A stretch of 63,005 nt of DNA, the filler included, from Bdellovibrionales bacterium RIFOXYD12_FULL_39_22 (GTDB lineage: Bacteria; Bdellovibrionota; Bacteriovoracia; Bacteriovoracales; Bacteriovoracaceae): NCBI GenBank assembly GCA_001770205.1. It is 8 parts of 8 records of this genome, joined end to end, with 100 filler letters (N's around TTAATTAATTAA, not from the genome) between each part and the next. Parts side by side here need not be neighbours in the genome. Positions count along the whole stretch, not along the records: positions 51,156 to 57,072 come from MEQL01000024.1; 7 more parts are not named here. One strand, written 5' to 3'. A model generated the notes under the pieces. The model was not told the DNA's origin and ran no database searches. It was given only the letters and a program-made list of their open reading frames with translations. The translations under genes and the position numbers were made by a program. Within the stretch, counting starts at the first letter, position 1; the number at the start of each line of letters is the position of its first letter. This document shows, in pieces, positions 1-63,005 of this stretch.

Positions 1-113
1 GGAAGGAAAATAATAATGTTAAGAAATAAATGAAATATGGATAAAATTACCTATAATATATGTTAGTTCTTAGCATAATATGTTACTCAACATAACTTAC
101 GTAGCTTCCAATT

Positions 114-356
114 CTATGCTGCATTATTGAAATCCTCCTGCTCGTCTTTGCGAGGACGGCCACGAGTCATTCCTAGGATGATCATTTTAGCAATTATCTC
201 CTGTACTTCATCTTTACGTTTTTGGAATTCAGACATACTTTCATAGGACGGAATCAATTCAACCTCTATCTTTTTAGGAGCACGATTAGCTCCTCGTGGT
301 GATTTATTTTTTGCCACCATAAGTCTCCATATTTGGTATTTATTTTCGTTTTGCAT
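114..356 (-). CDS. Small basic hypothetical protein of the mobile element (AT-hook-like RGRPRK; possible excisionase/regulator)
   Basis: 80-aa ORF overlapping the upstream HTH gene; C-terminal RGRPRK. Confidence 0.5.
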   Translation of the reverse strand: MQNENKYQIWRLMVAKNKSPRGANRAPKKIEVELIPSYESMSEFQKRKDEVQEIIAKMIILGMTRGRPRKDEQEDFNNAA

Positions 357-567
357 GTTTTCTCATCATAGAAATAAGTTCATTTGCTTTTGAAATTGGG
401 AGGGTCTGAAGAGTTTTTAGGACAATCCCTAGCAGCTTGCTTGGATTTCTAATTCCAAGTTCGATGTTCGAAACACTTGTATAGTTGGACAGTCCAAAGG
501 TCTCCGCAAATTCAATACGACTAAGTCCTAGTTCATCTCTTATTTTTCTAACCTCTTCACCCTTCAT
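340..567 (-). CDS. XRE-family helix-turn-helix protein
   Basis: IRDELGLSRIEFAETFGL...VSNIELGIRNP pattern; GGAG RBS. Confidence 0.85.
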   Translation of the reverse strand: MKGEEVRKIRDELGLSRIEFAETFGLSNYTSVSNIELGIRNPSKLLGIVLKTLQTLPISKANELISMMRKHAKRK

Positions 568-580
568 TTTTCATTGCTCC

Positions 581-1075
581 TTAATTGCTTTCAATTGCAT
601 CATTGCAGTAGTCGTTTGTCAAGGCCTTTTTGACCTTCTTTTTTGGCGTTTCGTCTAATATCATTTGTTTTTGCAATAAGCTTTTAAATTCACTTGGAAC
701 TTTCCCGCTCTCTTTGGCCTGCCGCAAAATCGATTCCAGAACCGCCACCTCATCAAAATATTCCATTCTAATCTCTTGAACCCCCGCATCTGTTAACGCC
801 TCCCTAAATTTAATCAGTATCCAATTCGCTACTTGCATTCTATTTACTTTCCCCCCAATAAACCCATTATTAACCTTATCCATTACAAACACCAACGCCA
901 TATCCGCATTCTTATTCAGCGCTACTCTATACAATCCCTGATCCTTACTCTCATTCTTAATCCCTCTCTCTTCTCTCTCTCCCTCACTACTCCTCACCTT
1001 ACTACTACCTAATTCCTCATTCCCAATCTTACTATCACTACCTATTCCTACTTCTTTAACTTTCATATCATTCAT
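581..1075 (-). CDS. Hypothetical protein with low-complexity N-terminus encoded by a C-free coding strand
   Basis: ORF 581..1120; ATG at 1075 follows AAGGAG. Confidence 0.6.
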   Translation of the reverse strand: MNDMKVKEVGIGSDSKIGNEELGSSKVRSSEGEREERGIKNESKDQGLYRVALNKNADMALVFVMDKVNNGFIGGKVNRMQVANWILIKFREALTDAGVQEIRMEYFDEVAVLESILRQAKESGKVPSEFKSLLQKQMILDETPKKKVKKALTNDYCNDAIESN

Positions 1076-1095
1076 ACTTTTTACTCCTTTTCCTA

Positions 1096-1197
1096 CCGCC
1101 GCCCCTGCCTTCCTTCTCATTTGTGACCACTTCCTCTCAACATCGTTGGGGGGGAGTGGTCACAAATAAAGATAGGATGGCGAACAAAGGGCGGCGG
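1096..1197. other. Nested inverted repeats/cruciform, candidate oriT or double-strand origin
   Basis: 13-bp arms ATTTGTGACCACT 1119-1131 / 1155-1167 with inner stem; outer CCGCCGCCC 1096-1104 / GGGCGGCGG 1189-1197; next to the Replic_Relax-type gene. Confidence 0.45.
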
Positions 1198-1307
1198 CGG
1201 AAATAGTTCTACCTTTTTAACCTCTTATCGATGATTCTCATAAATTTATTTCAAAAATAATTATCCTCCTCAGAGGAAGATATAGAGGAATATAAATAGG
1301 AAGATAA

Positions 1308-2081
1308 TTATGCTGCCAATTTCTGAGAATTGTTTTTACAAAGATCTACCAATTTAACGACTCCATTTCGAAGAGTAATTGGTGCTGACTCAGGATTCTC
1401 TTTCCACGCAGTCCCATCTACAAAACCAATCCTATTCTCAAGATTTGGCCTTTGCATTTCATTTAAAGTCTTTTTTATCGCCGCTTTAATACCATCTGTT
1501 TCGCAAATATAAAGTATCAGCGAAAACGACTGGAGTTGTGCATAGGCGAATAAAATCTCCCCATAACGAGAGAATGATTTCCTGACTCGTTCAAATTCAA
1601 AAGCAACTTGTCGATCACTTCCGGCCATCGAAATAATCGCAGTGGCATCTGGAAATTTAATCGCATTGTTTTTGACTCTAAGTCCAAGGCCACTAATATT
1701 ATCTTTTTTCAGTTCCGACTCACTTTGCCATTTGGATACAAATCCCATCTGGGATAACCTCAAAAGTGATTGCATAATGACTCGATCATGAGAAATTGTG
1801 TCAATCATTGGTGGCAAAACAAATCCTCTCCCGTTTTGTTCTAAAAGTTGTTGCCCTTTTATCCCTAAAACAAAAATGTCTTTCCCTGCGGCATTTTGGT
1901 GACTCATCAAATAATTATTCTTAATCAACTGAGACAACTGTTCTCTACCCCACCTTTGACTGCCCTTTGCAAAATATTGAGTCCAAGTTTGTCGACAAAT
2001 AAAACCTGTTTTTCCGACTAGAAAGATTGCTTCTATGGCAGCGTCCCCAAGTGGTCTGCCGGGAATATTTAAAAAGTTCAT
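1308..2081 (-). CDS. Replication-relaxation (Replic_Relax)-type protein: N-terminal wHTH plus PD-(D/E)xK-like domain
   Basis: ISHDR, KFPDA and VAFEFERVRKSFSRY motifs; last gene of the T4SS operon; ATGA overlap with upstream gene. Confidence 0.7.
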   Translation of the reverse strand: MNFLNIPGRPLGDAAIEAIFLVGKTGFICRQTWTQYFAKGSQRWGREQLSQLIKNNYLMSHQNAAGKDIFVLGIKGQQLLEQNGRGFVLPPMIDTISHDRVIMQSLLRLSQMGFVSKWQSESELKKDNISGLGLRVKNNAIKFPDATAIISMAGSDRQVAFEFERVRKSFSRYGEILFAYAQLQSFSLILYICETDGIKAAIKKTLNEMQRPNLENRIGFVDGTAWKENPESAPITLRNGVVKLVDLCKNNSQKLAA

Positions 2082-2503
2082 TCGCTTTCCTCCCATTTAG
2101 TTGGTTCAATAATCACATATTCAAAATGGCCTTCGATGTATCTGTTGCCGACAATTTGACTTTCAACCCAGCGAGCTTCTACTTTTGGTTTTTGCAAAGC
2201 TGGCATAGTCCCTGCCATTGGTGCAGATCTTTTTCCTGCGGCATAAGCCTCCTGCATTTTTTCTTCTGTGTTTTCGTGGATGATAGACCCGGCCATCATT
2301 CCGGCCATTCCACCAAGGGCAGTGCCAACGATTACATTTCGAGTTCGATATTGACCATTTTTTCCAGGATCAGCTATTCCACCCAAGACTGCGCCAGTGC
2401 CTGCTCCGATAGCACCGCCAAGGGCGGTGCTTCTTGTGCTTGTTGCGCAACCACCAAAAATTGCGGCAACAAGCACAACTAAAACTATAATATTCTTCTT
2501 CAT
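2078..2503 (-). CDS. Glycine-zipper lipoprotein of the T4SS operon
   Basis: Lipobox FGGC; GxxxG repeats; translationally coupled to both neighbours. Confidence 0.7.
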   Translation of the reverse strand: MKKNIIVLVVLVAAIFGGCATSTRSTALGGAIGAGTGAVLGGIADPGKNGQYRTRNVIVGTALGGMAGMMAGSIIHENTEEKMQEAYAAGKRSAPMAGTMPALQKPKVEARWVESQIVGNRYIEGHFEYVIIEPTKWEESE

Positions 2504-4149
2504 GAAACCTCCGAAAATTGAGATTGTTCATCTGCTATTTGAACTATTTCTCTGATCAAATCTTCACTAACCTTTTCTTTCTCTTCTGGATATGGATCAG
2601 AAATTTCTACTTTTATCCTTTGTTCTTTTTCCACTAATGGAAGTGGCAGTGCAGGTAGATCATCAAATATATCAAACTTAATTCTCGCTGTTTTGCTGCC
2701 ACCGTCATGCGGAATTATCATCAAAGCTTCGCCAACTCCCAGCTCACGCTTAAATACATTCGGGTGAACTAAGAACTCTTCAACATCTCTTGCCGATACA
2801 TCTCCCGTTTTTTCTTTAGTATTAAAAAATCCCCTCTTTTGCCGTTCAGTGAATTTTGTCGTCGACTTTGTCCCTATCGTTTTCGAAAGATATTCTGCCG
2901 AATCTGGATCATTACCGCGCATAAATATCTTCAAATTAGAGTTGGTCAAAATAGCATTTGCAACTGAATCACCGAGCTGAGTAATATCTCCCAAAGCTTG
3001 ATGAGCAAAAACGACTCCAACATTTGCACTTCTAGATTTATTTAATATCGAAACAAAACCTGGATACAAATACTCAGAAAAATCATCTAAGAAGACCCCA
3101 TAGAATTTCGGGTTACCTCCTTGCCCACGATGCCGATTGGCCACTGCCGCCTGCAAAGATTGCAATACTAACTTACCAGTTGCTTTCCCCAAAAAAGGAG
3201 AAAGCAGTACTGGTAGCTGAAAGTAAACAATCTGATTTTTATTCAGTGCTTCATCTATAGAGATCATCTTTTGCTCAGCATTAAACAGCTCACCAGTTTT
3301 TCCAAAAACAAAATGGCCAATGGCAGTTAGCAATCCACTTGTGCGTGACTCTCTTTCGGAAGGAGATAGATTATTAAACTTTTTCGCCCAAGTAATAAGT
3401 TGATCATCCTTTGTTTGCTTGGCCATTTTCTCTAATAAACCGAGATCATTTATTACCTGATGCAACTTTTCAAAGGTTGGAGTTATACTATTTTTCTCAA
3501 ATAGGCGCATAACCTGACTCATCACCTCATATTGCAAACTGCGATAGTAGGGATTTTCAAAATCAAATGCATTGAATACTCGCTCAGTAATCTCCTCCGG
3601 CGTACCTCCGATCAGCGGATTAAATGCCTCCGAAAATTGCGGATTGGATAAACTGAATAGTTTGAAGTCGGCCTCTCGATTATACTTCTTGGTATAGGCC
3701 CAAAGTTTATTCAGCAAAGATTTATCGGCCTTGCCATCAATTAGCAAAAGGCCGCGCCCATCTTTGATGTCTTGGATGGCCCAAGGTAAAATCACTGACT
3801 CGGTTTTTCCTGCGTTGGTTGTACCAATTACTTGCGTGTGCATAGCTCTCTGTTTGGGTTTAATAAATATCTGTTTCTTCTCCGAATCCTTCCCACAATA
3901 AACCGCTTCAGGGGCATCTGCTAAAATTGCACACTCCTTCATAGCTGCCGCTTTTTTTACTGCTAACTTCTCAATCACTTTTAATAATGCCAATAAACTA
4001 AGCGCAATTGAAATTGCTACGATCTTAAATTGATGATCAACAATGAATTGAAAGACTCGCGCATGATATTTTTGATAACCCATCCACGCAAAAAATATTC
4101 CCACCCAAACTAAAAGATGCATATCGTTACTTTGATTTTTAGAATCCAT
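2500..4149 (-). CDS. virD4: Type IV coupling protein (VirD4/TraD/TraG family)
   Basis: Two N-terminal TM segments, Walker A GTTNAGKT, IDGKAD, LDDF, KSRSA..HQ, GEA motif. Confidence 0.9.
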   Translation of the reverse strand: MDSKNQSNDMHLLVWVGIFFAWMGYQKYHARVFQFIVDHQFKIVAISIALSLLALLKVIEKLAVKKAAAMKECAILADAPEAVYCGKDSEKKQIFIKPKQRAMHTQVIGTTNAGKTESVILPWAIQDIKDGRGLLLIDGKADKSLLNKLWAYTKKYNREADFKLFSLSNPQFSEAFNPLIGGTPEEITERVFNAFDFENPYYRSLQYEVMSQVMRLFEKNSITPTFEKLHQVINDLGLLEKMAKQTKDDQLITWAKKFNNLSPSERESRTSGLLTAIGHFVFGKTGELFNAEQKMISIDEALNKNQIVYFQLPVLLSPFLGKATGKLVLQSLQAAVANRHRGQGGNPKFYGVFLDDFSEYLYPGFVSILNKSRSANVGVVFAHQALGDITQLGDSVANAILTNSNLKIFMRGNDPDSAEYLSKTIGTKSTTKFTERQKRGFFNTKEKTGDVSARDVEEFLVHPNVFKRELGVGEALMIIPHDGGSKTARIKFDIFDDLPALPLPLVEKEQRIKVEISDPYPEEKEKVSEDLIREIVQIADEQSQFSEVS

Positions 4150-5125
4150 TAACCGCTCCTGGGTCTTTAAAAATAAACCCCTGATTTAAAACTGCTTCGG
4201 CCATTGTACCTGCCGGAAGCTCGATCCATTTTTGTTCTTTTTTCATCTCCTCTCCAAATCCTTCAGCATAATCTTTGGCAGTTTCTGAAACTGCATTTTT
4301 CAAACCATTAGCATGTCCTCCACTACTGGCCCCCATTTGACCGCGAGTCATTGCGCCTTCTGCATAAGCGCCGACAAAGCGCGTAATTGTATGGCCCATC
4401 AAATTTTTCAGTATCTCCGAGTGAACATCTCCATCAATCCCAATCCTCCCATCAGCTCCTATACCGATGGCCGAAATGGTTCGCTCTCGCCCATTTGGGA
4501 AAATTATCGACTGAAAATTAATCTTGGCACGCTCATTAGAATCATCAAAACTAATCTCTCCATAAAGTTTTGCCCCCTCTGGGATAGCAACACTATTTTC
4601 ATAGATCGTATCCTTTACCACTACTCCAACTACTGGCATTGCATCCTTTGCGATCGTCATGGCCTCTGCAATTTTGAAGATGATCCGAGAACCCAGTGGA
4701 AGCTTCCCTTTAGCACTTGCCCCTTCTCTAGCTAAAATCATCGAAGTATTTCGGTCTCGATTAGAACCTTCACCGCCACTACCTCCTTGTGATTTTGCGC
4801 CTTCACCATAGGCCGTTAGCGGTTCGGCAACTGATCTTGAATAACCATTAGTCGATTGCAATTGTGCCAGAGTATCTTCGGTGGCCGTCAATCGCTCCGC
4901 TTTCTTTGGAATATCCTCAATAGTTGCCGTTTCATGAAAGTCTAGTTCATCTTTGGGTTTTTCTGGCAAAATTAGAACCACAACAACAAAAAGAAAAACG
5001 CAAAAACCAGCAACACTTCCAATACTTTTCCAATTGATCTCTTGTCTTGACGAAAATGGTTTAGGTGCTTTTAAGAAAAGTTTTTTACTCCGCTCACTTA
5101 AGCTTTCTTTTACTGTGTTTTCCAT
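4139..5125 (-). CDS. virB10: VirB10/TrbI-like T4SS core protein
   Basis: Single TM, low-complexity linker, AIPEGAKLYG...DGRIGIDG and IELPAG motifs. Confidence 0.75.
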   Translation of the reverse strand: MENTVKESLSERSKKLFLKAPKPFSSRQEINWKSIGSVAGFCVFLFVVVVLILPEKPKDELDFHETATIEDIPKKAERLTATEDTLAQLQSTNGYSRSVAEPLTAYGEGAKSQGGSGGEGSNRDRNTSMILAREGASAKGKLPLGSRIIFKIAEAMTIAKDAMPVVGVVVKDTIYENSVAIPEGAKLYGEISFDDSNERAKINFQSIIFPNGRERTISAIGIGADGRIGIDGDVHSEILKNLMGHTITRFVGAYAEGAMTRGQMGASSGGHANGLKNAVSETAKDYAEGFGEEMKKEQKWIELPAGTMAEAVLNQGFIFKDPGAVNGF

Positions 5126-5829
5126 GAAGACACCTTGGCAATGGTTAGATAAGAAATTGTTTTTCTCCTCAACTCAAAGCGCAAGTGTGCGTTCAAATCA
5201 ATATCCTCTTTTGCAAGTTGGATAACACCTTTAACAAATTCACCTTTTTTCATTGTTAGTGTTGAAAAAATCAATTTGTTAATTGGTTTGGTAACTCCTC
5301 CTTGTGTCAGCCAAATCCAGGATGGCACGATTGGCCCATTTTGTTTTGAGGAGATCAAAAACTCCACAAACAAAAACTCTCCGGATGTTTTACCAACTCT
5401 TGTCATTTCAAAAGTGACATCATCATTGGTTAGTTTTTTACTAACACTACTCCAAACAATCGCAGATCCATCTTGTCTTTTTTTCGGATTTTGTAGATAT
5501 ACAACATAATCCGCACTAACTTCTGCCCCGGTTATCAATTGAACATTGTACCTTTTCCATTCGGTATAGATGTAGAGATTACTTTTGGCCCCACCAATAA
5601 GGGGCTTAATGGTAATCGCGCGATCCAGATACTCGACCTTAAATGCACTCTGATCACCGACAACGACACTATTTGGAGAATCTGGCACCTGAATAATGGT
5701 GGCAATTCCAATAGCTGTTTTTACGGTAACGATTTGATCAGTTTGGACTTCGATATAACGAACACGATTCTCAAATGAATACGCAATTGATACAAAGAAG
5801 AACACAACACATAAAAGTATGTGTCTCAT
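5110..5829 (-). CDS. VirB9/TrbG-like T4SS core protein
   Basis: Signal peptide; TAIGIATIIQ..P..VVVGD..F, ITIKP, SNLYIYT..KRYN motifs; directly upstream of the VirB10-like gene. Confidence 0.7.
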   Translation of the reverse strand: MRHILLCVVFFFVSIAYSFENRVRYIEVQTDQIVTVKTAIGIATIIQVPDSPNSVVVGDQSAFKVEYLDRAITIKPLIGGAKSNLYIYTEWKRYNVQLITGAEVSADYVVYLQNPKKRQDGSAIVWSSVSKKLTNDDVTFEMTRVGKTSGEFLFVEFLISSKQNGPIVPSWIWLTQGGVTKPINKLIFSTLTMKKGEFVKGVIQLAKEDIDLNAHLRFELRRKTISYLTIAKVSSWKTQ

Positions 5830-5875
5830 AATACCTCCTTAGGGAATTGGAGTTTATTAGCTTTGTGAATACTTA

Positions 5876-6609
5876 TTAAATTATGCTTTGAATTTTCTCA
5901 AATAATGACTCTGGAGCTAGGGCAATCATCGCCGTCATCGTGGAACAATCTTGATTTTTTTTATACTTCGGTTAGATAATGATCTTCGACTATATTTTTC
6001 ATGAATCTCTTTTAAATCTTTTTCTAAACTAATTTTTTCATCCGAAGAAAGAAAAAAAATTCCGCCAAACAACACTCCCTGTTTCGAAGACTCTATTTTA
6101 GTAATAAGGTCAATTGTTAATTGAGTCTTTAATCTCTCAAGCGATGTGCCTACTGTACTGACCCGAGCAACGGTGCCGCCTGGAAAAACTATTTTATTCC
6201 CGGGCATGAGCTTAACTAAGGTCAAGTCATCCAACTTTTTTAAATATTTAAAAAGGACTTTGTCACTTAATCCTTTTTCACGTTGAATTTCCTGTGGTGT
6301 TTTTTGCTCATAAGCTAATTGCATATAAAAATTAAAATAGCTCAGATTATCAATTAAAAACTTGGCCTGCTGATCAGAAAACTTCTTAACATTAAGAGTA
6401 GATTCATCAGACATACGCAGAACATCTAGCAAAGAAACGCCTGCGGCATCGCAAATTTGCTTTGCTCGTTCCATCGATAGGTCTGCTCTATTTAGAATTT
6501 TTTTTATTCCGGCCTCACTAAGTTTTAGTGATTTGCCCAACTCTTTATAGGTAATTCCCGAAGATTTCAGAATTCCCTTTAATGTTTCTATAAATATTAC
6601 ACTGCTCAT
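5876..6609 (-). CDS. XRE-type HTH transcriptional regulator, apparently frameshifted near the C-terminus
   Basis: LKSSGITYKELGKSLKLSEAGIKKIL; ORF stops at 5935, but one extra base in the T8 run 5955-5962 extends it to 5876 (..MTAMIALAPESLFEKIQSII). Confidence 0.75.
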
Positions 6610-6746
6610 AATTTACTCCAGGTACAGATCATACAATTTAAGAACCCGTTTTGTATACCTTTAATTTATTTATTGCAATCTCAGGCTACTGAATGTATTC
6701 CAATCGCTTCAAAGTAAACAAGTTGACTAAAAGAGGAGAAGTCTTT

Positions 6747-7589
6747 ATGTGTTATAAAATGAACAATAGAATTCGCACATTATTATTAATCATAATCGTT
6801 TCGTTTAAAGCTCAGTCTGCTACTATAAAAATGGTAATCCATGAAGATCCTTCTATTGGTGCCGGGACCATCTGGTCATGGGCCAGTTTTGATAATCATT
6901 TTGATAAATGCTTAGTCGATACTGGCGCAAGAATCTCATTTGTAAAAAGAAGGAATTATCCAAACTATCCAGCTTTAGAGACAGGAGAACAAGGTGTTAT
7001 TTCGGGAACACCGATTCAATATGATCTTATTGAAATTCAAAAAATACAATCCGATGACTTTATTTCAACCAATCATATCGTCAGGGCAGTCAAAACTAAT
7101 GTTCCGTTCAATTGTTTACTCGGAAATGATTTATTCCTTGAACATTCACTACGTTTTGATTTTTCTCAAAACACAATTACAACTGATGCCATAATTAGCA
7201 AGAATTCTTTCCCTTTGATTCAATACGAGAATAAGTGGATTGGCTTTCCCGTTCAAATTAATGATATTGAATATGAAACTTTCTGGGATACTGGAGCTGG
7301 CATCACACTAGTAGACCCTGAAGTAATTAAGCAATCTCCTAATAACTATACCTACGTCAAAGACATTCCGTTTAACGATCCTTCTGGAAACCATGGCTCC
7401 GCTCCTGTTTATAAAATGAAGTCTCTTAAGTTTGGAAATTACGAGATAACTGATACTAATGTTGTTTCATACAGTACGGCCCAAATACAAAAAGAAGTAC
7501 CTGAAATTAAAATTGTAATTGGTTTCAATATCATCCGCCAGTTCAACTGGATAATTGATAACAAAAACATGCGATGGGCGATTGAATAA
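6747..7589 (+). CDS. Secreted two-domain retropepsin-like aspartyl protease
   Basis: Signal peptide; LVDTGA and FWDTGA catalytic motifs, each followed by LLG/VIG; AGGAG RBS. Confidence 0.85.
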   Translation: MCYKMNNRIRTLLLIIIVSFKAQSATIKMVIHEDPSIGAGTIWSWASFDNHFDKCLVDTGARISFVKRRNYPNYPALETGEQGVISGTPIQYDLIEIQKIQSDDFISTNHIVRAVKTNVPFNCLLGNDLFLEHSLRFDFSQNTITTDAIISKNSFPLIQYENKWIGFPVQINDIEYETFWDTGAGITLVDPEVIKQSPNNYTYVKDIPFNDPSGNHGSAPVYKMKSLKFGNYEITDTNVVSYSTAQIQKEVPEIKIVIGFNIIRQFNWIIDNKNMRWAIE

Positions 7590-7627
7590 TCAGTTCCAAA
7601 TACTGTTGATGCGCAAATATTCAAACG

Positions 7628-8212
7628 CTACTCTTCCTTCTCCTTCACAATATATACACCCCAAGGGTTTTCTATCGTTCTCTCTCCACTTTCAAACTGC
7701 AATAAAACTTTTAGCTCTCCCGCTGCTCGCAGACCCTGAATTGAACTTACTCGATCACCTGTAATAATTGCTGTACTATCTTTGAGATTAATCTCCATCT
7801 GGTTAACGTATGCCCGCTGAACCAACTCTTTTTCCAGAGCAAACTTCATTACCTCGCTCATAGCACCATCGAAGGCCTTACTACTTTTAGGCAGAATGAA
7901 ATTGGTCGTTGCATTTAGATTCTCCTTGATATTCTGTGGAGTCCAGTTGTAGCGATAGCGAATATAGGCATTGAGAGCTTCGCGTACCTGATCTTGAGCC
8001 GATGGTAGTTTTACTTGTTCCAAAACTTTAGAATCTGAATTAAATGCCAGTACCAACGATGGTTTGTTGCTTAGAACAAATGCAATTAGTAAGCTCAATA
8101 TCGCAATTCCAAGGGAGAAAAGCGAAAATGTTTTTAATAGTTGATTGGAGTGAGTCATATCTCCAACAACTTTGGGCCAGTTGGCCGATTTTAAAATAAT
8201 TTTTTGATCCAT
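7628..8212 (-). CDS. VirB8-like bitopic T4SS protein
   Basis: One TM then helical/NTF2-like domain ending ERTIENPWGVYI. Confidence 0.7.
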   Translation of the reverse strand: MDQKIILKSANWPKVVGDMTHSNQLLKTFSLFSLGIAILSLLIAFVLSNKPSLVLAFNSDSKVLEQVKLPSAQDQVREALNAYIRYRYNWTPQNIKENLNATTNFILPKSSKAFDGAMSEVMKFALEKELVQRAYVNQMEINLKDSTAIITGDRVSSIQGLRAAGELKVLLQFESGERTIENPWGVYIVKEKEE

Positions 8213-8234
8213 AATGTTTCCTTTTTTTAATTTT

Positions 8235-8340
8235 CTAAACTGTCTGTGCTTTTACTTTTTGATCTCATTAGTTTTTGTCGCATAAAGCTTTGCCCTGAAT
8301 TAATCGCCGATCTTGTTTTAGTTGACATCATTACTGTTTT
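8235..8340 (-). pseudogene. 3' remnant of the T4SS gene upstream of virB8, cut by an IS
   Basis: Open frame KTVMMSTKTRSA...AQTV* running from the IS end. Confidence 0.35.
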
Positions 8341-8419
8341 GTAAGGCTTTCACAGCAGTCAGTGATTTAGTCTGATTTATCTGCCATCCTTGAAAAATAG
8401 TTATCAAATAAGGAGGCAT
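8341..8419 (+). mobile_element. IS66-family-like left end (copy 1)
   Basis: Starts GTAAGGCTTTCACAG; identical to 20313-20386 and to 36182-36259 (rc); ends in AGGAGG-CAT at the contig break. Confidence 0.75.
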
Positions 8420-8519
8420 NNNNNNNNNNNNNNNNNNNNNNNNNNNNNNNNNNNNNNNNNNNNTTAATTAATTAANNNNNNNNNNNNNNNNNNNNNNNNN
8501 NNNNNNNNNNNNNNNNNNN
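8420..8519. other. Artificial contig linker
   Basis: N-run with TTAATTAATTAA; same 100-nt spacer at 20387-20486, 28544-28643, 36082-36181, 42985-43084, 51056-51155, 57073-57172. Confidence 0.98.
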
Positions 8520-8602
8520 TGGTTCTCGTCCTTGCGCCTTCTTAACTCCATTTTATTGGGTGGAAAAAAAATTGACAGTGCGGTAAAAATTTACACTTAC
8601 CC
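8520..8602. mobile_element. Possible IS end (IS256-like terminus)
   Basis: Contig starts with a segment ending AAAAATTTACACTTACCC; partner end not seen. Confidence 0.25.
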
Positions 8603-8751
8603 TATCGCTGCACTCAACTTTGCATTACACTGAGCTTATATAATAATGCGTGTCCAGAGGGAGACCACAGTCGCCTTAAGGACATGGGAATTAGTAATAT
8701 GAGTGCAATAACTCGTTAAGAGAAAGCCAGAATATTAAACAGGAGGATCAT

Positions 8752-9123
8752 ATGAAGAAAATAATTTTAAGTTTGTTTTTAGTAGCAAATATTGCAAGTG
8801 CGGCGAGCGTATCTGTATCGAGAACTTGCTTTGATGAGCTTCAAAAGAATAATCGTTTGCAAGCTCTATTTAGAACGATTGAACTTAATGTTGGAGAATA
8901 CTTAAAAGATAATTCAAAGGGATATTCAAGAAAGACTGGAGATATTTTGCTTAAGGCAGCCTGTGCTCCATATGAAGCGTTGGAAACAGGTGAAGAGTTT
9001 AATTTATGTGAAAACATTGAATCTAATGTTAAGGCCTTTCAACAAGATTCTTCAACGGGATACTCTCTTGATACCGCGATGTTGCTAGATAATATGGCCG
9101 GCAACAAATGTTTAATTCACTAG
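8752..9123 (+). CDS. Secreted hypothetical protein with four Cys
   Basis: AGGAGG RBS, Sec signal peptide, downstream terminator. Confidence 0.75.
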   Translation: MKKIILSLFLVANIASAASVSVSRTCFDELQKNNRLQALFRTIELNVGEYLKDNSKGYSRKTGDILLKAACAPYEALETGEEFNLCENIESNVKAFQQDSSTGYSLDTAMLLDNMAGNKCLIH

Positions 9124-9165
9124 ATTGATTATCATCTCTTGAATGAAAAGACTGAGAATTTATAG

Positions 9166-9193
9166 AAAGGGCCAAACTATGGCCCTTTTTTTT
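9166..9193 (+). terminator. Rho-independent terminator
   Basis: AAAGGGCC-7 nt loop-GGCCCTTT plus T-run. Confidence 0.8.
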
Positions 9194-9440
9194 ACTTGCG
9201 ATAAAACTCATGCATTAATGATCATATAGACAAATTTTTTTGCGAACTTAGCTCCGCGGAATGTCTCATGGAATTCAATGGTAACGTATTTTTTTTGACA
9301 CATTAAATGGAATGTCACTGAATCTAAGTTGCTCTCATCCAGCGGTATTCCATACAAAAAGTAGATAATAATTTGAACGCTATTTTAAAATCAGAAGTTA
9401 GGTATTATAATTTTAAAAAGAGAAATATGGATTTATAAAT

Positions 9441-10292
9441 GTGACACCTCATAAAGATCATCAAGCAGAAATTAAAAAACTTCTTAAAACAGTAACGCCT
9501 TCAAGCAAGGCCCATCAAAATTATTTAAATAAGGTTACCATTTTTATAAACTGGCATAATCATCTTTCTTCTCTAACCAAGGGCCATGCAAAAGGATTGC
9601 TTATAAAAAAATTGAAAATAGTACCATCACAAATTTTTAATAGAGAATACCTTGTAGCATATGTTACTAATGACTGGTTTCTGTCAGCAGCTCATAAGTG
9701 CGACGCTGTCGCAACGACATCGCTAGAAATTTATAATTTAGCTTCGCCACCACTTGTAATTGCTCCCGAATCAAACTCTCGATTAAAAAACAATTATTTT
9801 TTATCAATCCTTGAGCATGAATTTGTTCATATCAATCAGGCCATCTTGAACAATTTTCCAGCGACTAATAATTATTCAAAAAAACCATTCCCAACACTAA
9901 TTAATCATACTTTGGCAGAATATCAGGCAAATTTTATTCAATATTACTATTTTCCAGAAGCTTATCAAAAAATTGAAAAAGAGGGCTACTCTTTATCAAT
10001 GAAAAATTGGTCTGTGCTTCGGGGATATACTCAGGCCCTTGAAACATTAGTTCAGGCCATATATATGGGACAATTAACATCCTCCACTGTAGAAAAAATA
10101 TTAAAAGCGCTGCCCAAGCAACTACCTTCTGGATTTAAAAAAATTGGACTACCTGAAAGTAATGGCCTGGACTACGCCAGAAAGCTCCCACCATATTTAC
10201 ACATTGCAGTTAGCGAATTACTAAAAAATTTTCCGATGCCAAAAAATGAGGGGTTTCGCACATTGACCAATTGGATTTCGATTAACTACTAA
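9441..10292 (+). CDS. Hypothetical protein with HExxH zinc-metallopeptidase motif
   Basis: LEHEFVHINQ and downstream AEYQA. Confidence 0.55.
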   Translation: MTPHKDHQAEIKKLLKTVTPSSKAHQNYLNKVTIFINWHNHLSSLTKGHAKGLLIKKLKIVPSQIFNREYLVAYVTNDWFLSAAHKCDAVATTSLEIYNLASPPLVIAPESNSRLKNNYFLSILEHEFVHINQAILNNFPATNNYSKKPFPTLINHTLAEYQANFIQYYYFPEAYQKIEKEGYSLSMKNWSVLRGYTQALETLVQAIYMGQLTSSTVEKILKALPKQLPSGFKKIGLPESNGLDYARKLPPYLHIAVSELLKNFPMPKNEGFRTLTNWISINY

Positions 10293-10296
10293 GTTT

Positions 10297-11019
10297 TTAG
10301 TAGCGAACAATTTCCAATGGCAATCGCGCTGGTGTTGCATCAACTTTATCATTTTTTACTTTTTCACTCTCAGAAATCGGTTTGATGTCAGAATTAATAT
10401 TGATAGTTTCAACGCCTTGTTCTTTTTCCTTGGCCCACGCTTTTAGTTCAGTAGCGACAGCACCAGAAGAGCAACCAGCGATTCTGGCAATTTCACGATG
10501 AACTAATCCCTTCGCACGAAGCCTCCTGATAAGTTCTGATGGCCGAGTTTTCTTTCTCCCAATTTTTATTCCCTTGGCGCGAGCGTTTGCAAGACCCAAA
10601 CGAACCCTTTCCGCTAAAATGTCCCTTTCCAATTCCGCAACACTTCCAAGTATGGTGAACAATGCTTTTCCAATGGGGGTATCTGTGTCAACTGCCTCGC
10701 TGAGTGAAAGAAATTTTATCTCTAGTTTCTCAAACTCCTGAAGTGCAGACAAGAGATGAGTGACTGATCTAGCGAAGCGGCTGAAGCTATAGACAACAAC
10801 TTTTTCGCATTCACCATTTCGCGCTCTTTTCATCATATCGTCAAGAGCTGGTCTTGATTTTTTTGTTCCTGATTGATTTTCATCTTGGAATATAACATAA
10901 TTTGAAACATTGGTGCGATTGCAAAATTCTCTCAATGCACGTATCTGACTTTCTAATCCGTTTTGCTGCATACCAGTGCTTACACGAGCATACAGAAAAG
11001 TTTTTTTATCCATAAACAT
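10297..11019 (-). CDS. Serine recombinase (resolvase/invertase type) with C-terminal HTH
   Basis: YARVST, SG..KSRPAL, SRFARS, ERVRLGLANARAKG..GR motifs. Confidence 0.95.
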   Translation of the reverse strand: MFMDKKTFLYARVSTGMQQNGLESQIRALREFCNRTNVSNYVIFQDENQSGTKKSRPALDDMMKRARNGECEKVVVYSFSRFARSVTHLLSALQEFEKLEIKFLSLSEAVDTDTPIGKALFTILGSVAELERDILAERVRLGLANARAKGIKIGRKKTRPSELIRRLRAKGLVHREIARIAGCSSGAVATELKAWAKEKEQGVETININSDIKPISESEKVKNDKVDATPARLPLEIVRY

Positions 11020-11377
11020 TAATCTCCGATTTTGAAATAATTAATCATTAAAAATTTCTCAATTGGCACAATCATTTAGTTATCTGAAATTAAATAAACA
11101 TGACGACAATATAGGCGCAAAATTTAAAAAAAATAAAAAACATCAGTTTTTAACTTAAAGGAAACGCAGTAGGCTTTGTCGTAGAAACATAAGTACCGCG
11201 GCCCATTGGTCTGTTAGATATAGGAATACGACGAAAGGGCCATAAGGGCCGCCATAGTCATCGCATGATGGCCGCACTATTCGGCCCGAGCACTAGGAAT
11301 TAATTCAACGAGAGTGCAACACAATCATCTTCAACAAACATCCTGAAGTGATTCTAATTTTAAATGATCGAAGAAGA

Positions 11378-11542
11378 TTACTTTTTAATTGGCAACAACG
11401 GCAATCGTCCCCAGTTAGATGCCTGTGATTCCTTAATAAGATATAGTTGTGCCATCTGAACCTTATAAATAACTTTGGGAAGCTGGCCAGTTGAAACAGT
11501 TATTATTGCCAGTGTTACGGCGATTGCGATTAATTTATCCAT
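11378..11542 (-). CDS. 54-aa small membrane/secreted protein (copy A), missing from the ORF track
   Basis: AAGGAG RBS; MDKLIAIAVTLAIITVSTGQLPKVIYKVQMAQLYLIKESQASNWGRLPLLPIKK; paralog at 25472-25636. Confidence 0.7.
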   Translation of the reverse strand: MDKLIAIAVTLAIITVSTGQLPKVIYKVQMAQLYLIKESQASNWGRLPLLPIKK

Positions 11543-11571
11543 ATAATTCTCCTTGAATTAAATCTTCTAGA

Positions 11572-12052
11572 CTAGTTTTTGTTTTTTGATTCCCTTTTGA
11601 TAATAGAATAAACACCACGTCTATCCCATTTTTTGGCAAATCGTGGACGCAAATTTTGGCCATTAAGCTCATCAGCAATGGCGTGCGTTGATCTACCTGA
11701 CTGCCTAAGTTTTAAAATTTTTCGAACAATCAAATGCTCCTTCACGTCCAAAACAAGTTGGCCATCAAGGAAAGCATAACCAAATGGTGCGTTCCCAGAG
11801 TATCGACATTTAGTCCGATCACTTGGAACATTTTTTCCAGTGACAAAATTTCTTATGGCCACGCCAGCGTTAGCAAAAGTATTTTGAATTGTTGAAATTG
11901 GAATTCCTGTCTTATCTTTGATCTCTCGAAGAGAGTGACCTTTCTCGTAAAGTGGAGCGCATTTAGCAATAATTGCTTTTTTTGTATTGACCTTTAATTC
12001 AATTAAATCGTGTGGATATGGCGGTTCGCCAGATGTATCGCGACCTCCACCA
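11572..12052 (-). CDS. HTH plus recombinase DNA-binding domain protein without a catalytic domain (copy A; no start codon 5' of 11862)
   Basis: GHSLREI..KTGIPISTI HTH; APFGY and IADELN..WDR motifs of large serine recombinases; frame open to about 12056. Confidence 0.6.
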
Positions 12053-12384
12053 AATTACATCCATGGTTTTTTAAGTTTTCTGAAAGATTCCAAACAAACA
12101 ATTGAAACTACTAACAAACGGTTTCAGTAATTTAGCATCCTCTCATCCCTGAAATCTCTCTCTGGCATTTCCTAGAATTTCTCAAGTTTGCTTATTGCTG
12201 CTTAGTAAAATGCTAAGTGCATAGCAGAGTACTTTTTCCCAGACAAAATAGCAACTCCTTCGTCTTAACCAGTTAAAATTAACGTCCTTTCCCTGTCGCA
12301 CTTCACTGGCAGAAATTGCTATTTCTGAACCAGCGTTGTGATGGCAGTGGGGAGGTAAACTGATTAACCACAGGAGGTAAAAAA

Positions 12385-12999
12385 ATGAACAACGATATTG
12401 TTAAAACAGCTCTGGCCATCAAAAAATTACGCGAAATAAAGGGCCTAAATCGCAAAGCCGCTAGCGTTTTGCTAGAGATAGGACACAAATCAATTGAAAG
12501 AATCGAAAACTGCCGGGCACCACTCAATGAAGAAAGGATTGCAAAATATGTTTCACGTTATGGCTTTACAATGGAAGATTTTAATCTCTGTTTGAATGGC
12601 CATGTGACGCAAGTTCGAGATAAATATTCACCAGAAAAACCAAAGGTCATTGAGAATAATCGTTTGAGAAGAAGCTACAAACGAATTGTTACAAAAGAAG
12701 TAAAAACTCTTCAGGTATTGCGGCGTTTAAAACGATTAACTCAGCACAAAGCATCAGTCTATTGTGGATATCATAGATCGGCCATTGGCCACATCGAAAA
12801 TGGCCGTATTGAGCTTACCCCAAAAAAAGTTAAGCACATTGTGGAAGCCTTTGGTTACACCATGGCCGACTTTGAGTATCACTTTAAAAGCGACCAATTT
12901 ATCACTGATATTCAGGAAAATTGCATCAATATCATCCGGGCCCTTAGTGAAGAAAAATTAAAGGCCGTGTACCCACTTCTTCAAACATTTAATAAATAA
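12385..12999 (+). CDS. Regulator with two tandem XRE HTH domains
   Basis: IKKLREIKGLNR...IERIEN and VLRRLKRLTQ...IGHIENGR; AGGAGG RBS. Confidence 0.85.
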   Translation: MNNDIVKTALAIKKLREIKGLNRKAASVLLEIGHKSIERIENCRAPLNEERIAKYVSRYGFTMEDFNLCLNGHVTQVRDKYSPEKPKVIENNRLRRSYKRIVTKEVKTLQVLRRLKRLTQHKASVYCGYHRSAIGHIENGRIELTPKKVKHIVEAFGYTMADFEYHFKSDQFITDIQENCINIIRALSEEKLKAVYPLLQTFNK

Positions 13000-13025
13000 A
13001 CAACATTAATAGGAGACTAAAAATT

Positions 13026-13379
13026 ATGAACACCAAAACAGAAACTATCACTAAAACAACGACAAATTTTAAATCTATCCGCATCAAAACTGAAACCAAA
13101 GATAAGATCGACAAAAAATTAAGCTCTATCAACAAGTCAGAAGAATTTGGTAAAGTGAACTATGACCGCTTGATCCAGTTTTTGCTTGAGTCCATCACAC
13201 CCGATTCAATACAATCACTGCAAAATTCCACTATCACCTGGAAACTTGAGGAACCCAGGTTGATGAAGCTTTGGAGTAAAATGAATCGAAAAACCACAAC
13301 AGAGGAATGGAAAGAAATGCTCTACATGGGTAAACTTCAGGATTTCATCAAGGAGCACTCCAGAATTGCAACGAAGTAA
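13026..13379 (+). CDS. Hypothetical protein, possibly RHH-like DNA binding
   Basis: AGGAG RBS; KSIRIKTETK pattern. Confidence 0.55.
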   Translation: MNTKTETITKTTTNFKSIRIKTETKDKIDKKLSSINKSEEFGKVNYDRLIQFLLESITPDSIQSLQNSTITWKLEEPRLMKLWSKMNRKTTTEEWKEMLYMGKLQDFIKEHSRIATK

Positions 13380-13467
13380 GTTTAATTTTCAGAAGGGGCG
13401 CACATTAGTATGCTGACTCTTTTTGATCAATGAATTGTCTACAGCACAAATTCAGAAGTAATTAATT

Positions 13468-13514
13468 GGCCAGTCTTGTGGGGCCTATCAGATGGCCCCC
13501 TGACTTGGCCTTTT
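13468..13514. terminator. Hairpin terminator between convergent genes
   Basis: GGCCAGTC..GGGGCC/GGCCCC..GACTTGGCC followed by TTTT. Confidence 0.55.
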
Positions 13515-13521
13515 GAAAAAA

Positions 13522-14391
13522 TCAGTTAGCAATTGGAATCCAAATCTCGATTTTAGTTTTTGGGGAATCTGGATTAAAATCACTCGAATAATATTCGATG
13601 TCACTCATTGGCCCTAGCTCAAGTCCACTTTCTGGGAGCCAGATATTCCAAACATATTTTACGGATTCAGAAAAATCTCTCAATGAACCGTTATGGCAAA
13701 AAACAGCAAATTTTGTTTCTGGAATTTTAATTGTTGCAAGGTCAGTGATCGCATCATTTATCTGATCCACTTCAATTGCAGCCATGTAGTAAAATTCATC
13801 CTGGATTTTATTTTCAATCCATATCTCTTCACAAGCACCATAAGTCGCAAATCGCCCATTAACTCCAGCACCTTTTTTATTAGAAATTGATTCTATTCGC
13901 GAATTGAATATACCCCAAAGCTCAGAGATGCCCTCGCCAGATCTGGCAAACTTTTTTTTCATTCCAACCAGTATTTTTTCTGGTTTTATAATAAACTCAG
14001 GCGTTAAATTTACCCCATCATATTTTATATGCTCTAAAAACTTTTGGGTAATGGCCCCCATTCCTCGCATTTGAGAATAACTATGGTTATCACGATAATC
14101 CTTGGGAGTGGCGGCAAACATAGATTTGAAACTTCGCGTGAAGGCCTCCTGAGAATCAAAGCCTGACTCTAATGCGATTTCAATAATACGGTCAGCACTT
14201 TCTTTTAGTCTTTCTGCTGCTTTTGTTAAACGCCTACGTCGAATGTAAGTGCCAAGACTAACCCCTGCGCTGGCCGCAAACAAACGCTGAAAATGGTGAT
14301 TTGAAAAGCCAGCCTTTTTTGCAACAAGCTCAATATTCAACTCATCGCCCAAATGACTCTCAATAAACTCAAAAATTTCTATAATCTTCAT
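13522..14391 (-). CDS. AraC-family regulator with GyrI-like effector-binding domain
   Basis: YIRRRRLTKAA, IALESGFDSQEAFTRSFK; C-terminal WLPESG..IEIWIPI. Confidence 0.92.
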   Translation of the reverse strand: MKIIEIFEFIESHLGDELNIELVAKKAGFSNHHFQRLFAASAGVSLGTYIRRRRLTKAAERLKESADRIIEIALESGFDSQEAFTRSFKSMFAATPKDYRDNHSYSQMRGMGAITQKFLEHIKYDGVNLTPEFIIKPEKILVGMKKKFARSGEGISELWGIFNSRIESISNKKGAGVNGRFATYGACEEIWIENKIQDEFYYMAAIEVDQINDAITDLATIKIPETKFAVFCHNGSLRDFSESVKYVWNIWLPESGLELGPMSDIEYYSSDFNPDSPKTKIEIWIPIAN

Positions 14392-14471
14392 ATGGAGTAC
14401 CTCCTACACATAAGACTATAATAAATTTAAAAGCCATTTTTGATAATTCGTGCGATTTTTTCATAATCTAT

Positions 14472-15191
14472 TTATTCTAAATTAACAGATTGATCTAAGA
14501 TGGTGCCTTCTAAAATTCTAATCAGTGCTTCCGCTTGAACTTTGGTGTCTCCGGAATGCATTTGCCTACCAATAAAATCACAAATCAACTCGTTGCTGTC
14601 ATTTAATAAACCATCATATTTTATCCATGTAGACGTTACCGCTTTTTTTGTCGAACCACTATTCATTAACAAAAAATAAAACTGGCGCATGTTGCTCGGA
14701 AATGGCTCCTTAAAAAAAACATCATTTCTTTTTCGATTGTTCATTTCTGATTTTCGACGCACAATTCTCTGCTCAAGAGAAACATCAAGATAGACATAAG
14801 CATCAGCAGGTGCGAGGATTTTTTTACGAAGCAATTCAGAATACGTTTCAACCATCCACCCATAAACATCTAACTCCGGATAAAACCAACGCTCAGCATA
14901 GTTGTGAGCAAGTGGAGATGTGAAATCAGCATCTGAAATGACTAAAGGGGAATGTTCCAACTCGTTCTTTGTCCAATTGTAACGTTCAACATCAAGGTCA
15001 AAAAAGAATTTTTGTTTCGCCTTTTTTTCCACAATAGTATTAGGCGATTTGGGGAAATTTTTACTTCCTCCAATCCAATCAACGTGCTCCGGAACTATAG
15101 GACAACTATACTTTTTGGCCAAGTAATTTACCAACGTCGTTTTTCCAGATGCCGATTGTCCACAAATAACAATATGTTTGCCATTGGCCAT
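14472..15191 (-). CDS. P-loop kinase (deoxynucleoside/thymidylate kinase-like)
   Basis: GQSASGKTT, VPE, YVYLDVS..RR. Confidence 0.7.
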   Translation of the reverse strand: MANGKHIVICGQSASGKTTLVNYLAKKYSCPIVPEHVDWIGGSKNFPKSPNTIVEKKAKQKFFFDLDVERYNWTKNELEHSPLVISDADFTSPLAHNYAERWFYPELDVYGWMVETYSELLRKKILAPADAYVYLDVSLEQRIVRRKSEMNNRKRNDVFFKEPFPSNMRQFYFLLMNSGSTKKAVTSTWIKYDGLLNDSNELICDFIGRQMHSGDTKVQAEALIRILEGTILDQSVNLE

Positions 15192-15211
15192 TATATCCTC
15201 GCTAATCCTTA

Positions 15212-15736
15212 TTATTGAAGATCAATCCAATACCTTTTAATCATTTCTTTATCAACTTCGTCATAAATTTCGTTCTCTAAAATCCCACCATTTTTTTCAA
15301 TTATCCTCCACGATGGAATATTATCGCTAGCACAAGTTATCAGTAATTTTTCAATGCCAATTTTTTTACAATATAAAATTGACTGCGCCATCATCTCCGA
15401 AGCGTAACCTTTTTGTCGGAATCTCGGTGCTACAGAATAACCAATATGGCCACCTCTTTTTAATAGAAAATCAGTTAGTTTATGACGAATACTGACTCTT
15501 CCAACAATGGTTTGATTATCAGTAAAGCCATAGAGCATCGTCCCAGGAACATAATTAATAGGTAAGTTGATACCATTTTTTGTGTTTTCGAGAATGGTAA
15601 GCAATTCAGCAAAGGAGACACCAGGCTTCCAATCGAATGTGTACCATGATAATTCTTCGTTAGCCCACTCTTTTAATCCTTGAAAAAACGCCTGTTCATC
15701 TTCAATTGTTAACTCTCGTAAAATTATTTTTTCCAT
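15212..15736 (-). CDS. GNAT N-acetyltransferase
   Basis: GGHIGYSVAPRFRQKGYA, TC..DNIPS.RIIEKNGG. Confidence 0.92.
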   Translation of the reverse strand: MEKIILRELTIEDEQAFFQGLKEWANEELSWYTFDWKPGVSFAELLTILENTKNGINLPINYVPGTMLYGFTDNQTIVGRVSIRHKLTDFLLKRGGHIGYSVAPRFRQKGYASEMMAQSILYCKKIGIEKLLITCASDNIPSWRIIEKNGGILENEIYDEVDKEMIKRYWIDLQ

Positions 15737-15817
15737 CTACTCCTCGTATTTGTTTTAGTGCCTAAACTATTTCAACTTATATGGCAGCTTCGTTTTCACT
15801 CACCGTCACTTCGTAAA

Positions 15818-16723
15818 TCAATTCTTAAGATCTAAAATTTTATCAAGCTCAGCACCTGTCTCCTTATCGCCATTATAGCTGAATGTTTCTCCAGTATTTT
15901 CTTTGGCCAATTGAGCGATAAAGCCATTATTGGTGTAAGTGTTTTTCGGTTGCCGAGAATATATTTCATCTTGATAGGCATCTTGTGCGCTGATAATATT
16001 CCAGCCTTGCTTTCGAAATTCATTTACCAATGAGTCGATGAACATTACAGTAGCATCCATTTCATGTAAGAGAATAACATGCTTTGGAGAGCGGCCTAGC
16101 GTTTTTACGGCAAGGCTATCATAGAATTCTGCGGCACCGACAACATGCTTTAAAAAAAGCGCTTCTACTTTTTTATAATCAATATTTTTACCATTCTGTT
16201 TTGCGCGATTAATTTTAGAAGAAAAAATGTAATCGTCGTTATCTATAGACACTTGCCCATTTTTGTAATGATTTCCTTTTAGCCAATTTCGCACTTCATC
16301 CCTAAGTTTTTCGTCAATACTTTCATTGAGAAAGGGATATCGAAAAAAAGTTACCCCCATTAGAAGTGGAGTAAGCAATTTTTCGTTTTGCTCAATATTT
16401 TTGATATACTTTTCAAATCCGATATCGTCTAGCCGAGGATGAGAGCATGTATGATTACCAATTAAATGACCGGCATCTTTATATTTTGTAAGCTGCAAAA
16501 TGACAGATGCAGAATCTTCTCTATTACAAGCATTTGCGAAAATAATTACAGGAGGAACACCAAGTCCCTTCAACTTTTTTATAAGTATCTCTGTTCTTGC
16601 GCTGCTTTCAAAATGCCAAGAGGTACCCATTGGTGCATCATCAAAAGTAAGTGCAATCTCTTTTGCGTGAGCTACAACAAGGATGCTAGTTAAAATAAAC
16701 AACAGCAAACTTCTTAACTTCAT
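15818..16723 (-). CDS. Secreted polysaccharide deacetylase
   Basis: IALTFDD, GNHTCSH, FRYPFL, VILLH; signal peptide. Confidence 0.9.
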   Translation of the reverse strand: MKLRSLLLFILTSILVVAHAKEIALTFDDAPMGTSWHFESSARTEILIKKLKGLGVPPVIIFANACNREDSASVILQLTKYKDAGHLIGNHTCSHPRLDDIGFEKYIKNIEQNEKLLTPLLMGVTFFRYPFLNESIDEKLRDEVRNWLKGNHYKNGQVSIDNDDYIFSSKINRAKQNGKNIDYKKVEALFLKHVVGAAEFYDSLAVKTLGRSPKHVILLHEMDATVMFIDSLVNEFRKQGWNIISAQDAYQDEIYSRQPKNTYTNNGFIAQLAKENTGETFSYNGDKETGAELDKILDLKN

Positions 16724-17778
16724 TTTTTATTCTCCACAGCAACAGTTCTATTTAACCATTCTTCTCTTAAAATTCCAAAACCCAAACTGTCGTAATATTC
16801 GCCATTAACGATTCTGGCCTTTCGAAATTGCGCCTCTAGTTTAAAATTAAGTTTTTTTGCTAAATGAATCATACCATAATTCCCCGACCATGTTCGAAGA
16901 TCAAGACGAACGATTTGCGGATGGACAAAAAACAGATAATTAATCCAAACATTCAAAGCATCGTAACCAATTCCTTGCCCCCAAAAATTGTGATCATATA
17001 AGGCGATACCTGCACATAACCAATTTGTTTCTATTGATTCCCAGTATGAATTAACTGTGCCTAAAAGTTGATTTGATTTTTTATCAGCAATAACCAGCCT
17101 TGTTCTTGGTGCGGGAAATGCAGCGCTCTTCAATCTCTCTCTAATTCCATTGATTTGTTTTAAAGTATTTTCTTCAGTGGTGGTATAATATGGCCCATCA
17201 AAATCCTGCCATTTATGACAAGGCTTCTGCCACTCCTCAAATGAAGCCAAGTCGTCAGCTATCCAGTCTCTCAGTATTATTTTATTACCTCCTAAATTCA
17301 CTCGACAAGTTTCAACACTTTTTTCCAAATAGACTTCGACTATAGGTTCACCATCAACGCTTTCAAATTTACCTGTTATTTCTCTTGAGCTTTTTTTAAA
17401 ACCAATCTTTTCAAAAATTGAAACATTTCCTGTTTTCTCCATAGTTGCACATTGGATTTTTGAAAAACCCATGCTTTGCGCAGCTTCCTCAATATGAGAA
17501 ATGATTTTTTTAGCTATTCCCATTTTTCGATACGCTGTAAGAACGCCAAGGCTTCCAAAATAAAGGAAATCACCCTCTACTTCATAAGTTGCCACGCCAA
17601 CAATTTTGTTATCAGCAACAGCGACTATTCGTTTATAAGGAGTATCGCTTCCAATCTTTTTTGCCTGTGCAGTCGGATGGTAGAATTTTCGAAGAACTGC
17701 ATGAGCATCATCAGAAACTATCTTTGCTTCCACTAAATCGTTTTGTGTGTATTCTCTGACCAAAATATTCATAGTCAC
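16720..17778 (-). CDS. Tandem two-domain GNAT (C-terminal RimJ/RimL type)
   Basis: YRKMGIA and WGQGIG..TWSGN..KLNF.LEA motifs. Confidence 0.88.
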   Translation of the reverse strand: MTMNILVREYTQNDLVEAKIVSDDAHAVLRKFYHPTAQAKKIGSDTPYKRIVAVADNKIVGVATYEVEGDFLYFGSLGVLTAYRKMGIAKKIISHIEEAAQSMGFSKIQCATMEKTGNVSIFEKIGFKKSSREITGKFESVDGEPIVEVYLEKSVETCRVNLGGNKIILRDWIADDLASFEEWQKPCHKWQDFDGPYYTTTEENTLKQINGIRERLKSAAFPAPRTRLVIADKKSNQLLGTVNSYWESIETNWLCAGIALYDHNFWGQGIGYDALNVWINYLFFVHPQIVRLDLRTWSGNYGMIHLAKKLNFKLEAQFRKARIVNGEYYDSLGFGILREEWLNRTVAVENKK

Positions 17779-17793
17779 CCTTATCCTCTAAAA

Positions 17794-18168
17794 TTAACAA
17801 GCAAAAGCTAGAACGTGGCCATCAGGATCAAGCACATAACCAGCACTATCGCCCCAATCACGTGGTTTAATTTCACTTACAACTACAGCCCCAGCACCAA
17901 GTGATCGACTCAAATATATTTCCGGATTTTTCACTTTAATATAAAGCTCCACCCTGGGAATACCATTGCCAGCTTTGGGGTCTGGTAATTTATCTCCTAA
18001 TAATTTTTTAATACCAGATTCGGGCATTAATCCCAAAACATGAGACTCACTTAATTTAAATTCTGTCATCCCTGGCACGTTGAGGCTTGGTTCTAGTTGC
18101 ATAGTTTTTTTATAAAAAGCCGTGCTTCTTGCTTGGTCTGCTACATAAAGTATGGTGTGTACAATCAT
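17794..18168 (-). CDS. VOC/glyoxalase family protein
   Basis: ILYVADQARSTAFY; WG..GYVLDPDGH. Confidence 0.9.
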   Translation of the reverse strand: MIVHTILYVADQARSTAFYKKTMQLEPSLNVPGMTEFKLSESHVLGLMPESGIKKLLGDKLPDPKAGNGIPRVELYIKVKNPEIYLSRSLGAGAVVVSEIKPRDWGDSAGYVLDPDGHVLAFAC

Positions 18169-18379
18169 TATAGAATCCTCCAGAGCCTCATAAACACTCC
18201 TCTATGAGGGAAGCTTTTGTTTAAAATCCGCACCCAATCAAAAAGGGTGCTATTCCTTATTCTGAAAATCTAATATCCAGCGATATTCGTTGCTAACTAG
18301 CGAACTCGTCAATGCCATAAAAGCTCCTATATAATTTCACCAGCAAACATCTCCCTCTTTTCCTCTAATTATAAATCTA

Positions 18380-19018
18380 TTAACCATTAGGGATTGAGTA
18401 AGTTATAGGTCGAACATTTTTGATGCCAATATCTTCACAAGTCAATGCATAGACAAATACATCGTTCCAAGCACCTTTGAAGAAAAGCCGTTTTTTAGCA
18501 ATTCCTTCTTTGCGAAATTCCGCCATCTTTGCCAATTTCTGTGATCCTCTATTCTTGACTTCAATGTAAGCTTCAAGTCGATGAAGCGCAAGTTTATTAA
18601 AAGCAATATCAATTAAACCTCGGAGGGCCTCTAGACCATATCCTTGCCGCCAATGATTATTAAAAATAAGATACCCACACGATGCACTCATTGAGCCACC
18701 TCTGGAAGCGTCTACCATTGAAACTTCTCCAACTAATTCGCCTGTTATTTTTTTGAATACTGCAAACGTATAGTTTGTTGGTCCAACGCGCTTTTGTTGA
18801 TGGGTTTTTACCATTGATACGAACTTTCGACGATGGGCTTGTGTTTTTAAAAAAGCATGTGCCCAATCGAAAGGAGTTTGTGGAGAAAGCATGTTTTGGT
18901 GAGCCTCCTTCCACGAATTAAAATCGGAGATTAGATATGGGCGTATTATTAGTCTTCGCGTATTGAAAACAAAGGATTTGGTCAAAATAATATTTTTATC
19001 TTTTTTTGTTTTTTTCAT
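18380..19018 (-). CDS. RimJ/RimL-type GNAT acetyltransferase
   Basis: TRRLIIRP, WRQGYG.EA, LHRLEA..N..S, FRKEG. Confidence 0.9.
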   Translation of the reverse strand: MKKTKKDKNIILTKSFVFNTRRLIIRPYLISDFNSWKEAHQNMLSPQTPFDWAHAFLKTQAHRRKFVSMVKTHQQKRVGPTNYTFAVFKKITGELVGEVSMVDASRGGSMSASCGYLIFNNHWRQGYGLEALRGLIDIAFNKLALHRLEAYIEVKNRGSQKLAKMAEFRKEGIAKKRLFFKGAWNDVFVYALTCEDIGIKNVRPITYSIPNG

Positions 19019-19047
19019 ATATCTACCCAATAAAGCCTGTTTCTATC

Positions 19048-19476
19048 TCAACTAAGCGTATATATTAAACCAAATTTAATTCCATTTGGATCGGAAAAAT
19101 AGACGCAGTACCAAGGATCGGTTTCAACATCTCCAAGAAGCTCCTGAAGCAGATATTGCGGAGATGAAATAACATTCGCTTTTATTGCCAGCAAATGTTT
19201 ATGAAATTCATCTACCTCTTCTTTGCTCTCTGCAAGAAATTCAATTCTTGGCCCTGCAACGGTACTGATGTCTGACTTAGGAACTAATTCCGGTTCTTCC
19301 ACCAGCTCCAAATAAACCTTTCCATTGCCATAGACGACAGTAGGTTTTTTATCGATAGGATCGGCAAAATATGTCCCTTCACTGAAACCAAGAAAACTAA
19401 AGGCTTTCCGATAAAAACTTACTGACTGCTCTAAGTTTCTCACTGCCATTTTTATGTTGTATAATTTAGATTTCAT
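19048..19476 (-). CDS. VOC family protein
   Basis: VRNLEQSVSFY; FLAESKEEVD; YFSDPNGIK. Confidence 0.85.
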   Translation of the reverse strand: MKSKLYNIKMAVRNLEQSVSFYRKAFSFLGFSEGTYFADPIDKKPTVVYGNGKVYLELVEEPELVPKSDISTVAGPRIEFLAESKEEVDEFHKHLLAIKANVISSPQYLLQELLGDVETDPWYCVYFSDPNGIKFGLIYTLS

Positions 19477-19556
19477 AAGTGTAATCGTTTTCTCAAGCTT
19501 TCTTTTCTCATACCACTAACTCTCATTCATAAATTGTGGGAAAATATTCCATTAAA

Positions 19557-20231
19557 TTATTTTGCTGCAAATAATTTTAAATGTTTATTCTCGTTAAAAT
19601 CAACAGTAGATTTGATTATTTTTAGGCCTACACTTTCAATTTCACTCATAACATCTTCCGGCCGACCAAAATATCTATAAGCAATTCCGTTGTAAATCAT
19701 ACACCTTGATTCCTCATCAAAAACATACTCCATATTTTTAAAATCTCTCATACCACATTGTGTGCTAATATAAATTACTCCACTAGGAGCTAGCACACGG
19801 CAAGCTTCTTGAAGTAACTTTTTTCTATCATCGCCAATGATGCAATGAAGACAGTTTGAGTCAATGATCACATCAAAATAATTGTCAGCATATTGTGACA
19901 AATCTATAACATTACCAACATTGAATTTAATATTAAGCTTTGCTTCAATCGATTTTTCGATTGCCCATTTTATTGCTTCTTCAGAAATGTCAATCCCGGT
20001 TACTTCATATCCTTTTTCCGCCATTTGTAAGGCAACTGTACCGTTACCACACCCTAGATCAAGCAATTTGCCTTTTTTGGGGAAAAATTCTAACAACGAA
20101 AAAGATGTTATTGTTTCTTTCCAGTTTCTGAAGCGTACTCCATCAGTATCACCACCCCATGCGACATCTCCAGCAGCCTTGGCCCTTTTGTAAAGTTCAT
20201 CATGAATATGGTAGTTTTTATCATATCCCAC
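19557..20231 (-). CDS. Class I SAM-dependent methyltransferase
   Basis: LLDLGCGNG, VTGIDIS, FDVIID..LH, RVLAPSG. Confidence 0.92.
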   Translation of the reverse strand: MGYDKNYHIHDELYKRAKAAGDVAWGGDTDGVRFRNWKETITSFSLLEFFPKKGKLLDLGCGNGTVALQMAEKGYEVTGIDISEEAIKWAIEKSIEAKLNIKFNVGNVIDLSQYADNYFDVIIDSNCLHCIIGDDRKKLLQEACRVLAPSGVIYISTQCGMRDFKNMEYVFDEESRCMIYNGIAYRYFGRPEDVMSEIESVGLKIIKSTVDFNENKHLKLFAAK

Positions 20232-20312
20232 TTATATATCTCCCATCGTTAATTCAATAAAGGTATGAACCCTTTCAACACCACCTCTTGAAAATGGCAA
20301 CTCTAATTTATC

Positions 20313-20386
20313 GTAAGGCTTTCACAGCAGTCAGTGATTTAGTCTGATTTATCTGCCATCCTTGAAAAATAGTTATCAAATAAGGA
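20313..20386 (+). mobile_element. IS66-family-like left end (copy 2)
   Basis: Identical to 8341-8414. Confidence 0.75.
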
Positions 20387-20486
20387 NNNNNNNNNNNNNN
20401 NNNNNNNNNNNNNNNNNNNNNNNNNNNNNNTTAATTAATTAANNNNNNNNNNNNNNNNNNNNNNNNNNNNNNNNNNNNNNNNNNNN

Positions 20487-20575
20487 AGTTAAAATAAATT
20501 GGAAGTTTTCGCGAAGGAAGGCTCGGGTAAAGTTCAAGTACAAAACCGGCAAAAATTAAATTGTCGCAGTACTAG
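20487..20575. mobile_element. End of an unidentified IS inserted at CTAG
   Basis: 20542-20578 is the exact reverse complement of 57004-57040; both at contig breaks with different internal sequence. Confidence 0.65.
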
Positions 20576-20918
20576 CTTTAGTATTTCTTCGTTGATAGCA
20601 GGTCTGCCTATGTTTTTCCCTTCGCTAAGAAGTACCCGAATTTTTCTATTGGCCAGTGAGATTTTTTTCAGCAGAATATATAATGGATATGGTGATGTGA
20701 AATATAGATAAATTTCCATTGCCGCCAAAGACAGGTAGTGTCTGTATACTGTAATGCAAATAAAAATATTTTTGAAAGCTGTTTTCATTTTTTAGGGATC
20801 AATATAATATCAGTGCAGGGATTGGGAAGTAAAAAGATAATATATTTCCAATCATTTGGATTTTACCGCTACCACATGCTTGCTTTAAAAAAAATATTCG
20901 CAAAAACTACAGTTATGA

Positions 20919-21281
20919 TTAGATTTTTTTTAGGAGTTTAAGCAGTTCATCCTTTCGCTTTTCTAAAACTGTAATTTGTCTTTTAAGTGACCTTAAGTTT
21001 GTATTGTTTTTTTGTAACTCATTTTTAAGTTTCTTTTCCTGAAAAAAATTATCGCCCTTTTTTGCTTTTACAAGGCCCTCTACCTCTCTCCGAAGTAACC
21101 TTATGAATGGATTACCAAAAACAGATTGCATCCTATATTGTAATTTCCCCGCCTTAATCGCTTTCACAATCTCTTCATAACTTAAGCCAAATTCTTTTAA
21201 AGCAGTTTTTTCGCTGAGTGTTTCTCCCGCTTGAGACCACAGTCCTGATTCGGGGGATGACATTAAATCTTTACGACTCAT
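20919..21281 (-). CDS. Hypothetical protein with C-terminal coiled coil (possible HTH)
   Basis: ATGA coupling with upstream gene; KEFGLSYEEIVKAIKAGKLQYR. Confidence 0.65.
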   Translation of the reverse strand: MSRKDLMSSPESGLWSQAGETLSEKTALKEFGLSYEEIVKAIKAGKLQYRMQSVFGNPFIRLLRREVEGLVKAKKGDNFFQEKKLKNELQKNNTNLRSLKRQITVLEKRKDELLKLLKKI

Positions 21282-21700
21282 GACAATACCTCTTGGCCGA
21301 GGCCACAACATCTCTTATGTTTTTTGCCGCTCCCACAGGAACACAAGTTGTTTCGGAATGCTTTTCTTGCCTTCATTAAACCAGAAGGGGCAACACCATT
21401 TTTATGCCTTTTATTATTTTGTTTTTCTTCAGCACAATCACTACACAGGCAATCATCTTCGGCGATGTTGGATAAAAGACTAAGTGCCTTTACGCCTCTT
21501 AGTGTATCTAATACTTCTACAGAGATGAAGAATGCGCCAATCCCAAAACATGTAAAAGCAAAAATCAAGGTTCCTTCAAAGCGTGTGAAATGAACAACCA
21601 TTGATAAAACATGGCCTCCTCCAATAATAAATCCAAATACAACAGTTACCGTCAAGCACACATAGAAAACGGTCCATAATATATCAAACAGCTTCATCAT
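21278..21700 (-). CDS. Membrane protein with C-terminal SEC-C motif
   Basis: Two TM segments; RNNLCSCGSGKKHKRCC; AGGAGG RBS. Confidence 0.75.
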   Translation of the reverse strand: MMKLFDILWTVFYVCLTVTVVFGFIIGGGHVLSMVVHFTRFEGTLIFAFTCFGIGAFFISVEVLDTLRGVKALSLLSNIAEDDCLCSDCAEEKQNNKRHKNGVAPSGLMKARKAFRNNLCSCGSGKKHKRCCGLGQEVLS

Positions 21701-21777
21701 AATTACCTCCTACAATTTCCTAAATCTGAAATTTATCCCACCCAATATTGAAATTTTATTAATTTAAAATGCATTAA

Positions 21778-22170
21778 TCACCAACGGCCTCGCCACTTGT
21801 CTCGGTAACTTGGTGGCGCAGGAATCGATTCCAATGGCCCTGTAGTTCGTTCGGCAACGAATGAACTATCACTATCCCCCTTGATTTTGATAATGCCTTT
21901 AAGAAGGCCATCTTTGGAGAGCTTCGCTCGGCCGGAACCTGACATCTTGTCAAACTCCCAAGCTCCTTCCCAGGAGAAGGAAACCCCTTGCTTGGTCGGC
22001 CAGCATTTAATATTGGCCAAAAGCACACACATCCTAAGCTTGCCGTAATTTCCAGTAAACGAGATAAGAGCTTTGCCAAGAATATTGAGGTCTTTCTTAT
22101 TCCAACGCGATGTCTCAATTATCTGCCACTGGCCATAGTATTCATCAGGAATTGGTTCTTGCTTTGTCAT
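21778..22170 (-). CDS. Hypothetical beta-rich protein
   Basis: 130-aa ORF co-oriented with neighbours; GQWQIIE, FSWEG..D..SGSG.A. Confidence 0.65.
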   Translation of the reverse strand: MTKQEPIPDEYYGQWQIIETSRWNKKDLNILGKALISFTGNYGKLRMCVLLANIKCWPTKQGVSFSWEGAWEFDKMSGSGRAKLSKDGLLKGIIKIKGDSDSSFVAERTTGPLESIPAPPSYRDKWRGRW

Positions 22171-22332
22171 AATTAAAACTAGTTAATAAAAAAACGACCA
22201 TTTTTATACAATATTGCTAAAAAGCGAGTGCATTACTTGGCACGCCTGCTTAATGCTTTTCGACAATCTATTTTAAAAGCTTCGCACAGTTTTATTTTCC
22301 TCTAACTACGCAGCTCTCTAATAACGTTAACA

Positions 22333-22956
22333 CTACGCTAAAATCGTAAAATCCGCTTCTCCGACCTCAACGAATGAATGCAACTTTTTCATAATTTTAT
22401 TAACATCATCATGTGGCCCCTGAATGTAATAAGGCTTACCATCTTTACCGAAAGTAAATTTTTTGTCGTAATCTCGTTGGGCCTCAATAGCATATTTTGA
22501 TAACTCCCAATCTTCATGGGGGGCAAATCCAAACTTGGCAGCATACTCAATCCCACCCAAAACAATACTCCGACTATCTTCATAGCTAATTTCGACCATT
22601 TTCCCTGGAAATGTTCTAATGATATATGCAATATCGTCATATCGCACACGAAAATGGGTGGCCACCTCCTTAAGTCCCAGACAAAAGGTATCAATATTAT
22701 AGCCAGCAAAAAAATATTTTTGAGATGGCATCACTCTTATTAACATTACACAGGCAATCCCAGTGTTCTCCCACCCTTGATTGACCCAGCATTGATAAAA
22801 AGGAAATTCTAAAGCTTTTTTTAAAAGTTCGGAATTGGGCAAATCCATTATTCCTTTTGCTTTTTGCAAGCAACAAAATTTAAATTTTTTCCCACTACCA
22901 CAACTGCAAGGTTCATAGATATTTTTACCGCTCAAGTATCCTCCGGTCTTTGCCAT
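22333..22956 (-). CDS. N-terminal SEC-C motif protein
   Basis: EPCSCGSGKKFKFCC; DTFCLGLK, FGKDGKPYYIQGPHD. Confidence 0.8.
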   Translation of the reverse strand: MAKTGGYLSGKNIYEPCSCGSGKKFKFCCLQKAKGIMDLPNSELLKKALEFPFYQCWVNQGWENTGIACVMLIRVMPSQKYFFAGYNIDTFCLGLKEVATHFRVRYDDIAYIIRTFPGKMVEISYEDSRSIVLGGIEYAAKFGFAPHEDWELSKYAIEAQRDYDKKFTFGKDGKPYYIQGPHDDVNKIMKKLHSFVEVGEADFTILA

Positions 22957-22978
22957 CGACAGCTGCTATGAATTCGTT

Positions 22979-23731
22979 CTATTTTACGTTAGCGGCCACT
23001 GATGGATAAATTTCTTGTATTAATTTATGAAAATTGTAATCGCTGTTTCCGTTCCATAGTTGCATGGCAATTACTTCACGCATCTTTAAACCGTTTTCAA
23101 GCTGATTTATTCCCTCTTCATAGAAATGAACTGGAAGTCGTTCAATTTTTGCCATTGGTTTTTTAGATTCTTCGTGCTGCCAGCGCATAAAAAGCTCTCT
23201 CTTTTTTTCCATGCTTACATTTTGCGACATAATTTCGGCAATTTTTTCTTCAGATACTTCCATTACATTTCTTGGCCTAGGTTGTCGATCAAAGTATTCC
23301 GCATGAATTTCCACGCTATTGGCAGGGTAATTGCCAAAAAACTGATTTACAATTTCTACCTCAGTAACCTCAAATAATGATTTTCCAAGATGCTTATCAA
23401 AAAATAAAACGGCACTAACGGCCCGATCGAAAGAATTAACGTTGATATAAGCTTCACCATCTTTTTTAAAAAAAATTCGACCCAGAATGATAGATTCTTG
23501 TTTTAAGGAAATTTTTTCAAATGGCGTTTTGAATTTAATTTCAAGAGCCTCATTATCATAAAACCACTCCCAGTAATCCAAAGCGGAGTTAAAACTAACA
23601 CAATCTAGGTTTAAAAGCTTTTTGATAACATCGTTTTTATTATAAACTTTATAATAAAGACGAGCAATTTGGTAGAATTCACCTGTCAGTGTTGTTAGTA
23701 GTGGAGACTTATTCGAACCCATGTTTAACAC
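22979..23731 (-). CDS. Conserved-looking hypothetical protein
   Basis: 250-aa ORF; TGEFYQIARLYY, ERLPVHFYEEGI. Confidence 0.65.
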   Translation of the reverse strand: MLNMGSNKSPLLTTLTGEFYQIARLYYKVYNKNDVIKKLLNLDCVSFNSALDYWEWFYDNEALEIKFKTPFEKISLKQESIILGRIFFKKDGEAYINVNSFDRAVSAVLFFDKHLGKSLFEVTEVEIVNQFFGNYPANSVEIHAEYFDRQPRPRNVMEVSEEKIAEIMSQNVSMEKKRELFMRWQHEESKKPMAKIERLPVHFYEEGINQLENGLKMREVIAMQLWNGNSDYNFHKLIQEIYPSVAANVK

Positions 23732-23963
23732 CTTTGAATATAAAAAAAACTATCTTTCTCAAATTTGATTAATGTGTATGGCCCGAAAAGTCGGATTTGT
23801 CCAAATGAAACTAACGCAAAATGAAATAATCTTCAGGCTGAAAAATGTAACTCCTACAATACGGACGTAGATATTGATTTTAAATTTTTGTAAAATGAAG
23901 TTTGAACGCACATTACTAACAATGCGGGGTGCAAAACAGTTGGACAAATGTTGTCCTATTCCT

Positions 23964-25175
23964 TTATTTCCTTTTTTTATTAGCAATTTTCGGTGTTTTT
24001 AAAAATTTCTTTTGCGCTAAGAAAAGCCTCTGTTCGCGCGTAAGTTCCTGCTCAAGCTCCTTTTCCGTTGGCAAATAAAGCATATATTTCGAGGCAAAGA
24101 TTTTTTTGTTCTCTTTGAGCACTGAGTATTTTACGACTACTTCATCTTTCTCTGCGCAGAGAATAAGTCCAATTGTTGGGTTATCTTCTTTTTTTCGTTC
24201 AAGATCATCGAACATCCTAACATACATATCCATCTGGCCAACATCTTGATGTGTCAATTCACCGATTTTTAAATCGATCAGCACAAAACATTTTAAAATA
24301 TAATTATAAAAAACAAGGTCGATATAAAAATGCGAAGAATCAGTTTCCATTCTATATTGGCGTTTAATAAAAGCGAAACCCTTGCCAAGCTCTAGCAAGA
24401 AAGATTGAATATTTTGAATAATAGCTGATTCTATATTTTTCTCATGATATTTATCTTCTTCTGGCAGGCCCAAAAAATCTAAAATATATGGATGTTTAAT
24501 CAGATCAGATGGCGTTTCAACAATTTGTCCTCGCTCTATCAAATCCATTACTCCCGCCTTATTTCTACTTTTCAAAAGACGAGCAAATAGAAATGTATGA
24601 ATCTGCCTCTCCAAAACAGTTACGCTCCAATTTTCTTTTTCCGCCTCTATTTCATAAAAAAGCCGTTCGTTGTTATTTTCGACTTGAAGAAGTATTCTGT
24701 AATGTGACCAACTTAGGCAGGAAGAAAAACCATGTATAAAACTAGTCTTTTCAATAGCAATGCTTAAATCACTCAAAAGGTCACAGGCCTTGTGACCTTT
24801 TGATAAAGCAATAGATTCATCAGCTAACTTATGACGAATCGCTGGCAAACGATCAGAATATAACTGATAAAACATGCGAAAATATTTTAGATTTGTAACA
24901 GAAAACCCTCTTCCATACTGCCTGTTCAGCTTCGAAGAAAGATCTTTAATTACTTGTGTACCATATTCGGCCCGGTTTTTTCCTTTTTGTAGCTCTTCTA
25001 CAATCTCTTTACCAATGTACCAATAAGCAATTATCATGCTACTGTTTACAGCTCGAACGACATCTATCTTGGCCTGTTCTAAAATATAAACAATTCTATC
25101 AAACAAATCAGTCCTAACTTTTTTCCCAGATGTCCCACGCGATGTTTGTTTTTTTAATTTTTTTCCGCCACTCAT
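23964..25175 (-). CDS. yhcG: YhcG/DUF1016 PD-(D/E)xK nuclease family protein
   Basis: VN..YWYIG, GFSVTNL, LSWSHY, PYILDFL, FLLELGKGFAF, IDLVFY, LIDLK, GQM..YV. Confidence 0.95.
   Translation of the reverse strand: MSGGKKLKKQTSRGTSGKKVRTDLFDRIVYILEQAKIDVVRAVNSSMIIAYWYIGKEIVEELQKGKNRAEYGTQVIKDLSSKLNRQYGRGFSVTNLKYFRMFYQLYSDRLPAIRHKLADESIALSKGHKACDLLSDLSIAIEKTSFIHGFSSCLSWSHYRILLQVENNNERLFYEIEAEKENWSVTVLERQIHTFLFARLLKSRNKAGVMDLIERGQIVETPSDLIKHPYILDFLGLPEEDKYHEKNIESAIIQNIQSFLLELGKGFAFIKRQYRMETDSSHFYIDLVFYNYILKCFVLIDLKIGELTHQDVGQMDMYVRMFDDLERKKEDNPTIGLILCAEKDEVVVKYSVLKENKKIFASKYMLYLPTEKELEQELTREQRLFLAQKKFLKTPKIANKKRK
24775..24840. repeat. Two in-frame 27-bp palindromes inside yhcG
   Basis: AAAAGGTCACA-GGCCT-TGTGACCTTTT (24775-24801) and GATTCATCAGCTAACTTATGACGAATC (24814-24840). 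Confidence 0.8.
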
Positions 25176-25352
25176 TTTAGCTCCACGTTATCAAAGATCC
25201 ATTAATATTTCCCAATAAGCAACCACCATGGCATCGTTTCCCGTTCGGGTCGCACTAGCACGAGCTTGTTTTGGTAGTGTACGTATATTCTTATAAATTT
25301 TATCGGAAACTACTATTTTCATAAAAACCTACCTGACAAATCTTAGTTTCCA

Positions 25353-25379
25353 GATTCGTCAGACAGTGTTTGACGAATT
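25353..25379. repeat. Free-standing 27-bp palindrome of the same type
   Basis: GATTCGTCAGA-CAGTG-TTTGACGAATT upstream of yhcG. Confidence 0.7.
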
Positions 25380-25471
25380 CAATTACACAATATTACCAGA
25401 TTTCATCAATCATACTTGTTAAATTTTTCATCTGCAATAAAGAAGCTATTTTTCATAAAGTAACAAGAAAT

Positions 25472-25636
25472 TTATTTCTTCACGGGCAACAACGGCAACC
25501 GCCCCCAATTAGATGCCTGTGATCCCTTAATAAGATATAGCTGTGCCATCTGAACTTTATAAATAACTTTGGGAAGCTGGCCAGTTGAAACAGTTATTAT
25601 TGCCAGTGTTGCGGCGATTGCGATTAATTTATCCAT
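25472..25636 (-). CDS. 54-aa small membrane/secreted protein (copy B)
   Basis: AAGGAG RBS; three aa differences from 11378-11542 plus several synonymous changes. Confidence 0.7.
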   Translation of the reverse strand: MDKLIAIAATLAIITVSTGQLPKVIYKVQMAQLYLIKGSQASNWGRLPLLPVKK

Positions 25637-25667
25637 ACAATTCTCCTTTTGAATTTAATCTTCTAGA

Positions 25668-26186
25668 CTACTTTTTATTTTTTTGTTCCCTTTTTATAAC
25701 AGCAAAAACACCACGCCTCTCCCATTTTGTGGCGAATCGCGGGCGCAGCTTTTGGTTGTTAAGTTCATCCGCAATGGCCTGGTTAGACTTACCTGACTGG
25801 TTGAGCTTTAAAATTTTTCTGACTATCAAATGCTTCTTCACGTCCAAAACAAGTTGGCCATCAAGGAAAGCATATCCAAAAGGAGCGGCCCCAGGGTATC
25901 TGCATTTGGTTTTATCGCTAGGAATATTTTGGCCAGTAATAAAATTTCTGATGGCCAATCCTTTGCTTACAAATGTATCTCGAATTGTTGTTATCGGTAT
26001 TCCTGTCTTCTCTTGAATCTCTCGTAGAGAGTGGCCTTTCTCGTAAAGTGGAGCACAATTTTCAATAATTCGATCTTTTGTTAGGGGTCTAAAATCAATC
26101 ATATCGTGTGGATGCAGCGGTTCGCCAGTTATATGTCCACCACCACCATTATTCACGGTATACCCACCAACAAGCTTGCAAACCAC
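25668..26186 (-). CDS. HTH plus recombinase DNA-binding domain protein (copy B)
   Basis: Paralog of 11572-12052; APFGY, IADELN motifs. Confidence 0.65.
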   Translation of the reverse strand: MVCKLVGGYTVNNGGGGHITGEPLHPHDMIDFRPLTKDRIIENCAPLYEKGHSLREIQEKTGIPITTIRDTFVSKGLAIRNFITGQNIPSDKTKCRYPGAAPFGYAFLDGQLVLDVKKHLIVRKILKLNQSGKSNQAIADELNNQKLRPRFATKWERRGVFAVIKREQKNKK

Positions 26187-26204
26187 TAGAAAGACAAGGC
26201 CCCC

Positions 26205-28448
26205 TTAACCAATGAGCGCTGAAATATTAAATTCATTCCCCGGATTATCACAATCAAGCATTTCTTTACTAGTAACCATACCAACAGAATAATTTCCAGT
26301 AAGATACTTATTCGCAACCTGCCTTAGATCGGAGATAGAACATGCTAAAATCCTCTCCCTATATTTTTGCCAATCATTCATCGAAAGATTGGTTAGTTGA
26401 TTTTCAAAATATTTAAATGCCTCCATAGATGGAGAAAGCGGAGTATCCAGTTCTGCGATAACCTGAATAATCGCGAGATCCACATCATCCTGAGAAAAAT
26501 TACTATCATTCAACCATTTGAGTGCATTCTCAAAAGTTTTTAGTGTTCTTGTAATCTGGGGATCGCGAAATGACGCCATATAGAAGATTCCTCTAATGGC
26601 ACGGTATCCACTAAAGCCACCATAGGCACCACCCTTTTCTCTAATTTCACTATGTAAAAAATCAGTTCCGATCATTTTTGCTAAAACCGCAAACTTTGCC
26701 CCATCTTCATGAATTAGAGTTGGAGTAGAAAAAGTCTTTACCACATAGGCGACATTTGTAGTTGTCGTGCAGGCCTCATCCCTCCTTTTTGTCTTTTCAT
26801 AAGCTAGATCAATACCGTTATTTTTTCTGGAAGGAAAAGATAATATTGAGCTTGCCACTAGTTCTTGAAAATCATTGTTATTATCTCGGCTGGTAACAAC
26901 CGCAACATTCAGATTATTTTTAGAAAATATTTTGCAGGCTAATGCCTTCATTTTCTCTAGTACATTTTCAAACGTTATGCGATCCATTTGGGAAATTTTA
27001 TTAATCTTTCGAACAAAGGTAATTCCGCTAGTGAGCTCCATCAATCGATGATACTGGCTGGTATTTCTGGCCGCACTCTTAACGGCGTAATCCGTTCCAT
27101 AATCTGCAACACATATCATCAATTCATTGGCCTGATCTTTGATAATACTCTCGATTTTGTCAACATCATCCAAGCTATACTCGTTTATAAGTTCCGTCAT
27201 AATTGCCATCATCGGTTTTATATTTTCATCCAGACATTTGGCAAAAATATCAAAACTCAAATATGCACGATCCGTTTCGTTCACGTAGCGGCCAGTTCCC
27301 AGCGAAGAGGCAACTTTGCCTGTGTATAGGCCAATCCTCTTGGCCATCTCATGATAAGGAGAATTTTTGGTTCCTATTTTGGTAAAAACAGTAGCAAGCA
27401 AAGAAAGTAATATTACCTCCTCCTCATTAAGATCTCCTTGAGAAAAAGAGTATTTAATATAAGAAATTCCGTTGGTCGATTGATCATAAAAATATAACTT
27501 AGACCCAGCAACCTCTAGAATTTCAGGTGAGGTTTTTAAAGACTTCATTTTCATATTTAGGTCTTTTACCTCAATTTTGGGCAACAGAGAAAAATCGATA
27601 AACTTTTCTTGCCGCTCTTTGAGCAACCTTGCATTTTGAACTAACTTATCTTTTTGGGAAGAATTGAGCATTATTTTTTGTTTTTCCAATTTCTCTCGAA
27701 GTTCCTGATCTGCACGCTCTTTCATTGAATGGTCTGGTCTTAACACTAGGGAAACCTTATGAGGATTATCTATAAAATACTCTTTGATTTTTTCCTTGAG
27801 ATAGTTTTTGTCTTTCAAACTATCCTTTAATTTTTTCATATCGACATCAATTCTGATAAATGAAACAACATCGCCACCATGCAGCCATGGTGTAATAAAA
27901 TTGAGTACGGTGGATAATCCGAAAGGATAATAATCACCGGTAATCTCTTTAACTTTAAACTCAATTTGATGAAGTGCTGACCTAACCTCACTATCATCAA
28001 TTTCCTGATCCATGATCTGTGCCAAAGAAGTGTTAATTACTTTTTCCACCTCGGGTATCTCAGAGTTCTTTACACCTTCAAGACCTACAGAAAAAACCAA
28101 CTCTCGAAGCTCTCTCTCAAGTCCAGAAAACTTAGCAATACTCTTGCCAAGTTTTGATTCCAAAAGATTTTTTCTAAGAATTGCCCCCTCATTGCCTAAT
28201 AAAAGATGGGCCAGCACACGTGCTAATAAAGTAACATAGGAATCAGTACCATCTTGTAAAATCCAAGAGACTCCGACAATATTTTTCATCCCATCGTCTT
28301 CATTTTTAGAAAGAGGAAAGCTGAATTCAAATTTTTTTGGAGATGTGTATTTTTTTTCTAAAGGAACAGTAGTTTTTGGATCAATGCTTTCAAATTTATC
28401 CAAAACATTTTCGCTTATAAATGCCAAATGTTTTTCTAAACTAAAAGA
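26205..28448 (-). pseudogene. Insulinase (M16C/presequence protease-like) peptidase, 5'-truncated
   Basis: TNGISY, IREKGGAYG, SFRDP motifs; N-terminal HxxEH domain missing; similarity stops near 28450. Confidence 0.8.
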
Positions 28449-28643
28449 CGGTATGTTTCAGGTATTAGTGCAGTTTTTTGATAAGTTGAAAAACTTTTCT
28501 CAGCAGTATTCATATAGCTAATCATTTTTTCTTCTACCGTCAANNNNNNNNNNNNNNNNNNNNNNNNNNNNNNNNNNNNNNNNNNNNTTAATTAATTAAN
28601 NNNNNNNNNNNNNNNNNNNNNNNNNNNNNNNNNNNNNNNNNNN

Positions 28644-28819
28644 ATGATAAACAGCAAAAACGATGCTCCGGCCACTGCGCCGGACAGTGGAATCAGATAG
28701 GTGTTGGTAATAGTCTCAAAACCGTTTTTGAGCTTAGAAAATGCATAGGCATTAGATACCCCAAGCGCCATTGATCCCAATACCACACCGGCGATATCAA
28801 TTATTTTTATCCGTTTCAT
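28644..28819 (-). CDS. VirB2/TrbC-like pilin (3' partial)
   Basis: Signal ending AYA then amphipathic and hydrophobic helices; GGGGG RBS; cut by contig end. Confidence 0.6.
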
Positions 28820-28827
28820 ACGGCCCC

Positions 28828-38818: not shown

Positions 38819-41800
38819 GCAACTTTTCCATTCTTATTTTGAAAATTTAAAAAAAGTACTTCCAACATTGGTACAATAAAAAGAGTGAAGAGCATGGAAA
38901 ACCAAAGTCCACCACTCACCGCGATGCCCAGCGGTTGCAATATTTTTCCACCTTCTCCCAAACCTAGAGCGATTGGTAACATCCCTAAAATTGTTGTGAG
39001 GGAAGTAATCAAAATTGGACGCAATCTTCTTTTGGCAGCAAGAACAGCCGCTTCCAGTGGAGGATGTCCCTCTTCGTGTAATCTTTTTATAAAATCCACC
39101 AAAATAATAGAGTTATTAACGGCCAAGCCGCTAAGCAATATAACACCCAAAATTGAATTCAAAGATAGCGAACTACCAAATATCGCCAGCGACACAATTA
39201 CGCCAACCACTCCGGTGGGAATGGCGGTCAAGATAATTAGCGTATGAGCAAAATTCCCGAATTGAAAAAGCAAAGTTAAAAAGATTAGTAAGATTGAAAG
39301 GGCCACTGCAATGCCAAGCTGTTCAAGCGCATCGTTAAGTTCTTTTTTGGCATCTTCAAAAACATAGTATGGTTTTTCTTCAAAATTAATTTTGGGAAGT
39401 TGTTCTTTATCAAATTTTGCCAATAGTTTTTTGGCCTTCTTCAGTGAAGCAGGGGCCTTATATTCCTCGCCACGATTTTCTCTTCCTTCAAGTAAAAAAA
39501 GTAGCTGCCCATTTTCGCTATAACTTAAGGCCTTAGACTGCTTTAATTCCATAGAAAAAAATGCACGCAACGGTAGGATTTTTTCCCCTATCCTGATTGG
39601 AAATGCTTCCAACTCTTCCCTATTTCTTATGGCCCCAGGTGGATAGCGTAAAAAGATCTCGCGTGTCTTATTTTGAATGGTCATCTGGCCTAGATTTTTT
39701 CCATCTGTTGCTACACGAGTTAAATCAATTAAATCGTATGGAGAAAAAGAAACTCCAATTTTTGATAACTCGGCCCAACGCTCCCAACTCGGTCGCATAA
39801 CTACTTCACTATTTACCCCGCTATTAGGTTTTGTATACATCTCAGGAAAAACCTCTTTTTCTTGCAACACTTGATTTATAGCACTAGCAAGCATTCTGCG
39901 ATCTTCTGAGGTACCACCCTTAACGGCAATTTTAATTTCTGGTGGATTCGGGATAGGAAGCTCCGCAGGATTCCAGCGCTCAAACCAATAGTAGGTATCT
40001 GGTGTATTTTTAAAATATTTCTGCATATCCCGCCAAACTTTATCAATTTCACCTTTATCTTTTAAGCGGGCCATTATATTCGCATTGTTCGGATCATGAA
40101 TCTGGGTAAAGGTGTATTGTATTTTTTTTCCAAATTTCTTCAAAACATCCGCCTCCACGGTAGACATTTTTGTATCCATCTGTTCGATCATACTATTTCC
40201 AGAAACACTAATTCCCAATATCATCCAATCAGTGTCTGGGAGGCCAATGATCTCTTTTTTGAGTTTTGGCACCACAAATACAGAAAGTAATATTAGGACA
40301 ACTGTTAGCGTTCCCACCGTTGCCCATTTGGCATAACGGCCAACAATAAATTTTTCTAAAAGTTTGGTATAAGTTCTCTCCACCCATTCAATCTGATTGT
40401 TGATTGGAGGTAGTGAAAATTTTTCCATTCCGCCACTATGATTTAAAATATGTAATCGAACAGTGGGAACTAGAATCAATGCTACAAAAGCCGAAAACCC
40501 ATGTGAAAAAACAACCGCCTTGGCCAAATCACCAAGTATAGCGTTAGTTAAATCACTGGTAAAGGCCAGTGGCAAAAATACAACCAGGGAAGCAATGGTA
40601 GAGGCCATTACTGGTAAAACCACCTCTTTGACTGATTTAATAATCAGCTCAATTCTCTCCGCGAAAGTAAGTCTTCGATCAATTTTTTCCATGTGGCAAA
40701 AAATATTTTCCATCACCACCACAGAGGCATCAACATTCATCCCAGCAGAAAGGGCAAGGCCTCCCAAGGAAATTAGATTGATACTCATATTAGCAAATCG
40801 CATACATAAAAACGCCAACACCATCGAAAGGGGAATTTCAATAGCAGCGGTGATGGTGTTTTTTAAATTCCCCAGAAATAAAAACAAAACCAAGACAGCA
40901 ATGCAGGCGGCAAGTCCAACTTCTCTCATAACATTATTAACTGACTCACGAATAAACTGAGAGGGATCAACTAAGACTTTATATTGTACATCCGCTGGCA
41001 AAGAGATATTTTCTACTATATCGAGAATGTCTTCCGCCATCTTTTTAATATTTCCACCACTTTTGGGAGTGGCAAATAGAATAAGACTCTTTGCTCCATT
41101 GGTTTTATAAATTCGTTTATTAGAACTACTCTCAATTAAAGATACGCGCGCAACTTTTGAAAGTGGAATAAATTTGCGTTCAGGTGTTTCCACCAAAACT
41201 CTCTGTACATCTTCAACACTATTTACTGAACGTTCTAACTGAATATCTAGTTTTTTTTCCCCCAATAAAAAAGAGCCGCCCTTATAACTAATCAATGTCT
41301 TTTGCAGGGCCTGCTCAATGTCGCGTGGAAAAATTCCCAGAGTGGTCATGGCCATTTTATCTAATTCAATCCGCACCTCTTTTTGCGCTGGATTCCAAAG
41401 TCCTGGATTATCTGCATCGGCAACTTTTTGCAACTCAGGTGAAATGAGTGGATTTATAAGTTCGTACAATTCATCAGGAGTTCTTTTTTCACTATAATAA
41501 CTGATAGCCACGAAACCTGAATTATCGTTATTAATTCCCACCCAGAAATTATCGCGGATTTCAGTCGGCCACCTTCCACTTAAAGAGGTCAGTAAATTGT
41601 TTATTGCTATGCGGGCCTCTTTGGGATCTGCCCCCCATCTGAAATCTACTGCGTATCTGGCACCACTCTGTCGGTAAGTAGCAAAAAGATTATCTACTAC
41701 TAAATCACCAGACGAGTACGCCATGATTGCTGATTCAATGTCACTTCCATATTGCTTTCTAAATTCGTCGGCGGTTAAATTTCCGTAAGAGATCGAACCA

Positions 41801-41928
41801 TAAACAGTTGGCTTACTACTGTTGGGGTAAAGCGAAATGGGAAGCTTGTATCCAGAAAAGATACCCAGCAGTGCAAATCCAATCAATAAAAGATAGACTT
41901 TAAACGGCGACGAGAAAACGGACTTCAC
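38815..41928 (-). CDS. RND efflux permease (AcrB/MdtB-like)
   Basis: 1037 aa; GMNVDASVVVMENI, VNNSIILVD, RLRPILITSLTTILGMLP. Confidence 0.95.
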   Translation of the reverse strand: MKSVFSSPFKVYLLLIGFALLGIFSGYKLPISLYPNSSKPTVYGSISYGNLTADEFRKQYGSDIESAIMAYSSGDLVVDNLFATYRQSGARYAVDFRWGADPKEARIAINNLLTSLSGRWPTEIRDNFWVGINNDNSGFVAISYYSEKRTPDELYELINPLISPELQKVADADNPGLWNPAQKEVRIELDKMAMTTLGIFPRDIEQALQKTLISYKGGSFLLGEKKLDIQLERSVNSVEDVQRVLVETPERKFIPLSKVARVSLIESSSNKRIYKTNGAKSLILFATPKSGGNIKKMAEDILDIVENISLPADVQYKVLVDPSQFIRESVNNVMREVGLAACIAVLVLFLFLGNLKNTITAAIEIPLSMVLAFLCMRFANMSINLISLGGLALSAGMNVDASVVVMENIFCHMEKIDRRLTFAERIELIIKSVKEVVLPVMASTIASLVVFLPLAFTSDLTNAILGDLAKAVVFSHGFSAFVALILVPTVRLHILNHSGGMEKFSLPPINNQIEWVERTYTKLLEKFIVGRYAKWATVGTLTVVLILLSVFVVPKLKKEIIGLPDTDWMILGISVSGNSMIEQMDTKMSTVEADVLKKFGKKIQYTFTQIHDPNNANIMARLKDKGEIDKVWRDMQKYFKNTPDTYYWFERWNPAELPIPNPPEIKIAVKGGTSEDRRMLASAINQVLQEKEVFPEMYTKPNSGVNSEVVMRPSWERWAELSKIGVSFSPYDLIDLTRVATDGKNLGQMTIQNKTREIFLRYPPGAIRNREELEAFPIRIGEKILPLRAFFSMELKQSKALSYSENGQLLFLLEGRENRGEEYKAPASLKKAKKLLAKFDKEQLPKINFEEKPYYVFEDAKKELNDALEQLGIAVALSILLIFLTLLFQFGNFAHTLIILTAIPTGVVGVIVSLAIFGSSLSLNSILGVILLSGLAVNNSIILVDFIKRLHEEGHPPLEAAVLAAKRRLRPILITSLTTILGMLPIALGLGEGGKILQPLGIAVSGGLWFSMLFTLFIVPMLEVLFLNFQNKNGKVA

Positions 41929-41930
41929 AA

Positions 41931-42794
41931 CTAAATATCCTTCTCGTTTTGCACTTCTACTTTATCACCATCGGCCAAAAAAGAGGTTGAACGAACAACG
42001 ACAACATCATTGTCATTAAGTCCTTTTACAATTTCTGCCACCCCTTTCCGAATTGGCCCAACTTCTACCTCAACTCTCTTAACTGCACCACTGCTCACAA
42101 CACTCAGAAAAGTTTTTGTTCCAAAGTAATTAATAGCATCAGCACTTATTTCAAATCCCGAATGCATGTTAGTTTGAAAAACCACTTGCCCAATCTCCCC
42201 CATCGGTAGCATTTTGCCTTTGTTTTCTTTAGATGGAATCAATTCCAACTCCGCCGGTGAAGTTCCGGTGTAAAAATCAAGTACTGGGGCCATACCAACA
42301 ATTCGCACCGGGAAGGTAAGTTTTCCACCTGACACGTACAACGTTCCAGTCATCCCGGCCCGCAATCCAACTAGGTCGCTAGAAGTAATTTCAATTTTTA
42401 TTTTATATACAGAAGGATCGGTAATTTTGACTAGTACTTGCGCTTTACCGACCACGTTTCCTTCGGTGGTTAGAATTTGGGTTACAATACCGTTAATTGG
42501 AGAAGTAATTTTCATTGGAACATAATTATAAGCGGGATCTACCTGTTTAACCGCCAAAAGAGTTTCACCCTTTTTAACTTGCTTCCCAAGTGTTACAAAA
42601 ATTTTTTCTACTGAACCTTGTGATTCCGCAAGTACACTCGCTTCAATTTTGGGAAGTATCTGCGCTGGATAACTTAAGGTATCAAAGATCTCACTAGTTT
42701 TAACCTTTGCGGCAAAAACTGATTTGGGTGTAGTTGCGGCGTAGATGCTTGAGAATAAAAAACAAAGAATAGATATTAATGATAGCACTTTCAT
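41931..42794 (-). CDS. RND periplasmic adaptor subunit
   Basis: G.VEKIFV..G..VKKGE.L, ITSPINGIV, IVKGL..GD.V. Confidence 0.9.
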   Translation of the reverse strand: MKVLSLISILCFLFSSIYAATTPKSVFAAKVKTSEIFDTLSYPAQILPKIEASVLAESQGSVEKIFVTLGKQVKKGETLLAVKQVDPAYNYVPMKITSPINGIVTQILTTEGNVVGKAQVLVKITDPSVYKIKIEITSSDLVGLRAGMTGTLYVSGGKLTFPVRIVGMAPVLDFYTGTSPAELELIPSKENKGKMLPMGEIGQVVFQTNMHSGFEISADAINYFGTKTFLSVVSSGAVKRVEVEVGPIRKGVAEIVKGLNDNDVVVVRSTSFLADGDKVEVQNEKDI

Positions 42795-43084
42795 TTTATA
42801 GATTCCTCCCCCAAAAAAGATATTGGTACATGGCGTATAGCACGACGAAAATGATACGCAAACTCCAAATATTTGATCTGTAATAATTTCATCAATACTA
42901 CGGCAAAAAGCTCGGCCAATTTCACATTCTGTGATTCGGACAGTGGTTTTTAGAGTATAGTTCGCCCAGTCTAATCAAATAATANNNNNNNNNNNNNNNN
43001 NNNNNNNNNNNNNNNNNNNNNNNNNNNNTTAATTAATTAANNNNNNNNNNNNNNNNNNNNNNNNNNNNNNNNNNNNNNNNNNNN

Positions 43085-43141
43085 ATAAAATGCATTTTTT
43101 TTATTTTTTTTAACTTAAAATATTATCTGTGAAAGCCTTAC
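43085..43141. mobile_element. Opposite end of the IS66-like element
   Basis: CTGTGAAAGCCTTAC (43127-43141) is the rc of the 15-bp terminal repeat; internal sequence differs from the left end. Confidence 0.7.
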
Positions 43142-43188
43142 TGTAAAATAGTATGTTGTTTGTCAGGCGAACATGATAATTGGCCTGT

Positions 43189-44523
43189 ATGAAAACATCA
43201 TTTTTATTTTTATTGGCTATTGGTTTATTCATCCTATCATCTACCTTTGCAGGGCCTGTAATAGAATTAAAGTCCGAATATGCACTAAAGAAAAATATCA
43301 AGCAGCGTGATTTTAGTGGGGTGATCCTGGTTGCGCAGGATTCTAAAATCTTAATGAAGCAAGCTTTTGGATATAAAAATTTGAAGACAAAAATTCCTAT
43401 TACCACGAATGATAGATTTCAAATTGGCTCAAATACAAAACAATTTGTTGCGGCCTCACTCTTATTACTTCAAGAGGATGGAAGATTATCACTCAACGAT
43501 TCGGTAACAAAATATCTTCCTTCATTAACAGAATATTCAGAAGTTCGTATCGTTGATCTATTAAACCATAGCTCGGGGATCACGAACTTTACTGATCATG
43601 AAGAGTTTTGGGGCATGGTGAATTATGATGTAACCATGACATTGGATGATATAATTAACTTTTCTCGAAATTATCCTTTAGATTTTGCACCTCGCGCCAA
43701 ATGGAGTTACTCAAATACAGGTTATATACTTGCGGGGAAAATTATGGAGCAAGTTAGCGACGAGAGTTGGGATAACTTCATAAAGAATCACTTTCTTCGT
43801 CCACTTGAAATGAATGATAGCGGATATCAGATTTACTTTGAACAAGCATCTGATGTATTGGGACATATTAGAAACGAAGGCCGAATGGAATCAGTCCCAA
43901 AATTTAACTTGTCATGGGCGCTGTCTGCTGGTGCGCTTTATTCGACTGCCGATGATCTACTTAAGTGGACATCTATATATGACAATTCCACCCTGGTATC
44001 AGAGGAGTCCAAAAAGATGATGCAGACACCTTTTTTGGAAAACTATGGATTAGGAGTCAGAATTTTACCGCTGGGGAATGATGTAGTTATTGAACATGGT
44101 GGAAGAACACCCGGGTTTGTTTCAAAAATAATGTATCTGAAAAATGCCAAGCTTGCGATCATTGTACTAGACAATATTGATGGTGCTGTTCAAACAGTTC
44201 CAGATTTACTGTTTGAGTTTTTTACGTCTGGACATGCGCAGGCCATCCGGCCTGCTAACTATTCTATGCCAGTGGAAACCTATCAGGACTTTGTTGGAAA
44301 TTATGTGGGGCCAAGACTTTCAGTAAAAATTTTCGTAACTAATGGGCAGTTGTTTTTACAACCAAACGACGGCCAGCCTCCATATTTACTTAGGGCAAAT
44401 GACAAAGACAGCTTTAATCTAGAAGAGTTTGCGGGAGAGGAATTCATTAGAAATACCGAAGGGGAAGTTGTAGAATTAAAGCACTATCAACATGGACAAG
44501 TTAGCTACTTTGAAAAAAAGTAG
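43189..44523 (+). CDS. Secreted serine hydrolase, beta-lactamase class C/PBP-like, with C-terminal accessory domain
   Basis: GSNTK (SxxK), LLNHSSG, YSN, HGG. Confidence 0.92.
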   Translation: MKTSFLFLLAIGLFILSSTFAGPVIELKSEYALKKNIKQRDFSGVILVAQDSKILMKQAFGYKNLKTKIPITTNDRFQIGSNTKQFVAASLLLLQEDGRLSLNDSVTKYLPSLTEYSEVRIVDLLNHSSGITNFTDHEEFWGMVNYDVTMTLDDIINFSRNYPLDFAPRAKWSYSNTGYILAGKIMEQVSDESWDNFIKNHFLRPLEMNDSGYQIYFEQASDVLGHIRNEGRMESVPKFNLSWALSAGALYSTADDLLKWTSIYDNSTLVSEESKKMMQTPFLENYGLGVRILPLGNDVVIEHGGRTPGFVSKIMYLKNAKLAIIVLDNIDGAVQTVPDLLFEFFTSGHAQAIRPANYSMPVETYQDFVGNYVGPRLSVKIFVTNGQLFLQPNDGQPPYLLRANDKDSFNLEEFAGEEFIRNTEGEVVELKHYQHGQVSYFEKK

Positions 44524-44598
44524 TACAAGTGCATTGCACCTCCTTCCGATTAAAGCAAGCAAAAATAGAGTTGAGCTTTGCCCGGGTAAAAGAAGAAT

Positions 44599-45482
44599 GT
44601 AACTGGTCAGTGTAGTTCTACGTTTTTTTCATAAATGGCGGGATTTCTCCATTGAAAAGCATTCTTAGGGCATCCGTTGGACTGAGGCCATTTTTTCTAG
44701 CTGTAACAAAATAGCTTCGTATCAAGCAAAATTCTTGTGCACCATCCATAGACCGAAAACAACCACTGATTTTTTGCTAGACTTTGGTCATTCGAAGATC
44801 GTTCTCACCCTGATTATTAGTGAAGGGTACTAATTTTTCTTTCATAAAACGAAGAGTGTCTTCTTCAAAATTAATAAGTCGATCTAATAGATTGCTAGAT
44901 TTTGACTTTGCTATTTTCCCCTTTTGCCCTTCTTTCCGAGGAGAAATTGGACATTCCTTTTTGCCCTCGTCCCAAATTGCGCGATATCGCTTCTCGTAAT
45001 ATTTAATTTTTTTGCTTGATAAAACACCATCAGATTCTTTTACCAGTTCGTTAATTTTGCTCAGCGTCGTGGCAAAGGGGTTCCTTGTAATAAGGCAAAA
45101 TACCCATCCTGTTCATTGCCTCTTGTCCTCTTTTTTCGTCTGAATGATACAGTGTTACTTTGTCATTAGAAAGGTTCTGTGGCCAAGCCTTTTTTCCATT
45201 TATATTTATTCCCGTTTCGTCAGCGTGGTCAACTGGGGAATTTAATAACTCGTTTTTTGCCCACTCTTTAAAACCAATTTTCTCCAACTTTTCGCAAGCA
45301 TTGTTTTTGAAGTTGTCAATGGACCCCTTGCTTATTGGAAGACCTACTTGATCATTAAAATAATCTTCAACTCTGGCCAAGGGAACAAGTTGAGATACTG
45401 ACATGCAAATTGACTCTGCCTTTACTTCGTTGCCATACTGCACGGCCTTCTTAATATCTTCTGCGAATGCAGCAACATATTT
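44599..45482 (-). mobile_element. IS66-family (single-ORF, ISBst12-like) transposase pseudogene with right end
   Basis: VQYG..VKA, HADETG, TNNQGENDLRMTKV..KISGCFRS; frameshifted; terminus GTAACTGGTCAG at 44599. Confidence 0.85.
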
Positions 45483-46489
45483 AGGGCTCGCGCATAAATA
45501 AGTGTTACAACTATGCCCTGGGCAAGATCTCATAGTTCCAATCACCATGAAACACATTTCGCTTAATTTGAATTGATTCCATTTGCTCATCAGTTACAAT
45601 TTTTCCTGGTTTGTATTTACGTTTATCAGGTTTACATTTTACTCGAAGGCCTGCAGCTGTTTTAGTGGCCGCAATTAATTGAACAATCGTTTCGTAGTTA
45701 ATCAATGGCTCACCCTTCCAGTTCTGACTTATAAATGAGAAAAACCTGTGCTCAACTTTATTCCATTTACTTGTGCCTGGTGGAAAATGACTTACCATAA
45801 TAGGCATCTTAGTTTCATCCGCCAGGCGCTGCAACTCCCATTTCCATAAGCGAAGTCGTGTTCCATTACTTCCTCCGGCATCTGCGGTGATAAAAAGTTT
45901 TTTTGCTTTGGGATACAGCTTACGACCACAGGATGTCCACCAACCACGAATGGATGCCACCGCGAAACTGGCAGTGTCATGACTGGATTGTGAGAGCGCA
46001 TTTGCTTAGTTGCCTGCATGTTTATATATTCAAACTGCGCATTTCGATCCGGAGGTTGTTTCCCGGCCAGTGTTTTCTGGTTACCCTGAAGACTGTATTT
46101 CATCTTGCGTAGTAACGAGGCCACAAGTCGAGGACAAGCATGATGGCCAAGCCTTACTAATTCTTTTGATAATAGCGTAGTACTCTTACAGGTCCAGCGA
46201 ATCGACGACATGGGATCTCCGCAAGTCAATGGCTCTACGAGCAATTCAAGATTTGCAATCAAGTCAGGGTCTTTTTCAATGGACTGTTTCCTTCCACCAC
46301 CAACGGCGCGGATTCTATTGGTGGGATTATCGGAACTCTCAATTTCGTTTAATCCAGCGTGTATTGCACGTCTCGAAATTTTCGTTGCTCGCAACACAAT
46401 TGAGATTCCACCATATCCGATTGAAGAAGCTTCGATTGCTGCAAACAAACAGCGAGATAAGTTGTAACACTTATTTTTGCGCGAGCCCT
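45483..46489 (-). mobile_element. ISAzo13-family element, internally deleted
   Basis: 30-bp TIRs AGGGCTCGCGCAwAAATAAGTGTTACAACT; transposase pieces GDPMS.IRWTCKS and ADAGGSNG..HFPPGTSKWNKVEHR. Confidence 0.9.
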
Positions 46490-46779
46490 GAGGGAGTCAC
46501 GAAATCGTAAAAAATTCCTACTTTTGATTTTGGAATGAAAATCCATGATATTCAAAATTAACTGCGCAAAACAAACAAAAAAAAATAGACAAGCATGCCC
46601 TAAAAAGTTGGCAAAAAAAAACTCCCGAGATGGTTAGCAACTTAAATTGCTTCAAAAAAAACACAAATCCCAAAAACATTCCCTCAATAACTGCTCAAAA
46701 TCAAAGGCAACGAAATTATGTCCTATCTATCGTAAAACTATGATCTTTTTATTCAAAATCGATTTATAATATACCAATT

Positions 46780-49700
46780 ATGGCAAGTATCCCAAACAAA
46801 ATTTCTTCCATCCTCATTATGGGAATAACAATTTTGATAATTGCTACCGGATGTGGCAAGGTGGAAATCACCTTTCATTCAAAAAAAGCAATTTTTGACA
46901 GATCACCAACTCTCACAACAGCTGCGTTTATTGGCCCTGCAACACCTCCTACTCTTCTCAACATAAACCCTGCCAGTCCTAGTACTTCAACGACCCCTAC
47001 ACTTGATGGCCTAGCAACTACAGATACTGCTACCGTGAAACTCTTTACTTCATCTACTTGTGCTAGCAACGAAATTGGTAGTGGTAGTAAAGACGAATGG
47101 GAGACCGGAGGAATCAGCGTTACCCTCATTGCCAATACGGCATCACAAATATATGTACAGGCATATGACTTAATCGGAAATCCATCCATTTGCCAAAGCA
47201 TTACAATCTACCAACATGACAGCAATGGGCCAACTCCAGTAGACTCGCTCTCTCCTGGATCGGCCACCTTAAACATGCTTTCCCAATCTCCACCAATGAA
47301 CTGGGCAGGAGGTGCCGTAGACGCTGGAATCGGTTTTGATCACTATGAATATTCCATTGGGACAACTAATGGTGGCACAAATATTGTTGATTGGACTTCT
47401 GCCGGAACATCAACCAGCACAACTGCCACCGGTCTTAGCTTGACACCAGAGACCTTCTACTACTTTAATCTAAGAGCAATTGACCTACTTGGAAATTTAT
47501 CTACCGTCACTACAGCAAGTTGGCAAACCCACGCAGAAGCATTAGCGATAGCCCCAACTTCCGCGAATTTGTTGCCACGTGATTCTCAAACTTTTTCAGC
47601 AACAGGTGGATACTTACCAATTATCTACTCCCTCTCAATCGCAACAGGTTCAATAAACTCAACCACCGGGCAATATACATCCCCCAACGATGTTGGCAAT
47701 GTTACAGTCTATGCAACAGATGATACGGCAACCCAGGTCTCTGCCACAGTAAATATCGCACTGGTCATTGTCGCGACAACTTCCTCAAAAACTCTTGCAA
47801 CCAATGAAAAATATCAATTTAGCGCCACCAACGGATTTCCAGCTTACACCTGGTTAATTACCAGTGGGTCTGGATCTATAGACTCATCAACTGGTGATTA
47901 CATTGCACCACTTACTGCTAATATGGCCACAATACGCACTACCGACATCGAAGGGTATTTTGACAATATCTCTATTACCACTAACGAATTTGTAGAATCA
48001 GATCGTTGGGGTCTATTTAATGAATTTAATTTTAGGGCACGAGCACTTACAAGAGACAGCGCTGGAAATATCTATGCGGGTGGAGGCGGAGGAGATCGCA
48101 CCGACGGATCTTTTCCTCATTGGATTATTAGAAAATGGGATGGATCATCGTGGACAACCATCGAAGACTATATGGGATCAACAAATAATCTCTATGCGCT
48201 CACATCTGATAATGCAGGGAATATTTATGCTGCCGGAGTCACATCCGGCTACCCTAAATGGACAGTTCGGAAATGGAATGGGACAGCGTGGAGTACTATT
48301 GATGAATACCAAATGGAGTTAAACCAAGAAGCAGAAGCTCACGCTCTTACGGCCGATAATTTTGGGAATGTTTATACGGCCGGATATGCCAGGAATACGG
48401 CAGGTTACTATTTCTGGATTGTAAAAAAATGGGACGGATCTTCCTGGACGGTCATCGACAACTATCAACTGGCTGCTAACAAAATTGCCCAAGCAAGCGC
48501 TCTGACATCAGATGGTACCAATATCTATTCGACAGGATGTGCCCAAGATGCATCTAATTACTTCCATTGGATTGTAAGAAAATGGGATGGGTCATCCTGG
48601 AGTACAATTGGTGACTATCGGTATGTAGCAACAAAAGCATCCAATGGGACAGCACTAACTTTAGATGGAAATGGCTACCTTTACACATCTGGTTATGTGA
48701 GAGATGCTTCAAACTACCTACATTGGATTGTACGTAAGTGGGATGGATCATCATGGAGTACAATTGATGATTATCAATTGTCAGCAAACAAAGCAGCATT
48801 CTCATACGCATTGATTTCGGATAACGGCAACAATGTTTATGCTGGAGGATACGCCCAAGATGCATCTGGAGCACCTCATTGGATCGTAAAGAAATGGAAT
48901 GGATCATCATGGACTACTGTTGATGATTATTTGGGTGAGCCAGGTAGTTCGGCTGCATATGTTTCAGCATTGACAACCGACAATGCCGGAAGCTTTTATG
49001 CCGGCGGATATGTTGTTGAAGCATCTGGGGCGGAACACTGGATTGTAAGAACAGGAGACTCATCATGGAATACTAGCGATAATTTTTCCATGACAGCTAG
49101 CATATCCGCCGGAGTAAATGCCTTGGCCCAAGATGGCGCAAGCAATATATATGCAACAGGATGGGCAGATGATGGTTCCGGGGTATATGATTATGGCCAC
49201 TGGATTGTGAGAAGATGGAATGGATCATCTTGGAGTACGATTGATGATTTTCGATTATCAATCAATGAAGATATCTGGGCGTCTGCCAATGCTGTAACGG
49301 TAGATGGATCTGGAAGTATTTATGTCACTGGCTATGCGACTGATGACTCCTATTATGAACACTGGATTGTGAGAAAATGGGATGGCTCCTCATGGAGTAC
49401 AATTGACGATTATCAACTTGAGCCAACTAAAAAGTCGGTAGGTCATTCTATTGTCGCAGATGGGAGTGGAATTGTTTACGCATCTGGACAGGCCTATGAT
49501 ATATCTAATTACGCCTACTGGATTGTGAGAAAATGGGATGGCTCTTCATGGAGTACGATTGATGATTATCAACTAGAACCAACCAAGACGGCCTCTAGTA
49601 ATTCGCTAGTGTCTGACAACGCTGGAAATATTTTCATAGCAGGTTCCGCCAAAGATGCCTCCAATTATTATCATTGGATAATCCGAAAATGGGATGGCTC

Positions 49701-50175
49701 TTCATGGAGTACGATTGATGATTATCAGCTTGAAGTAGGTTATGATGCAATGGCATTCTCGTTAATGCGTAATAACGATGGTACTATATATGTCACTGGT
49801 TCCGCCAAAGATGCCTCCAATTATTATCATTGGGTAATCCGAAAATGGGATGGCTCTTCATGGAGTACAATTGATAATTACCAATTGACTGCCGATGGAA
49901 GTGCCAATGCATATTCTATTACCCAAGATGGATCTGGTAATCTATATGTAACAGGGAATGCAAATGATACGTCTTATATTTCTCACTGGATTGTTCGTAA
50001 ATGGAATGGTCAATATTGGAGCACCGTTCGTGACGAAGTATTCAGCTCGACTTTTTGGACTAGATCTGCGACAGGAAATGCTCTAATTTATGACACACTC
50101 AATGATCTTATTTACTGTGGCGGTCAGCGAGAAGATGGTTGGAGCAGTGATTGGTATGTCGAGAAGCTGCCTTGA
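46780..50175 (+). CDS. Large surface lipoprotein: Ig/Fn3-like stalk plus 14 Trp-rich beta-propeller repeats
   Basis: Lipobox ATGC; YEYSIGT..YYFNLRAID Fn3-like domain; repeats of about 53 aa containing WIVRKWDGSSWSTIDDY. Confidence 0.8.
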   Translation: MASIPNKISSILIMGITILIIATGCGKVEITFHSKKAIFDRSPTLTTAAFIGPATPPTLLNINPASPSTSTTPTLDGLATTDTATVKLFTSSTCASNEIGSGSKDEWETGGISVTLIANTASQIYVQAYDLIGNPSICQSITIYQHDSNGPTPVDSLSPGSATLNMLSQSPPMNWAGGAVDAGIGFDHYEYSIGTTNGGTNIVDWTSAGTSTSTTATGLSLTPETFYYFNLRAIDLLGNLSTVTTASWQTHAEALAIAPTSANLLPRDSQTFSATGGYLPIIYSLSIATGSINSTTGQYTSPNDVGNVTVYATDDTATQVSATVNIALVIVATTSSKTLATNEKYQFSATNGFPAYTWLITSGSGSIDSSTGDYIAPLTANMATIRTTDIEGYFDNISITTNEFVESDRWGLFNEFNFRARALTRDSAGNIYAGGGGGDRTDGSFPHWIIRKWDGSSWTTIEDYMGSTNNLYALTSDNAGNIYAAGVTSGYPKWTVRKWNGTAWSTIDEYQMELNQEAEAHALTADNFGNVYTAGYARNTAGYYFWIVKKWDGSSWTVIDNYQLAANKIAQASALTSDGTNIYSTGCAQDASNYFHWIVRKWDGSSWSTIGDYRYVATKASNGTALTLDGNGYLYTSGYVRDASNYLHWIVRKWDGSSWSTIDDYQLSANKAAFSYALISDNGNNVYAGGYAQDASGAPHWIVKKWNGSSWTTVDDYLGEPGSSAAYVSALTTDNAGSFYAGGYVVEASGAEHWIVRTGDSSWNTSDNFSMTASISAGVNALAQDGASNIYATGWADDGSGVYDYGHWIVRRWNGSSWSTIDDFRLSINEDIWASANAVTVDGSGSIYVTGYATDDSYYEHWIVRKWDGSSWSTIDDYQLEPTKKSVGHSIVADGSGIVYASGQAYDISNYAYWIVRKWDGSSWSTIDDYQLEPTKTASSNSLVSDNAGNIFIAGSAKDASNYYHWIIRKWDGSSWSTIDDYQLEVGYDAMAFSLMRNNDGTIYVTGSAKDASNYYHWVIRKWDGSSWSTIDNYQLTADGSANAYSITQDGSGNLYVTGNANDTSYISHWIVRKWNGQYWSTVRDEVFSSTFWTRSATGNALIYDTLNDLIYCGGQREDGWSSDWYVEKLP

Positions 50176-50626
50176 TTCAATAAAATAGTCCGGGCCAATT
50201 TTTTATCGCACAACACCCCAAAAATAACTTCACAGTCACTGGCGGATAGTGAGCAATGCTCAGGAAGGCGAGCTTTTCTGAGCAAGATCACAAAGACAAA
50301 GAAATAACGGGCGCGGCTCAAATGTTTAATATTAATTTGGGATGAAATTTCGCAGTATGGGGGGGGTTGTCTTGAGGTCGGTTTTAATTATTATATTTGT
50401 CTTAATCATGGATTTTCATTCAGCCAATAAAGTATCCCCAAACAGCGCATAAAAACTCAATCTCCTTCTCAAATAGACATCAATTCGACGATGTGGTGTA
50501 TCTGCTTCAGTACAATAAAAAACCATTTTTATAAATCCAAGTTTCTTCATTATTTTCATAAACCTCGATAATCACTGAACTGTGCTTCAAAAAGTTTTTT
50601 AGATGTTAAGACACTTCTACTTAATT

Positions 50627-50900
50627 CTAAAATTTTGTCCCATATTTTTTTCCATGTTTTTGCCTATAGAATAATGTTCTTTTTAATGTTCGACCTCTCT
50701 CGTCAATCCGCTTTTCCATTTCCGTTAACATTAGAAAAAACTTAAGCATTTGATCACAAAGGGCATCATCATCTTCGCTGTGTATTTTAAATGGCCTTCG
50801 AGCGTGAGCTGAACAACCGGCAAAAAGGATATCAAAGCGCGAGGCCAGTAAAGCACTTGGCTTATTCCAAGCGGCCAAATCGCCCTGTAAAAATATATTT
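50627..50900 (-). pseudogene. IS66 TnpC-like transposase fragment
   Basis: AGCSAHARRPF motif. Confidence 0.6.
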
Positions 50901-50941
50901 CACTTGAGGGATCATCTTCATTGGAACGGCCAGCGATACAG

Positions 50942-51055
50942 AACGACTCTTTCGCTGGATATTTTTTTATTTCGCTCTTTGTCTTCTGCGGTGAGCGGAT
51001 TTTTTTTAGATTTTTTCTTGGGTATTTCTGAATTTTTATGTAGTTTTTGTATGCC
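50942..51055 (-). pseudogene. IS5-family (ISL2-like) transposase fragment
   Basis: Minus strand reads GIQKLHKNSEIPKKKSKKNPLTAEDKERNKKISSERVV. Confidence 0.7.
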
Positions 51056-51205
51056 NNNNNNNNNNNNNNNNNNNNNNNNNNNNNNNNNNNNNNNNNNNNT
51101 TAATTAATTAANNNNNNNNNNNNNNNNNNNNNNNNNNNNNNNNNNNNNNNNNNNNAAGGTTACCTAGTGGCTAAAGAAGAATTTGGCGGAAATTAAAAAA
51201 AATCA

Positions 51206-51667
51206 CTAAATAAATGTGGGTTTAGATAAGGTTCCAATTCCTCTATATAAATAAACCACTCCATTTTGCAGCTCAGGTTGGTTTTTTTCGTTAATAAATT
51301 GATAACTACCATGCTGAATAAAAATATTCTTATCCTCATGTTCGTAAATAGCAACTGGCGCAGCCACTTTTGTCTGAAAGATTTGGCCATTTTCTCGGTA
51401 CACACAACTACTCACTCCCATTCGACAATTATTCCAAAAGGCAAAAAGTGGCCCAATGGTGAGATCTCTAAAATTATATCCAAAATACCTATGCTCTCTT
51501 TTGTTAATTTTCTCGTTAAAAATATCCGGAATAATCCAAGTATACTGGAAATAATAATCTCGATCCGGTGGTGATTCTGGAGTATATGCAAGAGAGCCAT
51601 GGGCCGCCAACCATGGCACAATCGTTGTTTCGGTGATTAGCGTTGAAGTGGAAAATTTTTTATTCAC
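51206..51667 (-). CDS. Hypothetical protein, possibly truncated
   Basis: 153-aa ORF; VYLYRGI motif near the end. Confidence 0.5.
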   Translation of the reverse strand: MNKKFSTSTLITETTIVPWLAAHGSLAYTPESPPDRDYYFQYTWIIPDIFNEKINKREHRYFGYNFRDLTIGPLFAFWNNCRMGVSSCVYRENGQIFQTKVAAPVAIYEHEDKNIFIQHGSYQFINEKNQPELQNGVVYLYRGIGTLSKPTFI

Positions 51668-51681
51668 AATTGATTAATAAT

Positions 51682-52050
51682 CTATGCCGCTTTTAAGTCA
51701 ATTAGAATTTCACTATAATCAACAGTAGGTGTCTTAACTTCACGGCCATCAACCACCTTTCGTTTCACAGATATTGCTCCGGCCTCTTCCAAAAATATGA
51801 TAATCTTATTTAAGTTAGATAGATCCATTCCCATCAACTGGGCAAGTTCGTATACAGAATTTGGTTTATACGCAATGATCGCTGATAATATGAAAATATT
51901 TCTAGCAAACTTTTCGAAACGTTCTCTACTATCAAATGATATTTCATAGTGTGGTTCTTTGATTTTCTTTGCTTTAGCCTTTTTTAAAGCTTTTTTAAAA
52001 TCATCCATTACCTCGGAAGAATTTTTAAGTGACACAACTAATTTCTTCAT
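51682..52050 (-). CDS. Putative antitoxin, wHTH (HVO_A0114/TumA-like)
   Basis: PNSVYELAQLMGMDLSNL..L..AG; coupled to the DUF6516-like gene. Confidence 0.7.
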   Translation of the reverse strand: MKKLVVSLKNSSEVMDDFKKALKKAKAKKIKEPHYEISFDSRERFEKFARNIFILSAIIAYKPNSVYELAQLMGMDLSNLNKIIIFLEEAGAISVKRKVVDGREVKTPTVDYSEILIDLKAA

Positions 52051-52337
52051 AACTTTACCCCCAAATTATCTAGAACCAATTTTTTAAAATCATCAATCAA
52101 TTTGTCTGTCGTATTAAAATCATATGACATTTCGTTATCGTCAATATGAACGTGATGCCCCTTGGGACTGTGATTATCTATTAATATTTTCTTCATCGTT
52201 TTTTTATCTACACAAATAAGGCTATACTTGATTCCGCCAGGATAGCTACGAGAAACACCAACATCATAGATGATTATCTCAGTAATAAAGCGTCCTTGAA
52301 TTTCTGCTTTTTGTCGATATATTAACTTTGCCTTCAT
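52047..52337 (-). CDS. DUF6516/TumE-like putative toxin
   Basis: YPGGIKYSL, DNHSPKGHHVH, LIDDF. Confidence 0.75.
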   Translation of the reverse strand: MKAKLIYRQKAEIQGRFITEIIIYDVGVSRSYPGGIKYSLICVDKKTMKKILIDNHSPKGHHVHIDDNEMSYDFNTTDKLIDDFKKLVLDNLGVKL

Positions 52338-52799
52338 GCTGGTTGAATTATACCAGTATTGTATAGAAAATACCAGCTTTAATAATTTATACCGTGGCAA
52401 AATATTGGAAAGGAATGCGAACAGGAATTAAAATGCTGCTAACAACACCCATCAATTATTTATCACGGTATCCTTGAGTTTGTCGGAATAACCGACAAAC
52501 TGCTACAAAAAACAATCTCAATCTCTGGTGGGATTAAGCAACATAGAGCATTTATAAAATTGTTATATGTCACCAGATTAGTAAAGATCGTCCTATAAAA
52601 AATTTATCTGTGCAGGAGGAGACATTTATATCGAAAAATGTCCATTCCCGCCGAGGAATGAAATCTTCGCTAGTCGCTACATAGTTTTCAAAAATGAAAA
52701 AAACCTTTTACTTTGAGAAAATTAATTGAAACTCTGGGTCAAACTGTTCTACTTATCAATCGTTCGATTAGTACCTCCTAATCGGTTTGCATGTGTACC

Positions 52800-52826
52800 A
52801 ATTCTGCAGACACTGTCTGTCAAATT
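52800..52826. repeat. Free-standing imperfect 27-bp palindrome of the YhcG type
   Basis: AATTCTGCAGA-CACTG-TCTGTCAAATT. Confidence 0.55.
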
Positions 52827-53036
52827 CAACCAGTGTTCTTATTTAAGAACACCAAGAACACATTTATTCTAGAATTGGAACACCCTCAAAAATCTCTCAC
52901 TTAATAAATTTAATAAGATGGCCATTTTGGAGAGCAAAACAGATTGGCAACGCAATTGCTTTAGTGGATGCCGTGAAGATGGAATTTTTTATCAAGCAGA
53001 GGCTACTTTATCGGTAACTGCATATGGGAGGTTAAT

Positions 53037-53858
53037 ATGAAAGCGCATGATGATTTATTGGATAAAACATCTGCTAATGAGTTTTTACGGGAGTGTCTTA
53101 AGCAATTGAAGGAAGATGCCGGTGGCGTTACCACTATCCATCTTTCCAGAAAACTTGGAATACCCAATTCTACTCTCGGTAGAATCGAAAATCGCGAAGT
53201 TGAAACACCCGATTTTAACAACGCACTGAAGATTGTTCGGGCCAAATGCAAGGAGGACGCGGTAATTAAATTTATCAATAAGTTCTATCCGCAGATGGCA
53301 ACAACATTCAAAGCAGTCTATGCCGGCAACTCAGAAGTCCCGTTTGTTTCAATGAATGTAGAACCATTTTTTGAGGATATCAGCACCTATGAGTTTATGC
53401 TGCTGGCCTCGACAAAAATGAAGATTACGGAAGAGATGATTTTCAATAACTACGGCAAGCGTGGATTGGCCAAAGTTCATGAGCTTTTAGAACAAGGTGT
53501 ACTAAAAAAGCGCGGCGATGCCATTCTTCTTGCAAGCAGCAACATCAATGCTGGCCAAGAAGTGGTTCACCGCCTATTTCAAAATTTAATAACACACAAC
53601 TACGATGTGACCGCATTTGGCGATAAAGAAAACTGGCTTTCGCTACAATACGAATCAGTCGACAAGGAAGTAGTTATGCCAGCAATGTTGAAAGTTTTGA
53701 GAGAGGCAAATCAAAAAATCCGTGAGATTTTGCAAGCGCCCTCATCGAGAGGGAATGATGTTGTGTGGGCAGGACTTTCAGCCGATACCATCGACAAACT
53801 TGACCCAATTTACAGACAAGAAAAACAAATATCAATGGCCGTAGGAGGTGCACAATGA
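53037..53858 (+). CDS. HTH regulator, Bdellovibrionota TIGR02147/DUF4423-like architecture
   Basis: LSRKLGIPNSTLGRIEN HTH, central wHTH-like segment, C-terminal alpha/beta domain; GGAGG RBS. Confidence 0.7.
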   Translation: MKAHDDLLDKTSANEFLRECLKQLKEDAGGVTTIHLSRKLGIPNSTLGRIENREVETPDFNNALKIVRAKCKEDAVIKFINKFYPQMATTFKAVYAGNSEVPFVSMNVEPFFEDISTYEFMLLASTKMKITEEMIFNNYGKRGLAKVHELLEQGVLKKRGDAILLASSNINAGQEVVHRLFQNLITHNYDVTAFGDKENWLSLQYESVDKEVVMPAMLKVLREANQKIREILQAPSSRGNDVVWAGLSADTIDKLDPIYRQEKQISMAVGGAQ

Positions 53859-54199
53859 AATTAGTAAATACTGTAGCAACAACTTTAATATTCACATTAG
53901 CATTCAGCACGGTGAGTACAGCAAGTACTGTTAGAGATCAATATTTGGCAATGGATGTAGATAACGTCGTTGACCTAAAGACCGTTGACGGGAATGTGGT
54001 TACCATCGATGAATTACGCGATGGATATTCACAGGTATCAGAAACGAAAGTAGTTGGTCGAAAATTACTTACCAAGCGAAGCGCACCAATTGTTGATATG
54101 CAACTATTTAACGGACAGATTATTGACTTCCAAACTGCTCGAACAATGATGATGGGCGGAGATATGGGAGGCGGCGGTAAAGGTGGCGCAAAGCTCTAG
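53855..54199 (+). CDS. Small secreted protein with Gly-rich C-terminal tail
   Basis: AGGAGG RBS, ATGA overlap, signal peptide, ends MMMGGDMGGGGKGGAKL. Confidence 0.8.
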   Translation: MKLVNTVATTLIFTLAFSTVSTASTVRDQYLAMDVDNVVDLKTVDGNVVTIDELRDGYSQVSETKVVGRKLLTKRSAPIVDMQLFNGQIIDFQTARTMMMGGDMGGGGKGGAKL

Positions 54200-54230
54200 C
54201 TTTTGAGTGAATGTGATTTTGATGTTTTGA

Positions 54231-54285
54231 AAAAGAATGGTCGCGCCGGACCACTAAACAGGCCTAGCGGCGCGGTTCGTTTTTT
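54231..54285 (+). terminator. Rho-independent terminator-like hairpin
   Basis: CGCGCCG/CGGCGCG stem, long loop, T-run. Confidence 0.55.
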
Positions 54286-54419
54286 ATTTAAATATTAAGT
54301 ACATGCGTAGGCATGAAAAAAATTCTTAATCACTCAATAAAATTGTGTATAACTCAGAGATAATATATAGTTCGCAACCAAAATAACGTTGTGTGCAAAA
54401 CCATGATAAGGAGAACAAA

Positions 54420-54698
54420 ATGGGGAACAGTAATAATCTTAGAAAAATTCTTGTATCTGTTTTACTAATGGCAGGTGTTTATTCAACAAATGTTGCCGCC
54501 AACTCATATGTTGAGCAATTAAGTTCTGATGAAATTATTCAAGTGCTCAACGATCTAAAAGCTAGTGGCGTAGATTTCAATATAATTATTTCGACGCAAG
54601 ATGGAGAAAAGTTGGAATACCGCGGAATTGATCCAGCGATATTCCAAAAAATGACAGATAAAAAAATGGGAACACCTGGCGCCTTCGGTTCCAAGTAG
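54420..54698 (+). CDS. 92-aa secreted protein, candidate peptide precursor
   Basis: AAGGAG RBS; signal peptide; ends KKMGTPGAFGSK; 17 nt before the radical SAM gene. Confidence 0.75.
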   Translation: MGNSNNLRKILVSVLLMAGVYSTNVAANSYVEQLSSDEIIQVLNDLKASGVDFNIIISTQDGEKLEYRGIDPAIFQKMTDKKMGTPGAFGSK

Positions 54699-54715
54699 CG
54701 ATAGCGGAACTATTA

Positions 54716-55570
54716 ATGAAATTTGGAATAATGCTTGGGTTTGCCTGCAATGCTCATTGCGAGCATTGCACGACAAGCAGCGGGCCAGGTAACAAGACAC
54801 ATCTAACTGACTTTGAAAAAAGCAAGATTGCATCTTTTTTTAACGAGAATGCAAAACAGATACACAAGGTAGTCTTCTCCGGCGGAGAACCATTTCTATA
54901 CATAGACGATATAAATCAGATCTTAACTTCTTTCACGTCCATCAGCAGTGATTTTCAAGTGGAAGTTATCACTAACGCAATCTTTGCATCATCAGCAGAA
55001 AAATGCGCGAAAGAATTTTCCAGACTAAAGATGGTCAACTCCGTTATAATCTCATATGATGAATTTCACTCGCCGTTTTGCTCCCAACAAAATATTCTAA
55101 CTCTTGTAAAATACTGCAAGGAAAATAACATCAACGTCTGTGCAAGCGTCACCAAGGGATCGTATAAGGCAATCGAATATGTTAAACTTTTTTCTGATCT
55201 AAATGTTGAGAGCCAAGTTACCGATTTCAAATATACAGGAAGAGGAGCTCTGTTAACAAAAAAATATTTCAACGATGCCATACAACCGAACTCTGATATT
55301 TTAGATTCAAAATGTCCGCTAATCAACACCGTAAATTATTTCCCTGGTAAAGGATTTAGTTTTTGCTGCGGGCATCTAATGTTCAACATGGAATACAACT
55401 CCCCCATTAAACGATTTGCTTTTGACTCCTATGCAGACATGATCAGTAGCCATCTCTATCAAGAACTAAAAAATCATAATTTTTCCGAAATACTAGCAAA
55501 AATAAAATGCCCAACCACATATACTAGCGTCTGTGACATTTGCCAGCATTTCTACGAGGAGACTATGTGA
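54716..55570 (+). CDS. Radical SAM enzyme, YydG/EpeE peptide-epimerase-like
   Basis: CNAHCEHC..SSGP, FSGGEPFL, ISYDEFHSPF, CP..FCCG, SVCDIC. Confidence 0.85.
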   Translation: MKFGIMLGFACNAHCEHCTTSSGPGNKTHLTDFEKSKIASFFNENAKQIHKVVFSGGEPFLYIDDINQILTSFTSISSDFQVEVITNAIFASSAEKCAKEFSRLKMVNSVIISYDEFHSPFCSQQNILTLVKYCKENNINVCASVTKGSYKAIEYVKLFSDLNVESQVTDFKYTGRGALLTKKYFNDAIQPNSDILDSKCPLINTVNYFPGKGFSFCCGHLMFNMEYNSPIKRFAFDSYADMISSHLYQELKNHNFSEILAKIKCPTTYTSVCDICQHFYEETM

Positions 55571-56376
55571 AGACAAATGTTGAGTCTGCATCACAAATAT
55601 CGCTACAAGACGGAAAAATCTATTTTGACAACAGCGCAATTAATTCTTTTAAACGCAACTCCATCATCAAACACAAGCACAATCACTATTTCATATTGGA
55701 CAAATCAAGCAATATCAATATCACCTCGCAAATAGAGCTGGTTTTTCAGGAATTACAAATAGACAGGCTCATAATCTCAGCTCCCGATGTTCAATTAGTT
55801 GGAGAGGCGATTAAAGATTATTTTTATGATCACGGCATTTGGTATGTTCAATACAACGGAGAATTTAATTTCAAAAGGCAGGAATTAATTAATATCCCGC
55901 AAGATATAGTTACAATTGAAGAATATCCGAACGGAATTAACGAGCAACAGACAATTGAATATTTAAAGCAACAGTGGAACAAAGACCATTTTACCCCTTA
56001 TATAGTGCCTTGCTCTTCATATGTGGCCAAACAACACTGGGCCCTTTTCGAAAATTTGTTAAAGGATGGACGACATATTTTGTTTCGCCAATCAAATAAC
56101 ATTGTAGGCCACTTGGCATTAATTCCAATGGACGATCCATTTCTCCTTGCCCCCGTTATTGCCATCCATATATGGATAAACTCAGGCTGTCCTGATGATA
56201 TGAGAAAGATGATTCATAAAACCCTTCTTACTAGCGCTGAACAGTGTATTGGCCAATCGTCCGTCGCTTTGCACGCTTCGATTTTTTTGAAAAACTACAG
56301 ATCTTTCAAGTATTTTGTAAAAAACAATTTTAAACCGACATTTTTGTGCATAAAAAAATTTAACAAGGCCCAATGA
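55567..56376 (+). CDS. Hypothetical protein with possible C-terminal GNAT-like fold
   Basis: GTGA coupling with the rSAM gene; IVGHL, HIWI, ASI..KNYRSFKYFVKNNF. Confidence 0.6.
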   Translation: MKTNVESASQISLQDGKIYFDNSAINSFKRNSIIKHKHNHYFILDKSSNINITSQIELVFQELQIDRLIISAPDVQLVGEAIKDYFYDHGIWYVQYNGEFNFKRQELINIPQDIVTIEEYPNGINEQQTIEYLKQQWNKDHFTPYIVPCSSYVAKQHWALFENLLKDGRHILFRQSNNIVGHLALIPMDDPFLLAPVIAIHIWINSGCPDDMRKMIHKTLLTSAEQCIGQSSVALHASIFLKNYRSFKYFVKNNFKPTFLCIKKFNKAQ

Positions 56377-57010
56377 TGAAACTTAAAAGGTTATTAACTT
56401 CAATCTGCGCTGCCTGTATATTTTCTAATTTCAGTTTTTCTGCCGAACAAGTTTACAGCGTTGTATTGGTTGATATTCCTAAGTCAGTGCATCCAAAAGA
56501 TGGGATGATAAATCACATTTCTTTTATCCTCAAGCAATTACATGAACCTCTTTTTACCTACGATAGCAGCGGTTATAGATCGAATGTTTTATCTAGCTGG
56601 CAAACAAATGAAGCTCGCACCGAATACACCATGTGCCTGAAGAAAGGCCTGCAATATTCTGATCGAACCGTGGCCACGCCCGATGATCTTTATCAAGACC
56701 TGAAATATTTTAGTAAAATGAATTATTTTACCAGTATACTGACTAACATCTCACCCCCCAAGCAAAGATGGCTGCGTAAAATTGCAATTTAAGGACCCAT
56801 ACAACACACTTGTGCGAGATCTACAATACTACACCACTCCACTTCTTCGGCCATCTACAATTACCTCTGACTCGCCGACCGGAGTATCGCCATATCGAAT
56901 TTTAACTATTACGGGAGACACCATCGAGCTTCAACTTGATAGGTCAATGTGTCCTTCATGTAAGTATGACAAGATCAAATTCTATCGTTATGACAAGAAA
57001 CTCAAGCTAG
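56373..57010 (+). pseudogene. ABC peptide substrate-binding protein (family 5), frameshifted and IS-truncated
   Basis: QLHEPLF.Y, L.SW, LKKGLQYSD..T..D, PTGVSPYRI; extra C in the C6 run 56754-56759; IS end at 57007. Confidence 0.75.
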
Positions 57011-57072
57011 TACTGCGACAATTTAATTTTTGCCGGTTTTTACCCTACTTTTTTTGGGCTTAATTCGTTTTA
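57007..57072. mobile_element. Other end of the unidentified CTAG-targeting IS
   Basis: Inverted match to 20542-20578. Confidence 0.65.
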
Positions 57073-57397
57073 NNNNNNNNNNNNNNNNNNNNNNNNNNNN
57101 NNNNNNNNNNNNNNNNTTAATTAATTAANNNNNNNNNNNNNNNNNNNNNNNNNNNNNNNNNNNNNNNNNNNNGGCCTCCCATCGCTGGGCCTCTCCGGGT
57201 TATTGCTAACTTGTTAAATACAGCTTGTGCCTAGCGCACATAAGCTTGAATTAAATTAGCATAATCTATTTTATTTTAAAATGGTTATGTCAAAAAGGTG
57301 TTTCGCTTGAAACCAATACGATTTTAATAATATCGTCGACTTGAAATTTGGTTATTAAAAATAAAGCTCAAAAAACTCTGGCCATGTAATACGGATC

Positions 57398-57440
57398 AAA
57401 AGTAAAACGCTCGTATCCAGACGTCCCTCATACTACCTGG
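57398..57440 (+). repeat. Degenerate intergenic repeat, copy 1 of 4 (others near 58846-58884, 59596-59637, 62531-62589)
   Basis: Shared AAAGTAAAACG..CAAGACGTCCCTCATA..ACCTGG..AAAATGGTTG elements. Confidence 0.6.
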
Positions 57441-57522
57441 TATGCACAAGGTCACTGCTCGTTTTTATTAAACTATCCTTTCTCCATAAGCAACTGATCA
57501 ATTTCGAATTTTTCTTACCGAC

Positions 57523-58617
57523 TTAATTGGTTGTGACCATTGGATCTCGGACATCCCAGAATTGAAAAACCTCTTCTTCCGACCAAGGATAAGGTTTGAT
57601 ATTATCAAACGTAATGGGAAGCGATCGACTAACTAAAAAATCTGGGCCATCCATCAAGTGATAATGCAAATGTGGAGCAGTTGAATTACCTGTGTTCCCA
57701 AGTAAGGCAAGTCGTTGTCCTTTTTTTACTTTATCTCCAATTTTTACCTTGATCGAGTTATATGCACAGTGGGCCAAAAAACTATATTCGTTGTTCTTAT
57801 GCTTGATGATAATTATATTGCCAGCAAGCGCGTGTAATAAACCAAACTTGCTAATTTTATCCTTCGATAGTGGTGGAACGTCTCCCAGTTTTTGGTTTTC
57901 TTCCATTCCATCACTGGCAACAAGAACGATTCCGTCGGCAGGAGCCAGGATTGGCTTTTTAAAGCAAAAATAATCTTCATTTTTTAGACCCTTTCCTTTA
58001 CAAATTTTCCCTTTCTCATCAAAGAGTAAAAAGTCATACCCAAACTCTTGCGAAGCAGCCTGCCGATGATGGCTGGTTCCCGCGGTTGGCCCCAGCAATC
58101 CCCAGGCCGTGCCTCTTAGTGGTAAGCAGTAGCTATTTTTCAAAGAACGCTCTCGCAACGGAAATGATCTGCTTACAGTTTTGTTTTTACTTCCTTCAGC
58201 GTATAGAACTTCAACAACCAATTTAGTAGGCATAATATTTCTTAACGATAAAAACTGATTTCCAATAACAACTCTACTAGACGGCCTTAGCGATGTCGTT
58301 GTCATAACGGGATTAAGTGTTTTTGCGCTTCGAGAGAGCCAAATTTCCACGGATGGCGGGAAGTGTTTAATGGACTTATTTATTTGCGTTGAAAATTTTC
58401 TAATTTCTTCTTTGAGAATCCCTTGCGTTAAATACTGGGTGTGTACTCTATTTTTCCCCCTAACTAAAGTAAGAGAAATCTCTTTAATTTTAATATCGCT
58501 ATTTGAACTATTGTGAAATTCCAGTGCATGAACCATCAGCTCAACAGTGAAGCAGTTAGGGAGTGCCGTACTGTATTTAAATGGAATCAGCGATTTTGAT
58601 AGCAATTTTATCTTCAT
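57523..58617 (-). CDS. M23-family metallopeptidase domain protein
   Basis: SHH..QEFGYDF, ILAPADG.V, AGN.III.H, GNTGNSTAPHLHY; ORF could start at 58698. Confidence 0.88.
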   Translation of the reverse strand: MKIKLLSKSLIPFKYSTALPNCFTVELMVHALEFHNSSNSDIKIKEISLTLVRGKNRVHTQYLTQGILKEEIRKFSTQINKSIKHFPPSVEIWLSRSAKTLNPVMTTTSLRPSSRVVIGNQFLSLRNIMPTKLVVEVLYAEGSKNKTVSRSFPLRERSLKNSYCLPLRGTAWGLLGPTAGTSHHRQAASQEFGYDFLLFDEKGKICKGKGLKNEDYFCFKKPILAPADGIVLVASDGMEENQKLGDVPPLSKDKISKFGLLHALAGNIIIIKHKNNEYSFLAHCAYNSIKVKIGDKVKKGQRLALLGNTGNSTAPHLHYHLMDGPDFLVSRSLPITFDNIKPYPWSEEEVFQFWDVRDPMVTTN

Positions 58618-58956
58618 TTTATTCCCTTGGCATAGTGGAGCGCTCGCATGGCTTCTTGGTAAGATTATATATAACAATAGAATCACTAAATTCGTCAATC
58701 AATGCTTGTCCTATACGGTAATATTTAAATTTCTTGGCGGTAATATTTTTTCATAATCTCTTAGCTGGCCTGGGGAGAGGTGTGCACTTACTTGATATTT
58801 TTAGAGTACCATCAGAGCATACTTGAGTTGAAAGAACGCTCAACTGAAAGTAAAACGGTTTTATTCAAGACGTCCCTCATCTGGAGCATAGTAAGTCTAG
58901 TTGACTGTTTATCAACAAAATCTTGAAGGATCTCGATTATTCAAAATAAAGAGCTA

Positions 58957-59463
58957 CTATTGCCCCGTCCTTTTATTTATCTCAAAAGTCATTATCCAAA
59001 CTTCGCGACCTTCATCATCCAATTTAGTATCGACAACTTTAAAGCCTGCGGTTTCATATATGTGACGCGAGCGATGGTTGTATGTATAAATACCACTAAC
59101 TGTCATTTTTTCATAACCAATCTCTTTTGCTCTATTAACCATCATTCTCAAAACTCTTTTCCCGAATCCTTTTCCTCGAAACTCTTTTTCTCCTATCACT
59201 ATGGGTATGGAATCTTGAGTTATTACAGCATCTCCAACTTGGAACCAATTTCCGCCCCTTAGGACTTCGATAATGTAAACCTCTCCTCGTTTTAGAAAAT
59301 AGTTATACATCCCCATCGTTAAAGTTTTGTCAAACGGCACATCTGACGCTTCTGAAAAATATAGCACTTCGGGGTCGCTATACCATCTCAAAGCATTCTC
59401 AAGGTCTTGCTCTAGATCGATCGGCCTCAATCTTAAATCATTATCTATTATTATATTACTCAT
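58957..59463 (-). CDS. GNAT N-acetyltransferase
   Basis: WYSDPEV, IVIGEKEFRGKGFG, N.RS..YETAGF. Confidence 0.9.
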   Translation of the reverse strand: MSNIIIDNDLRLRPIDLEQDLENALRWYSDPEVLYFSEASDVPFDKTLTMGMYNYFLKRGEVYIIEVLRGGNWFQVGDAVITQDSIPIVIGEKEFRGKGFGKRVLRMMVNRAKEIGYEKMTVSGIYTYNHRSRHIYETAGFKVVDTKLDDEGREVWIMTFEINKRTGQ

Positions 59464-59697
59464 GCTTAATTTTAACATTTGTTATATTAACTTGGAATAT
59501 CAATTAGCTCGAATACCTTCTATACAGACTGTTAAGCTTAGGATTTATACAAAACAAAGATATGAAATAATACTTATAGTTGACTTAAGTGGACCTATGC
59601 AAGACGTCCCCATAATGACAAAAGGCCAAAATGGTTGCATGACACATATCCTTAAAATGTAGCCAGGTGCCTCTCCAGTATTATGCTATTTCATCAC

Positions 59698-60102
59698 TTA
59701 TCTGTTATTTTTATAAATTACTCTAGTCCCAACATGCTCGCAACCATTTTTCATGAAAGTCTTCTGCATAGGGATATTTGACTCTAGAGTTCCTCCCTCA
59801 TAAATGGTTGCCCTGCCCTCAATGAGCATATCGATTGCTTTTTTGTGCAGAGTAACTCCTAATCCTTGCTTTCTAAATTCTTCCAAAAGACAGATATAGC
59901 TAACAATCCCAATTTGACCAAGGTGAATTCTAACTGTAAACATCCCAATAGGAGTACTTCCTTTGTATAAAAGTTGCCATTGCTTTGGATTAAAATCATC
60001 TTGCATGCTAATGGCCTCATTTTTAGAGTTGAAACAATTTGGTGAACCAATTTTCTTCCTAAAAGATTTTAACATTTTCGAGTACTCAATCGACGAATAA
60101 TT
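59698..60102 (-). pseudogene. GNAT protein, C-terminal part cut by IS3
   Basis: EEFRKQGLG, SNIPM..F.KNG; abuts the IS3 end. Confidence 0.7.
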
Positions 60103-60135
60103 TGGAGTGCGGGCGTTTCACTGGAATCGATGTAG

Positions 60136-63005: not shown

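Follow-up and report, generated by a model that had tools for sequence, protein, structure and literature searches.

The large imperfect inverted repeat at 1089-1203 (+ strand) of the window, by which we mean the whole 63,005-nucleotide stretch of DNA that we analyzed, most likely serves an integrative conjugative element of Bdellovibrionota, one that encodes a MOBC relaxase, as its transfer origin; we put the probability of this reading at about 90%. Judging from sequence comparisons, the repeat very probably belongs to the MOBC origins of the pAD1/pAM373 type. Directly 5' of this hairpin, on what would be the nicked strand, lies a tract without any G (941-1097, + strand), and this tract is real, is conserved in homologues, and is a feature at the level of the DNA. 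The type of origin is already known from pAD1 and pAM373, and the one-sided G-free flank is apparently undescribed. An earlier note, made from the sequence alone, had pointed to the tract and had proposed an origin of transfer or of rolling-circle replication. We confirm the observation, our results support the transfer origin, and a function for the flank is something that we infer.

Composition of the tract

The tract comprises 67 T, 59 C, 31 A, and no G over 157 nt (38% C). A second G-free run of 61 nt at 836-896 (+ strand), inside the coding region of an RHH-like protein, appears to be the fading end of the same bias, and 836-940 contains just 5 G in all. Our base counts agree with the earlier note on both runs. 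At the window's G content, about 1e-8 runs like the one at 941-1097 would be expected per window. In the whole genome (3.95 Mb in 62 contigs), the longest G- or C-free runs are 169, 157, and 145 nt, and the next is 98 nt. These three are the same site in the three copies of one module that the genome carries, on contigs C27, C14 (the window), and C6, respectively. Because 665-1152 has no differences from contigs of three other sequencing runs from three studies, the tract is not an assembly artefact.

Viewed from the - strand, the tract is C-free and carries the Shine-Dalgarno-like site and the first 45 codons of the RHH gene. When aligned, the tracts of C14, C6, and C27 differ at 18, 27, and 26 positions, plus indels. 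C takes part in 0 of these 71 differences, versus 39 of the 143 in the core of the gene. A purine mirror repeat is found in two of the genome's copies. It had suggested a triplex, an idea that we dropped as the third copy lacks the repeat.

The element, its relaxase, and the RHH-like protein

The window consists of separate contigs with runs of N between them. The locus is a contig of 8,419 bp, which is followed by a run of N at 8420-8519, and the element is cut at both ends. In order along the - strand, there are genes for VirB9/CagX (5110-5829), VirB10/TrbI (4139-5125), and a VirD4-type coupling protein (2500-4149; TraG-D_C, T4SS-DNA_transf, and TrwB_AAD_bind), all three from Pfam; a glycine-zipper lipoprotein-like gene of the transfer operon (2078-2503; Pfam match below the cut-off); the relaxase gene (1308-2081); the hairpin; the gene for a 164-aa protein (581-1075); an HTH_3 regulator of the element (340-567; Pfam); and an 80-aa ORF (114-356), which precedes a large serine recombinase in the C27 copy. 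The conjugation genes on the window's contig are VirB9, VirB10, VirD4, and the relaxase only. Around the same module, the C27 sister copy has VirB2, a VirB4-type ATPase, and the large serine recombinase, so we consider this to be an integrative conjugative element: with C27, the element has an integrase, a T4SS, a coupling protein, and a relaxase. The context is conjugative and integrative. The part of the earlier proposal that concerned vegetative (rolling-circle) replication draws no support from our data; a transfer origin is very probable. The named relatives are mostly Bdellovibrionota. An RNA run (X10) contained only relatives, at a low share, and is uninformative about expression.

There are also some cargo genes within the transfer operon, at 5935-7589 in the window (an HTH regulator and an aspartyl protease) and at 2190-4390 in C6 (other genes); where such genes are inserted varies between the sister copies. 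The genome has a fourth copy of the oriT (C46 18251-18428; L238, L289), which has its own C-free run of 74 nt and belongs to a different element, with a divergent relaxase, another downstream gene, and, by eye, SSB-like and tyrosine-integrase-like ORFs. And the Bdellovibrio plasmids pBdHAGR4 (L081) and pBdHAGR1 (L284), which were typed as non-mobilizable, encode a related relaxase and contain an oriT-like repeat.

The gene at 1308-2081 (- strand) had been described as a Replic_Relax gene. Profile comparison indicates that it encodes a divergent MOBC relaxase, with a winged helix and a D..ExE..K..RY nuclease motif. The protein alone has no match in a Pfam search, Replic_Relax (PF13814) included, so its identity as a MOBC relaxase rests on that comparison. 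Just 1 of 96 family members matches PF13814 (E = 9e-5), and this branch of the relaxases is divergent. The profile of 96 sequences, which were selected from at least 150 listed relatives plus further search matches, aligns over most of its length with the MOBC relaxases of pAM373 (probability 91, E = 9.5e-7) and of pMET1 (probability 91, E = 1e-6). Across the 96 sequences, D145, E162, and E164 are invariant and K168, R172, and Y173 are at least 90% conserved, and all six align with the same residues in the pAM373 and pMET1 relaxases. By its sequence, then, the protein appears to have the PD-(D/E)XK-type D..ExE..K..RY active site of MOBC relaxases. According to the available part of a review, these relaxases also have an N-terminal winged helix (PMC12857230). 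Our model of the protein (pLDDT 94.7) has one as well: residues 1-85 match MarR-type winged helices with Z up to 8.5 and an rmsd of 2.0 over 67 aligned residues. Foldseek matches to nuclease folds were weak (E above 0.001). Fold searches with the model matched no solved MOBC structure, and such an absence is uninformative.

On the other side of the hairpin, the 164-aa protein (581-1075, - strand) has a charged N-terminal tail and an RHH-like and helical region that resembles TraM. If we go by the model, it is a probable relaxosome accessory protein. The best match of its RHH-like core is the N-domain of pED208 TraM (Z 5.5, rmsd 1.9, 48 aligned), which is modest and comes from a monomer model with a pLDDT of 62, at 8% identity; other RHH proteins reach Z of 3.3-4.0. 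The start codon is most likely the ATG at 1075, not 1120, with a Shine-Dalgarno-like AGGAG at 1084-1088 (- strand) that lies inside the tract and has the same position in the three copies. The tail is modeled with low confidence and is charged and variable, and such tails are rich in E, K, N, and G. As had been suggested from the sequence, the skew shapes the N-terminus of the overlapping protein, in that the tract covers the codons of the tail. In the best explanation, the charged tail may be a by-product of start codons drifting into the tract. No relatives of the RHH protein were found among viral contigs. One homologue (L054) has the opposite bias: its tail is a C-rich repeat (IQNPIP), and no hairpin was found upstream of it.

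The hairpin as a probable transfer origin

The hairpin at 1089-1203 has a GC-rich outer stem, a perfect inner stem of 13 bp (1119-1131/1155-1167), and a wobble-rich apical stem. The inverted repeats that the earlier note placed at 1096-1197 are indeed there, and their measured extent is slightly wider. The + strand folds better than the - strand (-40.7 versus -35.8 kcal/mol; z of -9.9 versus -7.7), and the G-T wobbles sit in the apical stem, both as previously claimed. Since those wobbles favor one strand, it is doubtful that this is a cruciform.

Among 73 loci that were found by their RHH gene (70 that were fetched, with 3 duplicates of the genome's own copies dropped, plus those 3 copies), 61 have the hairpin. 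Of the other 12, 6 have less than 340 nt upstream and 6 have no hairpin by this search. In 43 non-redundant sequences, the inner stem is 99% paired, versus 43-57% for slid controls, and 11 of its 13 pairs have two-sided changes. A relaxase gene lies at most 1.1 kb upstream at all 39 testable RHH loci and inside the fetched stretch at 38 of the 49 loci that were found by the motif described next. This conserved core, CGTTG-N9-GGTCA at 1144-1162 (+ strand), which reads TGACC-N9-CAACG on the - strand, occurs with identical spacing at 11 of the 11 Enterococcus/Carnobacterium MOBC loci that we examined and on the Bdellovibrio plasmid pBdHAGR4. Because the stem covaries, the core motif is shared with enterococci, and the neighboring protein aligns with MOBC relaxases, the hairpin is very probably a MOBC oriT. 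As in origins of the pAD1/pAM373 type, a large inverted repeat holds the nic motif and is linked to a MOBC relaxase and a coupling protein (VirD4 at 2500-4149). The core motif locates origins that PF13814 misses, across a widespread group of Bdellovibrionota islands and plasmids. (A loose version of the motif matched 168 of 401 genomes of the phylum, many of them by chance, so this is no estimate of prevalence.) An Rfam search of the hairpin gave nothing at the gathering threshold and just weak matches to miRNA hairpins far below the cut-off, no sigma-70 promoter-like site was found in or beside the hairpin, and one Paenibacillus locus (L285) had no repeat of 10 bp or more.

Our analysis makes it quite probable that the nick is on the + strand, in the 3' arm of the hairpin, between 1158 and 1159. 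Three lines of evidence lead us to this placement: the asymmetry of the fold, the homology to nic motifs, and the spacing of repeats. The strand equivalent to + folds better at 59 of 61 RHH-found loci and at 46 of 49 loci found by the motif. Of 441 cells, 83 have an apical wobble that is G-T on that strand, and 0 have one that is G-T on the other; the set for this count is biased by hand-picked C-rich spacers, and the RHH-found set of 43 sequences is unbiased in that way. For CloDF13, the nic has been mapped as GGGTG/GTCGGG (PMC5935869), and the ICEKp1 nic is tabulated in PMC7755788; in the parts of these papers that were available, TG/GTC is common to both. The nic of pMET1 is described as within an inverted repeat in the available part of PMC2262945. 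The CloDF13 nic maps to the 3' arm of its better-folding strand. With a nick at CGTTG-N9-G/GTCA, the direct repeats of enterococci would lie 66-134 nt further downstream (67-117 nt in E. faecalis L077). In pAD1, an array of direct repeats lies about 70-120 bp downstream of nic, according to the accessible part of a review (PMC12857230), and this match to L077 supports a nick on the + strand, with the caveats that the review's "downstream" may refer to map orientation and that the comparison is by way of L077, not the pAD1 sequence. By our own arithmetic, a nick on the other arm would put the enterococcal repeats about 110-180 nt upstream. With a + strand nick at 1158/1159, the tract would be the last DNA to be transferred, at the trailing end of the transferred strand. 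We also considered a nick on the - strand, with the tract as leading DNA, and dropped it after the results on fold asymmetry, the CloDF13 nic, and the wobbles and repeat spacing.

The window has three 12-bp direct repeats at 1272-1310 (+ strand), 113-152 nt 3' of the predicted nick, which are a possible binding site for the relaxase. They are not kept in the sister copies, and 6 of 48 relatives have a direct-repeat array, versus 1 of 48 control windows. A small inverted repeat at 1257-1311 overlaps these repeats; it is terminator-like on the - strand and lies just past the stop codon of the relaxase.

Conservation of the tract and its independence of coding

In the window, C is used in 0 of 30 synonymous choices, where 10.3 would be expected from the locus and 12.3 from the genome (P = 1.6e-9 given the amino acids and the genome's codon use). 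Across 40 non-redundant loci (44 RHH loci less 4 without the anchor motif), C is used at 96 of 504 synonymous sites versus 204 expected, or 96 versus 185 if this genome is excluded. Elsewhere the ratio is close to one: 0.97 for the first 25 codons of neighboring genes and 1.01 for the first 46 codons genome-wide. The depletion at synonymous sites implies that the bias is not driven by the protein, and amino-acid composition alone, which the earlier note had named as a possible explanation, does not account for it. Its suggestion of a strand-specific signature is borne out: the skew is present at synonymous sites and is conserved in homologues, and homologous elements keep both skew and hairpin at this position. 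The tract is a clear case of a DNA-level constraint that dictates the tail of a protein.

At 34 of 44 loci, the C-free run adjacent to the hairpin is the longest on either strand; the adjacent runs have a median of 53 nt and a range of 18-157 nt, of which the window's lineage is the extreme. Family-wide, the frequency of C is 0.04 near the hairpin and returns to the background over about 200 nt. If loci are found by the motif instead, then the mean C downstream is 0.062 for 57 true repeats, 0.21 for 13 chance matches, and 0.26 for 115 chance matches in viral contigs (a control scan with 120 matches, of which 115 scored as chance and 0 as a true repeat). The 74 motif loci (30 chosen automatically, 40 hand-picked on the matched string with the flanks unseen, and 4 of the genome's own) partly overlap the RHH set, and kin among them are not independent; the hand-picking of 40 of them for C-rich spacers biases the wobble count, not the composition of the flank.

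The tract does not depend on the RHH gene, as there are 6.9 C per 100 at 35 loci without an adjacent RHH gene and 6.1 at 14 with one. Non-coding DNA has it too, as do sites that precede other gene families or the start of a relaxase, and it is still present at distances of at least 100 nt from the nearest start codon and where unrelated genes follow. Among ordinary upstream intergenic regions of this genome, 0 of 1,146 have 5% C or less. The same holds for 3 of 140 sides of 70 GC-rich repeats of the genome, and all 3 are oriT copies.

The adjacent runs of the Firmicutes loci measure 66, 19, 64, 63, 66, 23, 38, 47, 40, 39, and 34 nt, and are the longest or tied at 6 of 11 loci (L077 and L078 are near-identical here); this evidence is weaker, as the hosts are C-poor on their sense strands. 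In E. faecalis plasmids, the tract is non-coding and is on the same side and strand of the repeat. It is missing or weak in some members (L217, L245, L255, L284, and L080). At CloDF13-type (MOBC1) origins, which have long C-rich arms, we found it in 0 of 6 (L074, L082, L083, L084, L286, and L287), so MOBC transfer as a whole does not require it.

Two other features of these loci are worth recording. Enterococcal and Carnobacterium plasmids have a second small hairpin, with a CCCCT(A/C)CCCC arm, 40-90 nt past the oriT repeat (L075-L078, L279-L284), and a similar hairpin is found in the Bdellovibrio plasmid pBdHAGR1. This second hairpin beyond the tract is reminiscent of primase ssi sites. Also, in MOBC plasmids of Acinetobacter, very long runs of nearly pure A+T lie upstream of mobB, at a distance from the oriT repeat (L083 1121-1273, L082 1149-1326).

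Possible causes of the bias

Our tentative proposal, to which we give a little less than even odds, is that the G-free leader aids the refolding of the hairpin for termination and for self-splinted religation. The relaxase would nick the + strand, and unwinding and transfer would finish with the G-free tract and, after it, the C-rich 5' arm. With the strand displaced from 5' to 3', the tract would emerge just ahead of the C-rich arm. Having no G, it could not trap this arm, which would remain available for pairing with the G-rich 3' arm. The refolded hairpin would provide a double-stranded nick site for the terminating cut. Alternatively, the two ends of the strand would splint each other, which would allow ligation without a covalent relaxase. 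Either way, the tract would be a selected, DNA-level part of the origin. The bias would be one-sided because only the DNA that emerges before the C-rich arm can trap it. We are somewhat less sure of the wider claim that pAD1-type MOBC origins, in at least two phyla, have a third functional part, a one-sided G-free leader that directs refolding, by which a relaxase without a covalent link to DNA could terminate transfer and the strand could splint its own religation. If true, selection on the leader is powerful enough to dictate the N-terminal tail of any gene that comes next.

On the C-free strand, the frequencies at four-fold sites are A 0.46, C 0.09, G 0.29, and T 0.15 (background 0.26, 0.24, 0.21, and 0.29), and in non-coding parts of the tract they are A 0.43, C 0.07, G 0.27, and T 0.24 (background 0.32, 0.19, 0.22, and 0.28). 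That C is strongly lost and T more weakly is as expected if the tract is kept from pairing with the neighboring arm. The data also fit selection for unstructured single-stranded DNA, one of the causes in the earlier note. In a folding simulation, the native flank frees the C-rich arm at 48 of 49 loci (0.027 versus 0.147 for the control), and the opposite flank barely differs from its control (0.162 versus 0.196); this result follows from the composition and is not independent of it, and the benefit is alike for both strands. Three results count against a role in folding: MOBC1 origins do without the tract, CC dinucleotides are not extra-depleted in the tract (ratio 1.13), and the strength of the tract has no link to the G content of the arm (rho = -0.19, p = 0.2).

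Genes lie on the C-free strand in almost all of the elements, and causes linked to transcription are hard to separate. A C-rich, G-poor stretch followed by a strong hairpin is the textbook layout of a rut site plus pause, and the + strand, with 38% C and no G before its hairpin, looks like this. The host genome has rho, the tract lengths of 70-170 nt fit, and the downstream genes are on the C-free strand at 47 of 49 loci. So the C-free sense RNA might avoid the loading of Rho where the operon crosses the untranslated hairpin, or else the C-rich, G-free opposite strand might be a loading site that guards the origin by stopping transcription into it. We think that Rho is an unlikely cause, as the C-free state reaches 45 codons into translated sequence in the window, where shielding by ribosomes is expected; the tracts of enterococci are rich in T, and their C content on the candidate rut strand is ordinary; L253 retains its tract though the next genes are convergent (one case, and compatible with the rut version); and other GC-rich repeats of the genome have no such flank (the 3 exceptions among 140 sides being the oriT copies). 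We are slightly more doubtful that the tract is a template, in the manner of sso or ssi sites, for an RNA primer or R-loop at which synthesis of the second strand starts on the transferred strand. If that synthesis began at the hairpin, the tract would be the first sequence read; the most stable hybrids are those of purine-rich RNA with a pyrimidine-rich template; and the would-be RNA strand is 72-80% purine at most loci. Some tracts, however, are C-free yet not purine-rich (0.51-0.60 purine in L208, L210, L211, and L272), and there is no promoter-like site in or beside the hairpin. The second conserved hairpin past the tract would suit a primer in Firmicutes and one Bdellovibrio plasmid, but its motif is at 0 of 49 Bdellovibrionota island loci.

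It seems very improbable that the cause lies in translation or in the protein, with the tract as an unstructured landing pad for ribosomes behind an mRNA hairpin that also encodes a charged, low-complexity tail. The Shine-Dalgarno-like site and the N-terminal tail are inside the tract, A-rich 5' ends are common, and the tails are rich in E, K, N, and G. Nevertheless, the 5' codons of other genes are not depleted in C (the ratios of 0.97 at these loci and 1.01 across the genome), and the tracts far from start codons and before unrelated genes largely refute this idea. Furthermore, G is not depleted on the C-free strand, the lengths of spacer and tail trade off (rho = -0.42, p = 0.006, n = 40), and the wobbles in the hairpin favor the strand that is not the mRNA. 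We give still less credence to a mutational footprint, whether from deamination of C on a single-stranded - strand or from G-to-T oxidative damage on the + strand. The sharp start at the hairpin with its smooth decay over about 200 nt, the few non-coding tracts that are T-rich (L208 and L272), and the net change on the + strand (G down, T up) would agree with such a footprint. But the cytosine deamination that the earlier note suggested for persistently single-stranded DNA should give T, and the C-free strand gains A and G instead (T is 0.15 versus 0.29 at four-fold sites and 0.24 versus 0.28 in non-coding DNA). Of 134 substitutions between 7 related pairs of tracts, 3 are C-T differences, and, as mentioned above, C is absent from the differences among the three copies. 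Also, the strand that would be single-stranded during transfer is the + strand, and its exposure should deplete it of C, yet it is C-rich.

Relation to known systems

The closest known origins are oriT2 of pAD1 and oriT of pAM373, which are used by the MOBC relaxases TraX and Orf8. Like the origin here, they have a large nested inverted repeat, and the pAM373 type shares the TGACC-N9-CAACG core and a homologous relaxase with a winged helix and a PD-(D/E)XK nuclease. In pAM373, a G-free run of 66 nt, the longest in the 36.7 kb that we read, adjoins the repeat on the same side and strand. On the other hand, the origin here lies downstream of the relaxase and upstream of the RHH gene, whereas theirs are between the coupling protein and the relaxase; a direct-repeat array is rare here (6 of 48 loci) and the spacer is C-rich; and this element is an integrative one in a Bdellovibrionota host, with a longer tract that is partly coding. 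The MOBC1 clade of CloDF13, ICEKp1, and pMET1 has homologous relaxases and, as predicted here, a TG/GTC nic that falls within a long inverted repeat, in its 3' arm, but it has neither the CAACG-N9 core nor the G-free flank (6 of 6 loci). There is also a likeness to TraM of F-like plasmids, as an RHH-like accessory gene sits beside the origin and is read away from it at the trailing end, and the coupling protein here carries the Pfam "TraM recognition" domain. Unlike this element, F uses a MOBF relaxase, and at 35 of 49 of our loci the adjacent RHH gene is replaced by other families.

In the literature that we covered, we found no paper that describes such a tract at an oriT; the primary papers on pAD1 and CloDF13 and the supplement of PMC7755788 were outside this coverage. 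Similarly, we found nothing on point about Bdellovibrio integrative conjugative elements and oriT or about Replic_Relax. From the parts of the following sources that were available, low GC at the start of transfer strands was speculated in a 2026 paper to reduce structure (PMC13478746), MOBC elements are without the usual enrichment of the leading region (PMC11541004), and no covalent intermediate between a MOBC relaxase and DNA has been observed (PMC12857230, PMC6736028, PMC8152469). Because no such intermediate has been seen, recruitment of DNA and religation by MOBC systems are called unexplained in the available portions of two reviews (PMC12857230, PMC6736028). Other sources, also available in part, served as background only (10.1101/2024.01.30.577996, PMC5714925, PMC5587640, PMC7117660, PMC3394729). 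With the core motif, the predicted nicked strand, and a rule for the composition of one flank, the question of MOBC religation becomes testable by substitutions.

In pAM373 (L075), we had at first taken a large hairpin at 12094-12513 to be the oriT, and this was superseded by the nic-like repeat and direct repeats at 14392-14629. The hairpin at 12094-12513, of about 300 nt, lies upstream of an AcrIIA9/ssb cluster and is possibly a single-strand promoter or origin.

Follow-up and report, generated by a model that had tools for sequence, protein, structure and literature searches.

Gene content of the locus

The DNA analysed here, hereafter the window (63,005 nt from Bdellovibrionales bacterium RIFOXYD12_FULL_39_22, assembly GCA_001770205.1), consists of small contigs joined by runs of N. 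One of these, a 5.9-kb contig at positions 51156–57072 (C24), carries a cassette of four linked genes that encode, in this order, a small putative precursor, a radical SAM enzyme, a protein with a tandem GNAT fold and a family-5 solute-binding protein, the last of which is broken (Table 1). The host belongs to the Bdellovibrionota and shares its GTDB family with Halobacteriovorax.

Table 1. Features of the cassette and its borders, numbered along the window
Feature	Position	Strand	Evidence or remark
Terminator-like hairpin with U run	54241–54290 (approx.)	+	Follows the upstream gene, whose stop is at 54199, and precedes the cassette
Putative precursor gene, 92 aa	54420–54698	+	ORF and ribosome-binding site, family alignment A4, family profile
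Candidate core, residues 51–62 (hydrophobic run, then polar residues and Gly)	54570–54605	+	Suggested by alignment A4
EpeE/YydG-like radical SAM enzyme, 284 aa	54716–55570	+	TIGR04078, PDB 8ai1, AF2/Foldseek, residue conservation
Tandem-GNAT-fold protein, 269 aa (278 aa if TTG at 55540)	55567–56376	+	Fold match, fusion homology
Family-5 solute-binding protein gene, broken	56373–57006	+	ORFs, tblastn in two frames, profile of the cassette binding proteins
End of a multicopy insertion-element-like repeat	57007–57072	.	Truncates the cassette and runs to the contig end

ORF calling and inspection of the sequence agree with the gene arrangement proposed in an earlier, sequence-only reading of this DNA: the precursor stop (54698) and the radical SAM start (54716) are separated by a 17-nt gap, the radical SAM and GNAT-like genes overlap in GTGA, and the GNAT-like and binding-protein genes overlap in ATGA. 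The precursor starts with ATG, with AAGGAG 7 nt upstream, and the GNAT-like gene with GTG, with GAGGAG 5 nt upstream.

The terminator-like hairpin that had been reported upstream of the cassette is recovered by RNA folding (–20.6 kcal/mol, z –1.96, with 9 of 200 shuffles folding equally well); it has a G+C-rich inner stem of 7 bp followed by the U run, and a simple terminator scan missed it because its loop is long. Scans of the locus for sigma-70 promoters and terminators gave counts equal to the shuffle expectation, no sigma-54 pattern was matched within 54290–54420, and no riboswitch was found on the contig with Rfam, where the sole match was a chance-level hairpin ribozyme (E 0.69). The HTH gene and the gene with a Gly tail were considered as members of the cassette and rejected, with no equivalent of either within 7 kb of the cassettes of relatives and with the hairpin between them and the cassette.

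The radical SAM enzyme

All the motifs on which the assignment of this enzyme had been based are present (CNAHCEHC..SSGP, GGEPFL, ISYDEFHSPF, CP at 200–201, CC at 217–218 and the terminal SVCDIC), and its likeness to EpeE/YydG holds for both sequence and fold. Pfam Radical_SAM scores 36.7 bits (cut-off 29.5). Placement against YydG by HMM, which had been proposed as a check, gives TIGR04078 (the YydG family) as the best of 37 NCBIfam matches, with E 1e-21, 77.7 bits and a full-length alignment (residues 5–282 of 284). This score is below the equivalog cut-off of 300 bits, which leaves the enzyme outside the curated YydG membership; the cut-off is reached by 0 of the 150 nearest relatives, five of which score 113–142 bits. 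The best solved relative by sequence is EpeE itself (PDB 8ai1, phmmer E 1.2e-14), at 22% identity. When the AF2 model (pLDDT 91.5) is compared with known structures by Foldseek, the top nine matches are all EpeE (TM 0.68–0.74), the best of them with TM 0.72 and E 2.4e-14; the EpeE matches span 303–308 alignment columns, and the next family follows at E 1.1e-8. The chemistry of the enzyme could differ from that of EpeE, given the low bit score and identity.

A word-indexed homologue search returned only the enzyme itself and one 31% relative, and an exhaustive search gave 1110 homologues; residue conservation was counted over the 136 full-length sequences among the 150 relatives. The CX3CX2C motif (C11, C15, C18) and the GGE motif (G56-G57-E58) are kept in 132–136 of these, and C200, C217, C273 and C276, all aligned with cysteines of 8ai1_A, in 134–135. 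The positions of these cysteines and the fold match those of EpeE and predict a single auxiliary [4Fe-4S] site in a shortened SPASM domain, the kind of domain described for EpeE as ‘T-SPASM’ (PMC13012085). C218 aligns with the second cysteine of the CC pair of 8ai1_A; it is kept in 123 of the 136 relatives and missing from 13. Its counterpart in 8ai1_A is presumably Cys223 of EpeE, on the assumption that the 344-residue chain includes a 25-residue tag. Cys223 is described as the hydrogen-atom donor of EpeE (PMC8326336, PMC13012085). Another EpeE residue, Asp210, for which a structure of the D210A mutant exists (8ai6), aligns with N204 of the enzyme in a variable column (D or E in 47 of 136 relatives).

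The putative precursor family

The 92-aa product matches no Pfam or NCBIfam model. Judged by their sequences, the small ORFs of this cassette and its relatives are an unannotated family, the first 45 or so residues being conserved and the C-terminus or core variable (alignment A4). The precursor in the window matches the family profile with E 4.2e-20; the profile also matches three loci outside the set from which it was built (L037, L042 and L055). The family is also matched by 21 database proteins (E ≤ 1e-3; values 1.7e-16 to 5e-8), which are labelled ‘hypothetical’ where they are named at all, bar one clearly misapplied label.

Residues 1–27 resemble a Sec signal peptide, with a basic n-region, a 12-residue hydrophobic core (hydropathy above 2 at residues 9–21) and V-A-A before the predicted cut, and across the family the Sec-type signal retains small residues at –3 and –1. 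For a signal peptide, the hydrophobic segment at the N-terminus varies unusually little between phyla, and in two relatives (L039 and L045) it lies behind a separate signal-like segment; for these two reasons, it may be part of the leader, instead of or besides being an export signal. Residues 30–48 form a conserved helix-like leader motif, and the remainder of the protein is variable.

The sequence-only reading had placed the core in the short C-terminal tail after KK. This did not survive comparison with the relatives, whose cores (hydrophobic-hydrophobic-Leu-Cys/Ala-x-Gly) align with residues 51–62 instead; the tail was dropped on the alignment alone, and hydrophobic residues 51–62 are the likely core here. 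EpeE is described as modifying Val and Ile (PMC8326336). Three repeated core-like motifs are found in the small ORFs of L037, L040 and L042.

In the related loci listed, fewer than 30 nt separate the stop of the small ORF from the enzyme gene downstream, and the two genes are often translationally coupled in relatives from two phyla. A conserved small ORF is thus found by the neighbourhood survey that had been suggested, and its conservation next to enzyme homologues in two phyla makes it the likely substrate, as had been thought. The enzyme does not group with non-peptide enzymes, and small ORFs do lie beside its homologues; these are the two points accessible to computation on which the sequence-only reading had declared itself open to refutation. 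Prediction of the enzyme–precursor complex weakly backs the precursor as the partner of the enzyme: the score is 0.47, compared with 0.00 for the best control, with contact agreement of at least 37% across runs and partner pLDDT of at least 62. Of 157 solved complexes, 116 attain the score mark used, as do 2 of 215 mismatched pairs; among those that attain it, just 18 of the solved complexes, but both mismatches, score no higher than 0.60. Custom alignments were used, and the pass may reflect memory because solved EpeE–peptide complexes exist.

It is very improbable that the small ORF encodes a secreted protein with no connection to the enzyme and that the enzyme and the GNAT-like protein act on another protein or on a small molecule that is sensed or imported by way of the binding protein. 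Such a reading would agree with the description of EpeE as acting leader-independently (PMC8326336) and with locus L055, where 3 kb separate the enzyme gene from the gene of the precursor family; it is opposed by the adjacency and frequent coupling of the small ORF in two phyla, by the repeated core motifs, weakly by the complex prediction, and by the fact that peptides are the substrates of the closest enzyme yet characterised.

With the small ORF as the likely substrate, the modification itself could be other than epimerisation, namely a thioether or carbon–carbon cross-link or a change of the backbone. Many Elusimicrobiota precursors have a cysteine at a fixed position of the core, which could point to cross-linking, and the enzyme family departs from EpeE in its distance from the YydG cut-off, in the relatives that lack the donor-equivalent cysteine and in the unconserved D210 position. 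The precursor core in the window, on the other hand, contains no cysteine; the CC loop of the enzyme and its architecture with one auxiliary cluster agree with those of EpeE, to which alone it is closely related in structure, and cross-linking maturases (SkfB, SuiB and CteB-type) match the enzyme far worse by fold. A modification of this other kind is considered unlikely, and epimerisation is retained as the preferred chemistry.

The GNAT-fold partner

The product of the third gene has no Pfam or NCBIfam match, and only 3 of 16 members of its family show weak matches to GNAT models of Pfam (best E 4.5e-5). Its assignment as GNAT-like is nevertheless upheld by the fold. Foldseek matches its AF2 model (pLDDT 70.6) to the tandem GNATs VipF, PamZ and the MprF type (E 1.7e-8 to 1e-5, TM 0.3–0.45), and among the structures of the Atlas, GNAT clusters match with TM 0.54–0.61. 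The protein is homologous to a C-terminal domain that is fused to the radical SAM enzyme in relatives; such fusions (at least 450 aa) make up 31 of the 150 relatives. The usual acetyl-CoA loop motif of GNATs is Q/R-x-x-G-x-G/A. By eye, no such motif is seen after the conserved strand of alignment A3, so acylation by this protein is uncertain.

The broken binding-protein gene

The fourth gene starts with ATG and encodes a signal peptide; its frame changes at a C6 run (56754–56759), which leaves ORFs at 56373–56792 and 56782–57063, and the gene ends at the repeat. Binding proteins of relatives match the locus in two frames by tblastn, and a three-frame view agrees. About 210 of roughly 460–485 codons are left. 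The fragment in the window scores 16.4 bits with SBP_bac_5 (PF00496; cut-off 32.4), and of the cassette orthologues, that of L045 scores 36.4 bits and that of L037 has no match at E 1e-3, so that by sequence the cassette binding proteins are a divergent family with respect to PF00496. A profile of these binding proteins matches the window with E 2.8e-25 and 7.2e-7. The identification of the fourth protein as a family-5 binding protein is supported, in a divergent form.

The reading of the broken gene agrees with Logan contigs of three sequencing runs (X1, X5 and X8), which match 54400–57033 with 0 differences and 0 gaps; this agreement is not independent because the assembly may have been made from these runs. 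The 66 nt at the contig end recur identically at the ends of two other contigs (C60 and C31) and as partial copies in three more (C17, C59 and C9), and read depth rises from 8–15 to 148–229 at the repeat. A 1356-nt contig matches the repeat with both its ends, in opposite orientation.

Neither the rest of the binding protein nor a cognate kinase was found by tblastn in the assembly, where cassette kinases match only a paralogue on contig C3 and generic kinases; with an assembly completeness of 94.6% and a break that falls at a repeat, this does not prove their absence. With the binding-protein gene broken and no cognate kinase found, re-sensing of the product is probably non-functional in this genome: the peptide may still be made here, although the cassette probably no longer senses it.

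The cassette in related genomes

In Bdellovibrionota and Elusimicrobiota, a common gene order is found: a small signal-bearing ORF, the enzyme, the tandem-GNAT-fold protein, the family-5 binding protein and a sensor histidine kinase. Related loci were found with a 10-row alignment. The gene order seen on the contig is repeated at 24 of 33 distinct loci, so the genes are not linked by chance alone; also at 24 of the 33, a binding protein of the cassette type is encoded immediately downstream, and the kinase, with HATPase_c and HisKA domains, directly follows the binding protein in all 19 loci that extend far enough to be assessed. Profiles of the binding protein and the kinase were built from Bdellovibrionota sequences only, and with these profiles the cassettes of Elusimicrobiota are still matched, at E 1e-84 to 1e-128. 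In the enzyme tree, the cassette enzymes split from six Bacillota and archaeal relatives that lack these neighbours (support 96/94). As the sequence-only reading had observed, the partners are not a membrane protease and an ABC exporter: none is encoded on the contig, and no immunity transporter, leader protease or exporter of the epeP and epeAB type occurs in the related cassettes listed. The suggestion that the exported peptide is re-sensed stands in part, being favoured by the kinase present in every relative that could be assessed, although adjacency does not reveal what the kinase senses, and probably failing for this genome, with its broken gene and missing cognate kinase.

The same cassettes bear on whether the product is mainly a weapon or a membrane-active toxin, with the binding protein and kinase serving autoinduction or self-protection and, in a predator, possible action on the prey envelope. 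EPE is described as a membrane-perturbing cannibalism toxin (PMC7026026, PMC12871923), the host lineage is predatory, the cores are hydrophobic, and the producer genes are intact here where the sensor half is lost. Against this, the cassettes listed contain no immunity transporter or protease like those of epeXEPAB, and the tight, invariant coupling of binding protein and kinase across two phyla fits a ligand–receptor pair. A predominantly toxic role is judged improbable, and a self-made signal is the preferred role.

Comparison with known systems

The closest known system is EpeE/YydG with the epeXEPAB (yydFGHIJ) operon of Bacillus subtilis, the best match by sequence, HMM and fold. Shared features are the radical SAM motif, one auxiliary cluster site, the CC loop with its hydrogen-donor cysteine, and a small precursor gene with a hydrophobic core directly upstream of the enzyme gene. 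The enzyme differs from EpeE in its low identity, its score below the YydG cut-off and the unconserved D210 position; the cassette differs from epeXEPAB in having a Sec-type signal on the precursor instead of a dedicated protease and ABC exporter, in including a tandem-GNAT partner, which is often fused to the enzyme, along with a binding protein of family 5 and a hybrid histidine kinase, and in its hosts, which are diderm Bdellovibrionota and Elusimicrobiota, not Bacillota.

LuxP–LuxQ, TorT–TorS, nisin–NisK and Agr are binding-protein-dependent kinases or peptide autoinduction circuits. The cassette would resemble them in its working, with a periplasmic binding protein and a membrane kinase and, as presumed ligand, a self-made modified peptide; unlike theirs, this ligand would be a Sec-exported peptide of diderms, modified by a radical SAM enzyme.

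The precursors of the proteusin epimerases PoyD and OspD have long nitrile-hydratase-like leaders. These enzymes differ from the cassette enzyme in having the radical SAM cluster only, plus a C-terminal RRE domain. They are nonetheless described as radical SAM enzymes that convert L- to D-residues with a protein cysteine as hydrogen donor (PMC8326336), and a review reports that they have no significant homology to EpeE-type enzymes. Bufferins provide a parallel for the export route, being RiPPs whose precursors carry their own Sec signal and are modified in the cytoplasm first, a combination that their authors describe as rare among bacterial RiPPs (PMC11626156). They differ in that the modifying enzyme is an MNIO/DUF692 protein with DUF2063, the products are copper-binding thiooxazoles and there is no pair of binding protein and kinase.

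Proposed mechanism

The reading favoured, at somewhat better than even confidence, is that the locus is the producer half of a conserved cassette for peptide maturation and peptide sensing; in this genome the receptor half is no longer intact. The 92-aa protein would be a ribosomal precursor, from whose hydrophobic core the EpeE/YydG-like enzyme would take C-alpha hydrogens in the cytoplasm, and the conserved loop cysteine C218 would give hydrogen back, turning L- into D-residues. The tandem-GNAT-fold protein would work alongside the enzyme, most likely as a substrate-holding or tailoring partner. The modified peptide would then be exported via Sec by its own signal peptide and, in relatives, would be detected by the periplasmic family-5 binding protein and the membrane hybrid histidine kinase encoded downstream, which would make it a self-made signal; it could possibly be a membrane-active agent as well.

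A more far-reaching proposal is possible, although short of probable: a pheromone system in at least two diderm phyla, in which a Sec-exported peptide, made resistant to proteases and specific for its receptor by GNAT-aided epimerisation, is read by a dedicated periplasmic binding protein and a hybrid kinase, with gating by a 2'-deoxyguanosine riboswitch in some Elusimicrobiota and with this genome as a receptor-less, producer-only variant. Searches of the literature outside subscription journals found no description of such a cassette.

Significance

To our knowledge, radical SAM epimerases are the only enzymes reported to install irreversible D-residues in ribosomal peptides, and we know of no studies of the EpeE type other than in Bacillota toxin operons. 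Peptide signalling is textbook knowledge in Gram-positive bacteria and rare in Gram-negative ones. If the reading proposed here is true, the EpeE type would extend to diderm bacteria, predators included, and to Sec-dependent export; it would gain a partnership with GNAT-fold proteins, for which the fusions are independent evidence of linkage, and a built-in receptor, formed by binding protein and kinase, with which a signal function of a D-amino-acid-containing peptide could be tested directly. The genome analysed here would then hold a divergent, half-decayed copy of the cassette, an indication that producer genes can persist without the sensor.

Gene layout and genomic setting

The host assembly (3.95 Mb, 62 contigs, 39% G+C) is represented in the window by eight small contigs joined by N runs rather than by one genomic stretch, and the cassette lies on one of these, contig C24. 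Re-reading of the ORFs and junctions confirms the four tightly linked genes of the sequence-only reading, with the gap and overlaps as claimed. Every radical SAM motif quoted in that reading is found in the enzyme. The terminator-like hairpin is also present: 3' of the upstream gene and ahead of the cassette, a G+C-rich stem followed by a U run folds at -20.6 kcal/mol (z -1.96).

Several other features of the window were recorded. The first 77 nt of C24 are repeated in contigs C29 and C40, and the 117-aa protein encoded near this end has a 45%-identical paralogue on contig C13. The HTH protein (273 aa, weak HTH_3 matches) and the 114-aa signal-bearing protein with a Gly-rich C-terminal tail are 70% and 52% identical, respectively, to paralogues upstream of a second cassette on contig C3, with no counterparts near the cassettes of relatives. 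Contig C22 encodes a 1131-aa predicted lipoprotein with an Ig-like-looking N-terminal part and about 14 tandem repeats, each of about 45 aa, around a W-I-V-R-K-W-(D/N)-G-S-S-W motif. The M23 peptidase gene on contig C26 (391 aa, C-terminal domain, E 2e-16) is physically unlinked to the cassette because of the contig join.

Features of the window, of the host genome and of relatives' loci (L-numbers)
Feature	Position	Strand	Remarks
Lipoprotein gene, contig C22	window 46780-50175	+
Contig C24	window 51156-57072		5,917 nt
Two small genes (117 and 122 aa)	window 51682-52400	-	start of C24, just upstream of HTH gene region; 4-nt overlap
Sigma-54-like match	window 52945-52960		one mismatch; 77 nt before HTH gene
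HTH and Gly-rich-tail genes	window 53037-54199	+	4-nt overlap
Precursor gene	ATG 54420 to 54698	+	AAGGAG 7 nt 5' of start
Radical SAM gene	54716-55570	+	17-nt gap after precursor
Third (GNAT-like) gene	GTG 55567 to 56376	+	GTGA overlap; GAGGAG 5 nt 5' of start
Fourth (binding-protein) gene	ATG 56373 start	+	ATGA overlap
Repeat at end of C24	window 57007-57072
M23 peptidase gene, contig C26	window 57523-58698	-
Second cassette	G000 (host) contig C3, L121:1021-7929	-	same genome, outside window
Beta-lactamase-fold gene	L045:5665-7068	-	PF00144, E 2.5e-36
Fused rSAM-GNAT paralogue	L052:6305-7759	-	genome G226
2'-Deoxyguanosine-II riboswitches	L055:9645-9715, L057:2209-2279, L059:5636-5706, L061:5538-5608, L063:5637-5706		RF03165

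A conserved cassette in relatives

Among 401 genomes of the host phylum, Bdellovibrionota, 30 contain the enzyme family by profile search, and 16 of those loci were fetched; scanning a single genome of each species then contributed loci from Elusimicrobiota, a ‘Deltaproteobacteria' MAG, a Bdellovibrionales MAG, Bacillota and archaea. ORF listings and profile searches cover 34 loci, 33 of them distinct (L065 is the same DNA as L037 of genome G381, with identical profile scores). The recurring order is a small ORF, the enzyme, a protein of about 205–245 aa, a binding protein of about 460–485 aa and a membrane histidine kinase. The binding protein follows immediately 3' in 24 of the 33 distinct loci; the nine exceptions are six Bacillota and archaeal loci that lack all cassette partners, L055 with other genes in its place, L057, where the contig ends inside the enzyme gene, and the degenerate paralogue L052. 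The kinase comes next in 19 of these 24 loci; in the remaining five, the sequence stops at the binding-protein gene or no more than 300 nt from it. By Pfam, the kinases carry HATPase_c and HisKA domains, and one binding protein scores 36.4 bits for SBP_bac_5. Profiles built from Bdellovibrionota alone match the Elusimicrobiota binding proteins and kinases with E-values of 1e-84 to 1e-128, so that these are dedicated partner families, not chance neighbours. Whether the relatives sense the product through the binding protein and kinase is, in our estimate, evenly balanced.

In a tree of 31 enzymes (without the duplicate L065, the degenerate L052 and the truncated L057 and L049), the 24 cassette enzymes are set apart from six that lack the cassette (support 96/94), and the window's enzyme forms a long branch beside L045. 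In the L052 paralogue, all three CX3CX2C cysteines are replaced and the rearranged locus carries the binding-protein and kinase genes on the opposite strand; it is possibly a pseudo-enzyme. Additionally, 5 of 10 Elusimicrobiota-type loci carry a 2'-deoxyguanosine-II riboswitch (73–85 bits against a gathering score of 60) at 80–150 nt ahead of the precursor gene, with none in the three Bdellovibrionota loci searched or on C24.

The radical SAM enzyme

In Pfam, the enzyme matches only the generic Radical_SAM and Fer4_12 domains. Its assignment to the EpeE/YydG type, the Bacillus subtilis peptide epimerase, holds as far as the best matches go: the top NCBIfam model is TIGR04078 (YydG family peptide epimerase; E 1e-21, full length), the best solved structure by sequence is YydG/EpeE (8ai1; E 1.2e-14, residues 5–278; next family E 0.013), and the nine best Foldseek matches of the AlphaFold model (37 relatives, pLDDT 91.5) are EpeE chains (TM 0.68–0.74, E about 1e-14), followed by BlsE at 1.1e-8. 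However, the TIGR04078 score of 77.7 bits is far under the cut-off of 300. This cut-off is reached by none of the 150 nearest relatives, which also lack matches to other curated families at E<=1e-28. An exhaustive search yields 1110 relatives at E<=1e-3 but only 11 at E<=1e-30, the closest non-self one being 33% identical.

Over 136 relatives of at least 260 aa, the three radical SAM cysteines, C200, C217, C273, C276 and the SYDxFH motif are near-invariant. C218, kept in 123 of the 136, corresponds by alignment to Cys223 of EpeE, the second residue of its CC pair, which is reported to return hydrogen to the C-alpha radical (PMC8326336, PMC13012085). In contrast, Asp210 of EpeE aligns with N204, in a column variable across the family, which by alignment would speak against an identical mechanism. 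Judged by sequence and model, the enzyme behaves like EpeE in every computational test run but belongs to an uncurated sister family; epimerisation is slightly favoured as its chemistry.

The proposed precursor family

The small ORF next to the enzyme recurs beside its homologues, as foreseen, and the relatives' ORFs form one family in which the N-terminal 45 or so residues are conserved and the C-terminus is variable. The conserved part begins with basic residues, followed by a hydrophobic segment, small residues at -3/-1 before a conserved Tyr-Val, and a helix-like motif. The search of 5.8 billion proteins retrieves 21 members (E 1.7e-16 to 5e-8) which, where named, are ‘hypothetical' except for one clearly misapplied label, and no Pfam or NCBIfam model covers the family. 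Residues 1–27 of the window precursor resemble a Sec signal, in agreement with the sequence-only reading. In two relatives, a separate signal-like segment precedes the conserved hydrophobic segment, which therefore may also be leader. The short C-terminal tail proposed as the peptide core is set aside; the relatives' cores align instead with a hydrophobic run at residues 51–62. In three relatives the precursor is long and repeats a short motif three times close to its C-terminus, as multi-core RiPP precursors typically do.

When the precursor is supplied as partner, a predicted three-chain complex scores 0.47, against 0.00 for the best control, with contact agreement of at least 37% and partner pLDDT of at least 62 in the runs. 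For comparison, 116 of 157 solved complexes attain this mark, as do 2 of 215 mismatched pairs; those at 0.60 or under comprise just 18 of the solved complexes and both mismatches. The prediction used our own alignments, and since EpeE-peptide complexes have been solved, memorized structures may account for the pass; the prediction lends weak support to the precursor as the predicted partner. That the enzyme acts on the adjacent small protein is likely. Published precedent for RiPP precursors with a Sec signal, as in the window precursor, is given by the bufferins (PMC11626156).

The GNAT-like gene

The third protein has no matches in Pfam or NCBIfam, and weak GNAT Pfam matches occur in 3 of 16 family members. 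Its proposed GNAT likeness is nevertheless upheld by structure: the model (pLDDT 70.6) matches in Foldseek the tandem GNATs VipF, PamZ and the MprF aminoacyl-phosphatidylglycerol synthase domain (E 1.7e-8 and below, TM 0.3–0.45), and in the ESM Atlas the protein falls among GNAT clusters. It aligns with the relatives' middle genes and, in fused forms some 490 aa long, with the last 200 residues. Such enzyme-GNAT fusions account for 31 of the 150 nearest relatives, which links the enzyme and the GNAT-like protein functionally; the fused form is also found alongside the binding protein and kinase. The acetyl-CoA loop motif is not visible in the family alignment, so the protein could transfer acyl or aminoacyl groups or merely hold the substrate.

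The slot between enzyme and binding protein varies in content: L045 has a beta-lactamase-fold protein there instead of the GNAT-like one, L059 and L063 have similar-looking ORFs in this slot, judged by eye only, and L044 has a canonical GNAT after the binding protein. The PF00144 fold includes D-stereospecific peptidases, which would fit a D-residue product.

The broken sensor half and a second cassette

The binding-protein gene stays in one frame to 56792, with the +1 frame taking over from about a C6 run at 56754–56759, and from 57007 on the sequence is the end of a repeat also present at other contig ends. Independently assembled Logan contigs of three runs reproduce 54400–57033 with 0 differences and 0 gaps; because the assembly may itself derive from these runs, the agreement rules out an artefact of the assembler but leaves room for a shared sequencing error. 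In these contigs, depth rises from 8–15 to 148–229 at the repeat. Together with the ends of contigs C60, C31, C17, C59 and C9, the repeat belongs to a multicopy element, about 1356 nt long, whose inverted ends span about 30 nt; a 1356-nt Logan contig matches the repeat with both ends in inverted orientation. The depth of the element is at least about 6 times that of the neighbouring contig, and it probably causes many of the contig breaks.

Searches of the assembly by tblastn with cassette binding proteins and kinases reveal no remainder of the binding protein or of the cassette kinase elsewhere. The sole cassette-type kinase, on C3, is 38% identical over 478 residues to the cassette kinase of L038 and is part of a second, different cassette. 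The host thus retains intact producer genes, with a sensor half that is broken or lost and a sensing arm that is likely to be non-functional.

The C3 cassette comprises an XRE-type HTH protein, a signal-bearing protein whose tail is rich in Gly and a 102-aa signal-bearing small ORF. Further products are a family-5 binding protein scoring 63 bits, a 287-aa protein with a YcaO match under threshold (19–20 bits against 25.7), a hybrid histidine kinase from the family of the radical SAM cassette kinases and a xylose-isomerase-like TIM barrel. This composition suggests that the binding-protein and kinase module is paired with differing peptide maturases.

Overall, the proposed RiPP and signalling role stands in the kind of enzyme, the adjacent precursor and the GNAT fold, but not in the C-terminal tail core or a working sensor half in the host. 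No published description of the cassette was found in the full-text literature covered, which excludes subscription journals. The host copy is a divergent, half-decayed member of a conserved, apparently undescribed variant of the epipeptide type of RiPP.
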